NCBI GenBank assembly: GCA_963701295.1
Contig: OY969585.1
Span: 2,144,001-2,208,000, forward strand
Origin: Ignavibacteriota bacterium
Lineage (GTDB): Bacteria; Bacteroidota; Ignavibacteria; UBA10030
DNA length: 64,000 nt
Direction: 5' to 3'
Made by a program: the position numbers and the translations under genes. The stretch's first letter is position 1; each line of letters begins with the position of its first letter. The notes below the pieces were generated by a model. It saw nothing but the letters and a program-made list of their open reading frames with translations, was not told where the DNA came from and searched no databases. Shown here in pieces: positions 1-64,000 of the stretch.

Positions 1-2
1 TT

Positions 3-797
3 ACAGCAAGTCATGAAGCGGAAACTGCATTCAGCAACGCTTCTGTGTATATCGAAAAATATATAGAAGAACCACGTCACGTTGAGATTCAAATCATGGC
101 CGATCAATATGGAACGGTAATCCATTTTGGCGAGCGCGATTGCAGTATTCAGCGGCGGCATCAAAAATTAGTAGAAGAATCGCCTTCACCGGCTCTCACA
201 TCGGAAATACGCGAGGCAATGGGCATTGCTGCTATAAAAGGTGCAAAAAGTGTAAAGTATCTCGGAGCAGGTACGGTAGAATTTTTGCTGGACAAAGACA
301 AAAGTTTTTATTTCATGGAAATGAATACGCGTATTCAAGTCGAGCATCCTGTTTCCGAAGAAGTAATGGGAGTTGATTTGTTGCAGATGCAAATTCGAGT
401 GGCAGCAGGAGAACGGCTTAAAAAAGTGCAAGCGAAGCCACAATGGCATGTTATTGAATGCCGGATTAATGCAGAAGACCCGGCAGCGGGCTTCCGCCCA
501 AGTCCCGGTAAGATTACGAGCATGCATTTCCCTGGAGGTTTTGGTGTACGCGTTGATACTCACGTCTATACCGGATACTTTATTCCGCCCTACTACGATT
601 CTCTTATTGCCAAGTTAATCGTTAAAAGTAAAACAAGGGAAGAAGCAATTACAAAAATGTATTACGCACTAGACGAGTTCGTTATTGAAGGAATCAAGAC
701 GACGATTCCATTCCACAAGAAGTTGATGTTGGATGAGAAATTCAGGAGCGGTAATTTCGATACGAAATTTATTGAATCATTTGTGTTTGAAGAGTAA
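3..797 (+). CDS. accC: Acetyl-CoA carboxylase biotin carboxylase subunit, 5' end outside window
   Basis: Motifs [43 protein letters not shown]; the frame is open back to the window edge. Confidence 0.95.
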
Positions 798-897
798 ATT
801 ATTGAACATGTGATAGTGAACGTAGTTGTCGAGCCTGATGTTCTTCGCTTGACGGCAGTTCTATACAAGAGTTCATATTTTATATCGTGAGGGTATC

Positions 898-1278
898 ATG
901 AATTTTCCTGATAATTTGAAATATACAACCGAGCATGAATGGATTCGTATTGAAGATCACTATGGCTGGATTGGTATTACCGATTATGCTCAAAGCGAGT
1001 TAGGGGATGTCGTGTTTGTCGAAATTCCGGCTGTTGGCACAAAGGTTGAGAAAGGCAAATCTTTCGGTACGATCGAAGCAGTGAAAGCAGTCTCCGATTT
1101 GTTTGCACCGGTTGCTGGTGAAATTACTGAAGTGAACGCAGAGGTGAAGGATCATCCTGAAATCGTGAATAAAGATCCGTACGGAAATGGTTGGATGGTG
1201 AAAATAGCCATCACCGATCTTGCCCAAGTGAGCGCTCTCCTCAATGTCCAAGCATACAGATCACTCATTGGGAAGTAA
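898..1278 (+). CDS. gcvH: Glycine cleavage system H protein
   Basis: HEW, GITDYAQSELGDVVFV, lipoyl-Lys motif EAVKAVSDL, DPYGNGW. Confidence 0.97.
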   Translation: MNFPDNLKYTTEHEWIRIEDHYGWIGITDYAQSELGDVVFVEIPAVGTKVEKGKSFGTIEAVKAVSDLFAPVAGEITEVNAEVKDHPEIVNKDPYGNGWMVKIAITDLAQVSALLNVQAYRSLIGK

Positions 1279-1355
1279 TCTGCGTATTGCATGGATCAAA
1301 TAGGTGCAAACGATACGGAAATGCACACGCGTCTGCCTTGAGATTGGCTGAAGGG

Positions 1356-4025
1356 ATGGATAAAGTTGTGTGGAATCGTGGCACATCAAATGGTCTGATT
1401 TTTGCATCGCCGGTGAGACGCAACATCTCATCGTCTGTGCTTTTATTCAGCAGTGTTCTTCTCCTGCTGCTTCTCGTAACGGCAGGTGGATATTCCTTTT
1501 TGGAGTTCCGTCGTACTATCCATCAATCTAACCAAGCACTTGCAGCAGGTGTTCAACGAGACAGTATCATCGTCTTGAGCAAAAATATTTTTTCCGAGAT
1601 GGTCTTGTTATTCGAAAAAGGCCACACAAACCCTACACAACGATATTTACTTCAAACAAGACTCGATAAGTATAATGCACGGTATTCATTCGCAAAAGCA
1701 AAATATCTGTCACTTGTGAAAAACTCCGAAGATACGGTTGTGAGCGAATTACTTCCGCTTGCCGAAAAATATTTTTTACAGACAGATGCACTCATTCAAC
1801 GAATTATAGCTGCCCCCTCTACTCCGCTCAAAAGAGAAAGGGATGCAATGTCTGATGAACTCTTATCAGTCCATACTACCTACAATGCAATCGCGAATGG
1901 TGTTTTCCAAGACCTCTGGCTGGACGAGCATCGACAAACGATAGAGAGAGAGGCGGGTAAGTCCAATCTCATACGAGTGTATTACGTACGTTTGTTTGTG
2001 TGGTCATTGGTACTTAACAGTTTTATTGTTGTCCTTGCACTGCTGTTGCTTTATCGGGATCGTAAAATATTTTCCGGTGTGAGTCGACTCCAGGCGTTGC
2101 TCGAGAGTTCCACGAATCCGGTACTGCTCACTGATAGCCTTGGTATTACGAAGTATGCAAACCCAGCATTTGTACTTTGGAGCGGGATGAAGCAATCGTT
2201 GCTTGTCGGGAGGAATTTATTTGATCTAATGAAAATCTCTCGTCGACAAGAACAAGCTGAAAATCTATGGATCTCTGCTAAACCGATTCTCACATCCGGC
2301 AAACCATGGACAACCGAAATAGAATTTACACATTTAGATGGGCAAACAACTGTCTCCAGTATGTTCCTTTCTCCGATTCTTAGTGTACGCGGAAAGTTGG
2401 TGGAATGTATTGCTCAGTACAAGGACCCGACAGAACGGAAAGAGTTGACACAAAGAATTGTTGAGACACAGCAGGAGTATCGCAGTATTGTTGAAAGCTC
2501 ACTTGATGGTATTATGATTATTCAAGACGGGAAATTGGTGTATGTCAATCCCTCGGCTGTTCACCTGTTCGGATATGGACAATCGGAAGACATGCAGAAG
2601 CTGAATCTTGCCGATACCATCGCTCCTCCTAATCGAGCGTCTCTTGAAATTATACAAGAAGGACGTTTGTTAGGAGATGAAGTGCTGAGGAATTATGAAA
2701 TACGCGGATTGACGAAACAGGGAAAAATGATTGATCTGGAGGCTAATGCACATATCATTAAGTGGAATGACCGTTTGGCTGTTCAGGCATCATTCCGAGA
2801 TATTACAAAAAGAAAAATGCTTGAACGCGAACAATCACTCTGGTTATGGGAACAAGAAACGCTGAGTAACATCGACCGAAAACTTGTTGGTATTATGGAT
2901 CTCGAAAAAATATTTGCCGCAATCCTCCAACAGACGTTGAATCTCACACGCGCTCATTTCGCGGGTGTGCTTCTGTTCGATGAACAACAGCCCTCTGTGC
3001 GATGGAAAGCAATTTGCGGGAATACGCTCCAGCATACGTTGAAATCGTTTAAACCTCATGAAGCATTTGATGCTATATTGAAAAATGAAAGACCAAATAT
3101 CATACACGATTCCAATGCGAACGAACTTTTTCCACTCTCTCAAATTCCGATTATTGGAGAGGAGAAGATTGTTTCGACTGCGTGGATGCCATTGATTGTA
3201 GAAGGAAGACACAAAGGAATGATTGTGGTTGGATATCGGCAGAACCATGATTTTGTCGGGCGCGAAATGCGATTGCTTCATTCGCTTGCTGAGAAGCACT
3301 CTATTGCAATGGTCAACGCTCAACTCTATGCAGATCTTCTCCAACGTGAGAAAGAACTAGAGATTCTTTCCGGCGCGCGAGTCCAAGCGCAGGAAGACGA
3401 GCGAAGGCGCATCGCCCGGGAAATTCACGATGGTCTTGGCCAGATGCTTACAGCGATCAAGTTCAATCTCGAGATTTTGGAAGATATGATTACCGTGGGA
3501 CAGGAAGGACAGGATCGTATTCATGATATGAAAGGATTGCTGGACGATGTGATGAAAGAGGCGCGAGAAATATCCCATAATCTTATGCCGAGTGTTTTAG
3601 ATGATTTTGGATTGATTCCTGCGCTTCAGCTTCTCAGCGAACAGTTTACGAACCGGACAGCTGTGAAAGTTCATTTTCACACAAGCGGAATTACTGAACG
3701 CCTTGATCCACAAATGGAAATTGGGCTTTACAGAATTGCACAAGAATCTCTTAATAATGTCGCAAAACATGCTGAGGCTACAGAAGTGAATCTTCAGTTT
3801 ATTCGTTATCCCGAAGGTATTCGGTTGGTTATTGAGGATAACGGGAAGGGGATTACTGAAAAACCTGATATTGTTCGTGCGACCGGCAAAGGCGGTATGG
3901 GATTAGTAAGCATGCGTGAGCGTGCGGCATCTTTTGGAGGTATATTAACGATTGATTCAACGCCAAAAAATGGTACATTTATTACAGTAGAGATTCCATT
4001 AACAAAAGTTGTGATCCATGAATAA
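1356..4025 (+). CDS. Membrane sensor histidine kinase (2 TM, PAS-PAS-GAF, HisKA_3/HATPase; NarX/UhpB class)
   Basis: ERRRIAREIHDGLGQ H-box, YRIAQESLNNVAKHA, EDNGKG, GMGLVSMRER; start moved to ATG 1356 to avoid overlap with gcvH (start uncertain). Confidence 0.9.
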   Translation: MDKVVWNRGTSNGLIFASPVRRNISSSVLLFSSVLLLLLLVTAGGYSFLEFRRTIHQSNQALAAGVQRDSIIVLSKNIFSEMVLLFEKGHTNPTQRYLLQTRLDKYNARYSFAKAKYLSLVKNSEDTVVSELLPLAEKYFLQTDALIQRIIAAPSTPLKRERDAMSDELLSVHTTYNAIANGVFQDLWLDEHRQTIEREAGKSNLIRVYYVRLFVWSLVLNSFIVVLALLLLYRDRKIFSGVSRLQALLESSTNPVLLTDSLGITKYANPAFVLWSGMKQSLLVGRNLFDLMKISRRQEQAENLWISAKPILTSGKPWTTEIEFTHLDGQTTVSSMFLSPILSVRGKLVECIAQYKDPTERKELTQRIVETQQEYRSIVESSLDGIMIIQDGKLVYVNPSAVHLFGYGQSEDMQKLNLADTIAPPNRASLEIIQEGRLLGDEVLRNYEIRGLTKQGKMIDLEANAHIIKWNDRLAVQASFRDITKRKMLEREQSLWLWEQETLSNIDRKLVGIMDLEKIFAAILQQTLNLTRAHFAGVLLFDEQQPSVRWKAICGNTLQHTLKSFKPHEAFDAILKNERPNIIHDSNANELFPLSQIPIIGEEKIVSTAWMPLIVEGRHKGMIVVGYRQNHDFVGREMRLLHSLAEKHSIAMVNAQLYADLLQREKELEILSGARVQAQEDERRRIAREIHDGLGQMLTAIKFNLEILEDMITVGQEGQDRIHDMKGLLDDVMKEAREISHNLMPSVLDDFGLIPALQLLSEQFTNRTAVKVHFHTSGITERLDPQMEIGLYRIAQESLNNVAKHAEATEVNLQFIRYPEGIRLVIEDNGKGITEKPDIVRATGKGGMGLVSMRERAASFGGILTIDSTPKNGTFITVEIPLTKVVIHE

Positions 4026-4689
4026 AATTAGAATTCTTCTCGCGGATGATCATCCAATGGTTCGAAGCGGCCTTATTAAATTGCTGGAACCCTTTAAAGA
4101 ATTCATCATCATCGGTGAGGCGAGCGATGGAGAAGAAGCTGTTGCGATGACGAAAAAATTAGAGCCTGATGTCGTCATTATCGATCTATCAATGCCAAAA
4201 CTCTCCGGAGTTGAAGCAACGAAAATCATCCGAAAAAACTTTCCCTCCGCGAAAGTCCTTGTGTTAACTATGTATGACAACGAGGAATATGTGTATCAAA
4301 TTTTGAAATCCGGCGCCGGCGGATACATGCTGAAGAATAGTGGTAGAGACGAGCTTGCGGCTGCTATTCGTGCAGTGGCGCGAGGTGACCGCTTCTTTAG
4401 TCCGCGAGTTTCTGAGATTGTGATGGAAGCATATCTCCGAAAGTCAGAAGGGCGGGACAATCTTCCAATGACTGACGATGATCTTCCATTGACGAAACGG
4501 GAAAGAGAAATTCTTTACTATATCGCTGATGGATTCAATAACTCGCAAATTGGAGAAAAACTTTTTATCAGTGCGAGGACTGTCGAAACACATCGAACAA
4601 ATATCATGCAAAAACTCGACATTCACGATGCCGCCAATTTAGTACGGTTTGCATTGAGCAAGAAGCAGAAGCCGCCTTCCGATTTATAA
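4018..4689 (+). CDS. NarL/LuxR-family response regulator
   Basis: Receiver ADDH...DLSMP and LTKREREIL...ISARTVETHR HTH; overlaps the kinase stop. Confidence 0.95.
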   Translation: MNKIRILLADDHPMVRSGLIKLLEPFKEFIIIGEASDGEEAVAMTKKLEPDVVIIDLSMPKLSGVEATKIIRKNFPSAKVLVLTMYDNEEYVYQILKSGAGGYMLKNSGRDELAAAIRAVARGDRFFSPRVSEIVMEAYLRKSEGRDNLPMTDDDLPLTKREREILYYIADGFNNSQIGEKLFISARTVETHRTNIMQKLDIHDAANLVRFALSKKQKPPSDL

Positions 4690-4778
4690 AGAGGTAGGAT
4701 GAGATTCGCTTCATGTGCTGGGTATTGACATTTCTTCTTCAAATCCTTGTTTTTTCCAAATAAATCAGACCTTTCCTA

Positions 4779-4808
4779 TCTACGGTAATCTACGTAGACC
4801 TCTACGGT
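4779..4808. promoter_or_regulatory. Tandem TCTACG(G/T) boxes, candidate response-regulator site
   Basis: TCTACGGT 4779, TCTACGTAGA (palindrome) 4789, TCTACGGT 4801, upstream of the receiver gene. Confidence 0.4.
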
Positions 4809-4937
4809 TCTTCCTGTATTCTTCAAATTACGGTGATCAGACGATTTGTCTTAATCACAGCCATACTATATTATACCCAGTCAATATGATAATATTTAGA
4901 AAATAAATAAAAATACTCATCCACCAAAGGGAAAAAA

Positions 4938-5324
4938 ATGAATAGAATTAAGGTTCTCATAGCTGATGATCATCGAGACTTTCGAAGAGTTGTCCATGAG
5001 TTTCTTGATCGGATGCCGAATGTGTCTGTCGTCGGAGAAGCAATAAATGGCGGGGAGGCAGTGGAGAAGGTCGAGCAGCTCTTTCCTGATTTTGTATTGA
5101 TGGACATTGCAATGCCGCAGATGAATGGTCTCGAGGCGACACGGATCATCAAACAACGATGGCCGGAAACAAAGGTTCTCATTGCGACAACATACGATGA
5201 TCCGACCTATCGTTTGCAAGCACTTGAAGCCCGAGCGGATGGATATATTCTAAAGGGATCATTAAAGCCCTCACTCGAAGCGACATTTGGCGTTCATCGA
5301 TTAGAGACACCAGCGCAAGAATGA
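4938..5324 (+). CDS. Stand-alone receiver-domain response regulator
   Basis: IADDH, MDIAMP, GADG-like ARADGYILK; no output domain. Confidence 0.9.
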   Translation: MNRIKVLIADDHRDFRRVVHEFLDRMPNVSVVGEAINGGEAVEKVEQLFPDFVLMDIAMPQMNGLEATRIIKQRWPETKVLIATTYDDPTYRLQALEARADGYILKGSLKPSLEATFGVHRLETPAQE

Positions 5325-5375
5325 TATAAAAAAATAGGTCTTACGTAACATTAAAATAATCTGGAAAACTATTTA

Positions 5376-5825
5376 ATGTATACACTCAAAGTTCTTTCGG
5401 CTGATGATCATGAAAGTTTTCACCGGATAATTTCAACGTTCCTCAAAGGCACGTTCTCCTTTGATGCTACTTCACCAGTTACATATGGAACTTCAACAAC
5501 TATCATACCATATACATTCAATAATAATTCTATGACTGTGACTCCAATCGTAGTTACAAACTTGAATTCTTTTATAATAAATTCACAGCCTTCAGTTAAT
5601 CCAACGGGCACCTTGGCAGGTAATTCCGTGAATCGTAAATATACATTGAGTTTTAATGATACCGGATTTATTGCTGAAGCGCAACTTGCATATTTAGCAG
5701 CAGAACTTACCGGAACGGTAGCAAAATTGAAGAATTTCCAGGATGGAATCTCAAAAACTAACAAACTGGGTGGAACGTACATCCGCAATAATAATGTAAA
5801 TGGATTTGACTATCAACAGCATTAA
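5376..5825 (+). pseudogene. Chimeric ORF: receiver-domain start fused to a Thr/Asn-rich surface-protein-like fragment
   Basis: First ~24 aa (LKVLSADDHESFHRII) mirror the upstream receiver (IKVLIADDHRDFRRVV); the rest is unrelated. Confidence 0.45.
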
Positions 5826-6489
5826 ACACGAGGTGGTTATCGTGAAAAATGAAGGAAACATATTCATATTACAGTGCGAACCGAGAAGTTGTGCCCCTCG
5901 CGAAGATCATCATACTCGATTGGTTGAGTATGATGATCGGATGCGGCAAGAGGAGAAGAAGTACTCCCGGCTCTTGATGGAATTGAACAAATCCCATTGG
6001 CTTGATCAGTCCAGTCCTCATAAAAACGATAAACTCTATGGTTTCCCAAAGTATGATGTTGCTCAAACCATAGACGAAGGTCAATCAGATGAGCTGGAAG
6101 TGACAAGGTTGACGGGTGATGAAATTCTTTTTGGTAGTGGTCTCACGATGGAACAGGCACTTCTCAAGAAAAAGAAACCATCAGCGTTGCATGTTGATGA
6201 GCGTTTAAACAGAACCAGCACGCAACATGCGATAGTGTTCCAGTCCACTCTATCACCGCAAGAGAGAAATGATACCCGCTCCGCAAGGATAAAAATGATG
6301 CAGGCAGTATGTTGTAATACACTTGAATTTCATAGAAGAGAATCTTTTCCATGGGAATCTGTAATGGTAGAATCTTTTGGACTTGTTTTACAGCGTTGGC
6401 GAGGAGTTTGCTCTTTCTCTTTATCTGCGGCCTGTAGCCGGAATAAAGACAATATTGATGTAACATATCATCTGTCTTCCGAAAAATAA
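5800..6489 (+). CDS. Hypothetical protein (doubtful)
   Basis: 229-aa ORF with no recognisable motif. Confidence 0.3.
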   Translation: MDLTINSIKHEVVIVKNEGNIFILQCEPRSCAPREDHHTRLVEYDDRMRQEEKKYSRLLMELNKSHWLDQSSPHKNDKLYGFPKYDVAQTIDEGQSDELEVTRLTGDEILFGSGLTMEQALLKKKKPSALHVDERLNRTSTQHAIVFQSTLSPQERNDTRSARIKMMQAVCCNTLEFHRRESFPWESVMVESFGLVLQRWRGVCSFSLSAACSRNKDNIDVTYHLSSEK

Positions 6490-6797
6490 TATCAAACTGG
6501 AGAATTGCTCATGCTCAGATTATACTCAAATATATGGAAAGAAATAATGGACTGAACGCACATTATCCGGACAATGACCATGCCCGTGCTGTCAAGTCTC
6601 GTTTGAATGTATTGGAGCAGAACCTCCACCGCCGAAAAATACAAAACATAAAAAACCAACCACATAATATTCGATTCAATATAGAGTAAGGCTGGGGAAG
6701 AAAAAGGATGTCTCCCACAGCCTTTGTCTTTGCATTTCATCTCTCTTCTTTCTACTTTCAAACAGCAAGTTAAACTTTAATTGAAAGCTGGTACTCA

Positions 6798-8195
6798 ATG
6801 ATTATTCAATTCCTCGGAGCAGCTCGAACTGTCACTGGCTCCATGCATCTCATTTCTGTAAATGGAACGAGAATATTACTCGACTGTGGCATGTTTCAGG
6901 GGAAACGATCGGAAGCATATGAACGCAATCGAAAGTTCCCATTCAATTCTGCCGATATTGATGCGGTTATGCTTTCGCATGCGCATATCGATCATGCAGG
7001 GAATCTTCCGAATCTTGTGAAGAATGGATTCCGCGGCCCTATTTATGCCACCGGGGCAACACGCGACCTATGCAATATTATGTTGTACGACAGTGCGTAC
7101 ATTCAAGAACGTGATATCGAGTTTGTAAATAAGAGACATCAGAAAAAAAATGAACCGCTTATTCAGCCGCTGTATAGTGTTATGGATGTCACGACTGCAA
7201 TGTCGCAGTTCATCAGCATTAATTACGAACAGCCGATACAGATAGCCAAAGGTGTTAGGGCGACATATCTCGATGCCGGACACATTCTTGGTTCTGCAGT
7301 AACGGTGCTTGAAGTGGAAGAGAACGGCAAGCAGAAAAAGATTGGTTTCACTGGTGATTTGGGGAGAAAGAATGCACCTATCATTAAAGATCCGCAACCA
7401 ATTGGCAGCGTCGATGTGCTGATTTCCGAAAGCACATACGGGGGAAAACTGCATGATCCGATAATCGGAATGAAGGATTCACTCTGTCAAGTTATTAAAC
7501 GAACGTCTGACCGCGGCGGAAAGGTGATCATACCTTCGTTCAGTGTCGGCAGAACACAGGAGATTGTCTATCTTTTATCTGAACTTTTTGATGAGGGCAG
7601 ATTGCCGGTTATTCCGATCTACGTTGATAGTCCGCTCGCAGTGAATGCAAGCGACATCTTTCGGTTGCACACCGAGTGCTTCGATGAGGAGATGCTGACT
7701 CACTTGCATGTGAACGAAGATCCGTTCGGCTTCAATCGGCTTATATACGTACGATCGGTAGACGAATCGAAGAAATTGAATTCACTCCAATCGTCGTGTG
7801 TGATTATTTCGGCATCCGGAATGTGCGAAGGTGGAAGAATTGTCCATCATCTTGCCAATAACATAGAAAATCCAAAGAATACGATCCTTATCGTCGGGTA
7901 TATGGCAGAACACACGCTCGGACGGCGGATAGTAGAAAAACAATCGGAAATAAGTATTTTTGGTGAAGTGCATAAGTTGAATGCAGAAGTGGTAGTACTT
8001 AACTCTTTTTCGGCGCACGCGGATCAAGATGAACTAGTGGAATACATTCAAGCAGCTGATCAAAAGCAGTTGAAAAAAATATTCCTCGTCCATGGTGAAA
8101 TTACTCAAATAGAAAAATTATCTTCTAAACTGAAAGAAGTTGGTGTGAAGAAAGATATCGACATTCCGGTAACAGGAGAAAGAGCCGAGGTGTGA
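6798..8195 (+). CDS. Metallo-beta-lactamase/beta-CASP family nuclease
   Basis: SHAHIDH, DAGHILGS, FTGDLG, ESTYG, SASGMCEGGR, FSAHAD, LVHGE. Confidence 0.95.
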   Translation: MIIQFLGAARTVTGSMHLISVNGTRILLDCGMFQGKRSEAYERNRKFPFNSADIDAVMLSHAHIDHAGNLPNLVKNGFRGPIYATGATRDLCNIMLYDSAYIQERDIEFVNKRHQKKNEPLIQPLYSVMDVTTAMSQFISINYEQPIQIAKGVRATYLDAGHILGSAVTVLEVEENGKQKKIGFTGDLGRKNAPIIKDPQPIGSVDVLISESTYGGKLHDPIIGMKDSLCQVIKRTSDRGGKVIIPSFSVGRTQEIVYLLSELFDEGRLPVIPIYVDSPLAVNASDIFRLHTECFDEEMLTHLHVNEDPFGFNRLIYVRSVDESKKLNSLQSSCVIISASGMCEGGRIVHHLANNIENPKNTILIVGYMAEHTLGRRIVEKQSEISIFGEVHKLNAEVVVLNSFSAHADQDELVEYIQAADQKQLKKIFLVHGEITQIEKLSSKLKEVGVKKDIDIPVTGERAEV

Positions 8196-8377
8196 ACGTG
8201 AAAGTTTTGTTAGACGACGCCGGTGATTCGACGCGGTGGCTTTTTTGTATGACGATCTCAATAAAGCTTTTGCATAATCCTGCATATGGTTCACATGCCG
8301 GCTCGGTTCCAGCGGCACCGCACTTCTCCTGTGGGGAATTCCATCAAATGTCTTGTGAACAACTATGGATCTGACGA

Positions 8378-10303
8378 GTGGTGTCTGCGGTTAAAAATTC
8401 ACAAACACTCCTTTGTTTATTATTCGTTGGATGCGAATGGTTGTTTTTCTGTAAGACGATGAATGCTCAGGAAATTATTCATCCTTCTCCTTTGCCATTT
8501 ACGGATAGTCTTCAACTATCATCACTCGGTTTTACTCGTCTGTTGAACACCTATGTGTGGAGTGGAGATTTCCAAAAAGAAATGCATGATCAGATTTGGA
8601 ACGTTGAAGTTCATCAGCACATTCGATCTCGTCTTGTTAAGTCTGACGAAAATGCAATTCAGGACGAGTATCAAGGATTTATTTCTTTAAATGCTCGGCT
8701 TTCGGAAGAGTGGAATCTTCAACTGAAAAATATGTCCAATGTTCTTGCGGATAATCGTGTTATCGATCTTGGTCGGATGGCACAACATCAAGTGCTCGCC
8801 GGTTTTGAGTACCTTCCTATAGGAAGTGTGAAAGGTGAAGTCTCTGGAGGATATGAGTTGAATTCTCAGGAGGAAGAAAGTGATCACGGGTTTGCCTATG
8901 CGCTGGGTTTTGATGCTCACCGAGTAAAGCTCGACGAATTTGATGCTTCGCTTCAATCGTCATGGAATCAGTCTCTTCTCGGCCGTCGTAATCCCCGAAC
9001 AGGAGATGCCAAGCTCATTCTCCTGCGCGACTTCGGTGGTGGTGTTGGCGATTCGCTTGCAATAAATTATAGTACACAAAGAAGTGAATATTATACAGGA
9101 CTTTCTTCGTCTTATCAAAATTCATTAGGTGTACAACATAATATATTTCACCGTGATGCAAATGTGTTTGAAATTATGAACCAAACAAAGTATGCTCTAG
9201 ATCGGAGCTTCTCCCTGAATACTTCATTCGGATTATCGAACCGGTTCATTGATCGAGGCTATAAATTCAAGGATAATCTGAATCCTACATCGCTGACTGA
9301 TTCGCGTATCCAAGAGATGCAATTCTTCGGTACGGTTTCGTTGTTATGGTCACCGTTCGATTGGCTTGGTGCGGATATCAGACTTTTATATACAGAGAGA
9401 GACGAGCGATATTCAGTGCCGGATGCTCCAGTACCCAACATTGAACAGCTACGCGCTCAAGCGAACAAATTAGAGAATACGGCGCAGCGCACAATGCTTA
9501 CGACGGCTCTCAATGCCAACGTGACCCAAAATGATAGCATCCGCTTGGTGTCCTCGATCAGTATTCTTCGATATGATACACCGGACCCTTCGAACACTGA
9601 TGATCGCGACGAATTGCTTATAACGTCTGGTATAGATATCCTCCATCGTTTTTCATCTCACGTGTTGTTGACACTGACTGCAGACCTCACACTCTTCCAT
9701 TTGGTATATCTTTTTCAGGAACAAAGCGCCAACAACAACTGGAACCGTGTTCTCCGATTATCACCGAGTGTCGAATATATGCCGTCTTCATGGTTTCGAA
9801 CAGTTATGCGAGCCGAGGTGCTGGCAAACTATACAATTAGCGACTATGAACTACAAAGTTCATCGATACAAAGCTTCTCATACAGGCAGGCAATGTGGTC
9901 AGATTCTACTGTTCTGCAGCTGAGCGAAAGAATTGAGTGTCACTTTTCGGGAAGCTTGCGTATCTTTGAACGAGGAACACTCATGTGGAATGAGTTTAAG
10001 GAAAAGCCGGAAGATTATTTTATAGAAAAAACTTTGTGGCCGGAATTTATTTGGTCGTCTGCTATGGGATTGAAAGTAGGATTCGGATTTCGTTATTTTG
10101 GCCAAGATAGTTACAAGTATCAAAATAATCAGCGAATCTTTACTCAAGGAATTGAATCCTTGGGACCCACTGTTTTCGTTGAGTGGTCAGGATCGAGGAC
10201 AGAGAAGATCACTTTGAGTGGATGGAGAGAAGAACAAAAAAATAATGGTACGACAAACGCAACGATTTCAAATCTTTCGATACAAGTAGGGTTCATTCTA
10301 TAA
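8378..10303 (+). CDS. Putative outer-membrane beta-barrel protein
   Basis: N-terminal signal-like segment, alternating beta-strand pattern, C-terminal IQVGFIL; start uncertain. Confidence 0.65.
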   Translation: MVSAVKNSQTLLCLLFVGCEWLFFCKTMNAQEIIHPSPLPFTDSLQLSSLGFTRLLNTYVWSGDFQKEMHDQIWNVEVHQHIRSRLVKSDENAIQDEYQGFISLNARLSEEWNLQLKNMSNVLADNRVIDLGRMAQHQVLAGFEYLPIGSVKGEVSGGYELNSQEEESDHGFAYALGFDAHRVKLDEFDASLQSSWNQSLLGRRNPRTGDAKLILLRDFGGGVGDSLAINYSTQRSEYYTGLSSSYQNSLGVQHNIFHRDANVFEIMNQTKYALDRSFSLNTSFGLSNRFIDRGYKFKDNLNPTSLTDSRIQEMQFFGTVSLLWSPFDWLGADIRLLYTERDERYSVPDAPVPNIEQLRAQANKLENTAQRTMLTTALNANVTQNDSIRLVSSISILRYDTPDPSNTDDRDELLITSGIDILHRFSSHVLLTLTADLTLFHLVYLFQEQSANNNWNRVLRLSPSVEYMPSSWFRTVMRAEVLANYTISDYELQSSSIQSFSYRQAMWSDSTVLQLSERIECHFSGSLRIFERGTLMWNEFKEKPEDYFIEKTLWPEFIWSSAMGLKVGFGFRYFGQDSYKYQNNQRIFTQGIESLGPTVFVEWSGSRTEKITLSGWREEQKNNGTTNATISNLSIQVGFIL

Positions 10304-10316
10304 TTGAGGAGATAGA

Positions 10317-10775
10317 ATGAAATCATACACGAAGCCAAAGAAAAGAAAAAAAGTATATCGCAAGATTGTTTTTGAAATGGTCTGCCACAGCAATCCAAAA
10401 GAAATTGGATGTATCGAAAAGTTTTTGTTGCAGGTCAATAAAAAACTTAATATGGACGATGGAACAATGTACCGTTTGTTGGTATCCTGTACTGAAGCAG
10501 TGAATAATGCAATGATCCATGGGAATAGGTCCGATCCCAATAAAACTGTTACTATCCGATGTATTGCTGAAAAACAGTTTCTCACTATCCGTGTGAAAGA
10601 TGAAGGTAAGGGGTTTGATCCGGAAAGTTTGCAAGATCCTCGCGAGGAGAAGAATTTGATGAAAGAGAGCGGGCGCGGCGTGTTTTTAATACGTTCGTTG
10701 ATGGATTCGATTACCGTTAAACGTCTTAAGTCTGGGTCGGTCGTAGAAATGAAGGTAAAGCTCCACAAACAGTAA
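10317..10775 (+). CDS. RsbW-like anti-sigma factor/Ser kinase (HATPase_c_2)
   Basis: TEAVNNAMIHGN, DEGKGFDP, SGRGVFLIRSLMD. Confidence 0.9.
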   Translation: MKSYTKPKKRKKVYRKIVFEMVCHSNPKEIGCIEKFLLQVNKKLNMDDGTMYRLLVSCTEAVNNAMIHGNRSDPNKTVTIRCIAEKQFLTIRVKDEGKGFDPESLQDPREEKNLMKESGRGVFLIRSLMDSITVKRLKSGSVVEMKVKLHKQ

Positions 10776-10803
10776 TGAAATTGATCTAGTATGTTGGAAA
10801 AGA

Positions 10804-10835
10804 AAAACACCCGTCTCTTGCGAGACGGGTGTTTT
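10804..10835. terminator. Bidirectional intrinsic terminator
   Basis: AAAACACCCGTCTC-TTGC-GAGACGGGTGTTTT between convergent genes. Confidence 0.9.
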
Positions 10836-10866
10836 ATGTACATAAAGATTGTCCGGATAAAATACG

Positions 10867-12366
10867 TTACCGAACAGACGGCCTGAACAGCAAATCTAAC
10901 GAGTTGAATGCTCCAAACGGAAGCACTGGGTCGATCTTTCCATTCCCGCCTTTATAAAGGGGAGCGGACAGCTTCGGCAGAGCGCTGACATTGACCAATG
11001 GAACATTCATCCCAAAGGAAGCATTGATCACTTTGATATATTCGTTTGCCACAATACCATAGCCGCGATCCGACGGATGTATGCCATCTAAGCTGAATAT
11101 ATCGCCCGAAATATAATCGGCAGTATATTTCTCACTGGTAATAACGAGGCCGTTCGCTTTTACATTATTAAAAAAGCCGTTGAAATCTACGATTGCGGCA
11201 CCGTGAGTGGCTGCAACAGAGGCGATAATACTGTTAAAATTATTTACCGCATTTGTCGCCGAAGCAATTTCATCAGCATCGAGAATCAAAGCATCTGGCC
11301 ATGGATTTTGAGGATGAAAACCGAACGGTTTGGTTGTATCAAGAGTAGCTCCTTGTGCCGCTAATACCGCCGCAAGTGGGACTCCTAATGAAACTGCAGC
11401 ATCACGCCAGAATTGACCGGTTGGCATGCCTAATAAAGCAGTATATGCTTGTCCTTTTAATGTTACTAAAGGCGCATTCGCTTCAGTCAATTTTGTAGAA
11501 TCAAAATCCATTCCGGTTACACCATGTCTTTGATAGCGTAAGTAATATGGCGCCGGAATGTGTGGTGCAAGAAGAGGATTTACAGTTGTGAAGAATGGGA
11601 CAGAAGTAACATTTGGAATATTCCCCACAACGATTTTTGCGTTCGGCAAGGTCTGACGCAATGCATCAAGTGCTTGTCCGTAAAGGTAGCCAAATGTTGT
11701 TGGATCAGTCGGTGCATTTGGAGAAGTACCGCCGGTAATAGCGAATCCTAATACATCATTCGCTCCAAGCCAGAAGGTTACAAGGTCTGGATGTAACGCT
11801 ACTGCTTGAATGAATACACTTTTTGGAAATGGCGAACTTGGGTTATCCCAACGTAAGATGGCTTTGCTCCCTAGAGGAGGCGATTGAAATTTTCCAGTTG
11901 TATCCATAAATCCTGCAAGCGGTATTCCAGGAATTCCTAAATTATCATAAGGCCTTAAAACGGTTCCGGCGTTTTCAGGTGCAGCAGCGGTCAATGCTTC
12001 TCCAATCGGCCCAATCTCAGGAGTTGTTCCTGACCAGCCGTAAATAATATATCGGGAAGCTTTTCCTGTTGATGGATCTGGTATACCCGGGTCTGGCCAG
12101 TATGGTTGTTCGAATGTCCCTATGTTCGCCCCGGCTTTAGTTAATTGTTGAGCAATGAGGTTCGGGTAACTATACAGCTGTGCTGATTTATATAATCCGG
12201 CGGACTGATATCCTGCTGTTAAGCTGTTTCCGACGGATACATATTTTGTTACTGTCGAATTGCCGAGGCCGATAACAGGCCCTGTTGGCGCCGAGTCCGT
12301 GCAGCCGTTCAGGAGCGCGGTAATCAACGCAGCGAGAGTGATGAAAAAAACTATATATTGTTTCAT
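10867..12366 (-). CDS. SGNH/GDSL hydrolase lipoprotein
   Basis: Lipobox LNGC, GNSLTAG, LGANDVL, SLDGIHP. Confidence 0.9.
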   Translation of the reverse strand: MKQYIVFFITLAALITALLNGCTDSAPTGPVIGLGNSTVTKYVSVGNSLTAGYQSAGLYKSAQLYSYPNLIAQQLTKAGANIGTFEQPYWPDPGIPDPSTGKASRYIIYGWSGTTPEIGPIGEALTAAAPENAGTVLRPYDNLGIPGIPLAGFMDTTGKFQSPPLGSKAILRWDNPSSPFPKSVFIQAVALHPDLVTFWLGANDVLGFAITGGTSPNAPTDPTTFGYLYGQALDALRQTLPNAKIVVGNIPNVTSVPFFTTVNPLLAPHIPAPYYLRYQRHGVTGMDFDSTKLTEANAPLVTLKGQAYTALLGMPTGQFWRDAAVSLGVPLAAVLAAQGATLDTTKPFGFHPQNPWPDALILDADEIASATNAVNNFNSIIASVAATHGAAIVDFNGFFNNVKANGLVITSEKYTADYISGDIFSLDGIHPSDRGYGIVANEYIKVINASFGMNVPLVNVSALPKLSAPLYKGGNGKIDPVLPFGAFNSLDLLFRPSVR

Positions 12367-12414
12367 TGTCTATCTCCAATTCATTTGTTTGATGGATGCA
12401 TAATGGTTGTCATC

Positions 12415-13641
12415 TTAGAAAGTGTAACCAATGTCGATACCGATAAGCGTTGCCGTCATATTGTAAGTACCATCGAAGGCGATAACGGTATTCTGAACAG
12501 TTCGTTGGTCAAACTTCAGGAAGAGGTAAGATGCATCCACTCTCCATCGCTCGCAAATTTTATATCCGATGCCGATGTTATACCCATTCCGGTTGGCATC
12601 TGGAAGCATGGGATCTACGTACTCTGTCAATACGGGCGAATGGTCATAGAGATATCCGGCTCGTAATTGAATATCACCCATGGTGTATTCTGCGCCCAAC
12701 CGCAAAATATATGTGTCCTGATAATCTTTTACCATAACTTCATTTTTCGTTGGGTCCGCCTTGAATCCGATCGCTAATTCTTTATAAGACGACCAGCCGA
12801 CATATTGATAATCAGCTTCGACTTCGAGATTTTTCATGGCTTTGTACGCAATCCCTGCGTATCCTGTTGCCGGTAATGTAATTGTGGCAGTGGCATCGCC
12901 ATTAGGAAGTGCTAATACTGTATAGTTTGGATCAAATTTTGCAGAACCACTTGCATCAAGCTTAACAGAACTGCGGTAAGAGAGGCCTAATGACAAATCT
13001 GGAATGAACTTATAAATGAGTCCGGCATTGAAGCCGACGCCGGTTGCGCTCAAATCGAGATTGACGATTGGAAGATTTCCATTAAATGGAATTGAAGTTC
13101 CATTCTTCATTGTGACTTTACCGGTCACATAATTAAGTCCGGCGCCTACCGAGAGTTGTTCATTAACTTTATAAGCGATTGTAGGTGTGATGAAGTAACT
13201 TGTAAGGTCAATCTTTTGTGTGATGTTGTACTCGTCAGCCCAGTTTGCAGGCCATTCTGTCCCTAACCCATATGGATTATTCACTCCCAGGCCGAAATGA
13301 ATATTATCGTTTAGTTCGTAAGTCCCGTAAATATTAATAGGAGTGAATGTTTGATCCACCATTTTTGTCTCATCGTTGAGTGAAAGATTTGACGGGCCGT
13401 AAAAAGCTATCTTGGGCATAATAAATGTCGTTCCAAGGTATACTGATGAACCCTGAAAACCCAATCCAGCCGGATTGAAATAAATTGCTGATGGGTCGTC
13501 AGCTCTGGCAGCGAATGCGCCTCCTTGAGCCACTGCGCGTGCACCATGCTCATTTAATTGAAAGCCTCCACCTAAAGCGATACAAACTACCAACATAGAA
13601 AGGACAATAGTCCCCAATAGATGTTGAGAATAAAGTCTCAA
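12415..13641 (-). CDS. FadL/OmpP1-family outer-membrane transporter
   Basis: GGFQLNEHGA, DDPSAIYFNPAG, C-terminal YTF; TTG start. Confidence 0.92.
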   Translation of the reverse strand: MRLYSQHLLGTIVLSMLVVCIALGGGFQLNEHGARAVAQGGAFAARADDPSAIYFNPAGLGFQGSSVYLGTTFIMPKIAFYGPSNLSLNDETKMVDQTFTPINIYGTYELNDNIHFGLGVNNPYGLGTEWPANWADEYNITQKIDLTSYFITPTIAYKVNEQLSVGAGLNYVTGKVTMKNGTSIPFNGNLPIVNLDLSATGVGFNAGLIYKFIPDLSLGLSYRSSVKLDASGSAKFDPNYTVLALPNGDATATITLPATGYAGIAYKAMKNLEVEADYQYVGWSSYKELAIGFKADPTKNEVMVKDYQDTYILRLGAEYTMGDIQLRAGYLYDHSPVLTEYVDPMLPDANRNGYNIGIGYKICERWRVDASYLFLKFDQRTVQNTVIAFDGTYNMTATLIGIDIGYTF

Positions 13642-13729
13642 AGCGACCTCCTCAAGTGATGTGAATGGTTTGTGGTTTGATGTAAAGTAAAATTGAGAAA
13701 AACTGTTTACAATGTATTAGAACGAAAGC

Positions 13730-13758
13730 AGTATAATAAATGAATCTATAAGAAGCAA
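13730..13758 (-). promoter_or_regulatory. Sigma70-like promoter for fadL-GDSL
   Basis: Minus strand TTGCTT-N17-TATACT. Confidence 0.55.
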
Positions 13759-13926
13759 TCTTCAGAAGAAAAATGTACGAACCTACGTGCTTGCCACGAC
13801 TTTTCGAAGGAGTTGCCGAAAGACGATAGAAGGATGTCCCGTTTGGCAGTATGGCTTCGTCCCATGAAGGGACGACGAGATAGTGTTTCTCGCCGTTTTG
13901 TGGAAATAATGGCAAAGATTTTGACC

Positions 13927-13953
13927 AAAAAAAAGCCTCCTAGTGGGAGGCTT
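13927..13953 (-). terminator. Intrinsic terminator of rplU-rpmA
   Basis: Stem AAGCCTCC/GGAGGCTT followed by a T run on the minus strand. Confidence 0.85.
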
Positions 13954-13977
13954 CTTCAATAACTTATATTTTATGCA

Positions 13978-14235
13978 TTATTCAGGTTGTATGATGCTTA
14001 TGCGTTGTTTTGTTTTACCGAAGCGCTCGAATTTTACAACACCGGTAGCAAGCGCAAAAAGTGTGTCATCGCTGCCAATACCAACATTGATACCGGGATG
14101 AAATTTTGTCCCCCGCTGGCGTACAAGAATATTTCCTGCAAGTACTAGTTGACCACCGAAGCGTTTCACTCCGAGGCGTTGAGCATTACTATCGCGGCCG
14201 TTCTTGGAACTTCCACCGCCTTTTTTATGAGCCAT
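13978..14235 (-). CDS. rpmA: 50S ribosomal protein L27
   Basis: [16 protein letters not shown]...[10 protein letters not shown]. Confidence 0.99.
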
Positions 14236-14249
14236 ACAACCTCTCCTGT

Positions 14250-14558
14250 TTAAGCAAGATTTGTTATTTCAATTTCCGTATACTGCTGGCGATGTCCATT
14301 ACGAACTCTGTAGCCTTTCCGTTTTTTCTTCTTGAGCACGATCACCGTCTCATCTTTGACATGTCGCACCACTTTTGCTTCGACAAAAGCTCCTTGAACG
14401 TATGGACTGCCAACACTGGCTTTCTTTTCATCTCCAGTCAAAATGACTTTATTAAACTTTATTATCGAACCGATTTCTGATGATATTTTTGGTACAAATA
14501 CTTTATCCGATGGGGAGACCTTCACTTGTGTTCCTGCAATTTCTACGATTGCGTACAT
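14250..14558 (-). CDS. rplU: 50S ribosomal protein L21
   Basis: MYAIVEIAG...KKRKGY...GHRQ. Confidence 0.98.
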
Positions 14559-14731
14559 TGTTTTCCTCAATTCCTAAGACCAGTTATAAATTAATATAAT
14601 AAAGTACTGAAAAAGTGTTAGAGAGTCAACGAGTTTCCCCGGAAAAAAATCAAATTTTCATTAAATATCTCGTATAAAGAGGTCGGAAATATGAGATCCG
14701 CAGCGGTTTTTTCTGGTTCTCATGAATTCAT

Positions 14732-15583
14732 TCAATCATTGTCTGATGTCAACTTTGTTTCAAGAACCTGTCGTACCTGATCCAAAGGCATATCCTTTTC
14801 TGTCCAGAGTTGAAATGCTGCTGCTCCTTGACGAAGGAACATTTCCAGGCCATCGATGGTTCTAGCGCCTACAGCCTGAGCTTCGCTCAGAAGACGAGTT
14901 CTCAGTGGACGATAGACGAGGTCGAAGATAATATGCTGATTTGATAGCCAGTGTGGATTGGGAATGGGGCATTCATGAACATGGGGGAACATTCCGACGG
15001 TGGTGGCGTTTACAAGAAGCGTGCAGTTCTTGATTGCAGGCTCGAGAGCTACATCAGTGAACGGTACTACGTTGAGTTTCACCTTACACTTCCCAACGCT
15101 TTCGATGATCGCATAAGCTTGTTCAGGGTAGAGAGCAGCGAATGTGATTTCCTCAGGTTGAAAGCCGTGGATGAGTACATGTACCACGGAACGAGCGGCT
15201 CCACCAGCACCCATAATTGTACATAGTTGTCCTTTGATTCTTGATCGATCAAGATGAAGTGCTCGTTCGATGCCAATAACGTCTGTGTTAAATCCGACTA
15301 ATGTTTTGTTGCGACAAACAACGGTGTTCACAGCCCCGACTCTACGTGCTTCCGGAATAACTTCATCGATAAGAGGAATAATCGTTTCTTTATGCGGTGC
15401 GGTAATGTTAAACCCACCCCACCTCTGTTCCCTGAAGTGTTCAACCATCTGTTTCAAAGAAGCCGGTTCGATATCAAGTGCTTCATACTGACAATCCAAA
15501 CGGAGCAACTTGAATGCTGTGTTGTGCATCAGAGGGGAAAGAGAATGCCCGATGGGATGGCCAATAACTGCAAAGTGCTTCAT
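14732..15583 (-). CDS. aroE: Shikimate dehydrogenase
   Basis: GHPIGHSLSPLMHN, GAVNT, NTD, GAGGAA, DGLEMF. Confidence 0.95.
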   Translation of the reverse strand: MKHFAVIGHPIGHSLSPLMHNTAFKLLRLDCQYEALDIEPASLKQMVEHFREQRWGGFNITAPHKETIIPLIDEVIPEARRVGAVNTVVCRNKTLVGFNTDVIGIERALHLDRSRIKGQLCTIMGAGGAARSVVHVLIHGFQPEEITFAALYPEQAYAIIESVGKCKVKLNVVPFTDVALEPAIKNCTLLVNATTVGMFPHVHECPIPNPHWLSNQHIIFDLVYRPLRTRLLSEAQAVGARTIDGLEMFLRQGAAAFQLWTEKDMPLDQVRQVLETKLTSDND

Positions 15584-15649
15584 TGTTGAATGTCCTCAGT
15601 GGATCGAAATACAAAAACCATAGAAATCAGCTGAGATGTGGAAAGAATG

Positions 15650-17068
15650 CTACTGTTTCCCCAAGAGATGCACAAACAGCCGATCATTGGTGAGATTCGG
15701 GAAGAATTGTTTAAATTCTTTTTTCAACTCTGGAACCAGATTGAAAGCAATGAAAAACTCGTTTGATGCCTCTTCCTTTAAATTCATTGAAATCAGTACT
15801 TTTCCGCGGCTAAAATATGCTGGTGCAAATTTTGGATCGAGTTTCGTGCATTCTCGTAAAGCTGTTAATGCTTCGGAATACATTTCTTTCTCACCTAAAG
15901 TGTCACCTAGATCGAACCAAATTTCGGAGTCTTTCGGATCCAAAGTGACAACTTTCCTGTAACACTCGATACATTCGTCGATTCTTCCAAGATTGTAAAG
16001 AGCATCACCGCAAGCGTACCAATATTCGGCATACTCTGGATGAATATCTGTCGCTTTTTTGTATGCAGTATATGCCTGCTCGGTGTGGCCCATCGCATCA
16101 TGACAGCATCCAATACCGAAAAAGGATTCATGATGCTGGCTGTCAATTTCGATAGCAGATGAATAACAAGAAAGTGCCTCATAGAAATCGTTTAGTTCTT
16201 CGTAGGCATTTCCAAGATTATGTAGGGCTGCGACATCTTCTGATTCATAGGTCAATGTTGTTTTAAAGCAGCGAATTGCATCCTGGAGTCGCCCCAGATT
16301 CGCATATGCATTGCCCATGTTGAACCAAGCTGCCGAGAAGTCTTCCTTGATTGCAAGAGAATATTCATAGCTCTCGATAGCTTTCGTAAATTGCCCGACT
16401 CTGTTATGGACAATGCCTTTGTTATACCATGCATTATAATTATATGGATCGCGGTTGAGGTGCTCATCATAGCAACGGATGGACTCGGCAGGTTTGTCAA
16501 GGTAATCGTAACAATAACCGAGTTCGTACCAAGCATCGATATGTTCCGGGTCAATCTGAAGAACGTGATGGAATATAGATTCAGCCTCCACAAAACGTTC
16601 TAGTTTTTCAAGAGTTATACCTTTGTGCAACAAGGCGTCTTCGTGGGACGAGTCGAGTTCGAGAGCTTTATCGAATGATGCCATCGATTCTGTAATTCGA
16701 TTCAAATTGTCTAATGTAATACCCCTATTGATGTATGCCTCAGGATCCGTAGGATTGAGGCCCAAAGCCTTATCGAAACAATCGAGTGCTTCATTGTATC
16801 GAAAGAGGTTGTTAAGAATCATTCCCTTCCGTTGCCATGCATCTGCATTAAACGGTTCAAACGAGAGAAGCCGATCGGCATATGTCAATGCCTCTTCAAA
16901 CTTCTCGTATTCAAAATAGAATTGGATGATTTCTTCCAACGCCTCCGGATTATTGATGTCCTTACCGCCATTTCGCAGTGTCTCGCGGAATCGTCGTACA
17001 TCATCCTCCGAGCGCTTATTCGGTTTCGGACCAATATTATCATCATTATTACGATTAAAATCTGGCAC
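15650..17068 (-). CDS. Tetratricopeptide-repeat protein
   Basis: Many 34-aa W..xG..Y...A..P repeats. Confidence 0.92.
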   Translation of the reverse strand: MPDFNRNNDDNIGPKPNKRSEDDVRRFRETLRNGGKDINNPEALEEIIQFYFEYEKFEEALTYADRLLSFEPFNADAWQRKGMILNNLFRYNEALDCFDKALGLNPTDPEAYINRGITLDNLNRITESMASFDKALELDSSHEDALLHKGITLEKLERFVEAESIFHHVLQIDPEHIDAWYELGYCYDYLDKPAESIRCYDEHLNRDPYNYNAWYNKGIVHNRVGQFTKAIESYEYSLAIKEDFSAAWFNMGNAYANLGRLQDAIRCFKTTLTYESEDVAALHNLGNAYEELNDFYEALSCYSSAIEIDSQHHESFFGIGCCHDAMGHTEQAYTAYKKATDIHPEYAEYWYACGDALYNLGRIDECIECYRKVVTLDPKDSEIWFDLGDTLGEKEMYSEALTALRECTKLDPKFAPAYFSRGKVLISMNLKEEASNEFFIAFNLVPELKKEFKQFFPNLTNDRLFVHLLGKQ

Positions 17069-17211
17069 TGCTTACTCCACCATTAATACATCCTCTTTCA
17101 ATAAAAGAAATAAACGAATGGAAGTCAAGGAATGCAAAAAGCTCTTTTAATCGATATTTCTATTTGATTTTAGCGATGAGTTGGAGTATATTAATCTCTT
17201 GCTGAAACTGA

Positions 17212-17910
17212 ATGATTGCTGAAAATCTCAAAAATCTGCGAAAACACATCGAACAGACCTGTCAAAAGTGTGGACGTCGATCAGAGGATGTCCAGCTTGT
17301 CGCAGTATCTAAGACATTTCCGGCAGAAGCTGTTCAGGAAGCCGTTAGTGCCGGACATATTGATTTCGGTGAGAATTACGTTCAGGAATTGCAGGAAAAA
17401 CGCCAGGTGTTGGCAAAGCATCCGCTTCACTGGCATTTCATCGGTCATCTGCAATCAAACAAAGCCAAATACATTGCTGAGTATATTCATCTCATTCACT
17501 CGGTTGACGACATAAGTCTTGGCAAGGAAATCAGTAAGCGAGCTGAACGGTTCGGACGGGTTCAGGATGTTTTGGTGGAAGTCCGTACAACGGATGAAGC
17601 GACAAAATATGGTGTTCCACCAAAGCAAACAATCGCACTGCTGAAGGAATTGTCGCAGCTTCAATATCTTCAGGTTTGCGGATTGATGACGATGGGACCT
17701 TTTTCGGATGACCCTAATGATTCTCGGCAATCCTTTCGGCAATTGGCGGAGTTGAAAAGAGAGATTGTATCTGAGGGAATTGAGAATGTCCAAATGCATC
17801 ACTTATCGATGGGTATGACGCACGACTTTGAAGTTGCCATAGAAGAAGGTTCCACGATTGTCCGGATAGGAACAGCAATATTTGGCAGACGTGTAAAGAA
17901 CGTGAATTGA
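17212..17910 (+). CDS. yggS: PLP homeostasis protein YggS
   Basis: LVAVSKT, FGENYVQE, WHFIGHLQSNK, LSMGM, VRIGTAIFG. Confidence 0.97.
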   Translation: MIAENLKNLRKHIEQTCQKCGRRSEDVQLVAVSKTFPAEAVQEAVSAGHIDFGENYVQELQEKRQVLAKHPLHWHFIGHLQSNKAKYIAEYIHLIHSVDDISLGKEISKRAERFGRVQDVLVEVRTTDEATKYGVPPKQTIALLKELSQLQYLQVCGLMTMGPFSDDPNDSRQSFRQLAELKREIVSEGIENVQMHHLSMGMTHDFEVAIEEGSTIVRIGTAIFGRRVKNVN

Positions 17911-17921
17911 AAGGGACGACC

Positions 17922-18449
17922 ATGAAAATTACACCGTTGGAAATTAAGCGTCAACAATTCAAGAAGACTATGCGCGGGTATGATACCATTGAGGTAGAGA
18001 CATTTTTAGAAATGGTTTCCAATGAGCTGGAGGATCTCATTCACGAAAACAGAGAGCAGAAGGATAAAATTATTGAGTTGGAAACACAGCTTTCCGACTA
18101 TAAGAACATTGAACGATCACTCCAGCAGACATTTATGCAGGCACAGGAAACGAGCGGCAAGTCTATTGAGAACTCAAAACGTGAAGCTGAAATCATAGTG
18201 AAAGAAGCAGAAGTCAAGGCGTCGCAAATTGTGGAAAAGGCTCGTCTCGATTTTGCCCATGTGAAGGAAGAGATCTCGCAGCTCAAAGCGCGCAAGGAAA
18301 GTGTTCTGAGTAAATTGAAAGTGCTGCTTTCGTCTGAATTAAATTTGATACGCGCTCTTGATATCGATGAAGACGGGAATAAGAAAGATCCATCCAAAGG
18401 AACAGGGAAGGAACGTTTGGAAATAGATGAAATTCTAAAAAGACTGTAA
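17922..18449 (+). CDS. divIVA: DivIVA-domain coiled-coil protein
   Basis: MKITPLEIKRQQFKKTMRGYDTIEVETFL followed by a coiled coil. Confidence 0.88.
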   Translation: MKITPLEIKRQQFKKTMRGYDTIEVETFLEMVSNELEDLIHENREQKDKIIELETQLSDYKNIERSLQQTFMQAQETSGKSIENSKREAEIIVKEAEVKASQIVEKARLDFAHVKEEISQLKARKESVLSKLKVLLSSELNLIRALDIDEDGNKKDPSKGTGKERLEIDEILKRL

Positions 18450-18513
18450 TAAATAGAGGTAGATTCTCTGCGAAGTGATGATTCAAATTCTGTTCTGAAC
18501 ACACAAGAATAAC

Positions 18514-19341
18514 ATGACTGAATTACGACAAAAGATTAACGAAGCAATAAAGTTTATCCGATCCAAGACGGATACGAAACCCGGGATCGGTATTATTCTT
18601 GGTACTGGTCTTGGTGGATTAGTAAAAGAGATCAAGAAGGAAATTGTAATCGATTATGGAAAAATTCCGCATTTTCCTATTTCAACGGTCGAATCGCACC
18701 ATGGCAAATTGATTTTTGGAACGCTCTCCGGCAAGAAGATCGTAGCGATGCAGGGACGTTTCCATATGTATGAGGGATATAATCTGAAGCAAGTCACATT
18801 TCCTGTACGGGTCATGAAATTTCTCGGTGTGGAAAGTCTTCTTATATCGAATGCTGCCGGCGCACTGAATCCGCTTTTCAAAAAGGGTGATGTGATGATT
18901 ATGAGTGATCACATTAATTTGCTGGGTGACAATCCGCTGATTGGCCCGAATGATGATGAGCTTGGCCCACGTTTTCCGGATATGTCGGAGGCATACAGCA
19001 AAGAACTTATTGCTCTTGCTGAGCAGGCTGCTCTTGATTTGAAGATTCGAATACAAAAGGGTGTATACGTAGCAATGCCAGGGCCGAATCTGGAGACCAG
19101 GGCTGAGTACCGTTTCCTCCGGACAATCGGAGCGGATGCTGTCGGTATGTCCACGGTGCCGGAAGATATAGTAGCAGTGCACATGGGAATGAAGGTCCTA
19201 GGTTTTTCCATTCTCACAGATGAGTGCTTTCCAGATGCATTGAAGCCGGCGTTATTGGAAGAGATTCTTAAAGTCGCTATGAAAGCCGAACCAAAAATGA
19301 CAGCGATTATGAAAGAAGTTGTGAAGAGAATGCAAAAATAA
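18514..19341 (+). CDS. Purine nucleoside phosphorylase (trimeric PNP-I type)
   Basis: ILGTGLG, QGRFHMYEG, GPNLETRAE, DAVGMSTVPE. Confidence 0.95.
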   Translation: MTELRQKINEAIKFIRSKTDTKPGIGIILGTGLGGLVKEIKKEIVIDYGKIPHFPISTVESHHGKLIFGTLSGKKIVAMQGRFHMYEGYNLKQVTFPVRVMKFLGVESLLISNAAGALNPLFKKGDVMIMSDHINLLGDNPLIGPNDDELGPRFPDMSEAYSKELIALAEQAALDLKIRIQKGVYVAMPGPNLETRAEYRFLRTIGADAVGMSTVPEDIVAVHMGMKVLGFSILTDECFPDALKPALLEEILKVAMKAEPKMTAIMKEVVKRMQK

Positions 19342-19435
19342 AGATCGATTAGAAATAAGGGATTGGAATCGCTGGCATCTCATCATCTCATCGAAAATCA
19401 GCAAACCACACAATTACTCAATCGTAAATAAAAAG

Positions 19436-22400
19436 ATGTATAAGCAATTAACCGATAAAATAAATTTTCAAACACTTGAATCTGAAATCCTAAAGTCTTG
19501 GGAAGCGAACGGTATTTTCAAAAAGAGTATCTCGACACGCGAAGGAAAGCCCAAATTTTCTTTCTATGAAGGTCCGCCAACGGCAAACGGCCGCCCCGGC
19601 ATCCACCACGTTATGGCGCGGACACTGAAGGATATCATTTGCCGCTACAAGACGATGCAGGGTTTTCAAGTACAACGCAAGGCTGGATGGGACACACACG
19701 GTTTGCCCGTTGAGATCGAAGTCGAAAAATCGCTCGGCTTCAAATATAAAGACGATATCATTGCGTACGGAGTAGCGAAATTCAACGAAGAGTGTAAGAA
19801 ATCCGTTTGGAAGTACAAGGTTGACTGGGAAGAATTGACTCGTATGATGGGCTATTGGGTTGATCTTCAGCATCCGTATGTTACTTTCGACAATAACTAT
19901 ATCGAGTCCATTTGGTGGGCGTTGAAGCAGTACTTTGACAAGGGACTTATTTATAAGGGATTTAAGATTCAACCATACTGTCCGCGGTGTGAAACACCGT
20001 TGTCATCTCATGAGGTTTCGCTTGGTTATAAAGATGTCAAAGATCCATCAATCTATATCAAGTTGAAAGTCAAAGGGGAAGAGAATACATACTTCCTTGT
20101 ATGGACAACGACACCATGGACATTAATCTCAAACGTTGCCATTGCTGTTCATCCGGATGTCGACTATGTGAAGGTGGAACATAAGGGTGAAAAGTACATT
20201 CTCGCTCAAGCGCGTCTTTCTATCTTGGATGATGAATATGTGGTTCTCGAAGAGTTTAAAGGAGCTACACTTGCCGGCAAAGAATACGAACGGATGTTTT
20301 CGTACCATCCGGTAAAAGAAAAAGGTTGGTATGTTGTGCTTGCCGATTTTGTCACAACCGAAGATGGCTCCGGTATTGTCCATATGGCTCCAGCGTATGG
20401 CGAAGACGATTATCAGGTAGGACGTAAATACGGGTTACCCACAATTCATCCTGTGAACAAATCGGGAGCATTCAATTCTGAAGTAACGGATTTTGCTGGA
20501 ATGTTTGTGAAGGATGCCGATCTCGAAATCATTCAGAATCTTCGTCATCGCAATATTCTTTATAAGAAAGAACTGCATCTTCATAGTTATCCGCATTGCT
20601 GGCGATGCTCAGCACCGCTGTTGTACTATGCGCGCGAGTCGTGGTATATCCGTACAACAGATTACGCCAAACGGATGATTGAGCTGAATAAACAGATCAA
20701 CTGGATTCCACCGGACGTTGGCGCCGGTCGTTTCGGTAACTGGCTTGAAGAAAATAAAGATTGGGCGATTTCGAGAGACCGTTTCTGGGGAACACCGTTG
20801 CCTATTTGGCTTTGCGAGAAGTGCGGCAAACAAAAATGTGTCGGCAGTGTTGTGGAATTCCGGAAAGGCAAGAATGTGCCGGATCCGCTTGATCTTCATA
20901 AACCGTATGTCGATGGTGTCACATTCTCATGCGATTGCGGCGGCACCATGAATCGTACGCCTGAACTTATTGATGTCTGGTTCGATTCCGGTTCAATGCC
21001 GTTTGCGCAATGGCATTATCCGTTTGAGAATAAAGAAATTTTCGAGAAGGCATATCCCGCGGATTTCATTTCAGAAGGGATTGACCAAACACGCGGTTGG
21101 TTTTATACATTGCATTCCATCGGAACATTTTTATTCGATAAGCCGGCATACAAAAACGTGCTTGTCAATGAGCTTATTCTCGATAAGACCGGCCAGAAAA
21201 TGTCGAAGTCTAAAGGGAATACTGTTGACCCAATTGCGTTGATGAAGAAGTACGGTGCTGATACCGTGCGTTGGTATTTAGTCTCGCAAAGTCCGGTGTG
21301 GAGGACGACATTATTTGATGAAGAAGGTATCGGTGAAGTGCAGCGAAAATTCTTTAGTACATTGACAAACACATATTCTTTCTTCGCTCTCTATGCTAAT
21401 GTAGACAAATACGATAACACTGGACCCAAGATTCCGATCAACGAACGACAAGAGATCGATCAATGGATTCTATCGGAATTGAATACATTGGTAATGACAT
21501 ATCTCCAGTCGGTCGATGGATACGACGTGACGCGTGCCGCGCGCGCAGTGAGCGATTTCACGATCGACCAGCTTTCTAATTGGTATGTCCGCCGTAATCG
21601 CCGTCGTTTTTGGAAAAGCGAGAACGGAAAAGACAAAACTGCTGCGTACCAAACACTTCATGAATGTTTATTGACAATCAGCAAACTTATTGCCCCATTC
21701 GCGCCGTTCCTGGCTGATGAAATGTATCGAAACCTCGTAGTAGGAAACAAATCGATGTCGGAGTCTGTTCATTTGCAAGAAATGCCAAAAGCAGATGCAA
21801 ACGTAATTTATCCGGAGCTGGAGCATCGGATGGAATATGCAATCAAAATTGTGGGTCTTGTGCGTGCAATGCGAATGAAGTCAAATTTGAAGGTGCGTCA
21901 ACCGTTGCAGAAGATTATCGTACCATTCAAATCTGAAGCGGACCGGCATGAAATTGAACAGATGGAAGATGTCATTCTTGAAGAGATCAACGTCAAACAA
22001 ATCGAATACATTGCAGATGAGTCTACACTCATCAAGAAAAAATCTAAACCGAATTTTAAAACCTTGGGACCAAAATTTGGTAAATCGGTTCAGCCGATTG
22101 CAGCACGGCTGCGAGATCTGACATCTGAAGAAATGAGCAAGTTGCAATCGCAAGGTACATTGATGTTGAACGTCAGCGGAACAGAATACATCATCGACGC
22201 ATCCGATGTGGAAATTCTACACGAAGACATTCAAGGTTGGCTGGTAGAAACAGACGGACAGATCACCGTTGCGCTCGATACGGCTCTCACGGATGAACTC
22301 ATCGATGAAGGGCTTGCACGCGAGTTTGTAAATCGTGTACAAAATTTGCGGAAAGACTCAGGCTTTGAAGTCACCGACAGAATTCGAATTGCGCACGCTT

Positions 22401-22567
22401 CATCGGAACGATTGGCAAAAGCGTTAGGGCGTATGGTTCAGTATGTCCAGCAAGAGACGTTAGCAGTCGAGTTAAAACCTATATCGAGTGCAGATGCTTT
22501 GAAGCAAGGTGCAAAAAACGAAGATATCAATGGTGAACCGAGCGCAATTGCAGTTGAGAAAAATTAG
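19436..22567 (+). CDS. ileS: Isoleucine--tRNA ligase, type 2
   Basis: EGPPTANGRPGIHH, GWDTHGLP, WTTTPWTL, KMSKS; long C-terminus without the type-1 Zn finger. Confidence 0.98.
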   Translation: MYKQLTDKINFQTLESEILKSWEANGIFKKSISTREGKPKFSFYEGPPTANGRPGIHHVMARTLKDIICRYKTMQGFQVQRKAGWDTHGLPVEIEVEKSLGFKYKDDIIAYGVAKFNEECKKSVWKYKVDWEELTRMMGYWVDLQHPYVTFDNNYIESIWWALKQYFDKGLIYKGFKIQPYCPRCETPLSSHEVSLGYKDVKDPSIYIKLKVKGEENTYFLVWTTTPWTLISNVAIAVHPDVDYVKVEHKGEKYILAQARLSILDDEYVVLEEFKGATLAGKEYERMFSYHPVKEKGWYVVLADFVTTEDGSGIVHMAPAYGEDDYQVGRKYGLPTIHPVNKSGAFNSEVTDFAGMFVKDADLEIIQNLRHRNILYKKELHLHSYPHCWRCSAPLLYYARESWYIRTTDYAKRMIELNKQINWIPPDVGAGRFGNWLEENKDWAISRDRFWGTPLPIWLCEKCGKQKCVGSVVEFRKGKNVPDPLDLHKPYVDGVTFSCDCGGTMNRTPELIDVWFDSGSMPFAQWHYPFENKEIFEKAYPADFISEGIDQTRGWFYTLHSIGTFLFDKPAYKNVLVNELILDKTGQKMSKSKGNTVDPIALMKKYGADTVRWYLVSQSPVWRTTLFDEEGIGEVQRKFFSTLTNTYSFFALYANVDKYDNTGPKIPINERQEIDQWILSELNTLVMTYLQSVDGYDVTRAARAVSDFTIDQLSNWYVRRNRRRFWKSENGKDKTAAYQTLHECLLTISKLIAPFAPFLADEMYRNLVVGNKSMSESVHLQEMPKADANVIYPELEHRMEYAIKIVGLVRAMRMKSNLKVRQPLQKIIVPFKSEADRHEIEQMEDVILEEINVKQIEYIADESTLIKKKSKPNFKTLGPKFGKSVQPIAARLRDLTSEEMSKLQSQGTLMLNVSGTEYIIDASDVEILHEDIQGWLVETDGQITVALDTALTDELIDEGLAREFVNRVQNLRKDSGFEVTDRIRIAHASSERLAKALGRMVQYVQQETLAVELKPISSADALKQGAKNEDINGEPSAIAVEKN

Positions 22568-22601
22568 TATATATTGATGCAATTATTATCGTAGGAGAAT
22601 T

Positions 22602-23111
22602 ATGGCAAAGAAGAAAGTTGTAAAGAAGTCTCCGGCAAAAAAGACGACCAAGCGTATAATGTTGAAACCTAAAATCGATAAAAAGAAAACGAAAACGAGG
22701 ACTGTCGCTGTGAATGTCGTATCCAAGAAAGGATACGGCAAAAGGGGTCTTGAACATTTCAAGACTATCATCCTAGAGAAACGAAAAGAAATTCTTGAAG
22801 AACTGGAATCATTGAAATCAACGATGATGGACGTAACAACCGGACAGTACGAAACTGAGAATTCGACATACTCTTCGCACATGGAACAAGGCACAGATGC
22901 AATGGAACGCGAAAAAACATTTCTCTTTGCATCACGCGAAGGGAAATTTCTCAATTATCTCGACGATGCTTTGAAACGGATCGAAAATGGAACTTATGGA
23001 TTTTGTACAGAATGTGGAACCCTGATGGATAAAGAGCGGCTCGAAGCAGTGCCGCATGCTCATCAATGTATCGATTGCAAAACAAAATTAGTCGGGAATA
23101 AAATAGTGTAA
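22602..23111 (+). CDS. TraR/DksA-family C4 zinc-finger protein with Lys-rich N-terminus
   Basis: ALKRIENGTYGFCTEC...RLEAVP..QCIDCK. Confidence 0.92.
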   Translation: MAKKKVVKKSPAKKTTKRIMLKPKIDKKKTKTRTVAVNVVSKKGYGKRGLEHFKTIILEKRKEILEELESLKSTMMDVTTGQYETENSTYSSHMEQGTDAMEREKTFLFASREGKFLNYLDDALKRIENGTYGFCTECGTLMDKERLEAVPHAHQCIDCKTKLVGNKIV

Positions 23112-23222
23112 TTACTGGTTGGTAGTTTGTGTTTCAGTGTGTGACTCGGCTACAGAATAGGTAGTATACCAAATCACCAATCGAAAATTTTCAATCTCAA
23201 ATTTGAATGAATTGAGGTCTTA

Positions 23223-23879
23223 TTGCGTGTTCTTTTTGTCACTCTCGGTATTGTCCTTTTTGATCAAATTACCAAACTGTTCGTAAAAGGATTTTCCCTT
23301 CCTTTTTTCGATTTTTATTACCAGGGGATGCAGCTTGGGCAAAGTATTCCGGTGATCGGTGATTTCCTTCGTCTAACGTTTGTCGAAAATTCCGGAATGG
23401 CATTTGGGATAGAAATTGGCGGGCGACTGTTTCTTACCGTTTTCTCTTTGATTGCAAGTATTGGAATTTTCTACTATATCTATCGAGTTCGGAATGAGGC
23501 GTTCATTATTCGCCTCACGTTAGCAATGATTCTTGGCGGAGCAATTGGCAATCTCATTGATCGGTGCTTCTATGGTGTTATCTTTGGAGAAGCGCCATTG
23601 TTCTATGGGAAGGTTGTCGATTTCATCGATATGAATTTCTTCTATATTAATTTTCTTGGAATCCATATGGACCGCTTTGCTGTGTTTAATGTAGCGGATG
23701 CTTCTGTTTCCACCGGTATCGTTTTGATGCTGCTCTTCCACAAGAAATTTACAGATGTAGACAAATCTACTGTCGTGGTCACAGAAGGAACGAAAACTTT
23801 TCCTGACCATAATTCTGCACAGGATAACCTGAGTGAACCAAAAAGTGACGTACAGAGTTCTTCGGTGAATCCATCATAA
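23223..23879 (+). CDS. lspA: Lipoprotein signal peptidase
   Basis: DQITK, NSGMAFG, GGAIGNLIDR, VVDFI, FNVADA. Confidence 0.96.
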   Translation: MRVLFVTLGIVLFDQITKLFVKGFSLPFFDFYYQGMQLGQSIPVIGDFLRLTFVENSGMAFGIEIGGRLFLTVFSLIASIGIFYYIYRVRNEAFIIRLTLAMILGGAIGNLIDRCFYGVIFGEAPLFYGKVVDFIDMNFFYINFLGIHMDRFAVFNVADASVSTGIVLMLLFHKKFTDVDKSTVVVTEGTKTFPDHNSAQDNLSEPKSDVQSSSVNPS

Positions 23880-23890
23880 GTGCACATACT

Positions 23891-24880
23891 ATGTTTTCTC
23901 ATCCATCCTCTGATGGAAGTCTGGAAGAACGAGAACACGCCCGCATTGTTGTTCCTGCCGGTGAACACCGTAAACGCATTGATGTCTATCTTACACATCA
24001 CATAGAAAACGCAACACGCAGCAAAGTTCAGCAGGCAATCGAAGCCGGCATGGTATTGGTGAATGGCAAGATCGTCAGGTCTAGTTACCAGCTTCATCCT
24101 AACGATGTCATCGATGTGACATTTCCACGCCCGCTGCAACCCGATGCACTGGCAGAAAATATTCCTCTCGACATTGTGTACGAAGACGGAGATTTGTTAG
24201 TTGTAAATAAGCCTGCTGGAATGGTAACGCATCCGGCATACACTCATTATACAGGCACACTTGTGAATGCGCTTCTATTTCATTGCAATCATCTTTCGAA
24301 GATTAACACTGAAATGCGGCCCGGCATTGTGCACCGGCTTGATAAAGATACGACAGGTTTGATGGTGATTGCAAAGACTGATACAGTACATGCCTTTCTT
24401 GCAAAACAGTTTTCAAAGCGTACGATTGACCGAGAATATTGGGCTGTTGTCTGGGGGCGATTCAAGTCACCGAAAGGAACCATCGATGCGAATCTTGGAC
24501 GAAGCAAGCGTGATCGAAAAAAAGTGGCAGTAACGGAAGATGGAAAATCTGCAATTACGGAATACGAGGTGATAAAAGAATACGAATTCCTTTCACTCGT
24601 TCGACTCCATCTGAAAACCGGACGCACGCATCAGATTCGTGTGCATCTGGCGCACATCGGCCATCCTGTCTTCGGAGATCCTACCTACAACGGACGCAGT
24701 AATACTTGGAATGGTTTGGAAGGGAAGAATGCCCAACAAGCGGGGAAATTACTGAAGTTGATCTCACGTCAAGCGTTACACGCAAAGACCATCGGTTTTA
24801 TTCATCCTGCGACAAAAGAATTTGTGAAATTCAATTCTGATCTACCGAACGATATGCTGGCAGTATTAGCGAGCATTTAG
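23891..24880 (+). CDS. rluD: RluA/RluD-family pseudouridine synthase
   Basis: S4 domain, VNKPAG, HRLDKDTTG, TGRTHQIR, GDPTY, QALHA. Confidence 0.93.
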   Translation: MFSHPSSDGSLEEREHARIVVPAGEHRKRIDVYLTHHIENATRSKVQQAIEAGMVLVNGKIVRSSYQLHPNDVIDVTFPRPLQPDALAENIPLDIVYEDGDLLVVNKPAGMVTHPAYTHYTGTLVNALLFHCNHLSKINTEMRPGIVHRLDKDTTGLMVIAKTDTVHAFLAKQFSKRTIDREYWAVVWGRFKSPKGTIDANLGRSKRDRKKVAVTEDGKSAITEYEVIKEYEFLSLVRLHLKTGRTHQIRVHLAHIGHPVFGDPTYNGRSNTWNGLEGKNAQQAGKLLKLISRQALHAKTIGFIHPATKEFVKFNSDLPNDMLAVLASI

Positions 24881-24998
24881 TTGAACAGGGAAGAGTGAAC
24901 TAATCCGTTCTCGCTGATTAAGTCAGTCAATAAAGGAACATTTTAAAATGCGATATGTCAAATTATGCTCTCGATTTTGAACAAATACTAATTTTAAA

Positions 24999-27398
24999 AT
25001 GACACTACAACGTAAAAATATTCTGTTTACTCTAATACTTCTTGGTGCATCGACAGCGTCCACACAGACGTCATTTGTTATTCGTGGTAAGGTAGTCGAT
25101 GCCGCCAATGATGAACCGCTTCCCTCGGCAACCATAAGATTCATTGGAACTTCGCAGGGAACTATCACGAATGCTCAAGGGGAATTCCAATACACTGTCC
25201 GCGATTCACTCGCGACAATTGCAGTAAGTTATGTCGGCCACACGTCGGATACCATCACGTTTTTCAGTGGAAGCTCACACGGTGTGCTGATTCGCTTGCA
25301 GCCCAATGCCATTCAAGTGGCTGAAATGATTGTGACAGGCGAAGACCCAGCGTACGAAATTATTCGTGCTGCAATCGAGAGCAAAAAGAAATGGATGAAG
25401 CAGTTAACATCCTATGAGGGGAAGGCATTCAATCGGCTAGAGATTCGTGCAAAAGATTCTATTGCCGCTATTACGGAAGCATATTCGACGCTCTATTGGC
25501 GAAGTGATGATTCCCTCCGCGAAATTGTTACACAAAAAAAGCAAACAGGTAATCTTCCTAAATCGATGCAGGCGGTACGTGTAGGGAACGTAATCAATTT
25601 TAACGATGATGAAATTGCGATGGGAGGATTTCGCTTCACTGGCCCGACAGCGCGGGATGCATTTGACTTCTACGACTACAAGTTGCGTTCCACTCGAAGA
25701 ATGGACGATTTTGATGTATACGAAATCGAGGTGATACCGAAATCGCGCATCAATCCTTTGTTCAAAGGAACAATCGCGATTGCCGAACGTTCCTATGCTG
25801 TCATTGAAGCCGATCTTGAACCGAATGAAGCGTACGAGCAGCCGTTCCTTCATTTCTTAAAATCGCATTATAAGCAATCGTTTCGGCTTTTCAACAACAC
25901 GGTATGGCTTCCTGTGCATTATCGCTTCGAGGGAAATCTGGAATTGCGCATTATGGGAATCAGAATTCCGCCCATCGGTATCGAACGGGATGTAGTCATC
26001 TACGATTATCGGGTGAACCCCGAACTCCCCGACAGCATTCGCAAAATAAGCAAAACAGCAGTCGACTCATCTGCGAAGAAAATTGATTCGACCTTTTGGG
26101 CGACGCACGATGTGCTGCAGTTAACGGTAGAACAGGACAGCGCCTATCATAAACTCGACAGCACGCAAACATTGGAAAAACAATTTGCTCCATCCGGTGC
26201 GATGGTAAATCTTATGAATTCGATGTCTACCGGTATCTTCAGTTATCTGGATCTGTCATTCAATCGCGTGGAAGCATGGCATCTGGGAATCTCCAAAACG
26301 GCAGATTCATTGACGAGCGGGCTGGGTGTTCGAGGCGGAACGGCATACGGAACGGCAGATCAAAGATGGAAATGGCACGCCGGGGCGACACTATCATTCG
26401 GTGATACGGTGAGGAGCACTGCTTCATTCGGTGCTGCAGTAATTTCCATATCCGACCGAAGTTGGTCATTTGCTTTGGATGCGTATGATCAGTTGGAAGA
26501 ATTTCCGCTTGTATTGATGAAGGATCGGTTCTTCAATATCTTCAGTGCTTTATTCGATCATTCGGATGCGTACGATTATTATGCTGCTCGCGGTGTAGAG
26601 GCGGCATTGACCTATATTCCGGCAGCTTCCTGGCGAGTATCTCTAACAGGGCTCTCGGAGGATCAGCAATCGCTTGCCAAGCATACGGAATATTCATTCT
26701 TCGAACGCTCCAAGACTTATCCGGATAATCCTTCCATTGCCGATGGGAGAATGAACAGTGTAACACTGAATGGAAGATATGCCACGACAGAGATACCGGG
26801 AATGACACGGAATGCTTTCAGTACATCAGCATCGATGGAATATTCTGATCCATTTCTAAAGAGTGATTATTTGTTCACTCAGTTTAACGTGAAGCTTCGC
26901 GGAAAAATATCCACGATGAATGATAACTTATTATTCCCGCCATCACTCACTTTTATACTCAATGCCGGGACAACAGCGGGACATCTACCACCGCAGAGAT
27001 ATTTCTCGCTTGCCTCCAACGTGCTGTTTGTCGGAGAACAAGGGACACTCCGCGGTGTTGGGTCGCGTGAATACTACGGAGATCGGTATGCCGTGTGTTC
27101 TATCGAATATAATTTCCGTCGTGCCCCATTTGCGCTGACAGGAATCAAAGCGCTCTATGAATCGAAGCTTGAATTGATTGTAACGGGAGCCGTAGCGCGG
27201 TCTTGGTTTTCTGACCAGGTGCTTCGGACGCCGCAATTTCCTGTAAATGATACTCATGGCTGGGACTATGAAGCGGGAATCGGTGTTTCGAACATACTCG
27301 ATTTCTTTCGCATCGATCTTTCGTATCGTTTCACTCAACCGAGCCAAGTGATGTTCACGCTTTTGCTCTCAGATTTTGTTTCAGACTTTGCACGATAG
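24999..27398 (+). CDS. Outer-membrane protein with carboxypeptidase-regulatory-like N-domain (DUF5686-like)
   Basis: GKVVDA..EPLP.ATI...GTITNAQGEF, EDPAYEIIR, C-terminal YEAGIGVSNILDFFRID. Confidence 0.8.
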   Translation: MTLQRKNILFTLILLGASTASTQTSFVIRGKVVDAANDEPLPSATIRFIGTSQGTITNAQGEFQYTVRDSLATIAVSYVGHTSDTITFFSGSSHGVLIRLQPNAIQVAEMIVTGEDPAYEIIRAAIESKKKWMKQLTSYEGKAFNRLEIRAKDSIAAITEAYSTLYWRSDDSLREIVTQKKQTGNLPKSMQAVRVGNVINFNDDEIAMGGFRFTGPTARDAFDFYDYKLRSTRRMDDFDVYEIEVIPKSRINPLFKGTIAIAERSYAVIEADLEPNEAYEQPFLHFLKSHYKQSFRLFNNTVWLPVHYRFEGNLELRIMGIRIPPIGIERDVVIYDYRVNPELPDSIRKISKTAVDSSAKKIDSTFWATHDVLQLTVEQDSAYHKLDSTQTLEKQFAPSGAMVNLMNSMSTGIFSYLDLSFNRVEAWHLGISKTADSLTSGLGVRGGTAYGTADQRWKWHAGATLSFGDTVRSTASFGAAVISISDRSWSFALDAYDQLEEFPLVLMKDRFFNIFSALFDHSDAYDYYAARGVEAALTYIPAASWRVSLTGLSEDQQSLAKHTEYSFFERSKTYPDNPSIADGRMNSVTLNGRYATTEIPGMTRNAFSTSASMEYSDPFLKSDYLFTQFNVKLRGKISTMNDNLLFPPSLTFILNAGTTAGHLPPQRYFSLASNVLFVGEQGTLRGVGSREYYGDRYAVCSIEYNFRRAPFALTGIKALYESKLELIVTGAVARSWFSDQVLRTPQFPVNDTHGWDYEAGIGVSNILDFFRIDLSYRFTQPSQVMFTLLLSDFVSDFAR

Positions 27399-27524
27399 CC
27401 TGAGTTTTTTCTCACCAAGTGCTCGACCCATTCTGGATGATACATCTTCGTTGTATTCGTAGAGGGATTGACCGAAAAGTTGGTGGTCGCAATCTCCCGC
27501 ATACCTAAGCTTGCCTGCGGAAGA

Positions 27525-27651
27525 TGATCTCGCGTCAAGTACTGCGCACGCAGAACCTATCGGTTTTATTCATCCTATGACAAAAGAATTTATAAAATTC
27601 GATTCTGAATTGCCAGAGGATATACAAAGTGTTCTAAAAAGAACCCGGTGA
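27525..27651 (+). pseudogene. Diverged duplicate of the rluD 3' end
   Basis: Aligns to 24759-24880; reads IGFIHPMTKEFIKFDSELPEDI vs IGFIHPATKEFVKFNSDLPNDM, with an indel upstream. Confidence 0.85.
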
Positions 27652-27731
27652 GATTTCTGTCATTGGTGTTCAAACTTGTATGGTTAGAATCAAAGACCAT
27701 CATAACAACTTTTATTCAACACAGAGTATAT

Positions 27732-28388
27732 TCAGTTGTTGTTTGCTCCTTGGTTAATCCAATCACGAATTAATGTGATATCACTTGTGCTGAGAGCGCC
27801 ACCTTGTGGCATCTGACTTCCGCATGTAGTTCCAGAGACTTTTTTATAGAGCACACTATTAGCGGCATCGTATGGAAGAACACGTTTCAAGGAAGTACAG
27901 CTTGATTGTGCATTTATGTTGACCAGATTGTTGTAGCTGACACTCGCGGTAATCGTCAATCCTCCATAGCCGCCATGACAACTAGTGCATCGGCTGTTAA
28001 AGATCGGTTGAATCTGATTTGAGAATGAAACGAGTGGAAGAGTTCCAAGAATTGAAATGATAATCTCCAGACTATCAGCAATTGGTGTTTTACTATCAGC
28101 CACGACGGTGTTTGTGCTGCCTGTGTCGATACCGGAGATTGTAAGAATTGATGAAGCCAACAACACAGCAGCTTTTGCGACATTGGGCTGTCTTTTGATA
28201 GAATAAGGTGATTTGCCTCCTGATAATGTAATTTGTTTGGAAGCTCCTTTTGCGACGGACACGTTAGTGCTGCTTGCGGACAATCCCGACAGTGGAGGAA
28301 CTTCTGTCCCTATGTCTTTGCAGCTGTAGATGACAACAATAATGATCGCAACGATAAGAATGATGGAAAAACTTTGTTTGGAATTCAT
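27732..28388 (-). CDS. Monoheme c-type cytochrome lipoprotein
   Basis: Lipobox IYSC, IQPIFNSRCTSCH, distal QMP, WINQGA tail. Confidence 0.8.
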   Translation of the reverse strand: MNSKQSFSIILIVAIIIVVIYSCKDIGTEVPPLSGLSASSTNVSVAKGASKQITLSGGKSPYSIKRQPNVAKAAVLLASSILTISGIDTGSTNTVVADSKTPIADSLEIIISILGTLPLVSFSNQIQPIFNSRCTSCHGGYGGLTITASVSYNNLVNINAQSSCTSLKRVLPYDAANSVLYKKVSGTTCGSQMPQGGALSTSDITLIRDWINQGANNN

Positions 28389-28403
28389 AGGTATCTCGCT
28401 GTG

Positions 28404-29480
28404 CTAAAGAAAGAGATGCATAAGAAAATCAAATTCGTTTTGTTGTACGTTCCCTGGTGTTTGGTCATGTATTCGATACATGGGGCATAATTCAACACCT
28501 GGCAATGGAAAAAATTCCGCTCCAATGCTATACCTCGATTCACTTCCCGTTTTATACTCAATGTCTGGATCATAGAAATCATACATAAATTTTAAGTCGA
28601 CGCCATCCAGTACCAAGTAATTTATTTCAATATAGGAGATGAATTCATCTGTCCCCAGGGTCGTCTTATCTTTCTTTATATCCCATTCACCATTAATAGT
28701 AATATCGTTATAACTAACACCAGCGAATCCGCCGAACATTGTAAGAGTGCCGAGCAAACCGTTATTATACCAGCCAGATCCACCCAGAGAACAATTTAAC
28801 TTGTCAAGCTTAAAGAGAGCTTCCGCCCTTGTCGTGATGAGCCTGATCCAGCCGTTGGACGGGTCGCTGCCATTTTCACCATTATACACACCTGCATTCC
28901 ATGTGATAGATGTCGGTGATATTCCCACTTCGATCCCCGTATCTTCTCTGTGATAAAGGGGGAACACTGTCTTTGATCTGATAAAAGCAGTATGATCATC
29001 GATTCTTGTTCCATACGCTGGTGTAAATCTTCCTACCTTTACATATCCATTTGCTGGAAGAACCTGAGCAATGCCGAAAATTTCAAAATCTTGGTAGAGC
29101 GTTTTTGTCACAGACAGAAGAAGATTGTTTGCAAGTCGTGCGCTCAAATAAATATCTCCTTGCATCTGGTAAAACGATGTATAATCTCGTTGTTGTTGAT
29201 AAGTGAATAATGTTCGCATGTCCGTACCGATACTGACAAAATCGTTCAGTCGCGTTGTAAAGTTGTTCATCGTCGAATCGTTAGACCATGCCCGGACGGG
29301 AAGAGTCTCTCGTCCATACATGGCAGCGCCATAATAATTGCGCATGCCGCCGCCGTTTGGATCGATATGGCAGTTTTGGCATTTAAAATTTGTTGACGAA
29401 GAGAATCGCGGAAGGGCAAATCCATTTGTTGCAATTAGAAAACAGAAGAGGAAGAGAAAAATGTTTCGAGAATATTTCAT
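28404..29480 (-). CDS. Fused monoheme cytochrome c-porin (Cyc2-like architecture)
   Basis: Signal peptide, then ALPRF-x7-CQNCH, then beta-barrel-like strands (YVKVGRFTPAYG, DTGIEVG). Confidence 0.7.
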   Translation of the reverse strand: MKYSRNIFLFLFCFLIATNGFALPRFSSSTNFKCQNCHIDPNGGGMRNYYGAAMYGRETLPVRAWSNDSTMNNFTTRLNDFVSIGTDMRTLFTYQQQRDYTSFYQMQGDIYLSARLANNLLLSVTKTLYQDFEIFGIAQVLPANGYVKVGRFTPAYGTRIDDHTAFIRSKTVFPLYHREDTGIEVGISPTSITWNAGVYNGENGSDPSNGWIRLITTRAEALFKLDKLNCSLGGSGWYNNGLLGTLTMFGGFAGVSYNDITINGEWDIKKDKTTLGTDEFISYIEINYLVLDGVDLKFMYDFYDPDIEYKTGSESRYSIGAEFFPLPGVELCPMYRIHDQTPGNVQQNEFDFLMHLFL

Positions 29481-29560
29481 AGTAATTCAGCCTTTCGGAA
29501 GCATGGTCAATCTCGATACTCAAGAAACCCGTTTCATAAACTTGCCGTTATCGTTAAGGT

Positions 29561-30688
29561 CTATTCTTTCAAATCCTTTCTATAGCATCTTCTTCTTTTG
29601 TGCAGCCGATAATCATAATATTTCCATTGTGCTTGGATTTTTACATTTGCTTCCAATTCTCTGTTTGTCTCAACTTTTGTAATTTTATTTTTGATAAATA
29701 CTTTATTTGTTTCGTGTATAAGAATTGCATTGATCCCTTTATTCTGCATGTCAGGACGTACGGCTGTAAGATACAAATCCGCGCGCTTCTGATATTTCAG
29801 TGCCGATAACAGGTAGATAAATCCGAATGGAAACAGACGGCCCTTGCACTTCTGTAACGCTTCGGATAAAGAAGGCATAGCAATTCCAAAAGCAACAATA
29901 TGGTTTTGAGAATCCAACACGATCGGCACGTACTCCGGAAGAATGAACCCGAAATATTGCTTCACATACATATTTATTTGTTTCTCCGACAATTCAACAA
30001 AGCCATAGAGGTCTTTATAGGCATCATTCAGAACGTGAAATATTTCTTTTGCATAGGGGAGCAATTCCTTGGCCTTTTTCACTTTGAGAATGGTAAGATG
30101 GTTCCTCGTTAATGCAATCTCAGCTATTCTTTTTATTGGTTCAGGTATTTCTGGATGCATCGTCACTTCATATTCAATCCAGTCGATATCTTTTGTATAT
30201 CCGGCATGTTCCAAGAGGATCGGATAATAAGAGTAATTATAAATCGCACCCAACGTACTCACTTCTTCAAAACCTTCGATGAGTGTCCCTTCGCCGTCCA
30301 TATCTGTAAAGCCTAATGGGCCATGTATGGAGTCCATGCCGTTTCTTCTCGCCCATTGTTCCACAGTATTGAACAGTGCAGAGGATACTTCTATGTCGTT
30401 AATACAATCGAACCATCCAAAACGGGCTGCTTTGGTATTCCATTTCTCATTATATTTTTTATTAAGGATCCCCGCAATTCGACCAACGATCTTTCCGTCA
30501 TGAATTGCGAGCCAATATACTGCTTCGCAAAAATCAAACGCTGGGTTCTTATCTGTTCTTAGCGATTTTATTTCATCGGTACGAAGAGGAGGGACCCAAT
30601 ATTTATTACCGCTGTACAGTGAATACTGAAATGATACAAATTTTCTTAATTCACGTAAGGTATGCACTTCTTTGAGCTGTATATTCAT
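29561..30688 (-). CDS. GNAT-fold acyltransferase (YghO/bacterial ceramide synthase-like)
   Basis: WVPPL, VGRIAG, ARFGWFD, GPLGF, AVRPDMQNKG. Confidence 0.7.
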   Translation of the reverse strand: MNIQLKEVHTLRELRKFVSFQYSLYSGNKYWVPPLRTDEIKSLRTDKNPAFDFCEAVYWLAIHDGKIVGRIAGILNKKYNEKWNTKAARFGWFDCINDIEVSSALFNTVEQWARRNGMDSIHGPLGFTDMDGEGTLIEGFEEVSTLGAIYNYSYYPILLEHAGYTKDIDWIEYEVTMHPEIPEPIKRIAEIALTRNHLTILKVKKAKELLPYAKEIFHVLNDAYKDLYGFVELSEKQINMYVKQYFGFILPEYVPIVLDSQNHIVAFGIAMPSLSEALQKCKGRLFPFGFIYLLSALKYQKRADLYLTAVRPDMQNKGINAILIHETNKVFIKNKITKVETNRELEANVKIQAQWKYYDYRLHKRRRCYRKDLKE

Positions 30689-31023
30689 ACACATCATCGC
30701 CTTGTTTTCAAGAATAATATAAATGTATGTGAACGAAGTCAAGTAGGATTCAAAAAAATAAATGCTGGAATACATTCGCAGCAATTGAATGAATTGAACC
30801 ACTCAAGCGATAAATAGTTCTCTAGGTTACAGGCAGGTTTGTTGATAGAAACAAAAACTGGAATTGTTGAAAAAAAAGAATTTTGTTGAGGTACGGTACA
30901 TCATGCCAAAATGGAAAGAAACACAAGCAAAGGTGCAAATTGATATAGCCTCAATTGGAATACAACGAAGGGATTTAATTTTTACCCGCAATATTGTTGA
31001 GCATGCGTCAAAATCGGGGATCA

Positions 31024-31048
31024 AGGGTGTGATAAATCACGTCCCTAC
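31024..31048 (-). repeat. GTAG-type REP
   Basis: Minus strand GTAGGGACGTGATTTATCACACCCT, close match to the copy at 48289. Confidence 0.7.
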
Positions 31049-31052
31049 GAAT

Positions 31053-32609
31053 TTAATGCCTTCGCCGGTGAGCTCCTGCGTGTTCTTCCTTTCCAGAAGA
31101 ATGGCGCAGCGGGAGTTCTGGTATGGGAGCCATTAAATGTTCATCCGGATAGGTGCATTTGATTTTTTTGCCTAAAAATTCTTCCAGCTTCACTAGTTCA
31201 TATGCGTCATCTTCATCAGCAAAGTTGATGGAAATACCGTTAGCTCCGGCGCGTCCGGTACGTCCTATTCGGTGTACATACTCTTCCACATCCTGCGGCA
31301 TATTGTAATTGATGACATGGGAGATGCCTTCGATGTGCAGTCCGCGTGATGCAACATCCGTGGCAACCAAAACACGAACCTTCCCTTCACGAAATCGCTC
31401 TAAGCGGCGGATACGTTGCGATTGTTCCACGTCGCCGGAAAGAAGCGCACAACTGACGCCATAGGTCTCGAGCAGCTCTTTCACACGGCGGGCTTCATCC
31501 CGGCGGTTGACAAACATCAATACACGGTCGAGGTGTTTTTGCATAATAACATTGTAGACGAGTGCAGCCTTTTGATTATAGGTGGTGATGTACGTGATCT
31601 GTTCAACACTCTCCACTGCGATTTTGTCTGGCATGATATTCACTTCGAACGCCTGCCGTGTCCATGTTTCAGCTAGCCGCTTGACATCGGATGACATGGT
31701 CGCTGAAAAGAACATGGTTTGCCGCCTTGCCTTCGGTGGTGTATCCAGCACAATGGAACGAACAGCATCTATGAAACCCATATCAAGCATACGGTCTGCT
31801 TCATCGAGGATAAGGATTTCCACTTTGCCGAGGTCCACGAGTCTTTTCTGTTTGAAATCAATTAGGCGGCCGGGTGTGCAGATGAGAATGTCGCACGGTT
31901 CGCTTTTTAGCACTCTCTCCTGTTTTGAATAATCCATGCCGCCGAGAATTGCCAGAATGCTGCATGGGACATATTTGCCGAGTCCGCGTGCATCTCTTTC
32001 AATCTGCATTACGAGTTCACGTGTTGGTGCCAGGATCAACGCTCTGGGAGTACCGTGATGCCGTTTCCCTTCGATGGGATGTTTCAGAAAGTGATTGAAG
32101 ATGGTAATGAGATATGCAGCAGTTTTTCCTGTTCCGGTCTGCGCCTGTGCGGTTACATCTTCACCTATCAGTGACTTCGCAAGGGTTTCTGCTTGTACGG
32201 GGGTACAATAGTGAAATGCGAGATCGTATATCGCGTGCATGATCTCGTTCGGAAGTTTGAAATCGTGAAACCGTGTTTTTCCGTCGACGACAGGGACTTT
32301 AAACATCGAACTATTCCACGCCTCTGTCGGCACAACTGACGGCGGAGAAGGTGTGCGCTGAGCAAGTTTTGCCCTTCGTGCAGCGTATTCAGCGCGTGTT
32401 TCGCGTTTTCGAATATCGCGCGGATGGTGCGTGCCTGACGGCTTGTTGTGTGAGAATCCTTTATGTTCAAGAGATGATGGCTTCGGTTCTCTCATGGTTG
32501 TTGTGGCCGGCGGCGGGAGAGGCTTTACGAACATGCCTCTGATTCTTGTGACGATTTTTCTTAACACTGAAACGTTATCCTTAAAAAAAAATTGTAATTT
32601 CTCTTTCAA
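31053..32609 (-). CDS. DEAD-box RNA helicase (RhlB-like)
   Basis: AQTGTGKT, PTREL, DEAD, SAT, HRIGRTGRAG. Confidence 0.93.
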   Translation of the reverse strand: MKEKLQFFFKDNVSVLRKIVTRIRGMFVKPLPPPATTTMREPKPSSLEHKGFSHNKPSGTHHPRDIRKRETRAEYAARRAKLAQRTPSPPSVVPTEAWNSSMFKVPVVDGKTRFHDFKLPNEIMHAIYDLAFHYCTPVQAETLAKSLIGEDVTAQAQTGTGKTAAYLITIFNHFLKHPIEGKRHHGTPRALILAPTRELVMQIERDARGLGKYVPCSILAILGGMDYSKQERVLKSEPCDILICTPGRLIDFKQKRLVDLGKVEILILDEADRMLDMGFIDAVRSIVLDTPPKARRQTMFFSATMSSDVKRLAETWTRQAFEVNIMPDKIAVESVEQITYITTYNQKAALVYNVIMQKHLDRVLMFVNRRDEARRVKELLETYGVSCALLSGDVEQSQRIRRLERFREGKVRVLVATDVASRGLHIEGISHVINYNMPQDVEEYVHRIGRTGRAGANGISINFADEDDAYELVKLEEFLGKKIKCTYPDEHLMAPIPELPLRHSSGKEEHAGAHRRRH

Positions 32610-32791
32610 TATACAAAAAAGAGAGTGAGGAGTGGACGGAAATTTGGTAAAAGTTTAAAAAGGCAAAAAACTACAGAGCCAAGATTACGAAAGAGAGATA
32701 TGGAGAAATATCTGTCTATCATGCGAAGCGAGATAGATGAGATGTATTCTTTGGATGCGATTCTCCATCGCCTCATCAAGCTGTATTCTCG

Positions 32792-33709
32792 TTACCACCG
32801 AAAGAAATGGAACGGGCGCTTTATGAGTTTATCTGTTAATTGCTGCATATTCTGTTCGACTGTACGTTCTCCAGCGTACACGCATTGATCAACGCGGTGG
32901 AATTCGTTCCAATCGATTTCCGCTACATAAGGCTTAAGGATTATATCCGCTTGTTGTAGATGGAGATCATTCAGTTTACGGGTCGTCACTTCACTCGCAC
33001 GGATCACGATCTCGTACCCGTGCCGATGATTTTCAAAACTACCGAGGGACCGACGCACATCGACAGCGATGATGGGATCTTTTGACAGCGAGGAAGCCGC
33101 TGGCACAGGAACAGTACTTGTGACCGTTCCATCAATGAAAAGCCGTGAACCCGTTGCAAGAGGAGCGACGATACCCGGAACTGCGGAACTTGCTGCAACT
33201 GCAGTAATAATGGAACCTGACGTAATTACGTGTTCTTCACCGTTCACAAGATCACTTGTCACAGCAGCAAAGCGAAGAGATACATCGCGAATATCCCCTT
33301 CTTCCAGGAGCATATTCAATGCCTGAAGTAATGTTATTTGTGCAAATGTTCCATTTCCGAACACGGATCTCGATAAAAAATACCTTTGCCGCAAATGCGC
33401 AGCAAATTGTTCCCACACCGAGTGAGAACTCTCATGATCGGTGTCCGAAAACTGTTCCAACCCAATCCGTTTGAAAAAATCTCCCTGCAGAAAATTTCTT
33501 ATCTTTTCTTCAACAGCTTCTGCACTGCGTAGTTGTGAGTACATTCCCCCGACGACTGCCCCCATACTGGTGCCGACAATCAATGATGGTATAAGATCGA
33601 TCTTCTCAAGAGCCTTGAGAACTCCGATATGAGCCAATCCTCGTGCTCCACCTCCGCCCAGAACCAGAGTGAAAGGAATAACTTTCTTGCCTCTTTGATT
33701 TCGCTGCAT
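32792..33709 (-). CDS. Patatin-like phospholipase
   Basis: GGGGARG, GTSMG, FIDG. Confidence 0.92.
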   Translation of the reverse strand: MQRNQRGKKVIPFTLVLGGGGARGLAHIGVLKALEKIDLIPSLIVGTSMGAVVGGMYSQLRSAEAVEEKIRNFLQGDFFKRIGLEQFSDTDHESSHSVWEQFAAHLRQRYFLSRSVFGNGTFAQITLLQALNMLLEEGDIRDVSLRFAAVTSDLVNGEEHVITSGSIITAVAASSAVPGIVAPLATGSRLFIDGTVTSTVPVPAASSLSKDPIIAVDVRRSLGSFENHRHGYEIVIRASEVTTRKLNDLHLQQADIILKPYVAEIDWNEFHRVDQCVYAGERTVEQNMQQLTDKLIKRPFHFFRW

Positions 33710-34077
33710 TATTCCACCATCAATTCATGCACATTACCGGATCTATTAATAATAATGTATTAGGAACGAAGTTATATGAAAGAAAAGTGAGGCGCAAGAG
33801 GTTTTTGCTCAATCGAATGAGGTGCACAGGTAATTTATCTTCTCACTTTTTCGTCATTTCTCTTTTTTATTTTTCATAGGTATTCTCTCGCTCTTGCTTT
33901 CACTAAATAAAACTAATACATTTTTTTGTTCCATTAAGTATTCTAAGCTCTATTGCAGTGCATATATTCCTTTTCATCGGAAGAGAGGATTAGATGTACC
34001 TTGAAATATATTGACACCGAGCAGGGGTTCAAGGTTGTTAAAATTCGAAAGTGGGGTTTTAAAAAGAAAGGAATGAA

Positions 34078-34983
34078 GTGGATATCACATCTCTCAACAA
34101 AAAGTTTGGAATAGCAGGCAAACTAGAATTCGCATCGGGGCAAGGTGGACTTCCGATAGCAATAATTACAAATGCATTTGCCAAAGCATCTGTTGCGATC
34201 TACGGGGCGCATGTGCTCAGCTATCGGCCAAAAGGTCAAGAGGAAGTGCTGTGGATGAGCAGTCTCAGCACATTTGAAGAAGGCAATCCTATCCGCGGAG
34301 GAATTCCTGTTTGTTTTCCCTGGTTCGGTCCGCATGGTTCCGATTCGAAAAAACCGCAGCATGGATTTGCACGGCTGCAGATGTGGAAAGTTGCAGAAAC
34401 AGCCGATTTGCCAGGAAGTGAAACACGGTTACGTTTGACCTTGCGCCAGAATCAGAAATTAAAAGCTCTATGGAAATATTCTTTTCTTGCAGAGATGATT
34501 ATTACTGTTGGAGCTTCGCTGAGTGTAACATTCCGCTGCACGAATACCGGTACGGAACAGTTAAGCTATACCGGTGCACTTCATTCGTATTATTCCGTTA
34601 GCGATATAGCGAATGTAAAAATCAAAGGGCTCGGCGGCAGTCGTTATTATGACGGTATGAAGGCGACTGTTCCATCAATTCAAGAAGAAGATAATTTGGT
34701 AATTCAGAAAGAAGAGAACCGCCGCTATATCAATACGACTTCAGATTGCATCATTGAGGATTCAGGGTTATCACGGAAGATTCGCGTAGGAAAAACGGGG
34801 AGCCGAGTTACCGTCGTCTGGAATCCTGGAGCAGAGATGGCGAAGAAGATCGCCGATATGCCGGATGACGGATATAAGGCCATGGTTTGTGTCGAAGCGG
34901 CCAATGCGTATGATGATATCGCTATTGTTCAGCCAAAGGGAAGCTGTACTCTTTCTACCAGTATAGCAGTTGAAGCATATTAA
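34078..34983 (+). CDS. D-hexose-6-phosphate mutarotase (YeaD-like)
   Basis: IRGGIPVCFPWFG, HGFAR, ALHSY, VVWNP, MVCVE. Confidence 0.93.
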   Translation: MDITSLNKKFGIAGKLEFASGQGGLPIAIITNAFAKASVAIYGAHVLSYRPKGQEEVLWMSSLSTFEEGNPIRGGIPVCFPWFGPHGSDSKKPQHGFARLQMWKVAETADLPGSETRLRLTLRQNQKLKALWKYSFLAEMIITVGASLSVTFRCTNTGTEQLSYTGALHSYYSVSDIANVKIKGLGGSRYYDGMKATVPSIQEEDNLVIQKEENRRYINTTSDCIIEDSGLSRKIRVGKTGSRVTVVWNPGAEMAKKIADMPDDGYKAMVCVEAANAYDDIAIVQPKGSCTLSTSIAVEAY

Positions 34984-35052
34984 TTATTTTACTCACATTA
35001 TGCATAAAATGAAGAACGGCAATCAGCAGAGTTCATTTTCAAAGAAACTTAG

Positions 35053-35098
35053 ACCACCCCATACCCCCTCCTTGCCAAGGAGGGGAGTAAGGGGAGGT
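35053..35098. repeat. Nested palindrome of the DUF559-associated family
   Basis: ACCACCCC..CCCCTCCTTG-C-CAAGGAGGGG..GGGGAGGT; same layout as at 40659 and 41258. Confidence 0.75.
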
Positions 35099-35190
35099 GA
35101 ATTGAATAATTTCTTACGATCATCTGTAAAGTTAGGCTTTTTGCGTAACATCAGTTATTTTATATAATCATTTTCAAAAATGGAGTTATT

Positions 35191-35493
35191 ATGAAGACAA
35201 GTACACTTGTTCTTTTTTTTCTTATCGGAATGATCGTCGTAACAATGACAGCATGTGTGCCCGGCGGAGGAGAGTTCCACAGAGACAACCCTGCCGGACT
35301 GTTTTTCGGAATATGGCACGGCTGGATCGCACCAATATCGTTGATTATCAGTTTTTTCAATCCATCGATCAGAATTTATGAAGTGAATAATACGGGGTTT
35401 TGGTATGACTTTGGTTTCTATATGGCAATTATAAGCGGGTTCGGTGGCTTATCCCTGACGCGAAAGAAGTGGAAATCAGATCGTAAAGATTAA
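35191..35493 (+). CDS. Small membrane lipoprotein, hypothetical
   Basis: GGAG RBS, lipobox-like MTAC, PAGLFFGIWHGWIAP, WYDFGF. Confidence 0.8.
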   Translation: MKTSTLVLFFLIGMIVVTMTACVPGGGEFHRDNPAGLFFGIWHGWIAPISLIISFFNPSIRIYEVNNTGFWYDFGFYMAIISGFGGLSLTRKKWKSDRKD

Positions 35494-35641
35494 AAGGCAT
35501 GCATGAGCTATAAGAGTATGAGGCGTATCATTGATGCTGACAATAGTCAGTGACTCAGATATTCAGGATTATATTTGAAAAGTAAAGATTTTTTTGTAAT
35601 GTCTTCTTTCTATCAACCATTTTGATAAGGACATACCAACT

Positions 35642-36796
35642 ATGGAATTATTTCATATTGCTGCGAAGCAGGTTCTCACTGCTTCATTAATTATATTCAT
35701 GACAACATTTTGTTTTGGTCAACAGAAAACACATAACCCATCCGGCTTTGAAATCAAACGAGGTGTAAATCTGAGCCATTGGCTGTCACAAAACTTCGGA
35801 TGGTCTCCCAAAACAACATTTATCACCGAAAAGGACATTCAATTCATCGGCAGTATAGGCTACGATCACGTGCGAATACCTGTGGACGAAGCTGAAATGT
35901 GGGACAATGATGGCAAACCGTCGGATGAATCATTTGCATATCTTACTCATTGTCTCGATTGGTGCGCAAAGTACAACTTGAGAGCAGTAGTAGATCTCCA
36001 TATTCTCAAAGCGCATTATTTTAATGCAATGAACGAGGGGAGAACAAACACTCTATGGACAGACTCTGCAGCACAAGATAATTTTATCAAACTTTGGAAT
36101 GAAATTTCAAATCGTCTGAAAAAGTATCCTGTATCCATGGTTGCTTATGAGCCGATGAATGAACCTGTAGCCGAGAACCATGATGACTGGAACAAGTTGA
36201 TTTATAAAGCAGTAAAAGCACTGCGCAAGCTTGAACCCAATCGTGTTCTTATTATAGGTTCAAATAGGTGGCAAATACCCGGCACATTTCCATATTTAAA
36301 AGTACCCGAAAACGATAAAAATATTATCCTGAGCATGCATACTTACTCACCACTGGTTTTTACACATCATTTAGCAAACTGGACGCCGTTAAAAGATTAC
36401 AAAGGTCCAGTACATTATCCCGGACAGATTGTTACCAATGCCGATTATGAAAAATATGTCGATACAAACAACGCGGCCTTAGTACAATCGATGGTTCAAT
36501 CGAAGGAAATATATAACAAGAAGAGACTTACTGATGAATTGTTGCCGGCAATACGAAAAGCTAAGGAACTTAACCTTCAGCTGTACTGCGGTGAGTTTGG
36601 CTGTCTTCCCCATGTCGATCGGACCGACAGGATGAAATATTATGAAGATATTGTTTCGGCGTTCGAAGAGAATAATATTGCCTGGTGCAACTGGGAATAT
36701 AAGGGTGATTTCGGAATATATGCGTTTGACTTCGAGAAACTAGTATCTCTCTCGCCTGATAGCGGATTTATCGATGTTTTAATGCATAAGAAATAA
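35642..36796 (+). CDS. Glycoside hydrolase family 5
   Basis: HVRIP, VVDLH, acid/base YEPMNEP, nucleophile YCGEFG. Confidence 0.92.
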   Translation: MELFHIAAKQVLTASLIIFMTTFCFGQQKTHNPSGFEIKRGVNLSHWLSQNFGWSPKTTFITEKDIQFIGSIGYDHVRIPVDEAEMWDNDGKPSDESFAYLTHCLDWCAKYNLRAVVDLHILKAHYFNAMNEGRTNTLWTDSAAQDNFIKLWNEISNRLKKYPVSMVAYEPMNEPVAENHDDWNKLIYKAVKALRKLEPNRVLIIGSNRWQIPGTFPYLKVPENDKNIILSMHTYSPLVFTHHLANWTPLKDYKGPVHYPGQIVTNADYEKYVDTNNAALVQSMVQSKEIYNKKRLTDELLPAIRKAKELNLQLYCGEFGCLPHVDRTDRMKYYEDIVSAFEENNIAWCNWEYKGDFGIYAFDFEKLVSLSPDSGFIDVLMHKK

Positions 36797-36922
36797 TAAA
36801 GTACCTTGTTAGCAAATCCTATCTTTATCTGGCTTGAGGCTTTTCTTAGACTTTTTACGAAAATAGGTTTTGTGTTCAATCAATCGGGGCAAGAGTTCAC
36901 ATCTAAAAAGATAAAATGATTT

Positions 36923-37008
36923 GCAAGGGCACGAAATATTGTGCCTTAATCACGGCAGGGGCGAATCCCTCTATCCGCTCAGGATGTGCGGGTAATTGCA
37001 TTCGCCCC
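36923..37008. repeat. Degenerate REP-like palindromes
   Basis: GGCAC..GTGCC and GCAGGGGCGAAT...ATTCGCCCC. Confidence 0.45.
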
Positions 37009-37072
37009 ATTTGAGATATTCAAAGTTTTTGTATGTTGTTATCGGTATGATCTGAAAAGAAGTGAAAATATC

Positions 37073-39286
37073 TCACCATACACCTTCCACGCTCAAGTAA
37101 TAAGTCCGTACCGGTGCCAGATTACCGATCAACTCCACGTAATAGTAGTTGGTCAGATTCTTCACCGTCAATCCGATGGTGATCGGCAGGCCCGTGTTGA
37201 TAAGATTATATGTTACGCCGACATCCACAACTTTACAGGCAACACGCTGGTCTCCATCAATAATAGGGGCAAGACGAACAAGGTTTTCATCAATCGCTTC
37301 CACTCTGCTCACAAAGCGAAAATTCACTTCTGTTCGCCACTGACGGTAGTTTGCGGCCAGCGACGCATAGAATAAATGCCGCGAGCGGAATTTGAGTACC
37401 GTGTTCTGGTTGAGATCGACAGGATCTGTGTAGGTGTAGCTGAAGTCCGTAGCCAGAAATCGGTCGAACCAGTCTGTTTTGATTCCCAATTCCATGCCCC
37501 GAATTCTCGCTCGCGTTATGTTGCTGAAAAGTATCTCCAACTGATTCGGATTGACACCTGCTTCAATAAGATCGTAGTAATCACTTTGAAAGAGTGCCAG
37601 GTCGAGAAAGACTCGGTCACTTAACCATTGAGAACCGCCCATCTCAAATGAAACACTGCGCTCCGGTCTTAAGCTGTCGTTTGGAACGATTTTGATCTGG
37701 CTGACTCCCGTAGAAACAGATGTAAAAAGCTCACTGATGGATGGATAACGAAATCCTTCGCCGTAGGATGCCCGAAGAGTTGTTATCGGGCCCGGGGTGA
37801 AAACCAATCCTATTTTTGGATTGAACTGAGACGGGGAAGAGGCGGCTGGAGATGCGAAGATCTCTTTCCATATTCTTTCCCAATTGTACCTTATTCCCGC
37901 TGTCAATTTGAGTGATTGAAATGGCGTAAACTCATCCTGGATGTAGAAAGCAGCTCCGACGCCGGGATGGGATCCGAAAATATCTGAAATGACACGGTCA
38001 TAATTCGCAACGAGGCCGAACGTAAGAAATTGGGCGGACGAAGTTGTATATGTCCCCTGCGCTTCCAATTGAGTGAAGTGTGCTGCCGAAGTGTTATTGA
38101 CGCGCCCGGAACTATCGTCTTGCCAGAAATTGCCGAAGTAGATTGCTTTCAACGAGTAAAAAAATTGATCGGATAAAATATTTTTATAGGCGAGACTCAC
38201 ATTACCTCGTGCTGAATTCACTTCGCCGTTCAATTGTGCGTCTGCAGGGCGGGTCGGCTCATTCAGACTTTGCCACCAGAAGAAATTGCCGTGCTTACGC
38301 CACTGGAGGTTGGTCATGAGTGTTAAGTTCTGAGATTGCGAAAAATTATAATTGAGTTTCGAGTAAATGCCCCAGCGATGGTACACGTCGTTCACACGAT
38401 AGCTATCGTCTACTGACCGGGAGGCACTTATGAGGTATCCGAAAGAACCGACACGGTTTGAGTAACTGAAGAATCCTCCAGTGTTAAAACGCGGGTTGGA
38501 AGACCAATCCCATCCGGAGTAGATTGGTTTATCGTAGATGCCGGAGAAAAAGCGAAACCGGATCTCGGGTGTTTCGCCGATTTCTTTTGTAATGACATTG
38601 ATGACACCGCCAAGCGCACTCGACCCATACAGCGCGGAACCGGCACCTTTTACAACTTCGATTCGATCGATTTGAAACATTGGAAATGTTTCCCAATTTA
38701 TTTCACCGGTGTCGCCTGTGATGTACGGAAGCCCGTCAATGAGAACAAGTACACGGCTTCCGACGCCTCTGCTGTAACCGGTTGAACCGCGGATATTCAC
38801 TTGATCCGACATCATATTGACACCCGGGACATAGCGAAGCGCATCGTCGAGCGTCACGGAGAGACGATCGGCAATCATTTTGGATGTCACGGTCGAGACA
38901 CTTACAGGAACATCCCGCAAGCTTTGTTCTCGCCGGCTCGCTGTGACAATGACTTGTTCTGTCTGAATGGGAGCTTGTACAAGCGATACATCAAGATGCA
39001 GTACTGTATCGGGTTGAATCGAAATTTGATGGATCGTCTGTGTTGTATACCCGATAAGCGAAAAAGAAATGTCGAACGTTCCGGCTGGAACTCTCCTCAG
39101 CAGATATTTTCCGTGGGCATCTGTCGTTGTACCGCGAACGGTTTCGCGCAGAAGAACATTGACACCGGCAAGCAGCTCTTGTGTTTTCGCATCTGATACG
39201 ATTCCCATAATGGAACCGGCGTTTGGCTGAGCATTCGAAACGTGAAGGAGGAAGACAAGAGCAATATAGAGAAGAGAGTTTCTCAA
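37073..39286 (-). CDS. TonB-dependent receptor
   Basis: VIVTASR, plug IRG..IDG, RIEVVKGAGSALYGSSALGGVINVITK, C-terminal W. Confidence 0.95.
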   Translation of the reverse strand: MRNSLLYIALVFLLHVSNAQPNAGSIMGIVSDAKTQELLAGVNVLLRETVRGTTTDAHGKYLLRRVPAGTFDISFSLIGYTTQTIHQISIQPDTVLHLDVSLVQAPIQTEQVIVTASRREQSLRDVPVSVSTVTSKMIADRLSVTLDDALRYVPGVNMMSDQVNIRGSTGYSRGVGSRVLVLIDGLPYITGDTGEINWETFPMFQIDRIEVVKGAGSALYGSSALGGVINVITKEIGETPEIRFRFFSGIYDKPIYSGWDWSSNPRFNTGGFFSYSNRVGSFGYLISASRSVDDSYRVNDVYHRWGIYSKLNYNFSQSQNLTLMTNLQWRKHGNFFWWQSLNEPTRPADAQLNGEVNSARGNVSLAYKNILSDQFFYSLKAIYFGNFWQDDSSGRVNNTSAAHFTQLEAQGTYTTSSAQFLTFGLVANYDRVISDIFGSHPGVGAAFYIQDEFTPFQSLKLTAGIRYNWERIWKEIFASPAASSPSQFNPKIGLVFTPGPITTLRASYGEGFRYPSISELFTSVSTGVSQIKIVPNDSLRPERSVSFEMGGSQWLSDRVFLDLALFQSDYYDLIEAGVNPNQLEILFSNITRARIRGMELGIKTDWFDRFLATDFSYTYTDPVDLNQNTVLKFRSRHLFYASLAANYRQWRTEVNFRFVSRVEAIDENLVRLAPIIDGDQRVACKVVDVGVTYNLINTGLPITIGLTVKNLTNYYYVELIGNLAPVRTYYLSVEGVW

Positions 39287-39786
39287 AATGGCTGTGGTGG
39301 AGGATTTTGAAAGTCAACGTCGATGTCGATCCCTTTCACCTGATAGTTGTCATTCACTATAACAATGCCGGGTTTTGAAGAATCTGTTGAATCCTTGTAG
39401 AATCCGACGACTCGGAATACTCGTATGCCGCGATGTATCAAATTGAGACTAACTTGTTGAATGACGCCGATATATTTGTACGTCCCGGAATGCAAAGGAA
39501 ATGAATACGAAAGCGAGTCGACGTAAAAGGGGAGAGTTCCGCTTAAGCTTGGATACACAAAGATTGTACTCGGACTTGCAAACAAACCTGAATAGACCTT
39601 TGCAGAATCGAGCGGGTAAATTTGCGAAGCAAAAATCCAGAGATTAATAAGGCTATCCGTTGGCCACGAGCCGGGGGTAAAGTGTACAGTACCGCTAAAT
39701 CCAAATTCCATCGGAGGTGGCGGCGCGAGCCCGCCGTCACAGGCCGCGAGCATCACACAAAGGATCGTTAGGACGAGGTACCTCAT
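39283..39786 (-). CDS. Lipoprotein co-transcribed with the TonB receptor
   Basis: MRYLVLTILCVMLAAC lipobox; 4-bp overlap with the receptor. Confidence 0.8.
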   Translation of the reverse strand: MRYLVLTILCVMLAACDGGLAPPPPMEFGFSGTVHFTPGSWPTDSLINLWIFASQIYPLDSAKVYSGLFASPSTIFVYPSLSGTLPFYVDSLSYSFPLHSGTYKYIGVIQQVSLNLIHRGIRVFRVVGFYKDSTDSSKPGIVIVNDNYQVKGIDIDVDFQNPPPQPF

Positions 39787-39922
39787 AACTCTCACGAGAA
39801 TAGTACACATTGGAATATTAACATGCAATATAGTATGAACGGTTGGTTCTTTTCCTCTTGCTCTTGCTTTCCCGCTGGAAAATAGATAGATTTTTCCAAA
39901 GTTTTAGCAGTAGTACGCACCA

Positions 39923-40303
39923 ATGAAAACAATAAACCAACCCCACCGAAGATCCATTCGTTTAAAAGAATACGATTATTCCCAGCCCGGAGAATATTTT
40001 GTAACCATTTGTACTCACGATCATAAATGCACATTAGGAGAAATTATAAACGGTGAAATGCAGTTGAATGAAATCGGAAAGATTGCAGAAGAAGAATGGT
40101 TACGAACAGCAATTATTCGTCCTGATATTCAATTGGATTTATATGTTATCATGCCGAATCACATTCACGGAATTATCGTTCTGAATGAAGGTAGGGGCAC
40201 GTTGCAATCCGATATACCTGTAGTGGCGAATTGCTATTCGCCCCAGGAGAAAGCACATAACAATCTAATCAACAACAGGGCGTATATCGATACGCCCCTT
40301 TAA
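39923..40303 (+). pseudogene. Truncated REP-associated tyrosine transposase (RAYT, Y1 HUH)
   Basis: RRSIRLKEYDYS..EYFVTICT, HUH motif MPNHIHGII; the C-terminal half with the catalytic Tyr is missing. Confidence 0.88.
40191..40299 (+). repeat. REP cluster inside the RAYT
   Basis: GTAGGGGCACGTTGCAA (half), GTAGTGGCGAATTGCTATTCGCCCC, GGGCGTAT-ATCG-ATACGCCC. Confidence 0.75.
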
Positions 40304-40695
40304 GGTACCAACTTGGCACCTTAAAGAGAGGCGAACATTCCAAATACCTCCCATTTGCTTTTACAGAGCAAGGTATTGCGATGCTTTCCGGTGTATTAGG
40401 CAGTCCACGCGCCGTACAAGTAAATATTGCGATCATGAGATCGTTTGTAAAATTACGGCAGGTATTAGCGACGCACAAAGATCTAGTACGGAAGCTGGAA
40501 GAAATGGAAAAGAAATACGACGCACAATTTCAGATAGTTTTTGATGCGATCAGGCAGGTTCTTGCTCCTCCTGAAAAACCCAGACGCGAGATCGGATTTC
40601 GGGTAAAAGAACCTATTGTACGATACAAAACGAGAAAGAACCAAAAAATGATGATTCGACCACCCCAGTCCTGCGGACTTCCCCTCCTCACTTGA
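40300..40695 (+). pseudogene. 5'-truncated ORF6N-type DNA-binding protein
   Basis: In-frame [47 protein letters not shown]; N-terminus absent. Confidence 0.85.
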
Positions 40696-40808
40696 GGAGG
40701 GGTGTAGGGGTGGTGACTTTACTGCAATGAGTTCTTGCCCTCCCATAGTAAAACAAGTATATTTAAGGTAAGAAAAATCCCGCACCAGCCGTAATTACCA
40801 CAGGGGAT
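40656..40808 (+). repeat. Direct repeat copy 1 (palindrome + promoter + 42-nt conserved block)
   Basis: CCCCTCCTCA-CT-TGAGGAGGGG, TTGCCC-N17-TATATT; aligns with 41255-41399. Confidence 0.9.
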
Positions 40809-40858
40809 TTCTTTTTCTTTATCGCAATGCGCCAAATAATTAATTCGGAACTTTAACG

Positions 40859-41230
40859 ATGGGAATTATTTATAATCGTCCGAGACAAAAGCGATTACGA
40901 CAACATCTGAGAAACACTGCATCTGAAGCGGAGCGGCTGCTTTGGAGTTCATTAAAGGGGAGCCAAATGCTAGGATATAAATTTCGCAGTCAGCAAGGTA
41001 TCGAACAATATGTTGTAGATTTTTATTGTCCCGCAAAAAAAGTTGCTATCGAGATTGATGGAGAGACACATTGGACTGATCAGGAACAAAAAAGAGACCG
41101 TGAGAGGCAATGCTATATCGAAGCATTGGGTATTCGGGTACTGAGATTTACAAATGACGATGTTTATACAAATAAAGACGGTGTATTGAATACGATCTTT
41201 GCAGTCTTAGAAGGACAAGAAGAGGAATGA
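40859..41230 (+). CDS. DUF559/Vsr-like endonuclease-domain protein
   Basis: LRN..SEAERLLW, YKFRSQ..I..YVVDFYC, IEIDGETH, GIRVLRFTN. Confidence 0.92.
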   Translation: MGIIYNRPRQKRLRQHLRNTASEAERLLWSSLKGSQMLGYKFRSQQGIEQYVVDFYCPAKKVAIEIDGETHWTDQEQKRDRERQCYIEALGIRVLRFTNDDVYTNKDGVLNTIFAVLEGQEEE

Positions 41231-41254
41231 ATAGCGTTGAGATATTTCCATTTA

Positions 41255-41399
41255 TCGACCACCCCTTTCTCCCCTCCTCATATGAGGAGGGGTGTGGGGG
41301 TGGTGGCTTCAGCGAAAAACATCTCTTGCCCTCCGATGCGGAATATGATATATTTATGGTAAGAAAAATCCCGAACCAGCCATAATTACCACAGGGGAT
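41255..41399 (+). repeat. Direct repeat copy 2
   Basis: CCCCTCCTCA-TA-TGAGGAGGGG, TTGCCC-N17-TATATT; 40/42 identity of the 3' block with copy 1. Confidence 0.9.
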
Positions 41400-41440
41400 C
41401 GCCGATGACAATTCTTGAAAAAATAAAAATTATTGCTTTT

Positions 41441-41468
41441 GTAGGGACGCACAGCCGTGCGTCCCTAC
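41441..41468. repeat. Perfect GTAG REP
   Basis: GTAGGGACGCAC-AGCC-GTGCGTCCCTAC. Confidence 0.85.
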
Positions 41469-41489
41469 GGGTGACATTCATGCCAATGA

Positions 41490-42083
41490 TTGATTTCTAA
41501 CATGCCAGACAGAGACGTCCATATAATCCGTAACCTGATTTATTTCCAGTACGCAAAGATTATTGCCCGCAGTGCATTTAAAGTTGCTGACGGCGAACAG
41601 GCAAAGAAACTGCATTACGGATTTATCAAGAATACTTTCCGCGATCTTAAATCCGGCGGTAAATCGTGGTCGCATATCGAGCGCGAGGATTGGCAGTTGG
41701 TAGAAGCCGAGAAGAAATGCATTTATTGCGGCACACCGGAAAATCTCCAGCGCGAACATATAGTGCCGAAGTCTTTGCGTATAAAGCCGGATTGTGAAAC
41801 GTGCGACCGCATTCAATCCATTCATAATCAGGTGTGGGCGTGCGGAGCGTGCAACTCCGCGAAAGGGACATTAGGGCTCTACGAGTTCTTTCGCAAGATG
41901 CACCCCGAGGAGAAAAAGTATTTCGATTTCATTCAACCGCTTGTAGAAAAGAAATATCTCAAGACGATTATGAAATGCCACGAATGTGCCGGTACATTAG
42001 ATGCCTCCGATCTTAACAAAGATGGAGAACTTTCAGTGTTGGATATTGATGATGCATTGAGGAGAGTTAAGTTACGAATTTGA
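41490..42083 (+). CDS. HNH endonuclease with extra CxxC pairs and an EF-hand-like tail
   Basis: CIYCG..EHIVPK..HNQVWACGACNSAKG; start may be ATG 41502. Confidence 0.85.
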   Translation: MISNMPDRDVHIIRNLIYFQYAKIIARSAFKVADGEQAKKLHYGFIKNTFRDLKSGGKSWSHIEREDWQLVEAEKKCIYCGTPENLQREHIVPKSLRIKPDCETCDRIQSIHNQVWACGACNSAKGTLGLYEFFRKMHPEEKKYFDFIQPLVEKKYLKTIMKCHECAGTLDASDLNKDGELSVLDIDDALRRVKLRI

Positions 42084-42256
42084 GTGCTGCTTTGTGATTG
42101 AAACACCTTTTGGTTAAATTTTGCGAGAATGCTGATGGTATTATACATAACATTTATAGCGTTTAGCAAAAGAGATACAAGTACGAAGTATATTTAAAAA
42201 GCGATACTAAATATGAAATTGTTTAAGATCCCTCATACATAAACGAGGTCAGAACT

Positions 42257-43654
42257 ATGGAAAAAATAACCTCACCTGCACCACGAATAATAATTGATCA
42301 TTTTGCTGAAGAAATTAAGAAAAGAAAGATTCCAACGGGACCAAAACCTTCAATAGCCGTTATTGATTTCCGGAATTGGAAGCGAGATGGAATTGAACGC
42401 CCGATAGAATTAGTGCCTTTGGAGTTATTAAGGTACAGAAAAGACAATGGTCGTATTGCATCTGATGTTATGGATTATGAAAGAAATCATGGTCGGTTGA
42501 AAGAAGAATCCAAAGAAGCACAAGAAATTATCAAAAAGTTTCTTCTCGAAAGGGACGAAAAGAAAACAGATGAATTAACGAAGAGCATACAACATGCAGG
42601 ACAAGATCAGCCTGCCATAATCACTTGCGATGGATTCCTCATAAATGGAAATAGAAGGAAAATGGTTTTGGAGTTTCTTCATAGCAAATATCCGCAAGAT
42701 GACAGATTTGTTACAATGAAAGTCGTGATTCTCCCGGGAAAGGATGATGAAGGCGGATCACCGACGCTTTACGATATTGAAAGGATTGAAAATCGCTATC
42801 AATTACAAAGCGATGGAAAGGCTGAATATTTTAATTTTGATAAGGCTTTGTCTATCAGAAGAAAAATTGAAATTGGAATGACTATCAAGGAACAAATTCT
42901 CGACGATCCAAAGTATATAAATATTTCTGACAAAGAATTAAAAGAAGCGATAAAGGATGTTGAACAGGAATATCTTAAACCGCTGGAATGTATTGATAGA
43001 TATTTAAGTTATCTAAAGAGAGAGGGGTTATATTCGACTATATCAGCAGGAATAAGCGATAGAGAAGGGCGCTGGTATGCCTTTTGTGACTATAGTAAAT
43101 TTTGGGAACAATTAAATGATGAATCTAAGCGAATTAATAAATTCAAAATAAAAGAAAAAGAAATAGGAAAAATAGAAGATGCCGCCTTCAAAATTATTAG
43201 AAAAAGAGAACTGAAGGATCTACCCAAAGTGCATCAAATAATGAGAAATTTTTCTAAATATATATCTCATGAAGATTCGAAAAAGGAATTACTAAGACTA
43301 AATGAAATAGAATTAGAATTACCAAAGAAGGAAAGGTTTGATAAAGAGGGCAAGGAATACGACGAAAGAGAAATTGATAGAAGATGGGGCGCAAAACATG
43401 AAACGGTAATAACAAGACAAGTTAAAATAGCTGATCAATTATATAACCGTAATCGAGATATAGGGGCTCCAATAGCTATCCTAGAAGCAGCGCTAGATAA
43501 ACTTAACCATGATGTTCTTGAAGATCCAGACATAGGAATCGACGACATTAGCAAAGCATTAAAATTGGCAATTCAAATTCGTGAGCGCGCACATGAACTA
43601 GAACAAAATTTTTATTCAATCAAGAAAAAACTAGACAACTTAGGGAAGAAGTAG
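42257..43654 (+). CDS. ParB/Srx-like N-domain protein
   Basis: VPLELLRYRKDNGRI, SIQHAGQDQPAIITCDGFLINGNRR (ParB-type GxxR); helical C-terminus. Confidence 0.7.
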   Translation: MEKITSPAPRIIIDHFAEEIKKRKIPTGPKPSIAVIDFRNWKRDGIERPIELVPLELLRYRKDNGRIASDVMDYERNHGRLKEESKEAQEIIKKFLLERDEKKTDELTKSIQHAGQDQPAIITCDGFLINGNRRKMVLEFLHSKYPQDDRFVTMKVVILPGKDDEGGSPTLYDIERIENRYQLQSDGKAEYFNFDKALSIRRKIEIGMTIKEQILDDPKYINISDKELKEAIKDVEQEYLKPLECIDRYLSYLKREGLYSTISAGISDREGRWYAFCDYSKFWEQLNDESKRINKFKIKEKEIGKIEDAAFKIIRKRELKDLPKVHQIMRNFSKYISHEDSKKELLRLNEIELELPKKERFDKEGKEYDEREIDRRWGAKHETVITRQVKIADQLYNRNRDIGAPIAILEAALDKLNHDVLEDPDIGIDDISKALKLAIQIRERAHELEQNFYSIKKKLDNLGKK

Positions 43655-43674
43655 TACTTCGACAGAGAGAAACG

Positions 43675-45567
43675 ATGCTAATCGATACACTGGAAAACGA
43701 GATATTAATTCATCTAGAAAATACCTCCTTGAAAACTTATCAGCTAAGTCAGCTCCAATTCTGGAAATTTACTAGCGAGGATATTAATAAAATATTAAGA
43801 TCGCGAACAGACAATGTTGAACTACTGCTTATTAAACTGATAGAATATTTTGAAGAGGAAAAGATTGTTTATGAATTATCTCAAATGTGCCAATCAATTG
43901 TTGAGAACAGAAAACAAGTTGTCGACGATATTAGAAATATCAAGGAAACAAGTTCTACTTTCAAAGAAGGTAAGTACGATAATGAAGATTTTGGCCAATT
44001 TGCTGCATTCATCAAGAGAAGCATACATCGGAAGTTACGTGATCACCAAATAAAAGCTGCTTATCATCTTTATATTAGCAGGAATGCTGCTAACTTTTCT
44101 GTCCCAGGAAGTGGAAAGACTTCTGTAGTCATCACGGTATACGAAAAATTACGATTAGAGGGCAAAGTAAATTTACTTTTAGTTATTGGTCCACCATCAT
44201 GTTTTGGACCTTGGAAGACGGAGTTTTATCAAACATTGGAACGTGACTCAAAAGCTCGAATATTATCTGGAAGCCAGCCTACCGACAGAAAAAATGAATA
44301 CTACAAGAGAGTTGAGGATCGAGGTGAACTCTATTTAACGACATTCCAAACTCTTTTGAATGATCAGGAAGACGTTATTACCTTTCTAAATAATAGGGAT
44401 GTTAAGGCTTTCTTGGTAGTAGATGAAGCACACTATATTAAACAGTTAAATGGTAATTGGGCACAATCTGTCTTGAAGACGTCAAAATATGCAACCTATC
44501 GTTGCGTTTTGACTGGTACTCCTACTCCTAAAAGTTTTTCTGATATCTTTAATTTGTTTGATTTCCTATGGAGTAATCCTCAAGTATTGACATCTGAGAG
44601 TAAAATAAAAATTCAACTCCACGAAAAAAGAAATGAATACGAAAAAGCAAAAGTCATACTGAAGAATGAAATTGGACCATTGTTTTATAGGGTTCGAAAG
44701 AGAGATTTAGGATTACTCCCACCTGTTTTCCATACACCTCAAATCGTTATAATGAATAGATATGAACAAATCATTTACAGAGCAATCGAAAATAAAATCA
44801 TAAACTTTGCCAAAGATGATTATTTAAAAAATATTGATCTAGTTACAAAACTCCGTCGTGGAAGGATTATGCGGTTAAGGCAATGTAGTTCCTATGCAAA
44901 GTTGATATCAAGTGCTATAGAGAACTATGATGAAACTATTATAGATGATTCAGAACTAGGCATCAATAATTGTGAATTACGATAATCTAGAGAAACCATC
45001 AAAATTAATAGCTCTAGAAAAACTTGTGAGATCTTTGAATGTCCAATCGCAAAAAGTATTGATCTGGTCGAATTTTGTTGGAAGTCTTGAAATGATTAAG
45101 AAATATTTAATAACTAATGGTATGAACTGTGAAATTATCTATGGAAAAACTCCGATAGAAAGCACTACAATTGACGATGAAAATACACGAGAGGCTATAA
45201 GGGATAGATTTGTAGATCCCAAAAGTGGTTTAGACATACTTATTGCCAATCCAGCTGCTTGTGCGGAGTCTATCTCATTACATAAGACATGTTTCATGCC
45301 ATCTACTATGATTTATCTTACAATTGTGCACAATATTTGCAATCTATGGATAGAATACATCGTATCGGTGGTTCCGAAATAAATATAGCAAATTATCACT
45401 TTCTCCAATATGCAAATACAATTGATGCCGATATAAAACATAATTTAGATCAGAAGGCAGAGAGAATGTATAACCTTATCGAAGAAGATTATGCTATCTA
45501 TTCTCTCAACATGTTTGAAGAAGACGATAGCGAAATTCAAGCATATAAAAGATTATTTGGAAATTAA
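43675..45567 (+). CDS. SNF2-family helicase, split by two compensating frameshifts
   Basis: LRDHQ, SVPGSGKT, DEAH, LTGTP; KVLIWSNF, AESISLH, QSMDRIHRIG across ORFs 43675/44972/45289. Confidence 0.85.
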
Positions 45568-46514
45568 TGCCACAAAATTTTGATAATATTTCTTTCACAC
45601 AGCTATGTAGCCTAATTAATATTCTAGGCAGTACAAATAGTTCAGATATTGATTTCATTAAATCTAAATACTTTGATGTTGCAAGGGATTATGACGCTAC
45701 AGTTGAATTCCTTACTAACCTTTCTTTGGTTACGCAAAGAGATGATCAGATAACAATATCTCCTGAATTGAAATCGCTTTTCAAAGAAAAGAATAAGACA
45801 GATATTGTGAGAAACCTTCTGTTGCAGAAATTGATTAAACGGAATTCTCCATATAGAGAAGAATTACTGCGGTTTTTTAGATTATTTGAATTAAGAGGAA
45901 ATGACTGGGCTTGCACGCCAACAAAAGAGCAAAGACTCAAATACAGTGGAATTAGGAATCTATTGATAGATATGGATTGCATCGAACACGATTCCAAATC
46001 TGGCCAATATTTATTCCTATCTACAACAATATTGTTATTTGAAGAGTTACTTGATTCTTTTGCTATTTCGCGTAAAGAATTCTCTAAACTCCTTGAGAAA
46101 CGCGAAGAGTTGGGTAGAGAAGCGGAGTTGAGGATAATTGAATATGAGAAGCAAAGACTATTAGGTTGTCCAAACCTTATCAGTAAGATTAAACACTTGG
46201 CAGATATTAATGTGGGAGCAGGGTTTGATATTTTGAGTTTTGAAGGTGTGGATTCGGCCCAACCTGAAATGGAAAGATTAATAGAGGTTAAAGCTGTTTC
46301 TAAGTTTTCTTTCAAGTTTTTTTGGTCAGTAAATGAAGTGAATAAAGCAAAAGAAACAGGTAATAACTATTACCTATATTTATTGCCAGTAGAATCAAAA
46401 ATAGGATTTGATATAGACAAACTTCAAATTATACAAAATCCATTTTTAGAAATATTTAATAATTCCACAAAGTGGGCACAATCCTGTGAAAGCTTTTGCT
46501 TTAGACTAATCTAG
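45567..46514 (+). CDS. DUF3883 (PD-(D/E)xK-type nuclease) domain protein
   Basis: GREAE..EYE, GAGFDILSF, RLIEVK, FFWSVNE, YYLY; TAATG coupling to the helicase. Confidence 0.85.
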   Translation: MPQNFDNISFTQLCSLINILGSTNSSDIDFIKSKYFDVARDYDATVEFLTNLSLVTQRDDQITISPELKSLFKEKNKTDIVRNLLLQKLIKRNSPYREELLRFFRLFELRGNDWACTPTKEQRLKYSGIRNLLIDMDCIEHDSKSGQYLFLSTTILLFEELLDSFAISRKEFSKLLEKREELGREAELRIIEYEKQRLLGCPNLISKIKHLADINVGAGFDILSFEGVDSAQPEMERLIEVKAVSKFSFKFFWSVNEVNKAKETGNNYYLYLLPVESKIGFDIDKLQIIQNPFLEIFNNSTKWAQSCESFCFRLI

Positions 46515-46523
46515 AGAGAATTA

Positions 46524-47453
46524 TTGCTAATGACATCTAAAGAAAAAAAAAATAAGGGACACAAACTAAAACCCCCTTTTGGCTATTTCGGTTCAAAGCA
46601 AAGATTAGCGATTCATCTTTGTGCGAACTTACCACCGCACAATGCATGGGTTGAAGCCTTTTGTGGATCAGCTTCTTTGACTCTTGCAAAAATCCCAGCA
46701 CCAATAGAAGTCATTAACGATTTAGACAAAGAAATCATAAACCTTTTTCGTCAATTAAGAGAGAACCATGGAAATTTATGTAGAATGGTTGAACTTACTC
46801 CGTATGCAAGGGAAGAGTTGAACATTGCCCGAACAAAAGGAAAGAAAATTAACGATCTAGAACGAGCACGGCGTTTCCTTGTTTCTGCTATGATGGCGAT
46901 CAACGGAGTTTTTGGAGAAGAACGAGGGGGCTTTTCATACTCTGATTCATACTCCCGACATGGTAATGATGCTCGTGTCAATAGATGGTATAACTTGTCA
47001 AATAGAATTTCTGAGGTTGTTGAAAGATTGCGCGGTGTGAGGATTGAGAATAAGGACGCTCGACAATTGCTTAAGCAGTATATTGATAGACCCGGTACGT
47101 TAGTATACCTAGATCCTCCATATCTTGCGGAGAGAACTAATGGGTATAATAGAGATGCAAATAATATCGAGTTCCACAAAGAACTTCTAGACATTGCAAA
47201 TGAAGCTAAATGTATGATTTTCATAAGCGGCTATGATAATGAACTTTACAAAAAAATGCTTACCAAAGACAATGGATGGTCAACTAAGAGAATTAAAACA
47301 ATCACGAAAGATTCAAGTGGACAAAGTCACAAACGGACGGAAGTTGTTTGGATGAATAAACACTTTAGGAAAGCACAAAAATCAAAACATGTACCAATGA
47401 GACTGTCTGAAAAGGAACGAAAATCAAATAAAATTAATCCATCTAGAGAATGA
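46524..47453 (+). CDS. Dam-like (D12 class) N6-adenine DNA methyltransferase
   Basis: YFGSK, EAFCGS, EVIND, YLDPPY, ISGY, TEVVWMN; likely start ATG 46530. Confidence 0.93.
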   Translation: MLMTSKEKKNKGHKLKPPFGYFGSKQRLAIHLCANLPPHNAWVEAFCGSASLTLAKIPAPIEVINDLDKEIINLFRQLRENHGNLCRMVELTPYAREELNIARTKGKKINDLERARRFLVSAMMAINGVFGEERGGFSYSDSYSRHGNDARVNRWYNLSNRISEVVERLRGVRIENKDARQLLKQYIDRPGTLVYLDPPYLAERTNGYNRDANNIEFHKELLDIANEAKCMIFISGYDNELYKKMLTKDNGWSTKRIKTITKDSSGQSHKRTEVVWMNKHFRKAQKSKHVPMRLSEKERKSNKINPSRE

Positions 47454-47460
47454 ATTGGGA

Positions 47461-47511
47461 TTATACAGCCGTAACTGCGAGAGAGTTTAACTTCCGAAGA
47501 CGGTTGTATAA
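47461..47511. other. Stem-loop right after the methylase
   Basis: TTATACAGCCGT...ACGGTTGTATAA (one G-T pair). Confidence 0.5.
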
Positions 47512-47693
47512 ACAGAGACAAAGTATATTTACTCCCTCATCGATCAATGAATGAAGGTGGGCAGGACGATATCAGTTGGAGATAATCGCTTGAATTACAC
47601 AATCGCCCTCAAGATTTTTATACAAAAAATCATTAGAATCCATTAGCCGGTATCAACATCAATAAATCATTTCTTGCATGAAAGGAGTATCCT

Positions 47694-48272
47694 ATGCGTA
47701 AAATTATTTCTGTTCTTATGTTTGCCGTACTCGCGGCGCTGATCGTCACATTTGCTTCAGCACAGGAGAAAAAACCAGCCGAACCTTCCAAGCCAGCACA
47801 AAGTCCCTCTCAGGAATTGTTGTGGATGTGGAACAATGTCGGAGACAAACTGATCGCTATGGCGGAGGATTTTCCCGAAGATAAATACGGCTTCAAAGCC
47901 CAGAAGGATGAGCGGACGTTTGGAGAAAATCTCATACACATTGCATCGGATTACTATGGCATGATCAGTGTCATCAAAGGATCGGCGATGGGGCCCAAAG
48001 GGAGCGAAGATTCCTTGCGGAAAAAGTATCCGACGAAAACAGACATCGTGAAATTAATAAAGCAGGCGGTCGCAGACGGCGCGCAGCTCATTAAGGAACA
48101 GGGAGACAGCGGATTGACGCGCGAGTATAAATCTCCATGGGTAAATTTAATGTTTCACGGCTCGTTAGGCTGGATGACATCCATTGAACACGCAGGCGAA
48201 CATTACGGACAATTGGTGGTGTATTACCGCATCAACGGATTGATACCGCCCCATTCCCGTCCGAAAAAATAA
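47694..48272 (+). CDS. Secreted DinB-family protein
   Basis: Signal peptide, AEDFPEDKY, RTFGENLIH, EHAGEHYGQLVVYYR. Confidence 0.88.
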   Translation: MRKIISVLMFAVLAALIVTFASAQEKKPAEPSKPAQSPSQELLWMWNNVGDKLIAMAEDFPEDKYGFKAQKDERTFGENLIHIASDYYGMISVIKGSAMGPKGSEDSLRKKYPTKTDIVKLIKQAVADGAQLIKEQGDSGLTREYKSPWVNLMFHGSLGWMTSIEHAGEHYGQLVVYYRINGLIPPHSRPKK

Positions 48273-48288
48273 CATAGAGAAAATTTTC

Positions 48289-48349
48289 GTAGGGACGTGA
48301 TTCATCACGTCCGATTGAGGTTTGAGGGCGATTCATGAATCGCCCGTAC
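48289..48349. repeat. Inverted REP doublet (REPIN-like)
   Basis: GTAGGGACGTGATTCATCACGTCC + GGGCGATTCATGAATCGCCCGTAC. Confidence 0.8.
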
Positions 48350-48431
48350 AATATTGCGATGAAGTAGATTTGTGTAAACGGAGGAAAAGTATGTCTAACA
48401 TATATAAAAACTCAAGAAGGAGGATATTGTC

Positions 48432-48737
48432 ATGAAATGGTATCATTACGTTGCTTGCTTTTTTGCAGGGATGTTTATTGCAAATATCGTCCCTCATTTT
48501 ATCCACGGCATTTCCGGCGAAGCTTTCCCCACACCATTTGCCAATCCGCCCGGTAAAGGTTTATCATCCCCGACAGTGAATGTGTTATGGGGTTTGTTTA
48601 ACTTGATCGTAGGGTATATATTATTCAGGGCGGGAAAGATATCGAATTCCGATAAATGGACTGTGTTTTTATTTTTTGTGGGCATTCTCGTCATAAGCGT
48701 GATGTTAAGTTACGGGTTTGCAGACATCCATCATTAG
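48432..48737 (+). CDS. Small three-helix membrane protein, hypothetical
   Basis: AGGAGG RBS; PHF..G..FPTPFANPPGKGLS..NVLWG. Confidence 0.85.
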   Translation: MKWYHYVACFFAGMFIANIVPHFIHGISGEAFPTPFANPPGKGLSSPTVNVLWGLFNLIVGYILFRAGKISNSDKWTVFLFFVGILVISVMLSYGFADIHH

Positions 48738-48785
48738 TATAAAAATTTGTGCAAACAGAGATAAGGTTTATCTCATCTGAATAAG

Positions 48786-49163
48786 ATGGAGAATCCAATA
48801 GAAAAGATCGATATCAACAAGAAATTTGCATTATTCTCCGAGTATTGGCGCCCAAAAGTTATTGCGGAACTCAATGGTCAGGAGGTTAAACTCGTAAAGT
48901 TCAAAGGTGAATTCGTTTGGCATCGTCACGAGATCGAAGATGAACTCTTCCTTGTCTGGCACGGCAGATTTCGAGTCGAGTTTCGTGATCATACCGTGGA
49001 ATTAAAACAAGGTGAATTGCTCGTCGTGCCTCACGGTATCGAACATCGTACGGTTGCGGACGAAGAAGTCGAAGTATTAATTTTCGAACCTCAGGCAACC
49101 CGCAATACCGGCGATGTTTCAGATGAATATTTCACCGCTCCAATCGGAACAAAAATTTTATAA
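48786..49163 (+). CDS. Cupin-domain protein
   Basis: GEFVWHRHEIEDELF, VVPHGIEH. Confidence 0.92.
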   Translation: MENPIEKIDINKKFALFSEYWRPKVIAELNGQEVKLVKFKGEFVWHRHEIEDELFLVWHGRFRVEFRDHTVELKQGELLVVPHGIEHRTVADEEVEVLIFEPQATRNTGDVSDEYFTAPIGTKIL

Positions 49164-49353
49164 AAATAGGGCACATCTTGATCCTCCCCTAAATACAGAG
49201 GAGGTTAGGGGAAAAAACTTCCCCATCAAAGGGAGTCAGAGGTCTATCATAACATATGTGAATGTTCGTTGCTTTTATTAAAGTGGTAGCCGTAATGGCT
49301 ATCTTTTCAAATATTCCAGCTGTCTTTATTTTTTTTAATAAAGGAGTTTCTTC

Positions 49354-50472
49354 ATGCCAACAAAATGGCCGGTTATACTTCAAAAAATTTGTTTCAGCGC
49401 TCTTCTATTCCTCTTGAGCGCTTGTTTACCTTTTCTTACCAAGCAAGAACCAATAAGCTCCGGTATTATAGATGCCGACAATCCATATATACAATATACA
49501 GGGCGCTTCGATTTTTCAAATCCAAAATGTGTTGTATTCGATTGGGCCGGAGTCTATATCAAAGCGCGTTTTAACGGAACTCACTGTTCCATTCGATTGA
49601 ATGATCAAAATAATGAGTATGCAGTCATCGTCGATAATTTCGCGCCGCAGTTACTTCATACAGATACGGCGAAAGAATATAAGGCAGCAAATGGGTTATC
49701 TGACTCGATTCCGCACAATATCATAATTCAAAAACGAACAGAGCCTCTTGTTGGCAAAGGTGCGTTTATAGGATTCATTCTTGATAAAGGGAAAAATCTT
49801 CTTCCGCCTGATATGCGGCCATCCCGACGCATCGAGTTCATCGGTAATTCAATTACTTCCGGATATGGAGTTGAGGCAGATAGCTCAAATTGTTCATTCA
49901 GCCCTGAGACAGAGAATGCATGTATGTCGTATGCTTCAATTACTGCGAGAGCGTTAAACGCCGAATATCACATTATTTCATATTCCGGACGCGGAGTCGT
50001 GAGAAATTTTGGCGATAGCAACAAGACATCGATAAATCCAATGCTATCGTTGTATGATCGTACATGCTTCTTTGATTCAACAAAAAAATGGAATTTTAAA
50101 GCTTGGATTCCTCAAGCGGTCGTTGTCAATCTTGGAACAAATGATTTTTCAACTTTTCCTCATCCAGACAAATCAACATTCCAGGGCGCTTACATTCAAT
50201 TTCTTGAACGGATCCGCTGCCTCTATCCGGGAGTTACAATCTTCTGTATATGCGGGCCAATGATTGGAGAACCATGCGCAACATATATAAAGGAGATTGT
50301 TGAACAGCAAAAGAAAATAAAAGGAAGATATAATGATGTTTATTTTATAGAAATTAAGAGAAGTATTCTTACGGTTACAGATTGGGGATGCGATTTACAC
50401 CCAAATATTTATGGAATGAGTAAAATATCGGATATTCTTACTCCGGTCATAAAATTGAGAATGAATTGGTAG
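49354..50472 (+). CDS. SGNH esterase, CE2-like lipoprotein
   Basis: Lipobox LSAC, IEFIGNSITSGYG, NLGTND, DLHP. Confidence 0.85.
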   Translation: MPTKWPVILQKICFSALLFLLSACLPFLTKQEPISSGIIDADNPYIQYTGRFDFSNPKCVVFDWAGVYIKARFNGTHCSIRLNDQNNEYAVIVDNFAPQLLHTDTAKEYKAANGLSDSIPHNIIIQKRTEPLVGKGAFIGFILDKGKNLLPPDMRPSRRIEFIGNSITSGYGVEADSSNCSFSPETENACMSYASITARALNAEYHIISYSGRGVVRNFGDSNKTSINPMLSLYDRTCFFDSTKKWNFKAWIPQAVVVNLGTNDFSTFPHPDKSTFQGAYIQFLERIRCLYPGVTIFCICGPMIGEPCATYIKEIVEQQKKIKGRYNDVYFIEIKRSILTVTDWGCDLHPNIYGMSKISDILTPVIKLRMNW

Positions 50473-50570
50473 CTCACTTATCCATGGAATAAGCGCGTGG
50501 CGAAGGTAAAGAGTTGGGTGTACATTTATTATAAATAAAGATTAGTCTAATTTTTAAGGAGATAGAAGCT

Positions 50571-52232
50571 ATGGATCACATTGAAGAATCCAAAAACAAC
50601 AATGGCAATCTGTCGCGAAGAGGTTTTGTGAAATCGAGTTTGTTTGGAAGCTTAGTTGCAGCTGCTCTCCCTGCAATGGCGTTCGCGAAAAAAACTGCTG
50701 CATCTCCAGCGCTTCATATCGACATTTCATCTTTTGAGTTAGAAGAGACGAGTATCAGCGAACTTGCGGAAGGGATGGCATCGGGAAAATATACTGCTCG
50801 TTCCATCGCTGAAGAGTACTTGGATCGCATAGAAGATATCGATCGGGATGGTCCGACACTCCGAAGTATTATCGAATTAAATCCCGATGCTCTTGAAATC
50901 GCCGATGCACTCGACAAGGAGCGAAAAGAAAAAGGCGCACGCAGTCCGCTTCATGGGATTCCTGTATTGATCAAAGACAATATCGATACTGCAGATCGGA
51001 TGGCAACAACTGCCGGCTCTTTAGCATTGGTGGGAGCAAAGCCGCCGAAAGATGCATTCCTTGTTCAGCAATTACGAAATGCGGGAGCAGTAATCCTCGG
51101 GAAAACAAACCTCAGCGAATGGGCGAACATTCGCTCAAACCATTCAACCAGCGGTTGGAGCGGCAGGGGCGGGCTGACAAAAAATCCGTATGCATTGGAT
51201 AGAAATACATCTGGTTCCAGTTCCGGTTCAGGCGTGGCAGTTTCCGCAAATCTTTGTGTGGCTGCGGTTGGCACAGAGACTGACGGTTCTATTGTTAGCC
51301 CTTCATCGATCAATGGAATAGTGGGCATAAAGCCGACTGTCGGACTTATTAGCCGCACGGGAGTAATCCCGATATCACACACGCAAGATACTCCCGGACC
51401 CATGGCACGCACCGTACGCGACGCGGCGATAGTCCTTGGCGTTCTCACCGGGATAGATGCAGAGGACAAGGCAACCAGTGACAGTCGGGGAAAATCCTCA
51501 ACCGACTATACTCAGTACTTTAAAGCGAATGGGCTGGAGGGAGCAAGAATTGGCGTGGTGCGAAAGTATTTTGGTTTCCACGCTGGCGTCGATAAAGTCA
51601 TTAACGACGCGCTGAATGTCCTCAAACAGCAGGGTGCGGTGCTGGTTGACCCCGCAGATATCCCGACGATAGGAAAATTCGACGATGCTGAAATGGACGT
51701 CTTGATGTACGAACTTAAGGCGGATCTGAATGCTTACTTCGCGCGCCTTGACGTGGGCGCACCCGTTCATTCCCTGAAGGAACTCATTAAATATAACGAG
51801 AAGAATGCAAAATCGGAGATGCCGTATTTTGGGCAGGAACTTTTCCTGAAAGCAGAAGCAAAGGGGCCGCTGACGAGCAAGGAATACATCGATGCACTGA
51901 AGTTGTGTCGACGGATGTCGCGTAAAGATGGAATCGACGCAACGATAAAAAAATTTAAATTGGATGCTCTTGTCGCACCGACCGACAGCCCTGCTTGGCT
52001 CACAGACCTGATCGATAGTGATCACTTTCTTGGCGGAAGTTCAACTATTGCTGCAGTCGCGGGGTATCCGAGCATTACCGTTCCTGCAGGATTTGTTTTT
52101 GGATTACCTATCGGGATCTCATTCTTTGGCCGTGCATGGAGTGAGCCGGCGCTTCTTAAGTTTGCGTACGCATTTGAGCAAGCGACGCATTCGCGCAAAC
52201 CTCCAAGATTTTTGTCGACGGCAGAGGTCTGA
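50571..52232 (+). CDS. Amidase-signature family amidase with Tat signal
   Basis: SRRGFVK twin-arginine, IKDNI, SGSSSGS, GTETDGSI. Confidence 0.95.
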   Translation: MDHIEESKNNNGNLSRRGFVKSSLFGSLVAAALPAMAFAKKTAASPALHIDISSFELEETSISELAEGMASGKYTARSIAEEYLDRIEDIDRDGPTLRSIIELNPDALEIADALDKERKEKGARSPLHGIPVLIKDNIDTADRMATTAGSLALVGAKPPKDAFLVQQLRNAGAVILGKTNLSEWANIRSNHSTSGWSGRGGLTKNPYALDRNTSGSSSGSGVAVSANLCVAAVGTETDGSIVSPSSINGIVGIKPTVGLISRTGVIPISHTQDTPGPMARTVRDAAIVLGVLTGIDAEDKATSDSRGKSSTDYTQYFKANGLEGARIGVVRKYFGFHAGVDKVINDALNVLKQQGAVLVDPADIPTIGKFDDAEMDVLMYELKADLNAYFARLDVGAPVHSLKELIKYNEKNAKSEMPYFGQELFLKAEAKGPLTSKEYIDALKLCRRMSRKDGIDATIKKFKLDALVAPTDSPAWLTDLIDSDHFLGGSSTIAAVAGYPSITVPAGFVFGLPIGISFFGRAWSEPALLKFAYAFEQATHSRKPPRFLSTAEV

Positions 52233-52311
52233 TTCATGATCTGTGGGATTAACAAGGAATCTATTATATAATGACAAAATTAATCGCGCTTTAATATAAG
52301 AATACTGGTTA

Positions 52312-52366
52312 TTGACATCTGCACACTTTTTATGTATATTTGATTCGATGTATATCGAATCAAATA
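52312..52366 (+). promoter_or_regulatory. Promoter with overlapping palindromic operator
   Basis: TTGACA-N17-TATATT; perfect 13-bp inverted repeat TATTTGATTCGAT-GTAT-ATCGAATCAAATA at 52337-52366. Confidence 0.8.
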
Positions 52367-52381
52367 AGATTGAAGATTCCG

Positions 52382-53359
52382 ATGGAAATCGCTGAAAGTG
52401 TACAGATCATAAAAGCGCTCGCAGATAGTTCTCGTCTCACAATCATTCAGGCTCTCCGGGAACCGCAATGTGTCGAGGAGCTTGCTCAGCGTTGCAATCT
52501 TGCTGCATCCACGGTGTGTTTCCATTTGGGGATGCTGGAAAAAGCCGGATTGGTATTCAAACGAAAAGAACAGTACTACGTCGTCTATGCGCTGAATGAA
52601 GCACTTTTCGACAAAAGTCTCCGCGATCTGACATCATTCCGGAATGCAGAACACTACATCCAGGAAGAACGCCTGCAGCGCTATCGAGAAAAAGTCTTGA
52701 AGGCTTTTATAAGGAACGGCCGGGTCAATCGAATTCCGGCTCAGTATAAGAAACGCCTCATTGTAATGGGGGAGATTCTGCGCCGATTCCAACCTGAATC
52801 GGTTTATAAAGAGAATGAAGTAGATGCTCTCATAGGCGAAGTGTGCGACGATTATTGTACAATTCGGCGTGCATTCATTGACGAGGGAATGATGGTACGC
52901 AATGGAGATAAGTATCGCATAGTGAAGTCAACACCGATTACACCGGCAATACATGGCACAGTGAACAAAAAACGTTTAAGGACAATGAAAGTGAAAACAA
53001 AACAGGATATTAAGAGAGAGTACAAAGAAAGGAAGATACCTGCCGGTATTTTTCAAGTGAAGAATAGCGTGAATAGGAAAGTGCTGCTTGGAAGCAGTTT
53101 AAATCTTGAAGGGCCGTTGAACAGTCACAAGTTTATGCTGAAAATCGGACGGCATCGCAACGAAGCGCTTCAGAAGGAATGGAATGAATACGGCCCGGAT
53201 AAATTCGTCTTTGAGATCCTTGAAATTGTAAAGGTCAAAGATGATCCGAACTTCAATCTGAGCGATGAGTTGACACTGCTGGAGCAGATATGGCTTGAGA
53301 AACTTCAGCCTTTCGGTGAGCGAGGGTACAACATCGATTCACATATTCGCCAGGCATAA
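52382..53359 (+). CDS. ArsR HTH + DUF2087-like + GIY-YIG-like fusion protein
   Basis: KALADSSRL..ELA..STVCFHL; IPAQYKKR..DDYCTIRR; AGIFQVKN..LLGSSLNL..LQKEWNEYG. Confidence 0.8.
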   Translation: MEIAESVQIIKALADSSRLTIIQALREPQCVEELAQRCNLAASTVCFHLGMLEKAGLVFKRKEQYYVVYALNEALFDKSLRDLTSFRNAEHYIQEERLQRYREKVLKAFIRNGRVNRIPAQYKKRLIVMGEILRRFQPESVYKENEVDALIGEVCDDYCTIRRAFIDEGMMVRNGDKYRIVKSTPITPAIHGTVNKKRLRTMKVKTKQDIKREYKERKIPAGIFQVKNSVNRKVLLGSSLNLEGPLNSHKFMLKIGRHRNEALQKEWNEYGPDKFVFEILEIVKVKDDPNFNLSDELTLLEQIWLEKLQPFGERGYNIDSHIRQA

Positions 53360-53456
53360 TTATTTTCTGTAAAGATATCGCGAAGTAACAAAATGATAAT
53401 GTGACTCATATTTGTAAAATCAGTACCTTTACATGAAAGAAAACTGAGGAAAGATC

Positions 53457-53930
53457 ATGGAAATATCAAAACATATTGCTTTGGTTGCACATGATAACTG
53501 TAAAAAAGATTTGGTCGAATGGGTAGAATGGAACTGGAAATTGCTCTTGAACCATAAGTTGATCTGTACAGGAACGACCGGCCGCCTTGTTGAAGAAACA
53601 ATATCCAAAAAACTAGAAAAAGGCGATACACTCAAGCATCATATTTTGAAACTCAAATCCGGACCGTTCGGAGGTGATCAACAGCTAGGTGCAATGATTG
53701 CTGAAGAAAAAATCGACTTGTTGATTTTCTTTTGGGACCCTATGCAGCCGCATCCCCACGATGTCGATGTGAAAGCGCTGCTCCGGATTTCTGTTCTTTA
53801 TAATATTCCTACATCGTGTAATAGGGCAACGGCAGATTATATTATTTCGTCACCCTTAATGAAGGAACGATATATTCCAAAAGTAACGGAGTACACTCAA
53901 TACACAGAAAGGGCTATTCCGTTATCGTAG
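53457..53930 (+). CDS. mgsA: Methylglyoxal synthase
   Basis: IALVAHD, TGTTG, SGPFGGDQQ, PHDVDVKALLR. Confidence 0.97.
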   Translation: MEISKHIALVAHDNCKKDLVEWVEWNWKLLLNHKLICTGTTGRLVEETISKKLEKGDTLKHHILKLKSGPFGGDQQLGAMIAEEKIDLLIFFWDPMQPHPHDVDVKALLRISVLYNIPTSCNRATADYIISSPLMKERYIPKVTEYTQYTERAIPLS

Positions 53931-53995
53931 AAGAAACCGCTGGAAAAGGAATCTGAAATATCACCAAATAGCCGGCGGGCAAGCCTGTGATGTTG

Positions 53996-54024
53996 TTGAA
54001 TTGAGAGAGAGTTTTTTGTAATTT
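53996..54024 (+). promoter_or_regulatory. Probable native tRNA promoter
   Basis: TTGAAT-N17-TAATTT ending 13 bp before the tRNA 5' end. Confidence 0.5.
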
Positions 54025-54033
54025 TAGGTGCAA

Positions 54034-54102
54034 CATTGGCCCCGTAGCTCAGTGGATAGAGCAACAGCCTTCTAAGCTGTGGGTCGCGTGTTCGAGTCAC
54101 GC
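54034..54102 (+). repeat. attL: tRNA-Arg copy lacking its 3' 8 nt
   Basis: Identical to 61842-61910, then continues AAAACACT instead of CGGGGTCA. Confidence 0.95.
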
Positions 54103-54182
54103 AAAACACTACGATTTTCTGCATGTCCTTCCTTACTGGGTACTAATTTTGGGACTCCCTGCCTCAGAAAGCGAGGCTTCCG

Positions 54183-55253
54183 ATGTTCCTCTACAAGCAT
54201 TCCAACGGTGTTTATTATCTGTATTTTAAGAACGAGCAAGGCAAAAGACAAAAAGTCTCTACTCGTTGCACATACAAAGCCGATGCAATGAATTTCTTGC
54301 AGTCCTTCAAAAGGGACGAATACGAGAGAAGGCAGAAAGCAAAACATAAGCTTCTATCTGAATTCCTCATTGCTTTTCTTTCCTATGCTGAAGGAAGCTT
54401 CTCTGAGGGCACTGTAGCAATCTACAAGGCAACACTCAAGAACTTCATCGAATACATCGGAGACTTTCCGCTTGCCAATTACACGCCTCAGCATTTTGAT
54501 ATTTACAAAACTGAGAGACAAAAGCCTGTCAAAGTGGTTACGGTTAAAGATGGTCACACAACAGAGAAGGAGAAGATTGTCAAGCCGGTAACTGTCAACA
54601 TTGAACTCCGAGCGCTGAGGGCTTTCTTCAATACAGCCGTCCGGTGGAAGCTCCTCGAAAGTAATCCATTCAAAATCCAACTTGTGAAGGTACCGGAGAA
54701 TAAACCGACTTTCATCACAAAGCAAGAGTTTCAAAAACTGCTCAATGTGATAGAGGAACATTGGTTGAAGGAAGTGATAATTTTTGCCGTCAGTACCGGA
54801 TTGCGGAGAGGTGAATTAGTGAACCTGAAATGGGAAAGTGTTGACCTCAGCCGGAAGTTGCTCTACGTTGAAAGCACTCCGACGTTTCGCACGAAAGCCG
54901 GAAGAATGAGAATCATTCCATTGAATGATACTGCTCTCTACCTTCTGCAATCAAGGCAAGGTAAAGATACGTCGAGCTATGTTTTCACATTGAGTGGAAA
55001 GCTGTTGTTTGCCGATTGGATTACTCACTTATTCAAGCGATATGTGCGAAAGGCAAACCTCAGCAATCAGAGCATACATTTCCATTCACTCCGGCACTCT
55101 TTTGCTTCTTGGCTTGCTCAGGACGGCACTTCTGTTTATGTGATTAAAGACCTACTTGGTCACTCGGACGTGAAAACAACGCAGATATACAGCCATTTAC
55201 AGCCGGAGAGCTTGCATGCTGAGGTGAATAAGATTTCGGTATCTATGAATTGA
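54183..55253 (+). CDS. Tyrosine integrase
   Basis: STGLRRGE, TKAG, HSLRHSFAS, LLGHSD, TQIY. Confidence 0.97.
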   Translation: MFLYKHSNGVYYLYFKNEQGKRQKVSTRCTYKADAMNFLQSFKRDEYERRQKAKHKLLSEFLIAFLSYAEGSFSEGTVAIYKATLKNFIEYIGDFPLANYTPQHFDIYKTERQKPVKVVTVKDGHTTEKEKIVKPVTVNIELRALRAFFNTAVRWKLLESNPFKIQLVKVPENKPTFITKQEFQKLLNVIEEHWLKEVIIFAVSTGLRRGELVNLKWESVDLSRKLLYVESTPTFRTKAGRMRIIPLNDTALYLLQSRQGKDTSSYVFTLSGKLLFADWITHLFKRYVRKANLSNQSIHFHSLRHSFASWLAQDGTSVYVIKDLLGHSDVKTTQIYSHLQPESLHAEVNKISVSMN

Positions 55254-55350
55254 GGAATTGGTTATACTTAAATTTGAATCTTTTGATATAATTAAGTAGA
55301 ATCAATTGAGGCAAAACAATCCATGCGACCGTTATCACAAAGGATGAAAT

Positions 55351-55947
55351 ATGAAAAAGAAAAATAGAATAATTCTAATAGTCATCGCATCAATGATTGT
55401 TTTTCTGTTTTTTATTAAGACAAACCAGATTGCAGGCTTTATCCTTTTTGATAAGACTTATGCTCAAATAGCTGGTTCGAATATGCTGCAAGTCTATGGA
55501 GAAACACCGATTGCCAATAGACCAGTTTATGTTATCTCAATTAATCCTTTTACAATGTTTGATATAGATATTCTTAATGATTACTTTCTTCAGCGAATGG
55601 TTGTTCACAATGATGAATTGAGCATTGAACTTAAATTGATTAAATCAATTGATAAAAATTCACTTCACCGTCTTGATAGTATTGATGCTATTGCCTCAAA
55701 ATCCTTAGATGCTCTAATGAATCATTGGTGCACATATTCAACTCGGACGGATGTAAATGGACATTTCTCCGTCTCTGTTCCTGCAGGAAAATATCTTATT
55801 CTTGCTGTAGTGCCGAGTAAGAGGTTAAGTACTAAAACAGAACCAATTGGTGAGCTTGTATATGATTCAAAATGGGTATTTGCTTTCCAAAATTCATCAA
55901 AAGAGTTCTTGATTCATCCATTAGAATTGATTCATACAATAAGATAA
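55351..55947 (+). CDS. Membrane-anchored cargo protein, hypothetical
   Basis: Basic N-terminus plus TM helix; C-terminal TRTDVNGHFSVSVPAGKY beta-sandwich-like motif. Confidence 0.75.
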   Translation: MKKKNRIILIVIASMIVFLFFIKTNQIAGFILFDKTYAQIAGSNMLQVYGETPIANRPVYVISINPFTMFDIDILNDYFLQRMVVHNDELSIELKLIKSIDKNSLHRLDSIDAIASKSLDALMNHWCTYSTRTDVNGHFSVSVPAGKYLILAVVPSKRLSTKTEPIGELVYDSKWVFAFQNSSKEFLIHPLELIHTIR

Positions 55948-56021
55948 AAATAGGTTGTCATCTTACAAGTTCATCTTGGCTGTTATCCATTAAGCATGCA
56001 TGAATTATGTGTGGAGTTTAG

Positions 56022-56846
56022 ATGAAATCAATACGTCCTTTTATCTTCCTTTTAGCATCCCTCATGCTAATATCATTTGTTACTGCTCAAGATTTTCGCA
56101 GTGTTAAATGGGGAATGACTCGACAACAAGTTATGGAAAAAGAAACAGAATGCAAACCCATTGAATCATTACTCGAAAATGCAATTGCATTTAGATGCGA
56201 AACTGGCAACAGTTCTCTTTATTCGTCCTTAGAGATTTATTATTTTTTTGATAATTACGCTGTGGATAGTATAACAACTACCTTTGGTTTACAAAGTATC
56301 CTTCTTAACTACAATGATGCCACACAGAAACTTTTTGGAGGAATGAAACAATTACGCTCAGCGGAGTGTGGCAATCCAATAAAACGAAACGACAGTTATT
56401 ATTGGAGAAGCAAAGATAAAAAGTATGTTGTTGAATTATCCTATGACCGGAACAAACATTGTATATCTGAAACCATAGCCGAACCGAACTGGGTTTTTGT
56501 GAAAGATATTGATTTCTCAAAAAAACCAAAAGAACAATCTGATTCTCCAGAATGGCAGACCACTCAAACGTTCAGTGGCAAATCAATGGAAACAACAGAC
56601 GACTTTTCTATCAAAAGCAAAAAATGGAGAATAAATTGGACTGTGGTTCCTGTAAACGATGAAATGGCATCGCTCTTCTTTGGCGCCCTACTAGTCAATA
56701 ATGAAGGGCACTCAGAAGTGATTGGAAACGTGATGAATGAAGACAATGGAACTTCGGTTTTTAGAGAACAGGGAACTTATTATTTAAAAATTACAGCATC
56801 AAATGCAAATTGGGAAATCGAAATTCAAGAATATTTAAAAAAATAA
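56022..56846 (+). CDS. Secreted two-domain cargo protein, hypothetical
   Basis: GGAG RBS, signal peptide ..VTA/QD, FRSVKWGMT, beta-rich C-domain. Confidence 0.8.
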   Translation: MKSIRPFIFLLASLMLISFVTAQDFRSVKWGMTRQQVMEKETECKPIESLLENAIAFRCETGNSSLYSSLEIYYFFDNYAVDSITTTFGLQSILLNYNDATQKLFGGMKQLRSAECGNPIKRNDSYYWRSKDKKYVVELSYDRNKHCISETIAEPNWVFVKDIDFSKKPKEQSDSPEWQTTQTFSGKSMETTDDFSIKSKKWRINWTVVPVNDEMASLFFGALLVNNEGHSEVIGNVMNEDNGTSVFREQGTYYLKITASNANWEIEIQEYLKK

Positions 56847-56970
56847 ATTAGATAGCATAGCTAAGCAGGCGCTAAAGATGATAACCTGAGTTTTAAATTT
56901 TTTCCGTTAGGAATTCGCCAACACAAAAAAGGTATTTGCTTCTCTTTAGTGAGAAGGGAGGTTTTATAAA

Positions 56971-57108
56971 ATGGAAACTTTCTTTGTTGTAATCTTCTTC
57001 ATTGGACTGATTGCGGCGGCGATTAGAAGTTATGGTGCGAAAGATGGCACAGACGGCTATAGTGGTAATGACGACGAATTTCATGATGAATTTAATGATT
57101 TTGAATAA
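56971..57108 (+). CDS. 45-aa single-TM protein with acidic tail (not in the ORF track)
   Basis: AAGGGAGGT RBS; METFFVVIFFIGLIAAAIRSYGAKDGTDGYSGNDDEFHDEFNDFE. Confidence 0.65.
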   Translation: METFFVVIFFIGLIAAAIRSYGAKDGTDGYSGNDDEFHDEFNDFE

Positions 57109-57262
57109 CTTCATTTGTTGATTTATTAGTTTGGTTATGACATATTTTTGAGAAGCCGTCCCTTCTCAAACGGACATTCACCGTAAGGTGAAAAATATAA
57201 AATCCATTGTTGGCAGTGGACGGACTGCTGACAGTGGATTTTATGTTGTATGAGGTGATGGT

Positions 57263-58267
57263 GTGTATTCGCGATTAGACAAAGCGGATTTAGAGCATGC
57301 AAGAGAACTTGAACGAACCAGAATGGAACAATTACGGAAACTCGAACGAGAAAGAGTGCACGAGATAGGGAAACTTAAACGTAAAAGGAAAGTTGGAGGA
57401 CTACAGGAAGGTGAACAACAAACATTAGAGTTGTTGAAGTATGATAAAATTTCACTACAACCGTCTAAACTCTGGTATCCTTTTGGAACTATACATACAC
57501 TGAAAGATTTTTTAAGGAGATGCACAAAAAACGAACGACAAATATTCAAAATGATATTGCAAGACATCAATGAGTTAACACCGAAGAGATTGTCACAGGA
57601 GAAGGAACTAACTCTTTTGAACCTTTTACATGGCATAATAAATCTTTTGGAATGTGGAAATGTTAAAGGCATAACGGAGACGGAAGAAAGATACAATCAG
57701 AAACTAAAACTCTACCAAAAAGATATACGTGATAACGAATTATTTCCGCTTGCTCGTAACATTTATAAAATTAGAAATGATAATGCATGTAAACTTGAAT
57801 CATTCATTATCCGGCGGGAAGGTGCTGCACGCGCTTATGCAAAGAAATATTTTAAAAAACATAGAAAAGAACTTGAACAAGAATACAATGATAAATTCAA
57901 CAAGGATATAGCAAAAAGCAAATACAAAAAACGCTGGAAGGAATACATAATCCATGAAGTATTTGGAAAGATAATGAGTAATGGAATCAAAATACCAAGA
58001 AATGAATTGAGACTTCCCAAAGATGGAAGACTTTACAGACATAACAATCGACTTTATATAAGGAAAAATACACCTGAAGTGGAAAAGATTTCATTGGAAA
58101 AAGAACTTTCAAATATTAAGAGAATAAAGCTTTTCGATGCTATGGTAGAGGCTAATAAACAACATAGGATATTTCCCAAAAAAGAATTTGAACAAGACAA
58201 AAAAAAGATTTTCGACAGACTTAAACATTTCCACGGGAAGCACAAAAGCCGTATGAAATTAATTTAG
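57263..58267 (+). CDS. Basic helical hypothetical protein
   Basis: GAGGTG RBS, 334-aa Lys/Arg/Glu-rich ORF followed by a hairpin. Confidence 0.75.
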   Translation: MYSRLDKADLEHARELERTRMEQLRKLERERVHEIGKLKRKRKVGGLQEGEQQTLELLKYDKISLQPSKLWYPFGTIHTLKDFLRRCTKNERQIFKMILQDINELTPKRLSQEKELTLLNLLHGIINLLECGNVKGITETEERYNQKLKLYQKDIRDNELFPLARNIYKIRNDNACKLESFIIRREGAARAYAKKYFKKHRKELEQEYNDKFNKDIAKSKYKKRWKEYIIHEVFGKIMSNGIKIPRNELRLPKDGRLYRHNNRLYIRKNTPEVEKISLEKELSNIKRIKLFDAMVEANKQHRIFPKKEFEQDKKKIFDRLKHFHGKHKSRMKLI

Positions 58268-58292
58268 CACCTTCATAAATTTTCACTTCACA

Positions 58293-58335
58293 AAAGGCTT
58301 GCTTTCTTAAATGAGAGTGAGCCTTTCTCGTTTTT
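58293..58335 (+). terminator. Probable terminator
   Basis: AAAGGCTTGCTTTC/GAGAGTGAGCCTTT stem with a T-rich tail. Confidence 0.55.
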
Positions 58336-58461
58336 ATAAAACAAACTGCAAAAAGTGAAGTCTCTTCACCCAATTAGCTCTGATTATTATGGTATCTACA
58401 AATACTTCTTCATAAAATTCTATGTGAATAAAAGCTTAGACATAAATCGAATTGAATCAAG

Positions 58462-58502
58462 AAGCAGATTGGAGTTCCCTAAGCTCTCCAATCTGCTTTT
58501 TT
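58462..58502 (+). terminator. Terminator-like hairpin in the replication operon leader
   Basis: AAGCAGATTGGAG/CTCCAATCTGCTT perfect 13-bp stem plus T run. Confidence 0.7.
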
Positions 58503-58583
58503 ATTTGTTGCACTCGCAACAACAAAAAACGGGCTGTCAAGTTCGAGGCTTAGACAACCCGTCAAAATCCAGAAAGGATTTTT

Positions 58584-59003
58584 ATGCTACAATCAAATAT
58601 ACAAAGAATTATTCTCAGTCCAACAAAATTAAAAAGTGTTTGGACTGTTGAACTGCACCTTCCATTTGAAACGCGCTATGTTGGCAAGTTGGACAAAGCC
58701 GGAGAAGGAACATTTATCTGCAAGAGGAAAGAAAAACATCTTCACTGGAAGACTAATTCGCTTGGTGTCAATCTTGAACTGCTTCAACGTTTCGATTTCA
58801 GGTGGATTTGTATTGAGTATTGCGGTCGTAAGCTCTTTACTACAAAACTATACATTCTCCATCATGGTAAGGTGTTCACATTCGACAAATCCGGTTTTGA
58901 AACGCAAGCGTTTCTTCCGTTGGAGGCTTGGGGACAGGATAAAGCATTAGAATTTGAAAGGCATTTAAACAGTCAAGGTAACTTATTCAATGAGGCTGCC
59001 TAA
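58584..59003 (+). CDS. Hypothetical protein, first gene of the replication operon
   Basis: AAGGA RBS; TAATG coupling to the helicase. Confidence 0.75.
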   Translation: MLQSNIQRIILSPTKLKSVWTVELHLPFETRYVGKLDKAGEGTFICKRKEKHLHWKTNSLGVNLELLQRFDFRWICIEYCGRKLFTTKLYILHHGKVFTFDKSGFETQAFLPLEAWGQDKALEFERHLNSQGNLFNEAA

Positions 59004-60364
59004 TGATTACTACTATTGATGCTGAAAAGTTATTGGTAGCCGCTTGCTTGCAAGGCAGGAAATCAACCCTAATGATTGCAGATACATTGGGAGTCTGTGA
59101 AGATGACTTTAGCGATAAGCATCTCAGAATGATATTCGATGTATGCCAAGCTTTAGTCCTTCAACGAAAAGATGTTGATGCCCTTGCAGTTCAATCCTAT
59201 CTCCGGAATAGTGTTGATGAATTGTATTTCTCTGGTAAAGATAAACAGCAGGAACTTGAAGCGGTCGAATCCCTCTGCAAAGATGTCGCAACCGATTATC
59301 AATTCCTTAAACAACTCGCTTCTCCCTATACAGCTTGTCAATTTGTGAAGAAGGAAGCGCAACGCCGGAAAGTGATGGAGAAGATTTTCACACTATCGGA
59401 TAAACTGCAAAACGGAAGTGATGTTGAGGCAATCCTCAATATCGGTATATCGGACTTGCTTGCGATTTCGCATTCGATACAGAACTTGAATCAAAAGAAT
59501 TATCTCTCACTTGACGATGCAATCGTTGAAGCTGAAAGAGAAATCCAAGACGAACTCTCTGGAAAAGCGAACTGGCTATCTACCGGAATACCGGACGTTG
59601 ACAAATTGATACACGGACTCCACAATGAATGTTTATACATCATAGGAGCTGAGGCAAAGGTAGGAAAATCTTTGTTGAGCAATCAAATAGCACTTCATAA
59701 TGCAATCAAAGGCATTCCGGTCGGTATTGTTTCGATGGAAATGAGCGGACGCGAGATTGTGAAACGATATGCCGGAATATCTCACTGGGCAAGTCCACAA
59801 GATAAATTGCAATCTCTGGAAACATTCAAAGCACAAGCAAAAGGAAAGCCATTGTATTTCCGGCAAGGTGGAACTTCAACAAAATCCCTGTTCTCTATCC
59901 TTCAACAATTGGTCAATGATAGAAAATGCAAGCTTCTGATTTTGGATTATCTCCAGCTTATTCAGCTATCCGAAAAGAACCGGAACGCCGTTGATGAACT
60001 CAATTCTGTCTTAGCTGAATTGAAAAGCTTTGCAATTGAAAATCAGATACCGATTATTCTTGTGAGTGCTGTATTGACAAAGCAAGTCGCTGGAAAGAAT
60101 ATCAAGAAGCCCTCACGAGCCGATATAGTGGGAACTGGCAGAGCAATCAACGACTGTGATTGTATGTTGATGCTCTGGACACCGGAAGAGGAGAACCGAA
60201 AGTATATCGAAATCTTTGTAGAGCATGGACGCAATGGAGAAAATGGAAAAGCCGGTCTCTACCTCAACGATTCACTACAACTCGTACCAACAACTTTAAG
60301 AGAAGCTGAGGTAATACCATTGAAGGAATATAAGCCGAAATCTTCTTACGGCGGAAAGTGGTAG
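59003..60364 (+). CDS. Divergent DnaB-like replicative helicase
   Basis: IDAEK N-domain, STGIPDVD, Walker A GAEAKVGKS, SMEM, ILDYLQLI, RNG. Confidence 0.88.
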   Translation: MITTIDAEKLLVAACLQGRKSTLMIADTLGVCEDDFSDKHLRMIFDVCQALVLQRKDVDALAVQSYLRNSVDELYFSGKDKQQELEAVESLCKDVATDYQFLKQLASPYTACQFVKKEAQRRKVMEKIFTLSDKLQNGSDVEAILNIGISDLLAISHSIQNLNQKNYLSLDDAIVEAEREIQDELSGKANWLSTGIPDVDKLIHGLHNECLYIIGAEAKVGKSLLSNQIALHNAIKGIPVGIVSMEMSGREIVKRYAGISHWASPQDKLQSLETFKAQAKGKPLYFRQGGTSTKSLFSILQQLVNDRKCKLLILDYLQLIQLSEKNRNAVDELNSVLAELKSFAIENQIPIILVSAVLTKQVAGKNIKKPSRADIVGTGRAINDCDCMLMLWTPEEENRKYIEIFVEHGRNGENGKAGLYLNDSLQLVPTTLREAEVIPLKEYKPKSSYGGKW

Positions 60365-60371
60365 GCAGGCA

Positions 60372-60716
60372 ATGGCTTCTCCACAAGTTGAAAATGGCTA
60401 TACAAGAGTGTCTAATGAGCTATTAGAAGCGATTGTGAGAACGAAAATGAACGGGACGCAGTTCGCTATAGTCTTAGCTGTGATTAGAGCAACCTATGGC
60501 TTTCATAAGAAAAGTAGAGAATTAGGTCTTGCATTCTTTGCAGTAGCAACCGGACATAATAAGCGAAAAATCGGAATCGAACTTAATAAGCTAATCAATA
60601 GAAAGATTCTGATAATAGAAAAAGGGCATTGTCTTGGTCATAGTCGTGCATTGAGACTTAATAAAGATTATGAGAGCTGGATAAATTTTGATAGGTATGT
60701 ACCTAATGGGACATAG
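60372..60716 (+). CDS. Lambda-O-like replication initiator (N-terminal domain only)
   Basis: ENGYTRVSNELLEA, VIRATYGFHKK, LNKDYESW. Confidence 0.85.
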   Translation: MASPQVENGYTRVSNELLEAIVRTKMNGTQFAIVLAVIRATYGFHKKSRELGLAFFAVATGHNKRKIGIELNKLINRKILIIEKGHCLGHSRALRLNKDYESWINFDRYVPNGT

Positions 60717-60780
60717 GGTATGTACCAAAACGTAAAAAAGGTATGTACCAAATGGGACACTAAATAAAGAAATAAAGAAA
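60694..60780 (+). repeat. Iteron origin
   Basis: GGTATGTACC at 60694, 60717 and 60740 (23-bp period), then A-rich TAAATAAAGAAATAAAGAAA. Confidence 0.8.
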
Positions 60781-60800
60781 GCTTTAAAGAGATATTTAAT

Positions 60801-60980
60801 ATGAAGAATACATTACAAGTGATTGAAGAAGAAATTCTATTCATAGGTCAACAACTTAATGAAGAAGTCTTTGAGCAGTACACTTCAGGCGAAATCACAC
60901 TTCAGCAACTGGATGAAGCTTATCGAATCCTTTCAAAATGGTCACTTCAGAGCGAAAATGTGTTGAAGTTGCTGGAATAA
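60801..60980 (+). CDS. 59-aa acidic helical hypothetical protein (not in the ORF track)
   Basis: ATG 60801 to TAA 60980, MKNTLQVIEEEILF...VLKLLE; fills the gap between genes. Confidence 0.55.
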   Translation: MKNTLQVIEEEILFIGQQLNEEVFEQYTSGEITLQQLDEAYRILSKWSLQSENVLKLLE

Positions 60981-61027
60981 AAGTAATTAAAACCTTTACT
61001 ATTTAGGATAAACAGAAAGAGAGAATA

Positions 61028-61552
61028 ATGGGTGGTTTTGGTAGTGGTCGTTCCGGCTGGCGTCCGGTCGTTGAAGACGGATTGAAGCTTGATTCGTACC
61101 GATTGCAGAGACAAGGCTTATTGAGTATTCACGGCTGTGAACTTTCAATTGGTTCGCTTGAATGGACATATACTTCCTCTGGAGAGCATGTTGCTTCCAT
61201 CGGCTATTCCGTAAATTATGAGAACCAGACGATGATACTCACCTACACGAAGACAATTGATGGAGAAAAATATCCGGTCAACGAAACTATCTGGCTGATA
61301 AGGCAGAAAACTAATTTCGGAGGTTCCCGCTTTCTTTTTAAATGTCCAAGCTGTTACGCAAGGGTAGCAAAACTTTATCTACCTAATGGTGCGCTCCATT
61401 TTCGCTGTCGTGGGTGTTATAATCTTACATATCAAAGCAGTAATGATAGCCATGAGTTCGACTTTCTTTTTCGACAAATATCATCTGAAACGGGTATGTC
61501 TTTTGGAAATGCTAAAAAAATAATGAAGAACATGTGGTACGTACTAAAGTAG
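61028..61552 (+). CDS. Zn-finger hypothetical protein (MGGxGSGR start)
   Basis: FGGSRFLFKCPSC...FRCRGCYNLTYQS. Confidence 0.85.
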   Translation: MGGFGSGRSGWRPVVEDGLKLDSYRLQRQGLLSIHGCELSIGSLEWTYTSSGEHVASIGYSVNYENQTMILTYTKTIDGEKYPVNETIWLIRQKTNFGGSRFLFKCPSCYARVAKLYLPNGALHFRCRGCYNLTYQSSNDSHEFDFLFRQISSETGMSFGNAKKIMKNMWYVLK

Positions 61553-61599
61553 TGTTAAATAGTATTGAATGGCTATCGAAAATGATATTATGAAACGGG

Positions 61600-61628
61600 T
61601 TGCCTTCTCTGTAATTGTTTTGTAAATT
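61600..61628 (+). promoter_or_regulatory. Element-borne promoter facing the intact tRNA
   Basis: TTGCCT-N17-TAAATT. Confidence 0.45.
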
Positions 61629-61845
61629 GAAATAGAACTCAAAGAAATCCGCTTTCGGAAAATCAAGAAAGAATTTACTCGAAAGAGTAGAACGCCAAGA
61701 GTTCAGAGACCGGAAGCCTCGTTTCGCTTGGCGTTTCTTATTCGTGGCAGGTGGGGACTAAATTGGTAACCTTGTGAGTGAGATAGGAGCAAACATCTTA
61801 ATCATTCACAGAAGATAATTGTAGATTTTCGATTGTTTTTCCATT

Positions 61846-61918
61846 GGCCCCGTAGCTCAGTGGATAGAGCAACAGCCTTCTAAGCTGTGGGTCGCGTGTT
61901 CGAGTCACGCCGGGGTCA
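61846..61918 (+). tRNA. tRNA-Arg(TCT), intact, overlapping attR
   Basis: Acceptor GGCCCCG/CGGGGTC, anticodon arm ACAGC-CTTCTAA-GCTGT, T arm GCGTG-TTCGAGT-CACGC; no encoded CCA. Confidence 0.97.
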
Positions 61919-62038
61919 CGTACTTAATTCATTTTTCGATCCTCCATATAACTTTCAATGGTTTCTAATATTTCTCAATAAAAAATCCCATCTCTTGCAA
62001 AACAAAAGATGGGATATATATCTTGAAATACTTTTCTT

Positions 62039-64000
62039 CTACTTCAGATTCCAGATCATCGCGCGTTTTTCCGGAGCTATATACATCGCGCCGCCCTTAC
62101 CGCATCCGAATGCATCATAAAATGCTTGAAGGTTCGGCAACGAACCATTGACCCGGAGTTCAGCAGGTGAGTGGACATCTGTTTTTACCTGCATCCGGAG
62201 TCGTTCCGGGCGTACATTTCGCCGCCACACCTGTGCAAACGAAAGGAAGAATCTTTGTTCAGGAGTGAATCCATCAATGGGTGCAACATTCTTTCCTTTC
62301 AGTGCGTTCTCCATGGCTGTAAAGGAAATGGCAAGTCCGCCAAGGTCGCCTATATTTTCGCCGAGAGTCATTGCGCCATTGATGTGAAGCGAATCAATCG
62401 GGACAAAGCCATCGAACTGATGAGCGAGCGTTCCCGTTCGCTCGTCGAATTTCTTACGTGTCTCCGGTGTCCACCACATCTTCAAATTTCCTTCTGCATC
62501 GAACTTGCTGCCCTGGTCATCGAATCCATGCGAGATTTCGTGGCCTATAACAACACCGATACCGCCATAGTTAACAGCATCATCTGCTTTGAAATCAAAG
62601 AAGGGAGGCTGCAAGATACCTGCGGGGAATACGATTTCATTCATAGATGGATTGTAATATGCATTCACGATCTGTGGTGACATTCCCCATTCGGTTCTGT
62701 CTACCGGTTTACCAATCTTGTTAATTTCACGCTGCACAGCAAACTGTGCCGCATGCCGAACGTTTTCAAGATAGGAAGTTCGATCGATCGTGAGCTTAGT
62801 ATAGTCCCGCCACTTGTCGGGATATCCAATCTTGACCACGATCGCGTCAAGTTTTTTGAGTGCGGCCTGTTTGGTAGTGTCATCCATCCAAGTAATGGTA
62901 TGAATATGCTCACGCAGTGCAAGTTTAATATTGTTGACCAATTCCAGTGCACGAGCCTTTGCTTCAGGAGGAAATGCTTTCGCAACATACACCTCGCCAA
63001 CAGCTTCACCCAAGAGACCATCAATCACACCCCGGATGCGTTTCCAACGCGGCTGCATTTCTTTCGCACCTGTCATGATAGTACCGTGGAACCGAAAATT
63101 CTCTGCGACGAATGCGGAACTTAAAGAGTTTGCGGAGTTACTCACGACCCTCCAGCGGAGATAGTTTTTCCATGTCTCAACAGGAACGGTTTCCAACATG
63201 ACATTGACTTCTTTAAAAAATTCAGGTTGTTCAACATCCACGTTTCCTGGATTTGACCATCCCAGATCGATAAAATATCGTTTCCAGTCGAATGCGGGAG
63301 CGAGTGCTGCAAGTTGCTCCTGAGTCATTTTATTATAGTTCTTGTCCGGATCGCGAAGATCGACAAGCCGACGCGATGTCTTCGCAAGCTGCGTTTCAAA
63401 AGCCATCACTGACTGCGCTGAAGCAGCCGCCTTTGTGGTATCATCACCTATCAATTGAAACATCGCCATTACATGTTTTACATATTCTTCACGAATTCGT
63501 TTAGAGCGTGCTTCTTCTGAGAAGTAGTAATCACGTTCAGGCAGCCCAAGACCTCCCTGATCAATCTCACCGATGACTTCAATGCTGTTCTTCGGATCCT
63601 GTTCAGAGCCAAAGTTGAAAAGGGGATTTAAATGTATGGAATGAAGACGACCGATTTCTTGCTGTACATCCTGAATATTCTTAATCGCTCCAATACGTTC
63701 CAGTTCTCCGGCGATAGGTTTCATTCCCTTTGCTTCGATAGCGGTAGAGTCCATTCCAGTAGCATAAAAGTCGCCGATCTTTCGTTCGTTGCTTCCTGCG
63801 GACGCCGATTTGTCCTTTGCTGCGTCTTCAAGAATCTTCATGAAGCACATCGCTGTTATGGTCTGCAAGGATATTAAAGCTTCCCCATTGATCGAAGGCG
63901 GCAGGAATTGGATTGGACTTGAGCCAAGTACCGTTTGCATAGTGGAAGAAATCATCACAAGGTTTTATCGAAAGATCCATATTAGAAGGATCAATTGGTT
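62039..64000 (-). CDS. M13 metallopeptidase (PepO/neprilysin-like), 5' end outside window, one frameshift near 63837
   Basis: VNAYY, GHEISH, GENIGD; the upstream frame reads KPCDDFFHYANGTW. Confidence 0.93.

Follow-up and report, generated by a model that had tools for sequence, protein, structure and literature searches.

A four-gene cassette encoding a ParB-like protein, an SNF2-family ATPase, a predicted nuclease and a DNA methyltransferase is apparently an AbiR-like variant with a putative role in defence

Does a compact group of four genes in an Ignavibacteriota bacterium represent an undescribed defence operon, as a preliminary description of the locus had proposed, or is it a variant of a system already known? 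In this study, we examined these genes in a window of 64,000 nucleotides, which is the whole stretch of DNA that was analysed. Reading of the open reading frames placed four co-oriented genes on the plus strand between 42257 and 47453:

42257..43654, + strand, ParB/Srx-fold protein of 465 aa, AbiRb-like, with a ParB domain carrying GNRR, a helical middle domain and C-terminal long helices
43675..45567, + strand, SNF2-family ATPase, AbiRc-like without PLD, in ORF pieces of 436, 136 and 92 aa
45567..46514, + strand, predicted nuclease effector of 315 aa, with an N-terminal winged-helix region and a DUF3883/NOV_C PD-(D/E)XK domain
46524..47453, + strand, D12-class DNA adenine methyltransferase of 309 aa (Pfam MethyltransfD12, PADLOC MTase_II)

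The genes are tightly packed, with a spacing of 20 bp, a TAATG overlap and 9 bp. The GC content of the cassette is 34.3% compared with 42.4% in the genome, and a value as low as this was found in 0.5% of 3639 genome windows of the same size. The packing, the AT-richness and the presence of other nucleases nearby had all been reported in the preliminary description and were confirmed here; an HNH-like gene, a DUF559 nuclease and small accessory ORFs lie upstream. Its domain calls (ParB-like, SNF2, DUF3883 and D12 methylase) were supported by Pfam, PADLOC and Foldseek. The motifs GNRR, PGSGKT, DEAH, GFDI/EVK and DPPY are all present in the cassette proteins, and these include each of the four motifs named earlier (GNRR, GKT, EVK and DPPY). 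Promoter and terminator scans of the locus gave chance-level signals only.

The 465-aa ParB-like protein had no family match in Pfam, PADLOC or NCBIfam, and a PDB sequence search returned nothing useful for this protein or the nuclease. The folds of both were assigned with Foldseek as the single structure search. The AF2 model of the ParB-like protein (pLDDT 87) matched best to Noc, the pNOB8-like ParB 5K5D and Spo0J, with probabilities of 0.96-1.0 for the four best matches and E-values of 7e-3 to 7e-2, none of which reaches 0.001. In the ESM Atlas, ParB_N is found in 28% of the members of the nearest named cluster. At least 1526 relatives were recognized among 7999 candidates scored, and clustering at 50% identity yielded 1592 clusters with relatives. 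Of 21 distant relatives scanned, 4 carry a weak match to HNH at the N-terminus.

The nuclease was identified by the Pfam family NOV_C (E 1e-12), and its predicted catalytic residues E187, D221, E240 and K242 are invariant in 55 of 55 aligned sequences. Its structure model (pLDDT 93) weakly resembles R.SwaI, Hjc and winged-helix proteins in Foldseek, with no match at E <= 0.001. The methyltransferase, which carries DPPY, matches Pfam MethyltransfD12 (E 1e-18) and PADLOC MTase_II (E 4e-48), and no other D12 match in this genome passed the cut-off. It had been called Dam-like. As a family label this stands, but a GATC target does not follow from it, the similarity to DpnM and T4 Dam being weak. 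The observed/expected ratio of GATC was 0.82 in the genome, 0.98 in loci with D12 enzymes and 0.84 in loci with N6_N4 enzymes.

As assembled, the SNF2 gene is broken. Pfam detected SNF2-rel_dom (E 1e-18) and Helicase_C pieces, and the three ORF pieces together align with an intact homologue along its whole length (50-79% identity), with all of the ATPase motifs retained; relatives are about 630 aa long. Alignment to intact homologues located two single-base frameshifts, near 44962-44966 and 45289-45292. Three contigs that are about 98% identical, from three runs in three studies (X1, X5 and X6), have an extra T at 45291 and do not show the second frameshift, so that either assembly error or recent decay is possible. 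The first frameshift was bridged by none of the relative contigs examined. Compared with same-genus genes, 4 of the 95 genes aligned (111 kb) have single-base indels in this assembly, 6 in total, and a protein-level test revealed frame switches in 4 of 119 genes and internal stops in 8 more; these counts are differences from same-genus genes and may or may not be errors. By our own arithmetic, the chance of two indels within 1.9 kb at the assembly-wide rate is about 0.5%; the indels cluster, with 3 in one gene. A script also scored the SNF2 gene as split in 7 of 73 related loci. As the source of the breaks we lean somewhat towards assembly error, and regard recent inactivation as a serious possibility at less than even chances.

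Is the gene set a unit? A GTDB search confirmed 149 loci, and the following counts use the best 80 of them (44-60% identity), so that they reflect close relatives. In 77 of 78 loci with room, the SNF2 gene comes directly after ParB, the exception (L078) having a transposase between the two. Of 73 loci, 68 have the nuclease; 67 of these were found by script and one is a split copy (L076). In four of the others (L064, L067, L079 and L080), the nuclease is replaced by a PNP-fold nucleosidase, which lies upstream, and the methylase is kept; these four form one clade on the ParB tree. The fifth (L039) has neither nuclease nor nucleosidase. A methylase adjoins the cassette in 67 of 67 loci with room, usually next to the nuclease, and it is D12 in 46 and N6_N4 in 21, never both. 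The best PDB match of the one N6_N4 enzyme scanned was the N4-cytosine methylase M.PvuII. The linkage of these genes is not due to chance. The preliminary description had named neighbourhood conservation as a check, and its conserved four-gene unit and restriction-like reading are supported. The set is spread through about 20 bacterial phyla. The 20 phylum labels are intermixed on the ParB tree (71 sequences, quick IQ-TREE search; 9 loci without a methylase call or a full ParB were left out). On this tree the methylase class changes 8 times, with at least 4 changes forced by well-supported branches. Methylation as a function, read from the gene calls, is retained while the enzyme gets replaced.

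Several known systems share parts with the cassette. Like DISARM class I and Zorya type I, it contains an SNF2 ATPase, and DISARM includes an adenine methylase. The earlier view that the partner genes of both systems are absent was borne out: among the 7 window proteins scanned, there was no match to the core genes DrmA, DrmB and DrmC or to the membrane motor ZorA/ZorB. Intact homologues of the SNF2 protein match DrmA over a short helicase stretch only and give generic SNF2 matches to ZorD (up to 102 bits) and DrmD (up to 48 bits). No named PADLOC SNF2 model exceeds 102 bits on them, compared with 261-311 bits for the family profile on six Firmicutes partners from the AbiR comparison below, a rough comparison as the profiles differ. 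Like Hma, the BREX-related type 1 systems and the RL systems of Gao, the cassette combines an SNF2 ATPase, a DUF3883 nuclease and a DNA methylase in one operon. However, set against the Hma and RL gene lists, its four genes include no DUF499 ATPase, DUF1156 methylase or SNF2-DUF3883 fusion; in the related loci, too, SNF2 and the nuclease have an ORF each, and HmaA models reach at most 31 bits on the intact SNF2 homologues. The PADLOC model of PD-T4-1 matches the DUF3883 domain of the nuclease (E 6e-18) over 110 of its 383 positions. PD-T4-1 itself consists of a single gene. An SNF2-DUF3883 fusion beside a DUF499 ATPase has been described (PMC3710099), and the main text of a paper on BREX-related systems mentions neither AbiR nor DUF3883 (PMC12839542).

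The closest known system is AbiR. According to a 2026 review, AbiR consists of a sigma70-like AbiRa, a ParB-like AbiRb and AbiRc, an endonuclease with SNF2, and requires the LlaKR2I methylase; it lowers the replication of phage DNA and becomes toxic when its methylase is missing, and how its parts work together is called unclear, with no known mechanism (PMC13064643). Our comparison used loci of AbiR layout as proxies, together with an unnamed L. lactis protein that is matched at 98-99%, and none of them is named AbiR. A metagenome scan with this PLD-SNF2 protein retrieved three loci (L111-L113, 98-99% identical) in the order sigma70_r4 protein, ParB, PLD-SNF2, C5 methylase and MutH-fold REase, which is the set that the same review gives for AbiR with LlaKR2I (PMC13064643). 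The ParB and SNF2 proteins of the cassette are full-length homologues of those in the AbiR-layout loci L111-L118. ParB is 30% identical to its counterpart over 159 aa, and HHalign of the ParB profile against the proxies gave 99.6% and E 1.7e-23 over 360 columns. The SNF2 family profile scored 261-311 bits, nearly end to end, on six Firmicutes partners, including 311 bits over positions 18-609 of the L. lactis protein P0365. In one of the proxies (L117), sigma-like, ParB and SNF2 genes were found with no methylase seen adjacent. The search with the ParB-like protein also found 69 plasmid records with distant relatives, mostly in Firmicutes; of five records opened, four have an annotated helicase gene next and the fifth a split one.

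In the cassette as in AbiR, an SNF2 gene comes after a ParB-like gene, and the set includes a DNA methylase and a nuclease domain. In addition, 5K5D, the second Foldseek match of the cassette's ParB, is the structure on which AbiRii is superimposed in the review (PMC13064643). The cassette differs from AbiR of the Lactococcus lactis plasmid pKR223 (AbiRa, AbiRb, AbiRc and M.LlaKR2I) in the lack of the sigma70-like AbiRa of about 820 aa, the first gene of that operon. Its nuclease is a separate winged-helix/DUF3883 protein, whereas AbiR has a PLD domain fused to SNF2; no PLDc_2 was found in the SNF2 protein of the window, and its homologues are about 630 aa long compared with 850 aa for those with PLD. 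Its methylase is D12 (N6_N4 in other loci) and lies within the operon, whereas the C5 methylase of AbiR is shared with an R-M system. The claim that the operon is undescribed is therefore not supported in its strong sense, since the ParB/SNF2 core is homologous to that of AbiR-layout loci and AbiR has been published (PMC13064643). Judging by its genes, the cassette is apparently an unnamed AbiR-like variant, not AbiR by gene content (no AbiRa, no PLD) and not a new category. We found no description of the four-gene set in the full-text literature, a search that leaves subscription journals and large supplementary tables as places where one could stand. Three papers touch on the subject: an AbiRb/AbiRc-like pair without AbiRa in SAR11 was left unassigned (PMC13712998), AbiRc is included in DefenseFinder (PMC12278908), and cloning issues prevented the testing of an AbiR-like system, a lactococcal plasmid being tabulated with AbiRi/AbiRii (PMC11381338). 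PADLOC 2.0 gave no AbiR model match even for AbiR-like plasmid proteins, so its silence on the cassette is uninformative.

How might the cassette act? A complex prediction was made on the intact homologous pair from L022, with the full SNF2 protein and ParB residues 186-465 (the ParB N-terminal domain was left out). The model scored 0.78 and the best control 0.00; the score mark is reached by 116 of 157 solved pairs and 2 of 215 mismatched pairs, a calibration that applies roughly here (own alignments were used). The runs agree in at least 74% of contacts, with a pLDDT of at least 81 in the partners. In the model, the middle domain of ParB is predicted to dock on the N-terminal domain of SNF2. 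The core contacts (SNF2 Q26, K52 and Y56; ParB E299, G303, E306 and F310) are 83-98% conserved and are kept in the window proteins, but the whole predicted interface is on average just slightly more conserved than its surroundings.

From these parts we infer a role in defence. The methyltransferase would mark host DNA as self, ParB would bind a nucleotide at GNRR and load on DNA, and SNF2 would translocate using ATP. The predicted ParB-SNF2 complex would then trigger the nuclease on unmarked DNA, and the nuclease would cut the invading DNA or, failing that, the host DNA. On balance we favour the reading that the cassette is a methylation-licensed anti-phage system of the AbiR kind, and with a similar leaning that it works like AbiR. 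ParB and SNF2 are probably the constant engine, with the methylase as the self mark and an exchangeable effector. Sensing probably resides in the ParB/SNF2 pair rather than in the nuclease, because the four nucleosidase loci keep a methylase without the nuclease. Against this, no ParB, SNF2 or nuclease domain covaried with methylase class once relatedness was allowed for (31 loci, p 0.16-0.96), and word counts and palindrome avoidance gave no clear signal of a target site. More speculatively, and with considerable doubt, the nucleotide clamp of ParB may be a self/non-self sensor at unmethylated sites that recruits SNF2 via a dedicated interface and activates interchangeable effectors (DUF3883 nuclease, PLD nuclease or nucleosidase), the licence being m6A, probably m4C, or m5C; AbiR would then be one branch of a widespread restriction-like superfamily.

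It is unlikely that the cassette has two layers instead, in which nuclease and methylase make up an ordinary restriction pair, type II-like, with ParB-SNF2 as a helper or back-up apart from it. The usual adjacency of nuclease and methylase fits such a pair. So does the winged-helix region that the nuclease itself carries, which changes faster than any other part of the cassette (mean identity 23%), and so does the match of a related DUF3883 domain to single-gene PD-T4-1. However, the pair that stays constant is ParB-SNF2, not nuclease-methylase, and the methylase persists where a nucleosidase replaces the nuclease. Moreover, a D12 locus (L041) and an N6_N4 locus (L072) share 74% of the winged-helix region despite their unrelated methylases.

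The methylation-licensed reading was also weighed against a selfish addiction module, in which a toxic ParB-SNF2-effector is neutralised by the methylase and kills cells that lose it, with little phage protection. The distribution of the cassette is patchy: a full-length ParB match was found in 0 of 15 same-genus genomes and in 1 of 60 relatives, a genome of the same family, along with 2 weak matches. In G008, a fragmented distant copy lies at another site. The anti-phage reading is favoured by this pattern too, along with the low GC and the variable site of the cassette. The patchiness, the distant relatives in the 69 plasmid records and the toxicity of AbiR without its methylase (PMC13064643) are in line with addiction. 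On the other hand, AbiR was discovered through its anti-phage effect, defence-type genes (AbiEii, GmrSD, Mrr and type I R) adjoin some loci, and addiction and defence can coexist. We regard the addiction module as quite improbable.

A role outside conflict, as a module of DNA repair or mobile-element regulation, would agree with the service of ParB and SNF2 folds in DNA maintenance and with the viral contigs, where none of 35 pattern matches was confirmed and no close relative was found. However, the methylase is constantly linked, effectors are swapped, and the genes are scattered over phyla yet missing from close kin, all of which fits conflict systems rather than housekeeping. We consider a role outside conflict very unlikely. 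If the cassette is indeed a licensed anti-phage system, it would be a common one that goes uncalled by PADLOC 2.0. A mechanism for AbiR has been lacking since 2000-2006, and a compact four-gene relative in about 20 phyla makes the question testable, aided by natural methylase and effector swaps and the predicted ParB-SNF2 interface. The surprise is limited, as the parts are familiar, defence is a reading of them and the window copy is frameshifted as assembled.

The 197-aa HNH-like ORF upstream of the ParB gene had been suggested as a possible cutter. It was rejected as a member of the system and is a neighbour only: none of the 80 loci carries a homologue, and the same-genus genome G014, which is without the cassette, has an HNH gene that is 93% identical. 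Across the 80 loci, different genes stand upstream of ParB and no large ORF is conserved at that position, nor is any extra neighbour conserved around the cassette. The genes flanking the region are common to the genus, but each genome examined has a different stretch between them.

Four relatives of the cassette ParB-like protein (P0471, P0482, P0491 and P0511) carry an additional stretch of about 160 aa at the N-terminus, which matches HNH_2 weakly (E 1e-3 to 9e-3) and is possibly a fused effector. In four related loci of one Bacteroidota clade (L064, L067, L079 and L080, among the 80 best of 149 GTDB loci), the nuclease is replaced by a PNP-fold nucleosidase, which is located upstream of ParB, and the D12 methylase is retained. 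Plasmids of Lactococcus and Enterococcus (L081:1993-10007 and L085:2034-10006) have the ParB-SNF2 pair directly behind a type III R-M operon, which is one more methylase partner type for this pair. One genome of the same order has a distant version of the layout (L098:7588-12038), which consists of HhH-GPD, a small sigma70_r4 protein, a ParB-like protein (405 aa) and SNF2; no nuclease was seen in this layout.

In same-genus genomes, different defence-like genes were found close to the variable site that holds the cassette in the window (L093:6945-10629 and L095:3547-4935). Near this site, these genomes contain a set of three genes, which we take by resemblance to be Lamassu-like and whose last member encodes an AAA_23 ATPase, and a KAP NTPase.

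In the window, a DUF559 nuclease gene lies between two repeat copies:
40680-40808, repeat copy 1
40859-41230, DUF559 nuclease gene
41270-41399, repeat copy 2
The repeat contains a hairpin (CCCCTCCTCA...TGAGGAGGGG) and is presumably REP-like, given its resemblance to such repeats. Part of the second copy is also present in same-genus genomes.

An integrated element of 7.8 kb occupies 54034-61919, in which unknown ORFs accompany two named genes:
54183-55253, tyrosine integrase
59003-60364, DnaB-like helicase
The element looks like a satellite-type element, and tRNA-Arg(TCT) sequence stands at both of its ends as a perfect direct repeat of 69 bp.
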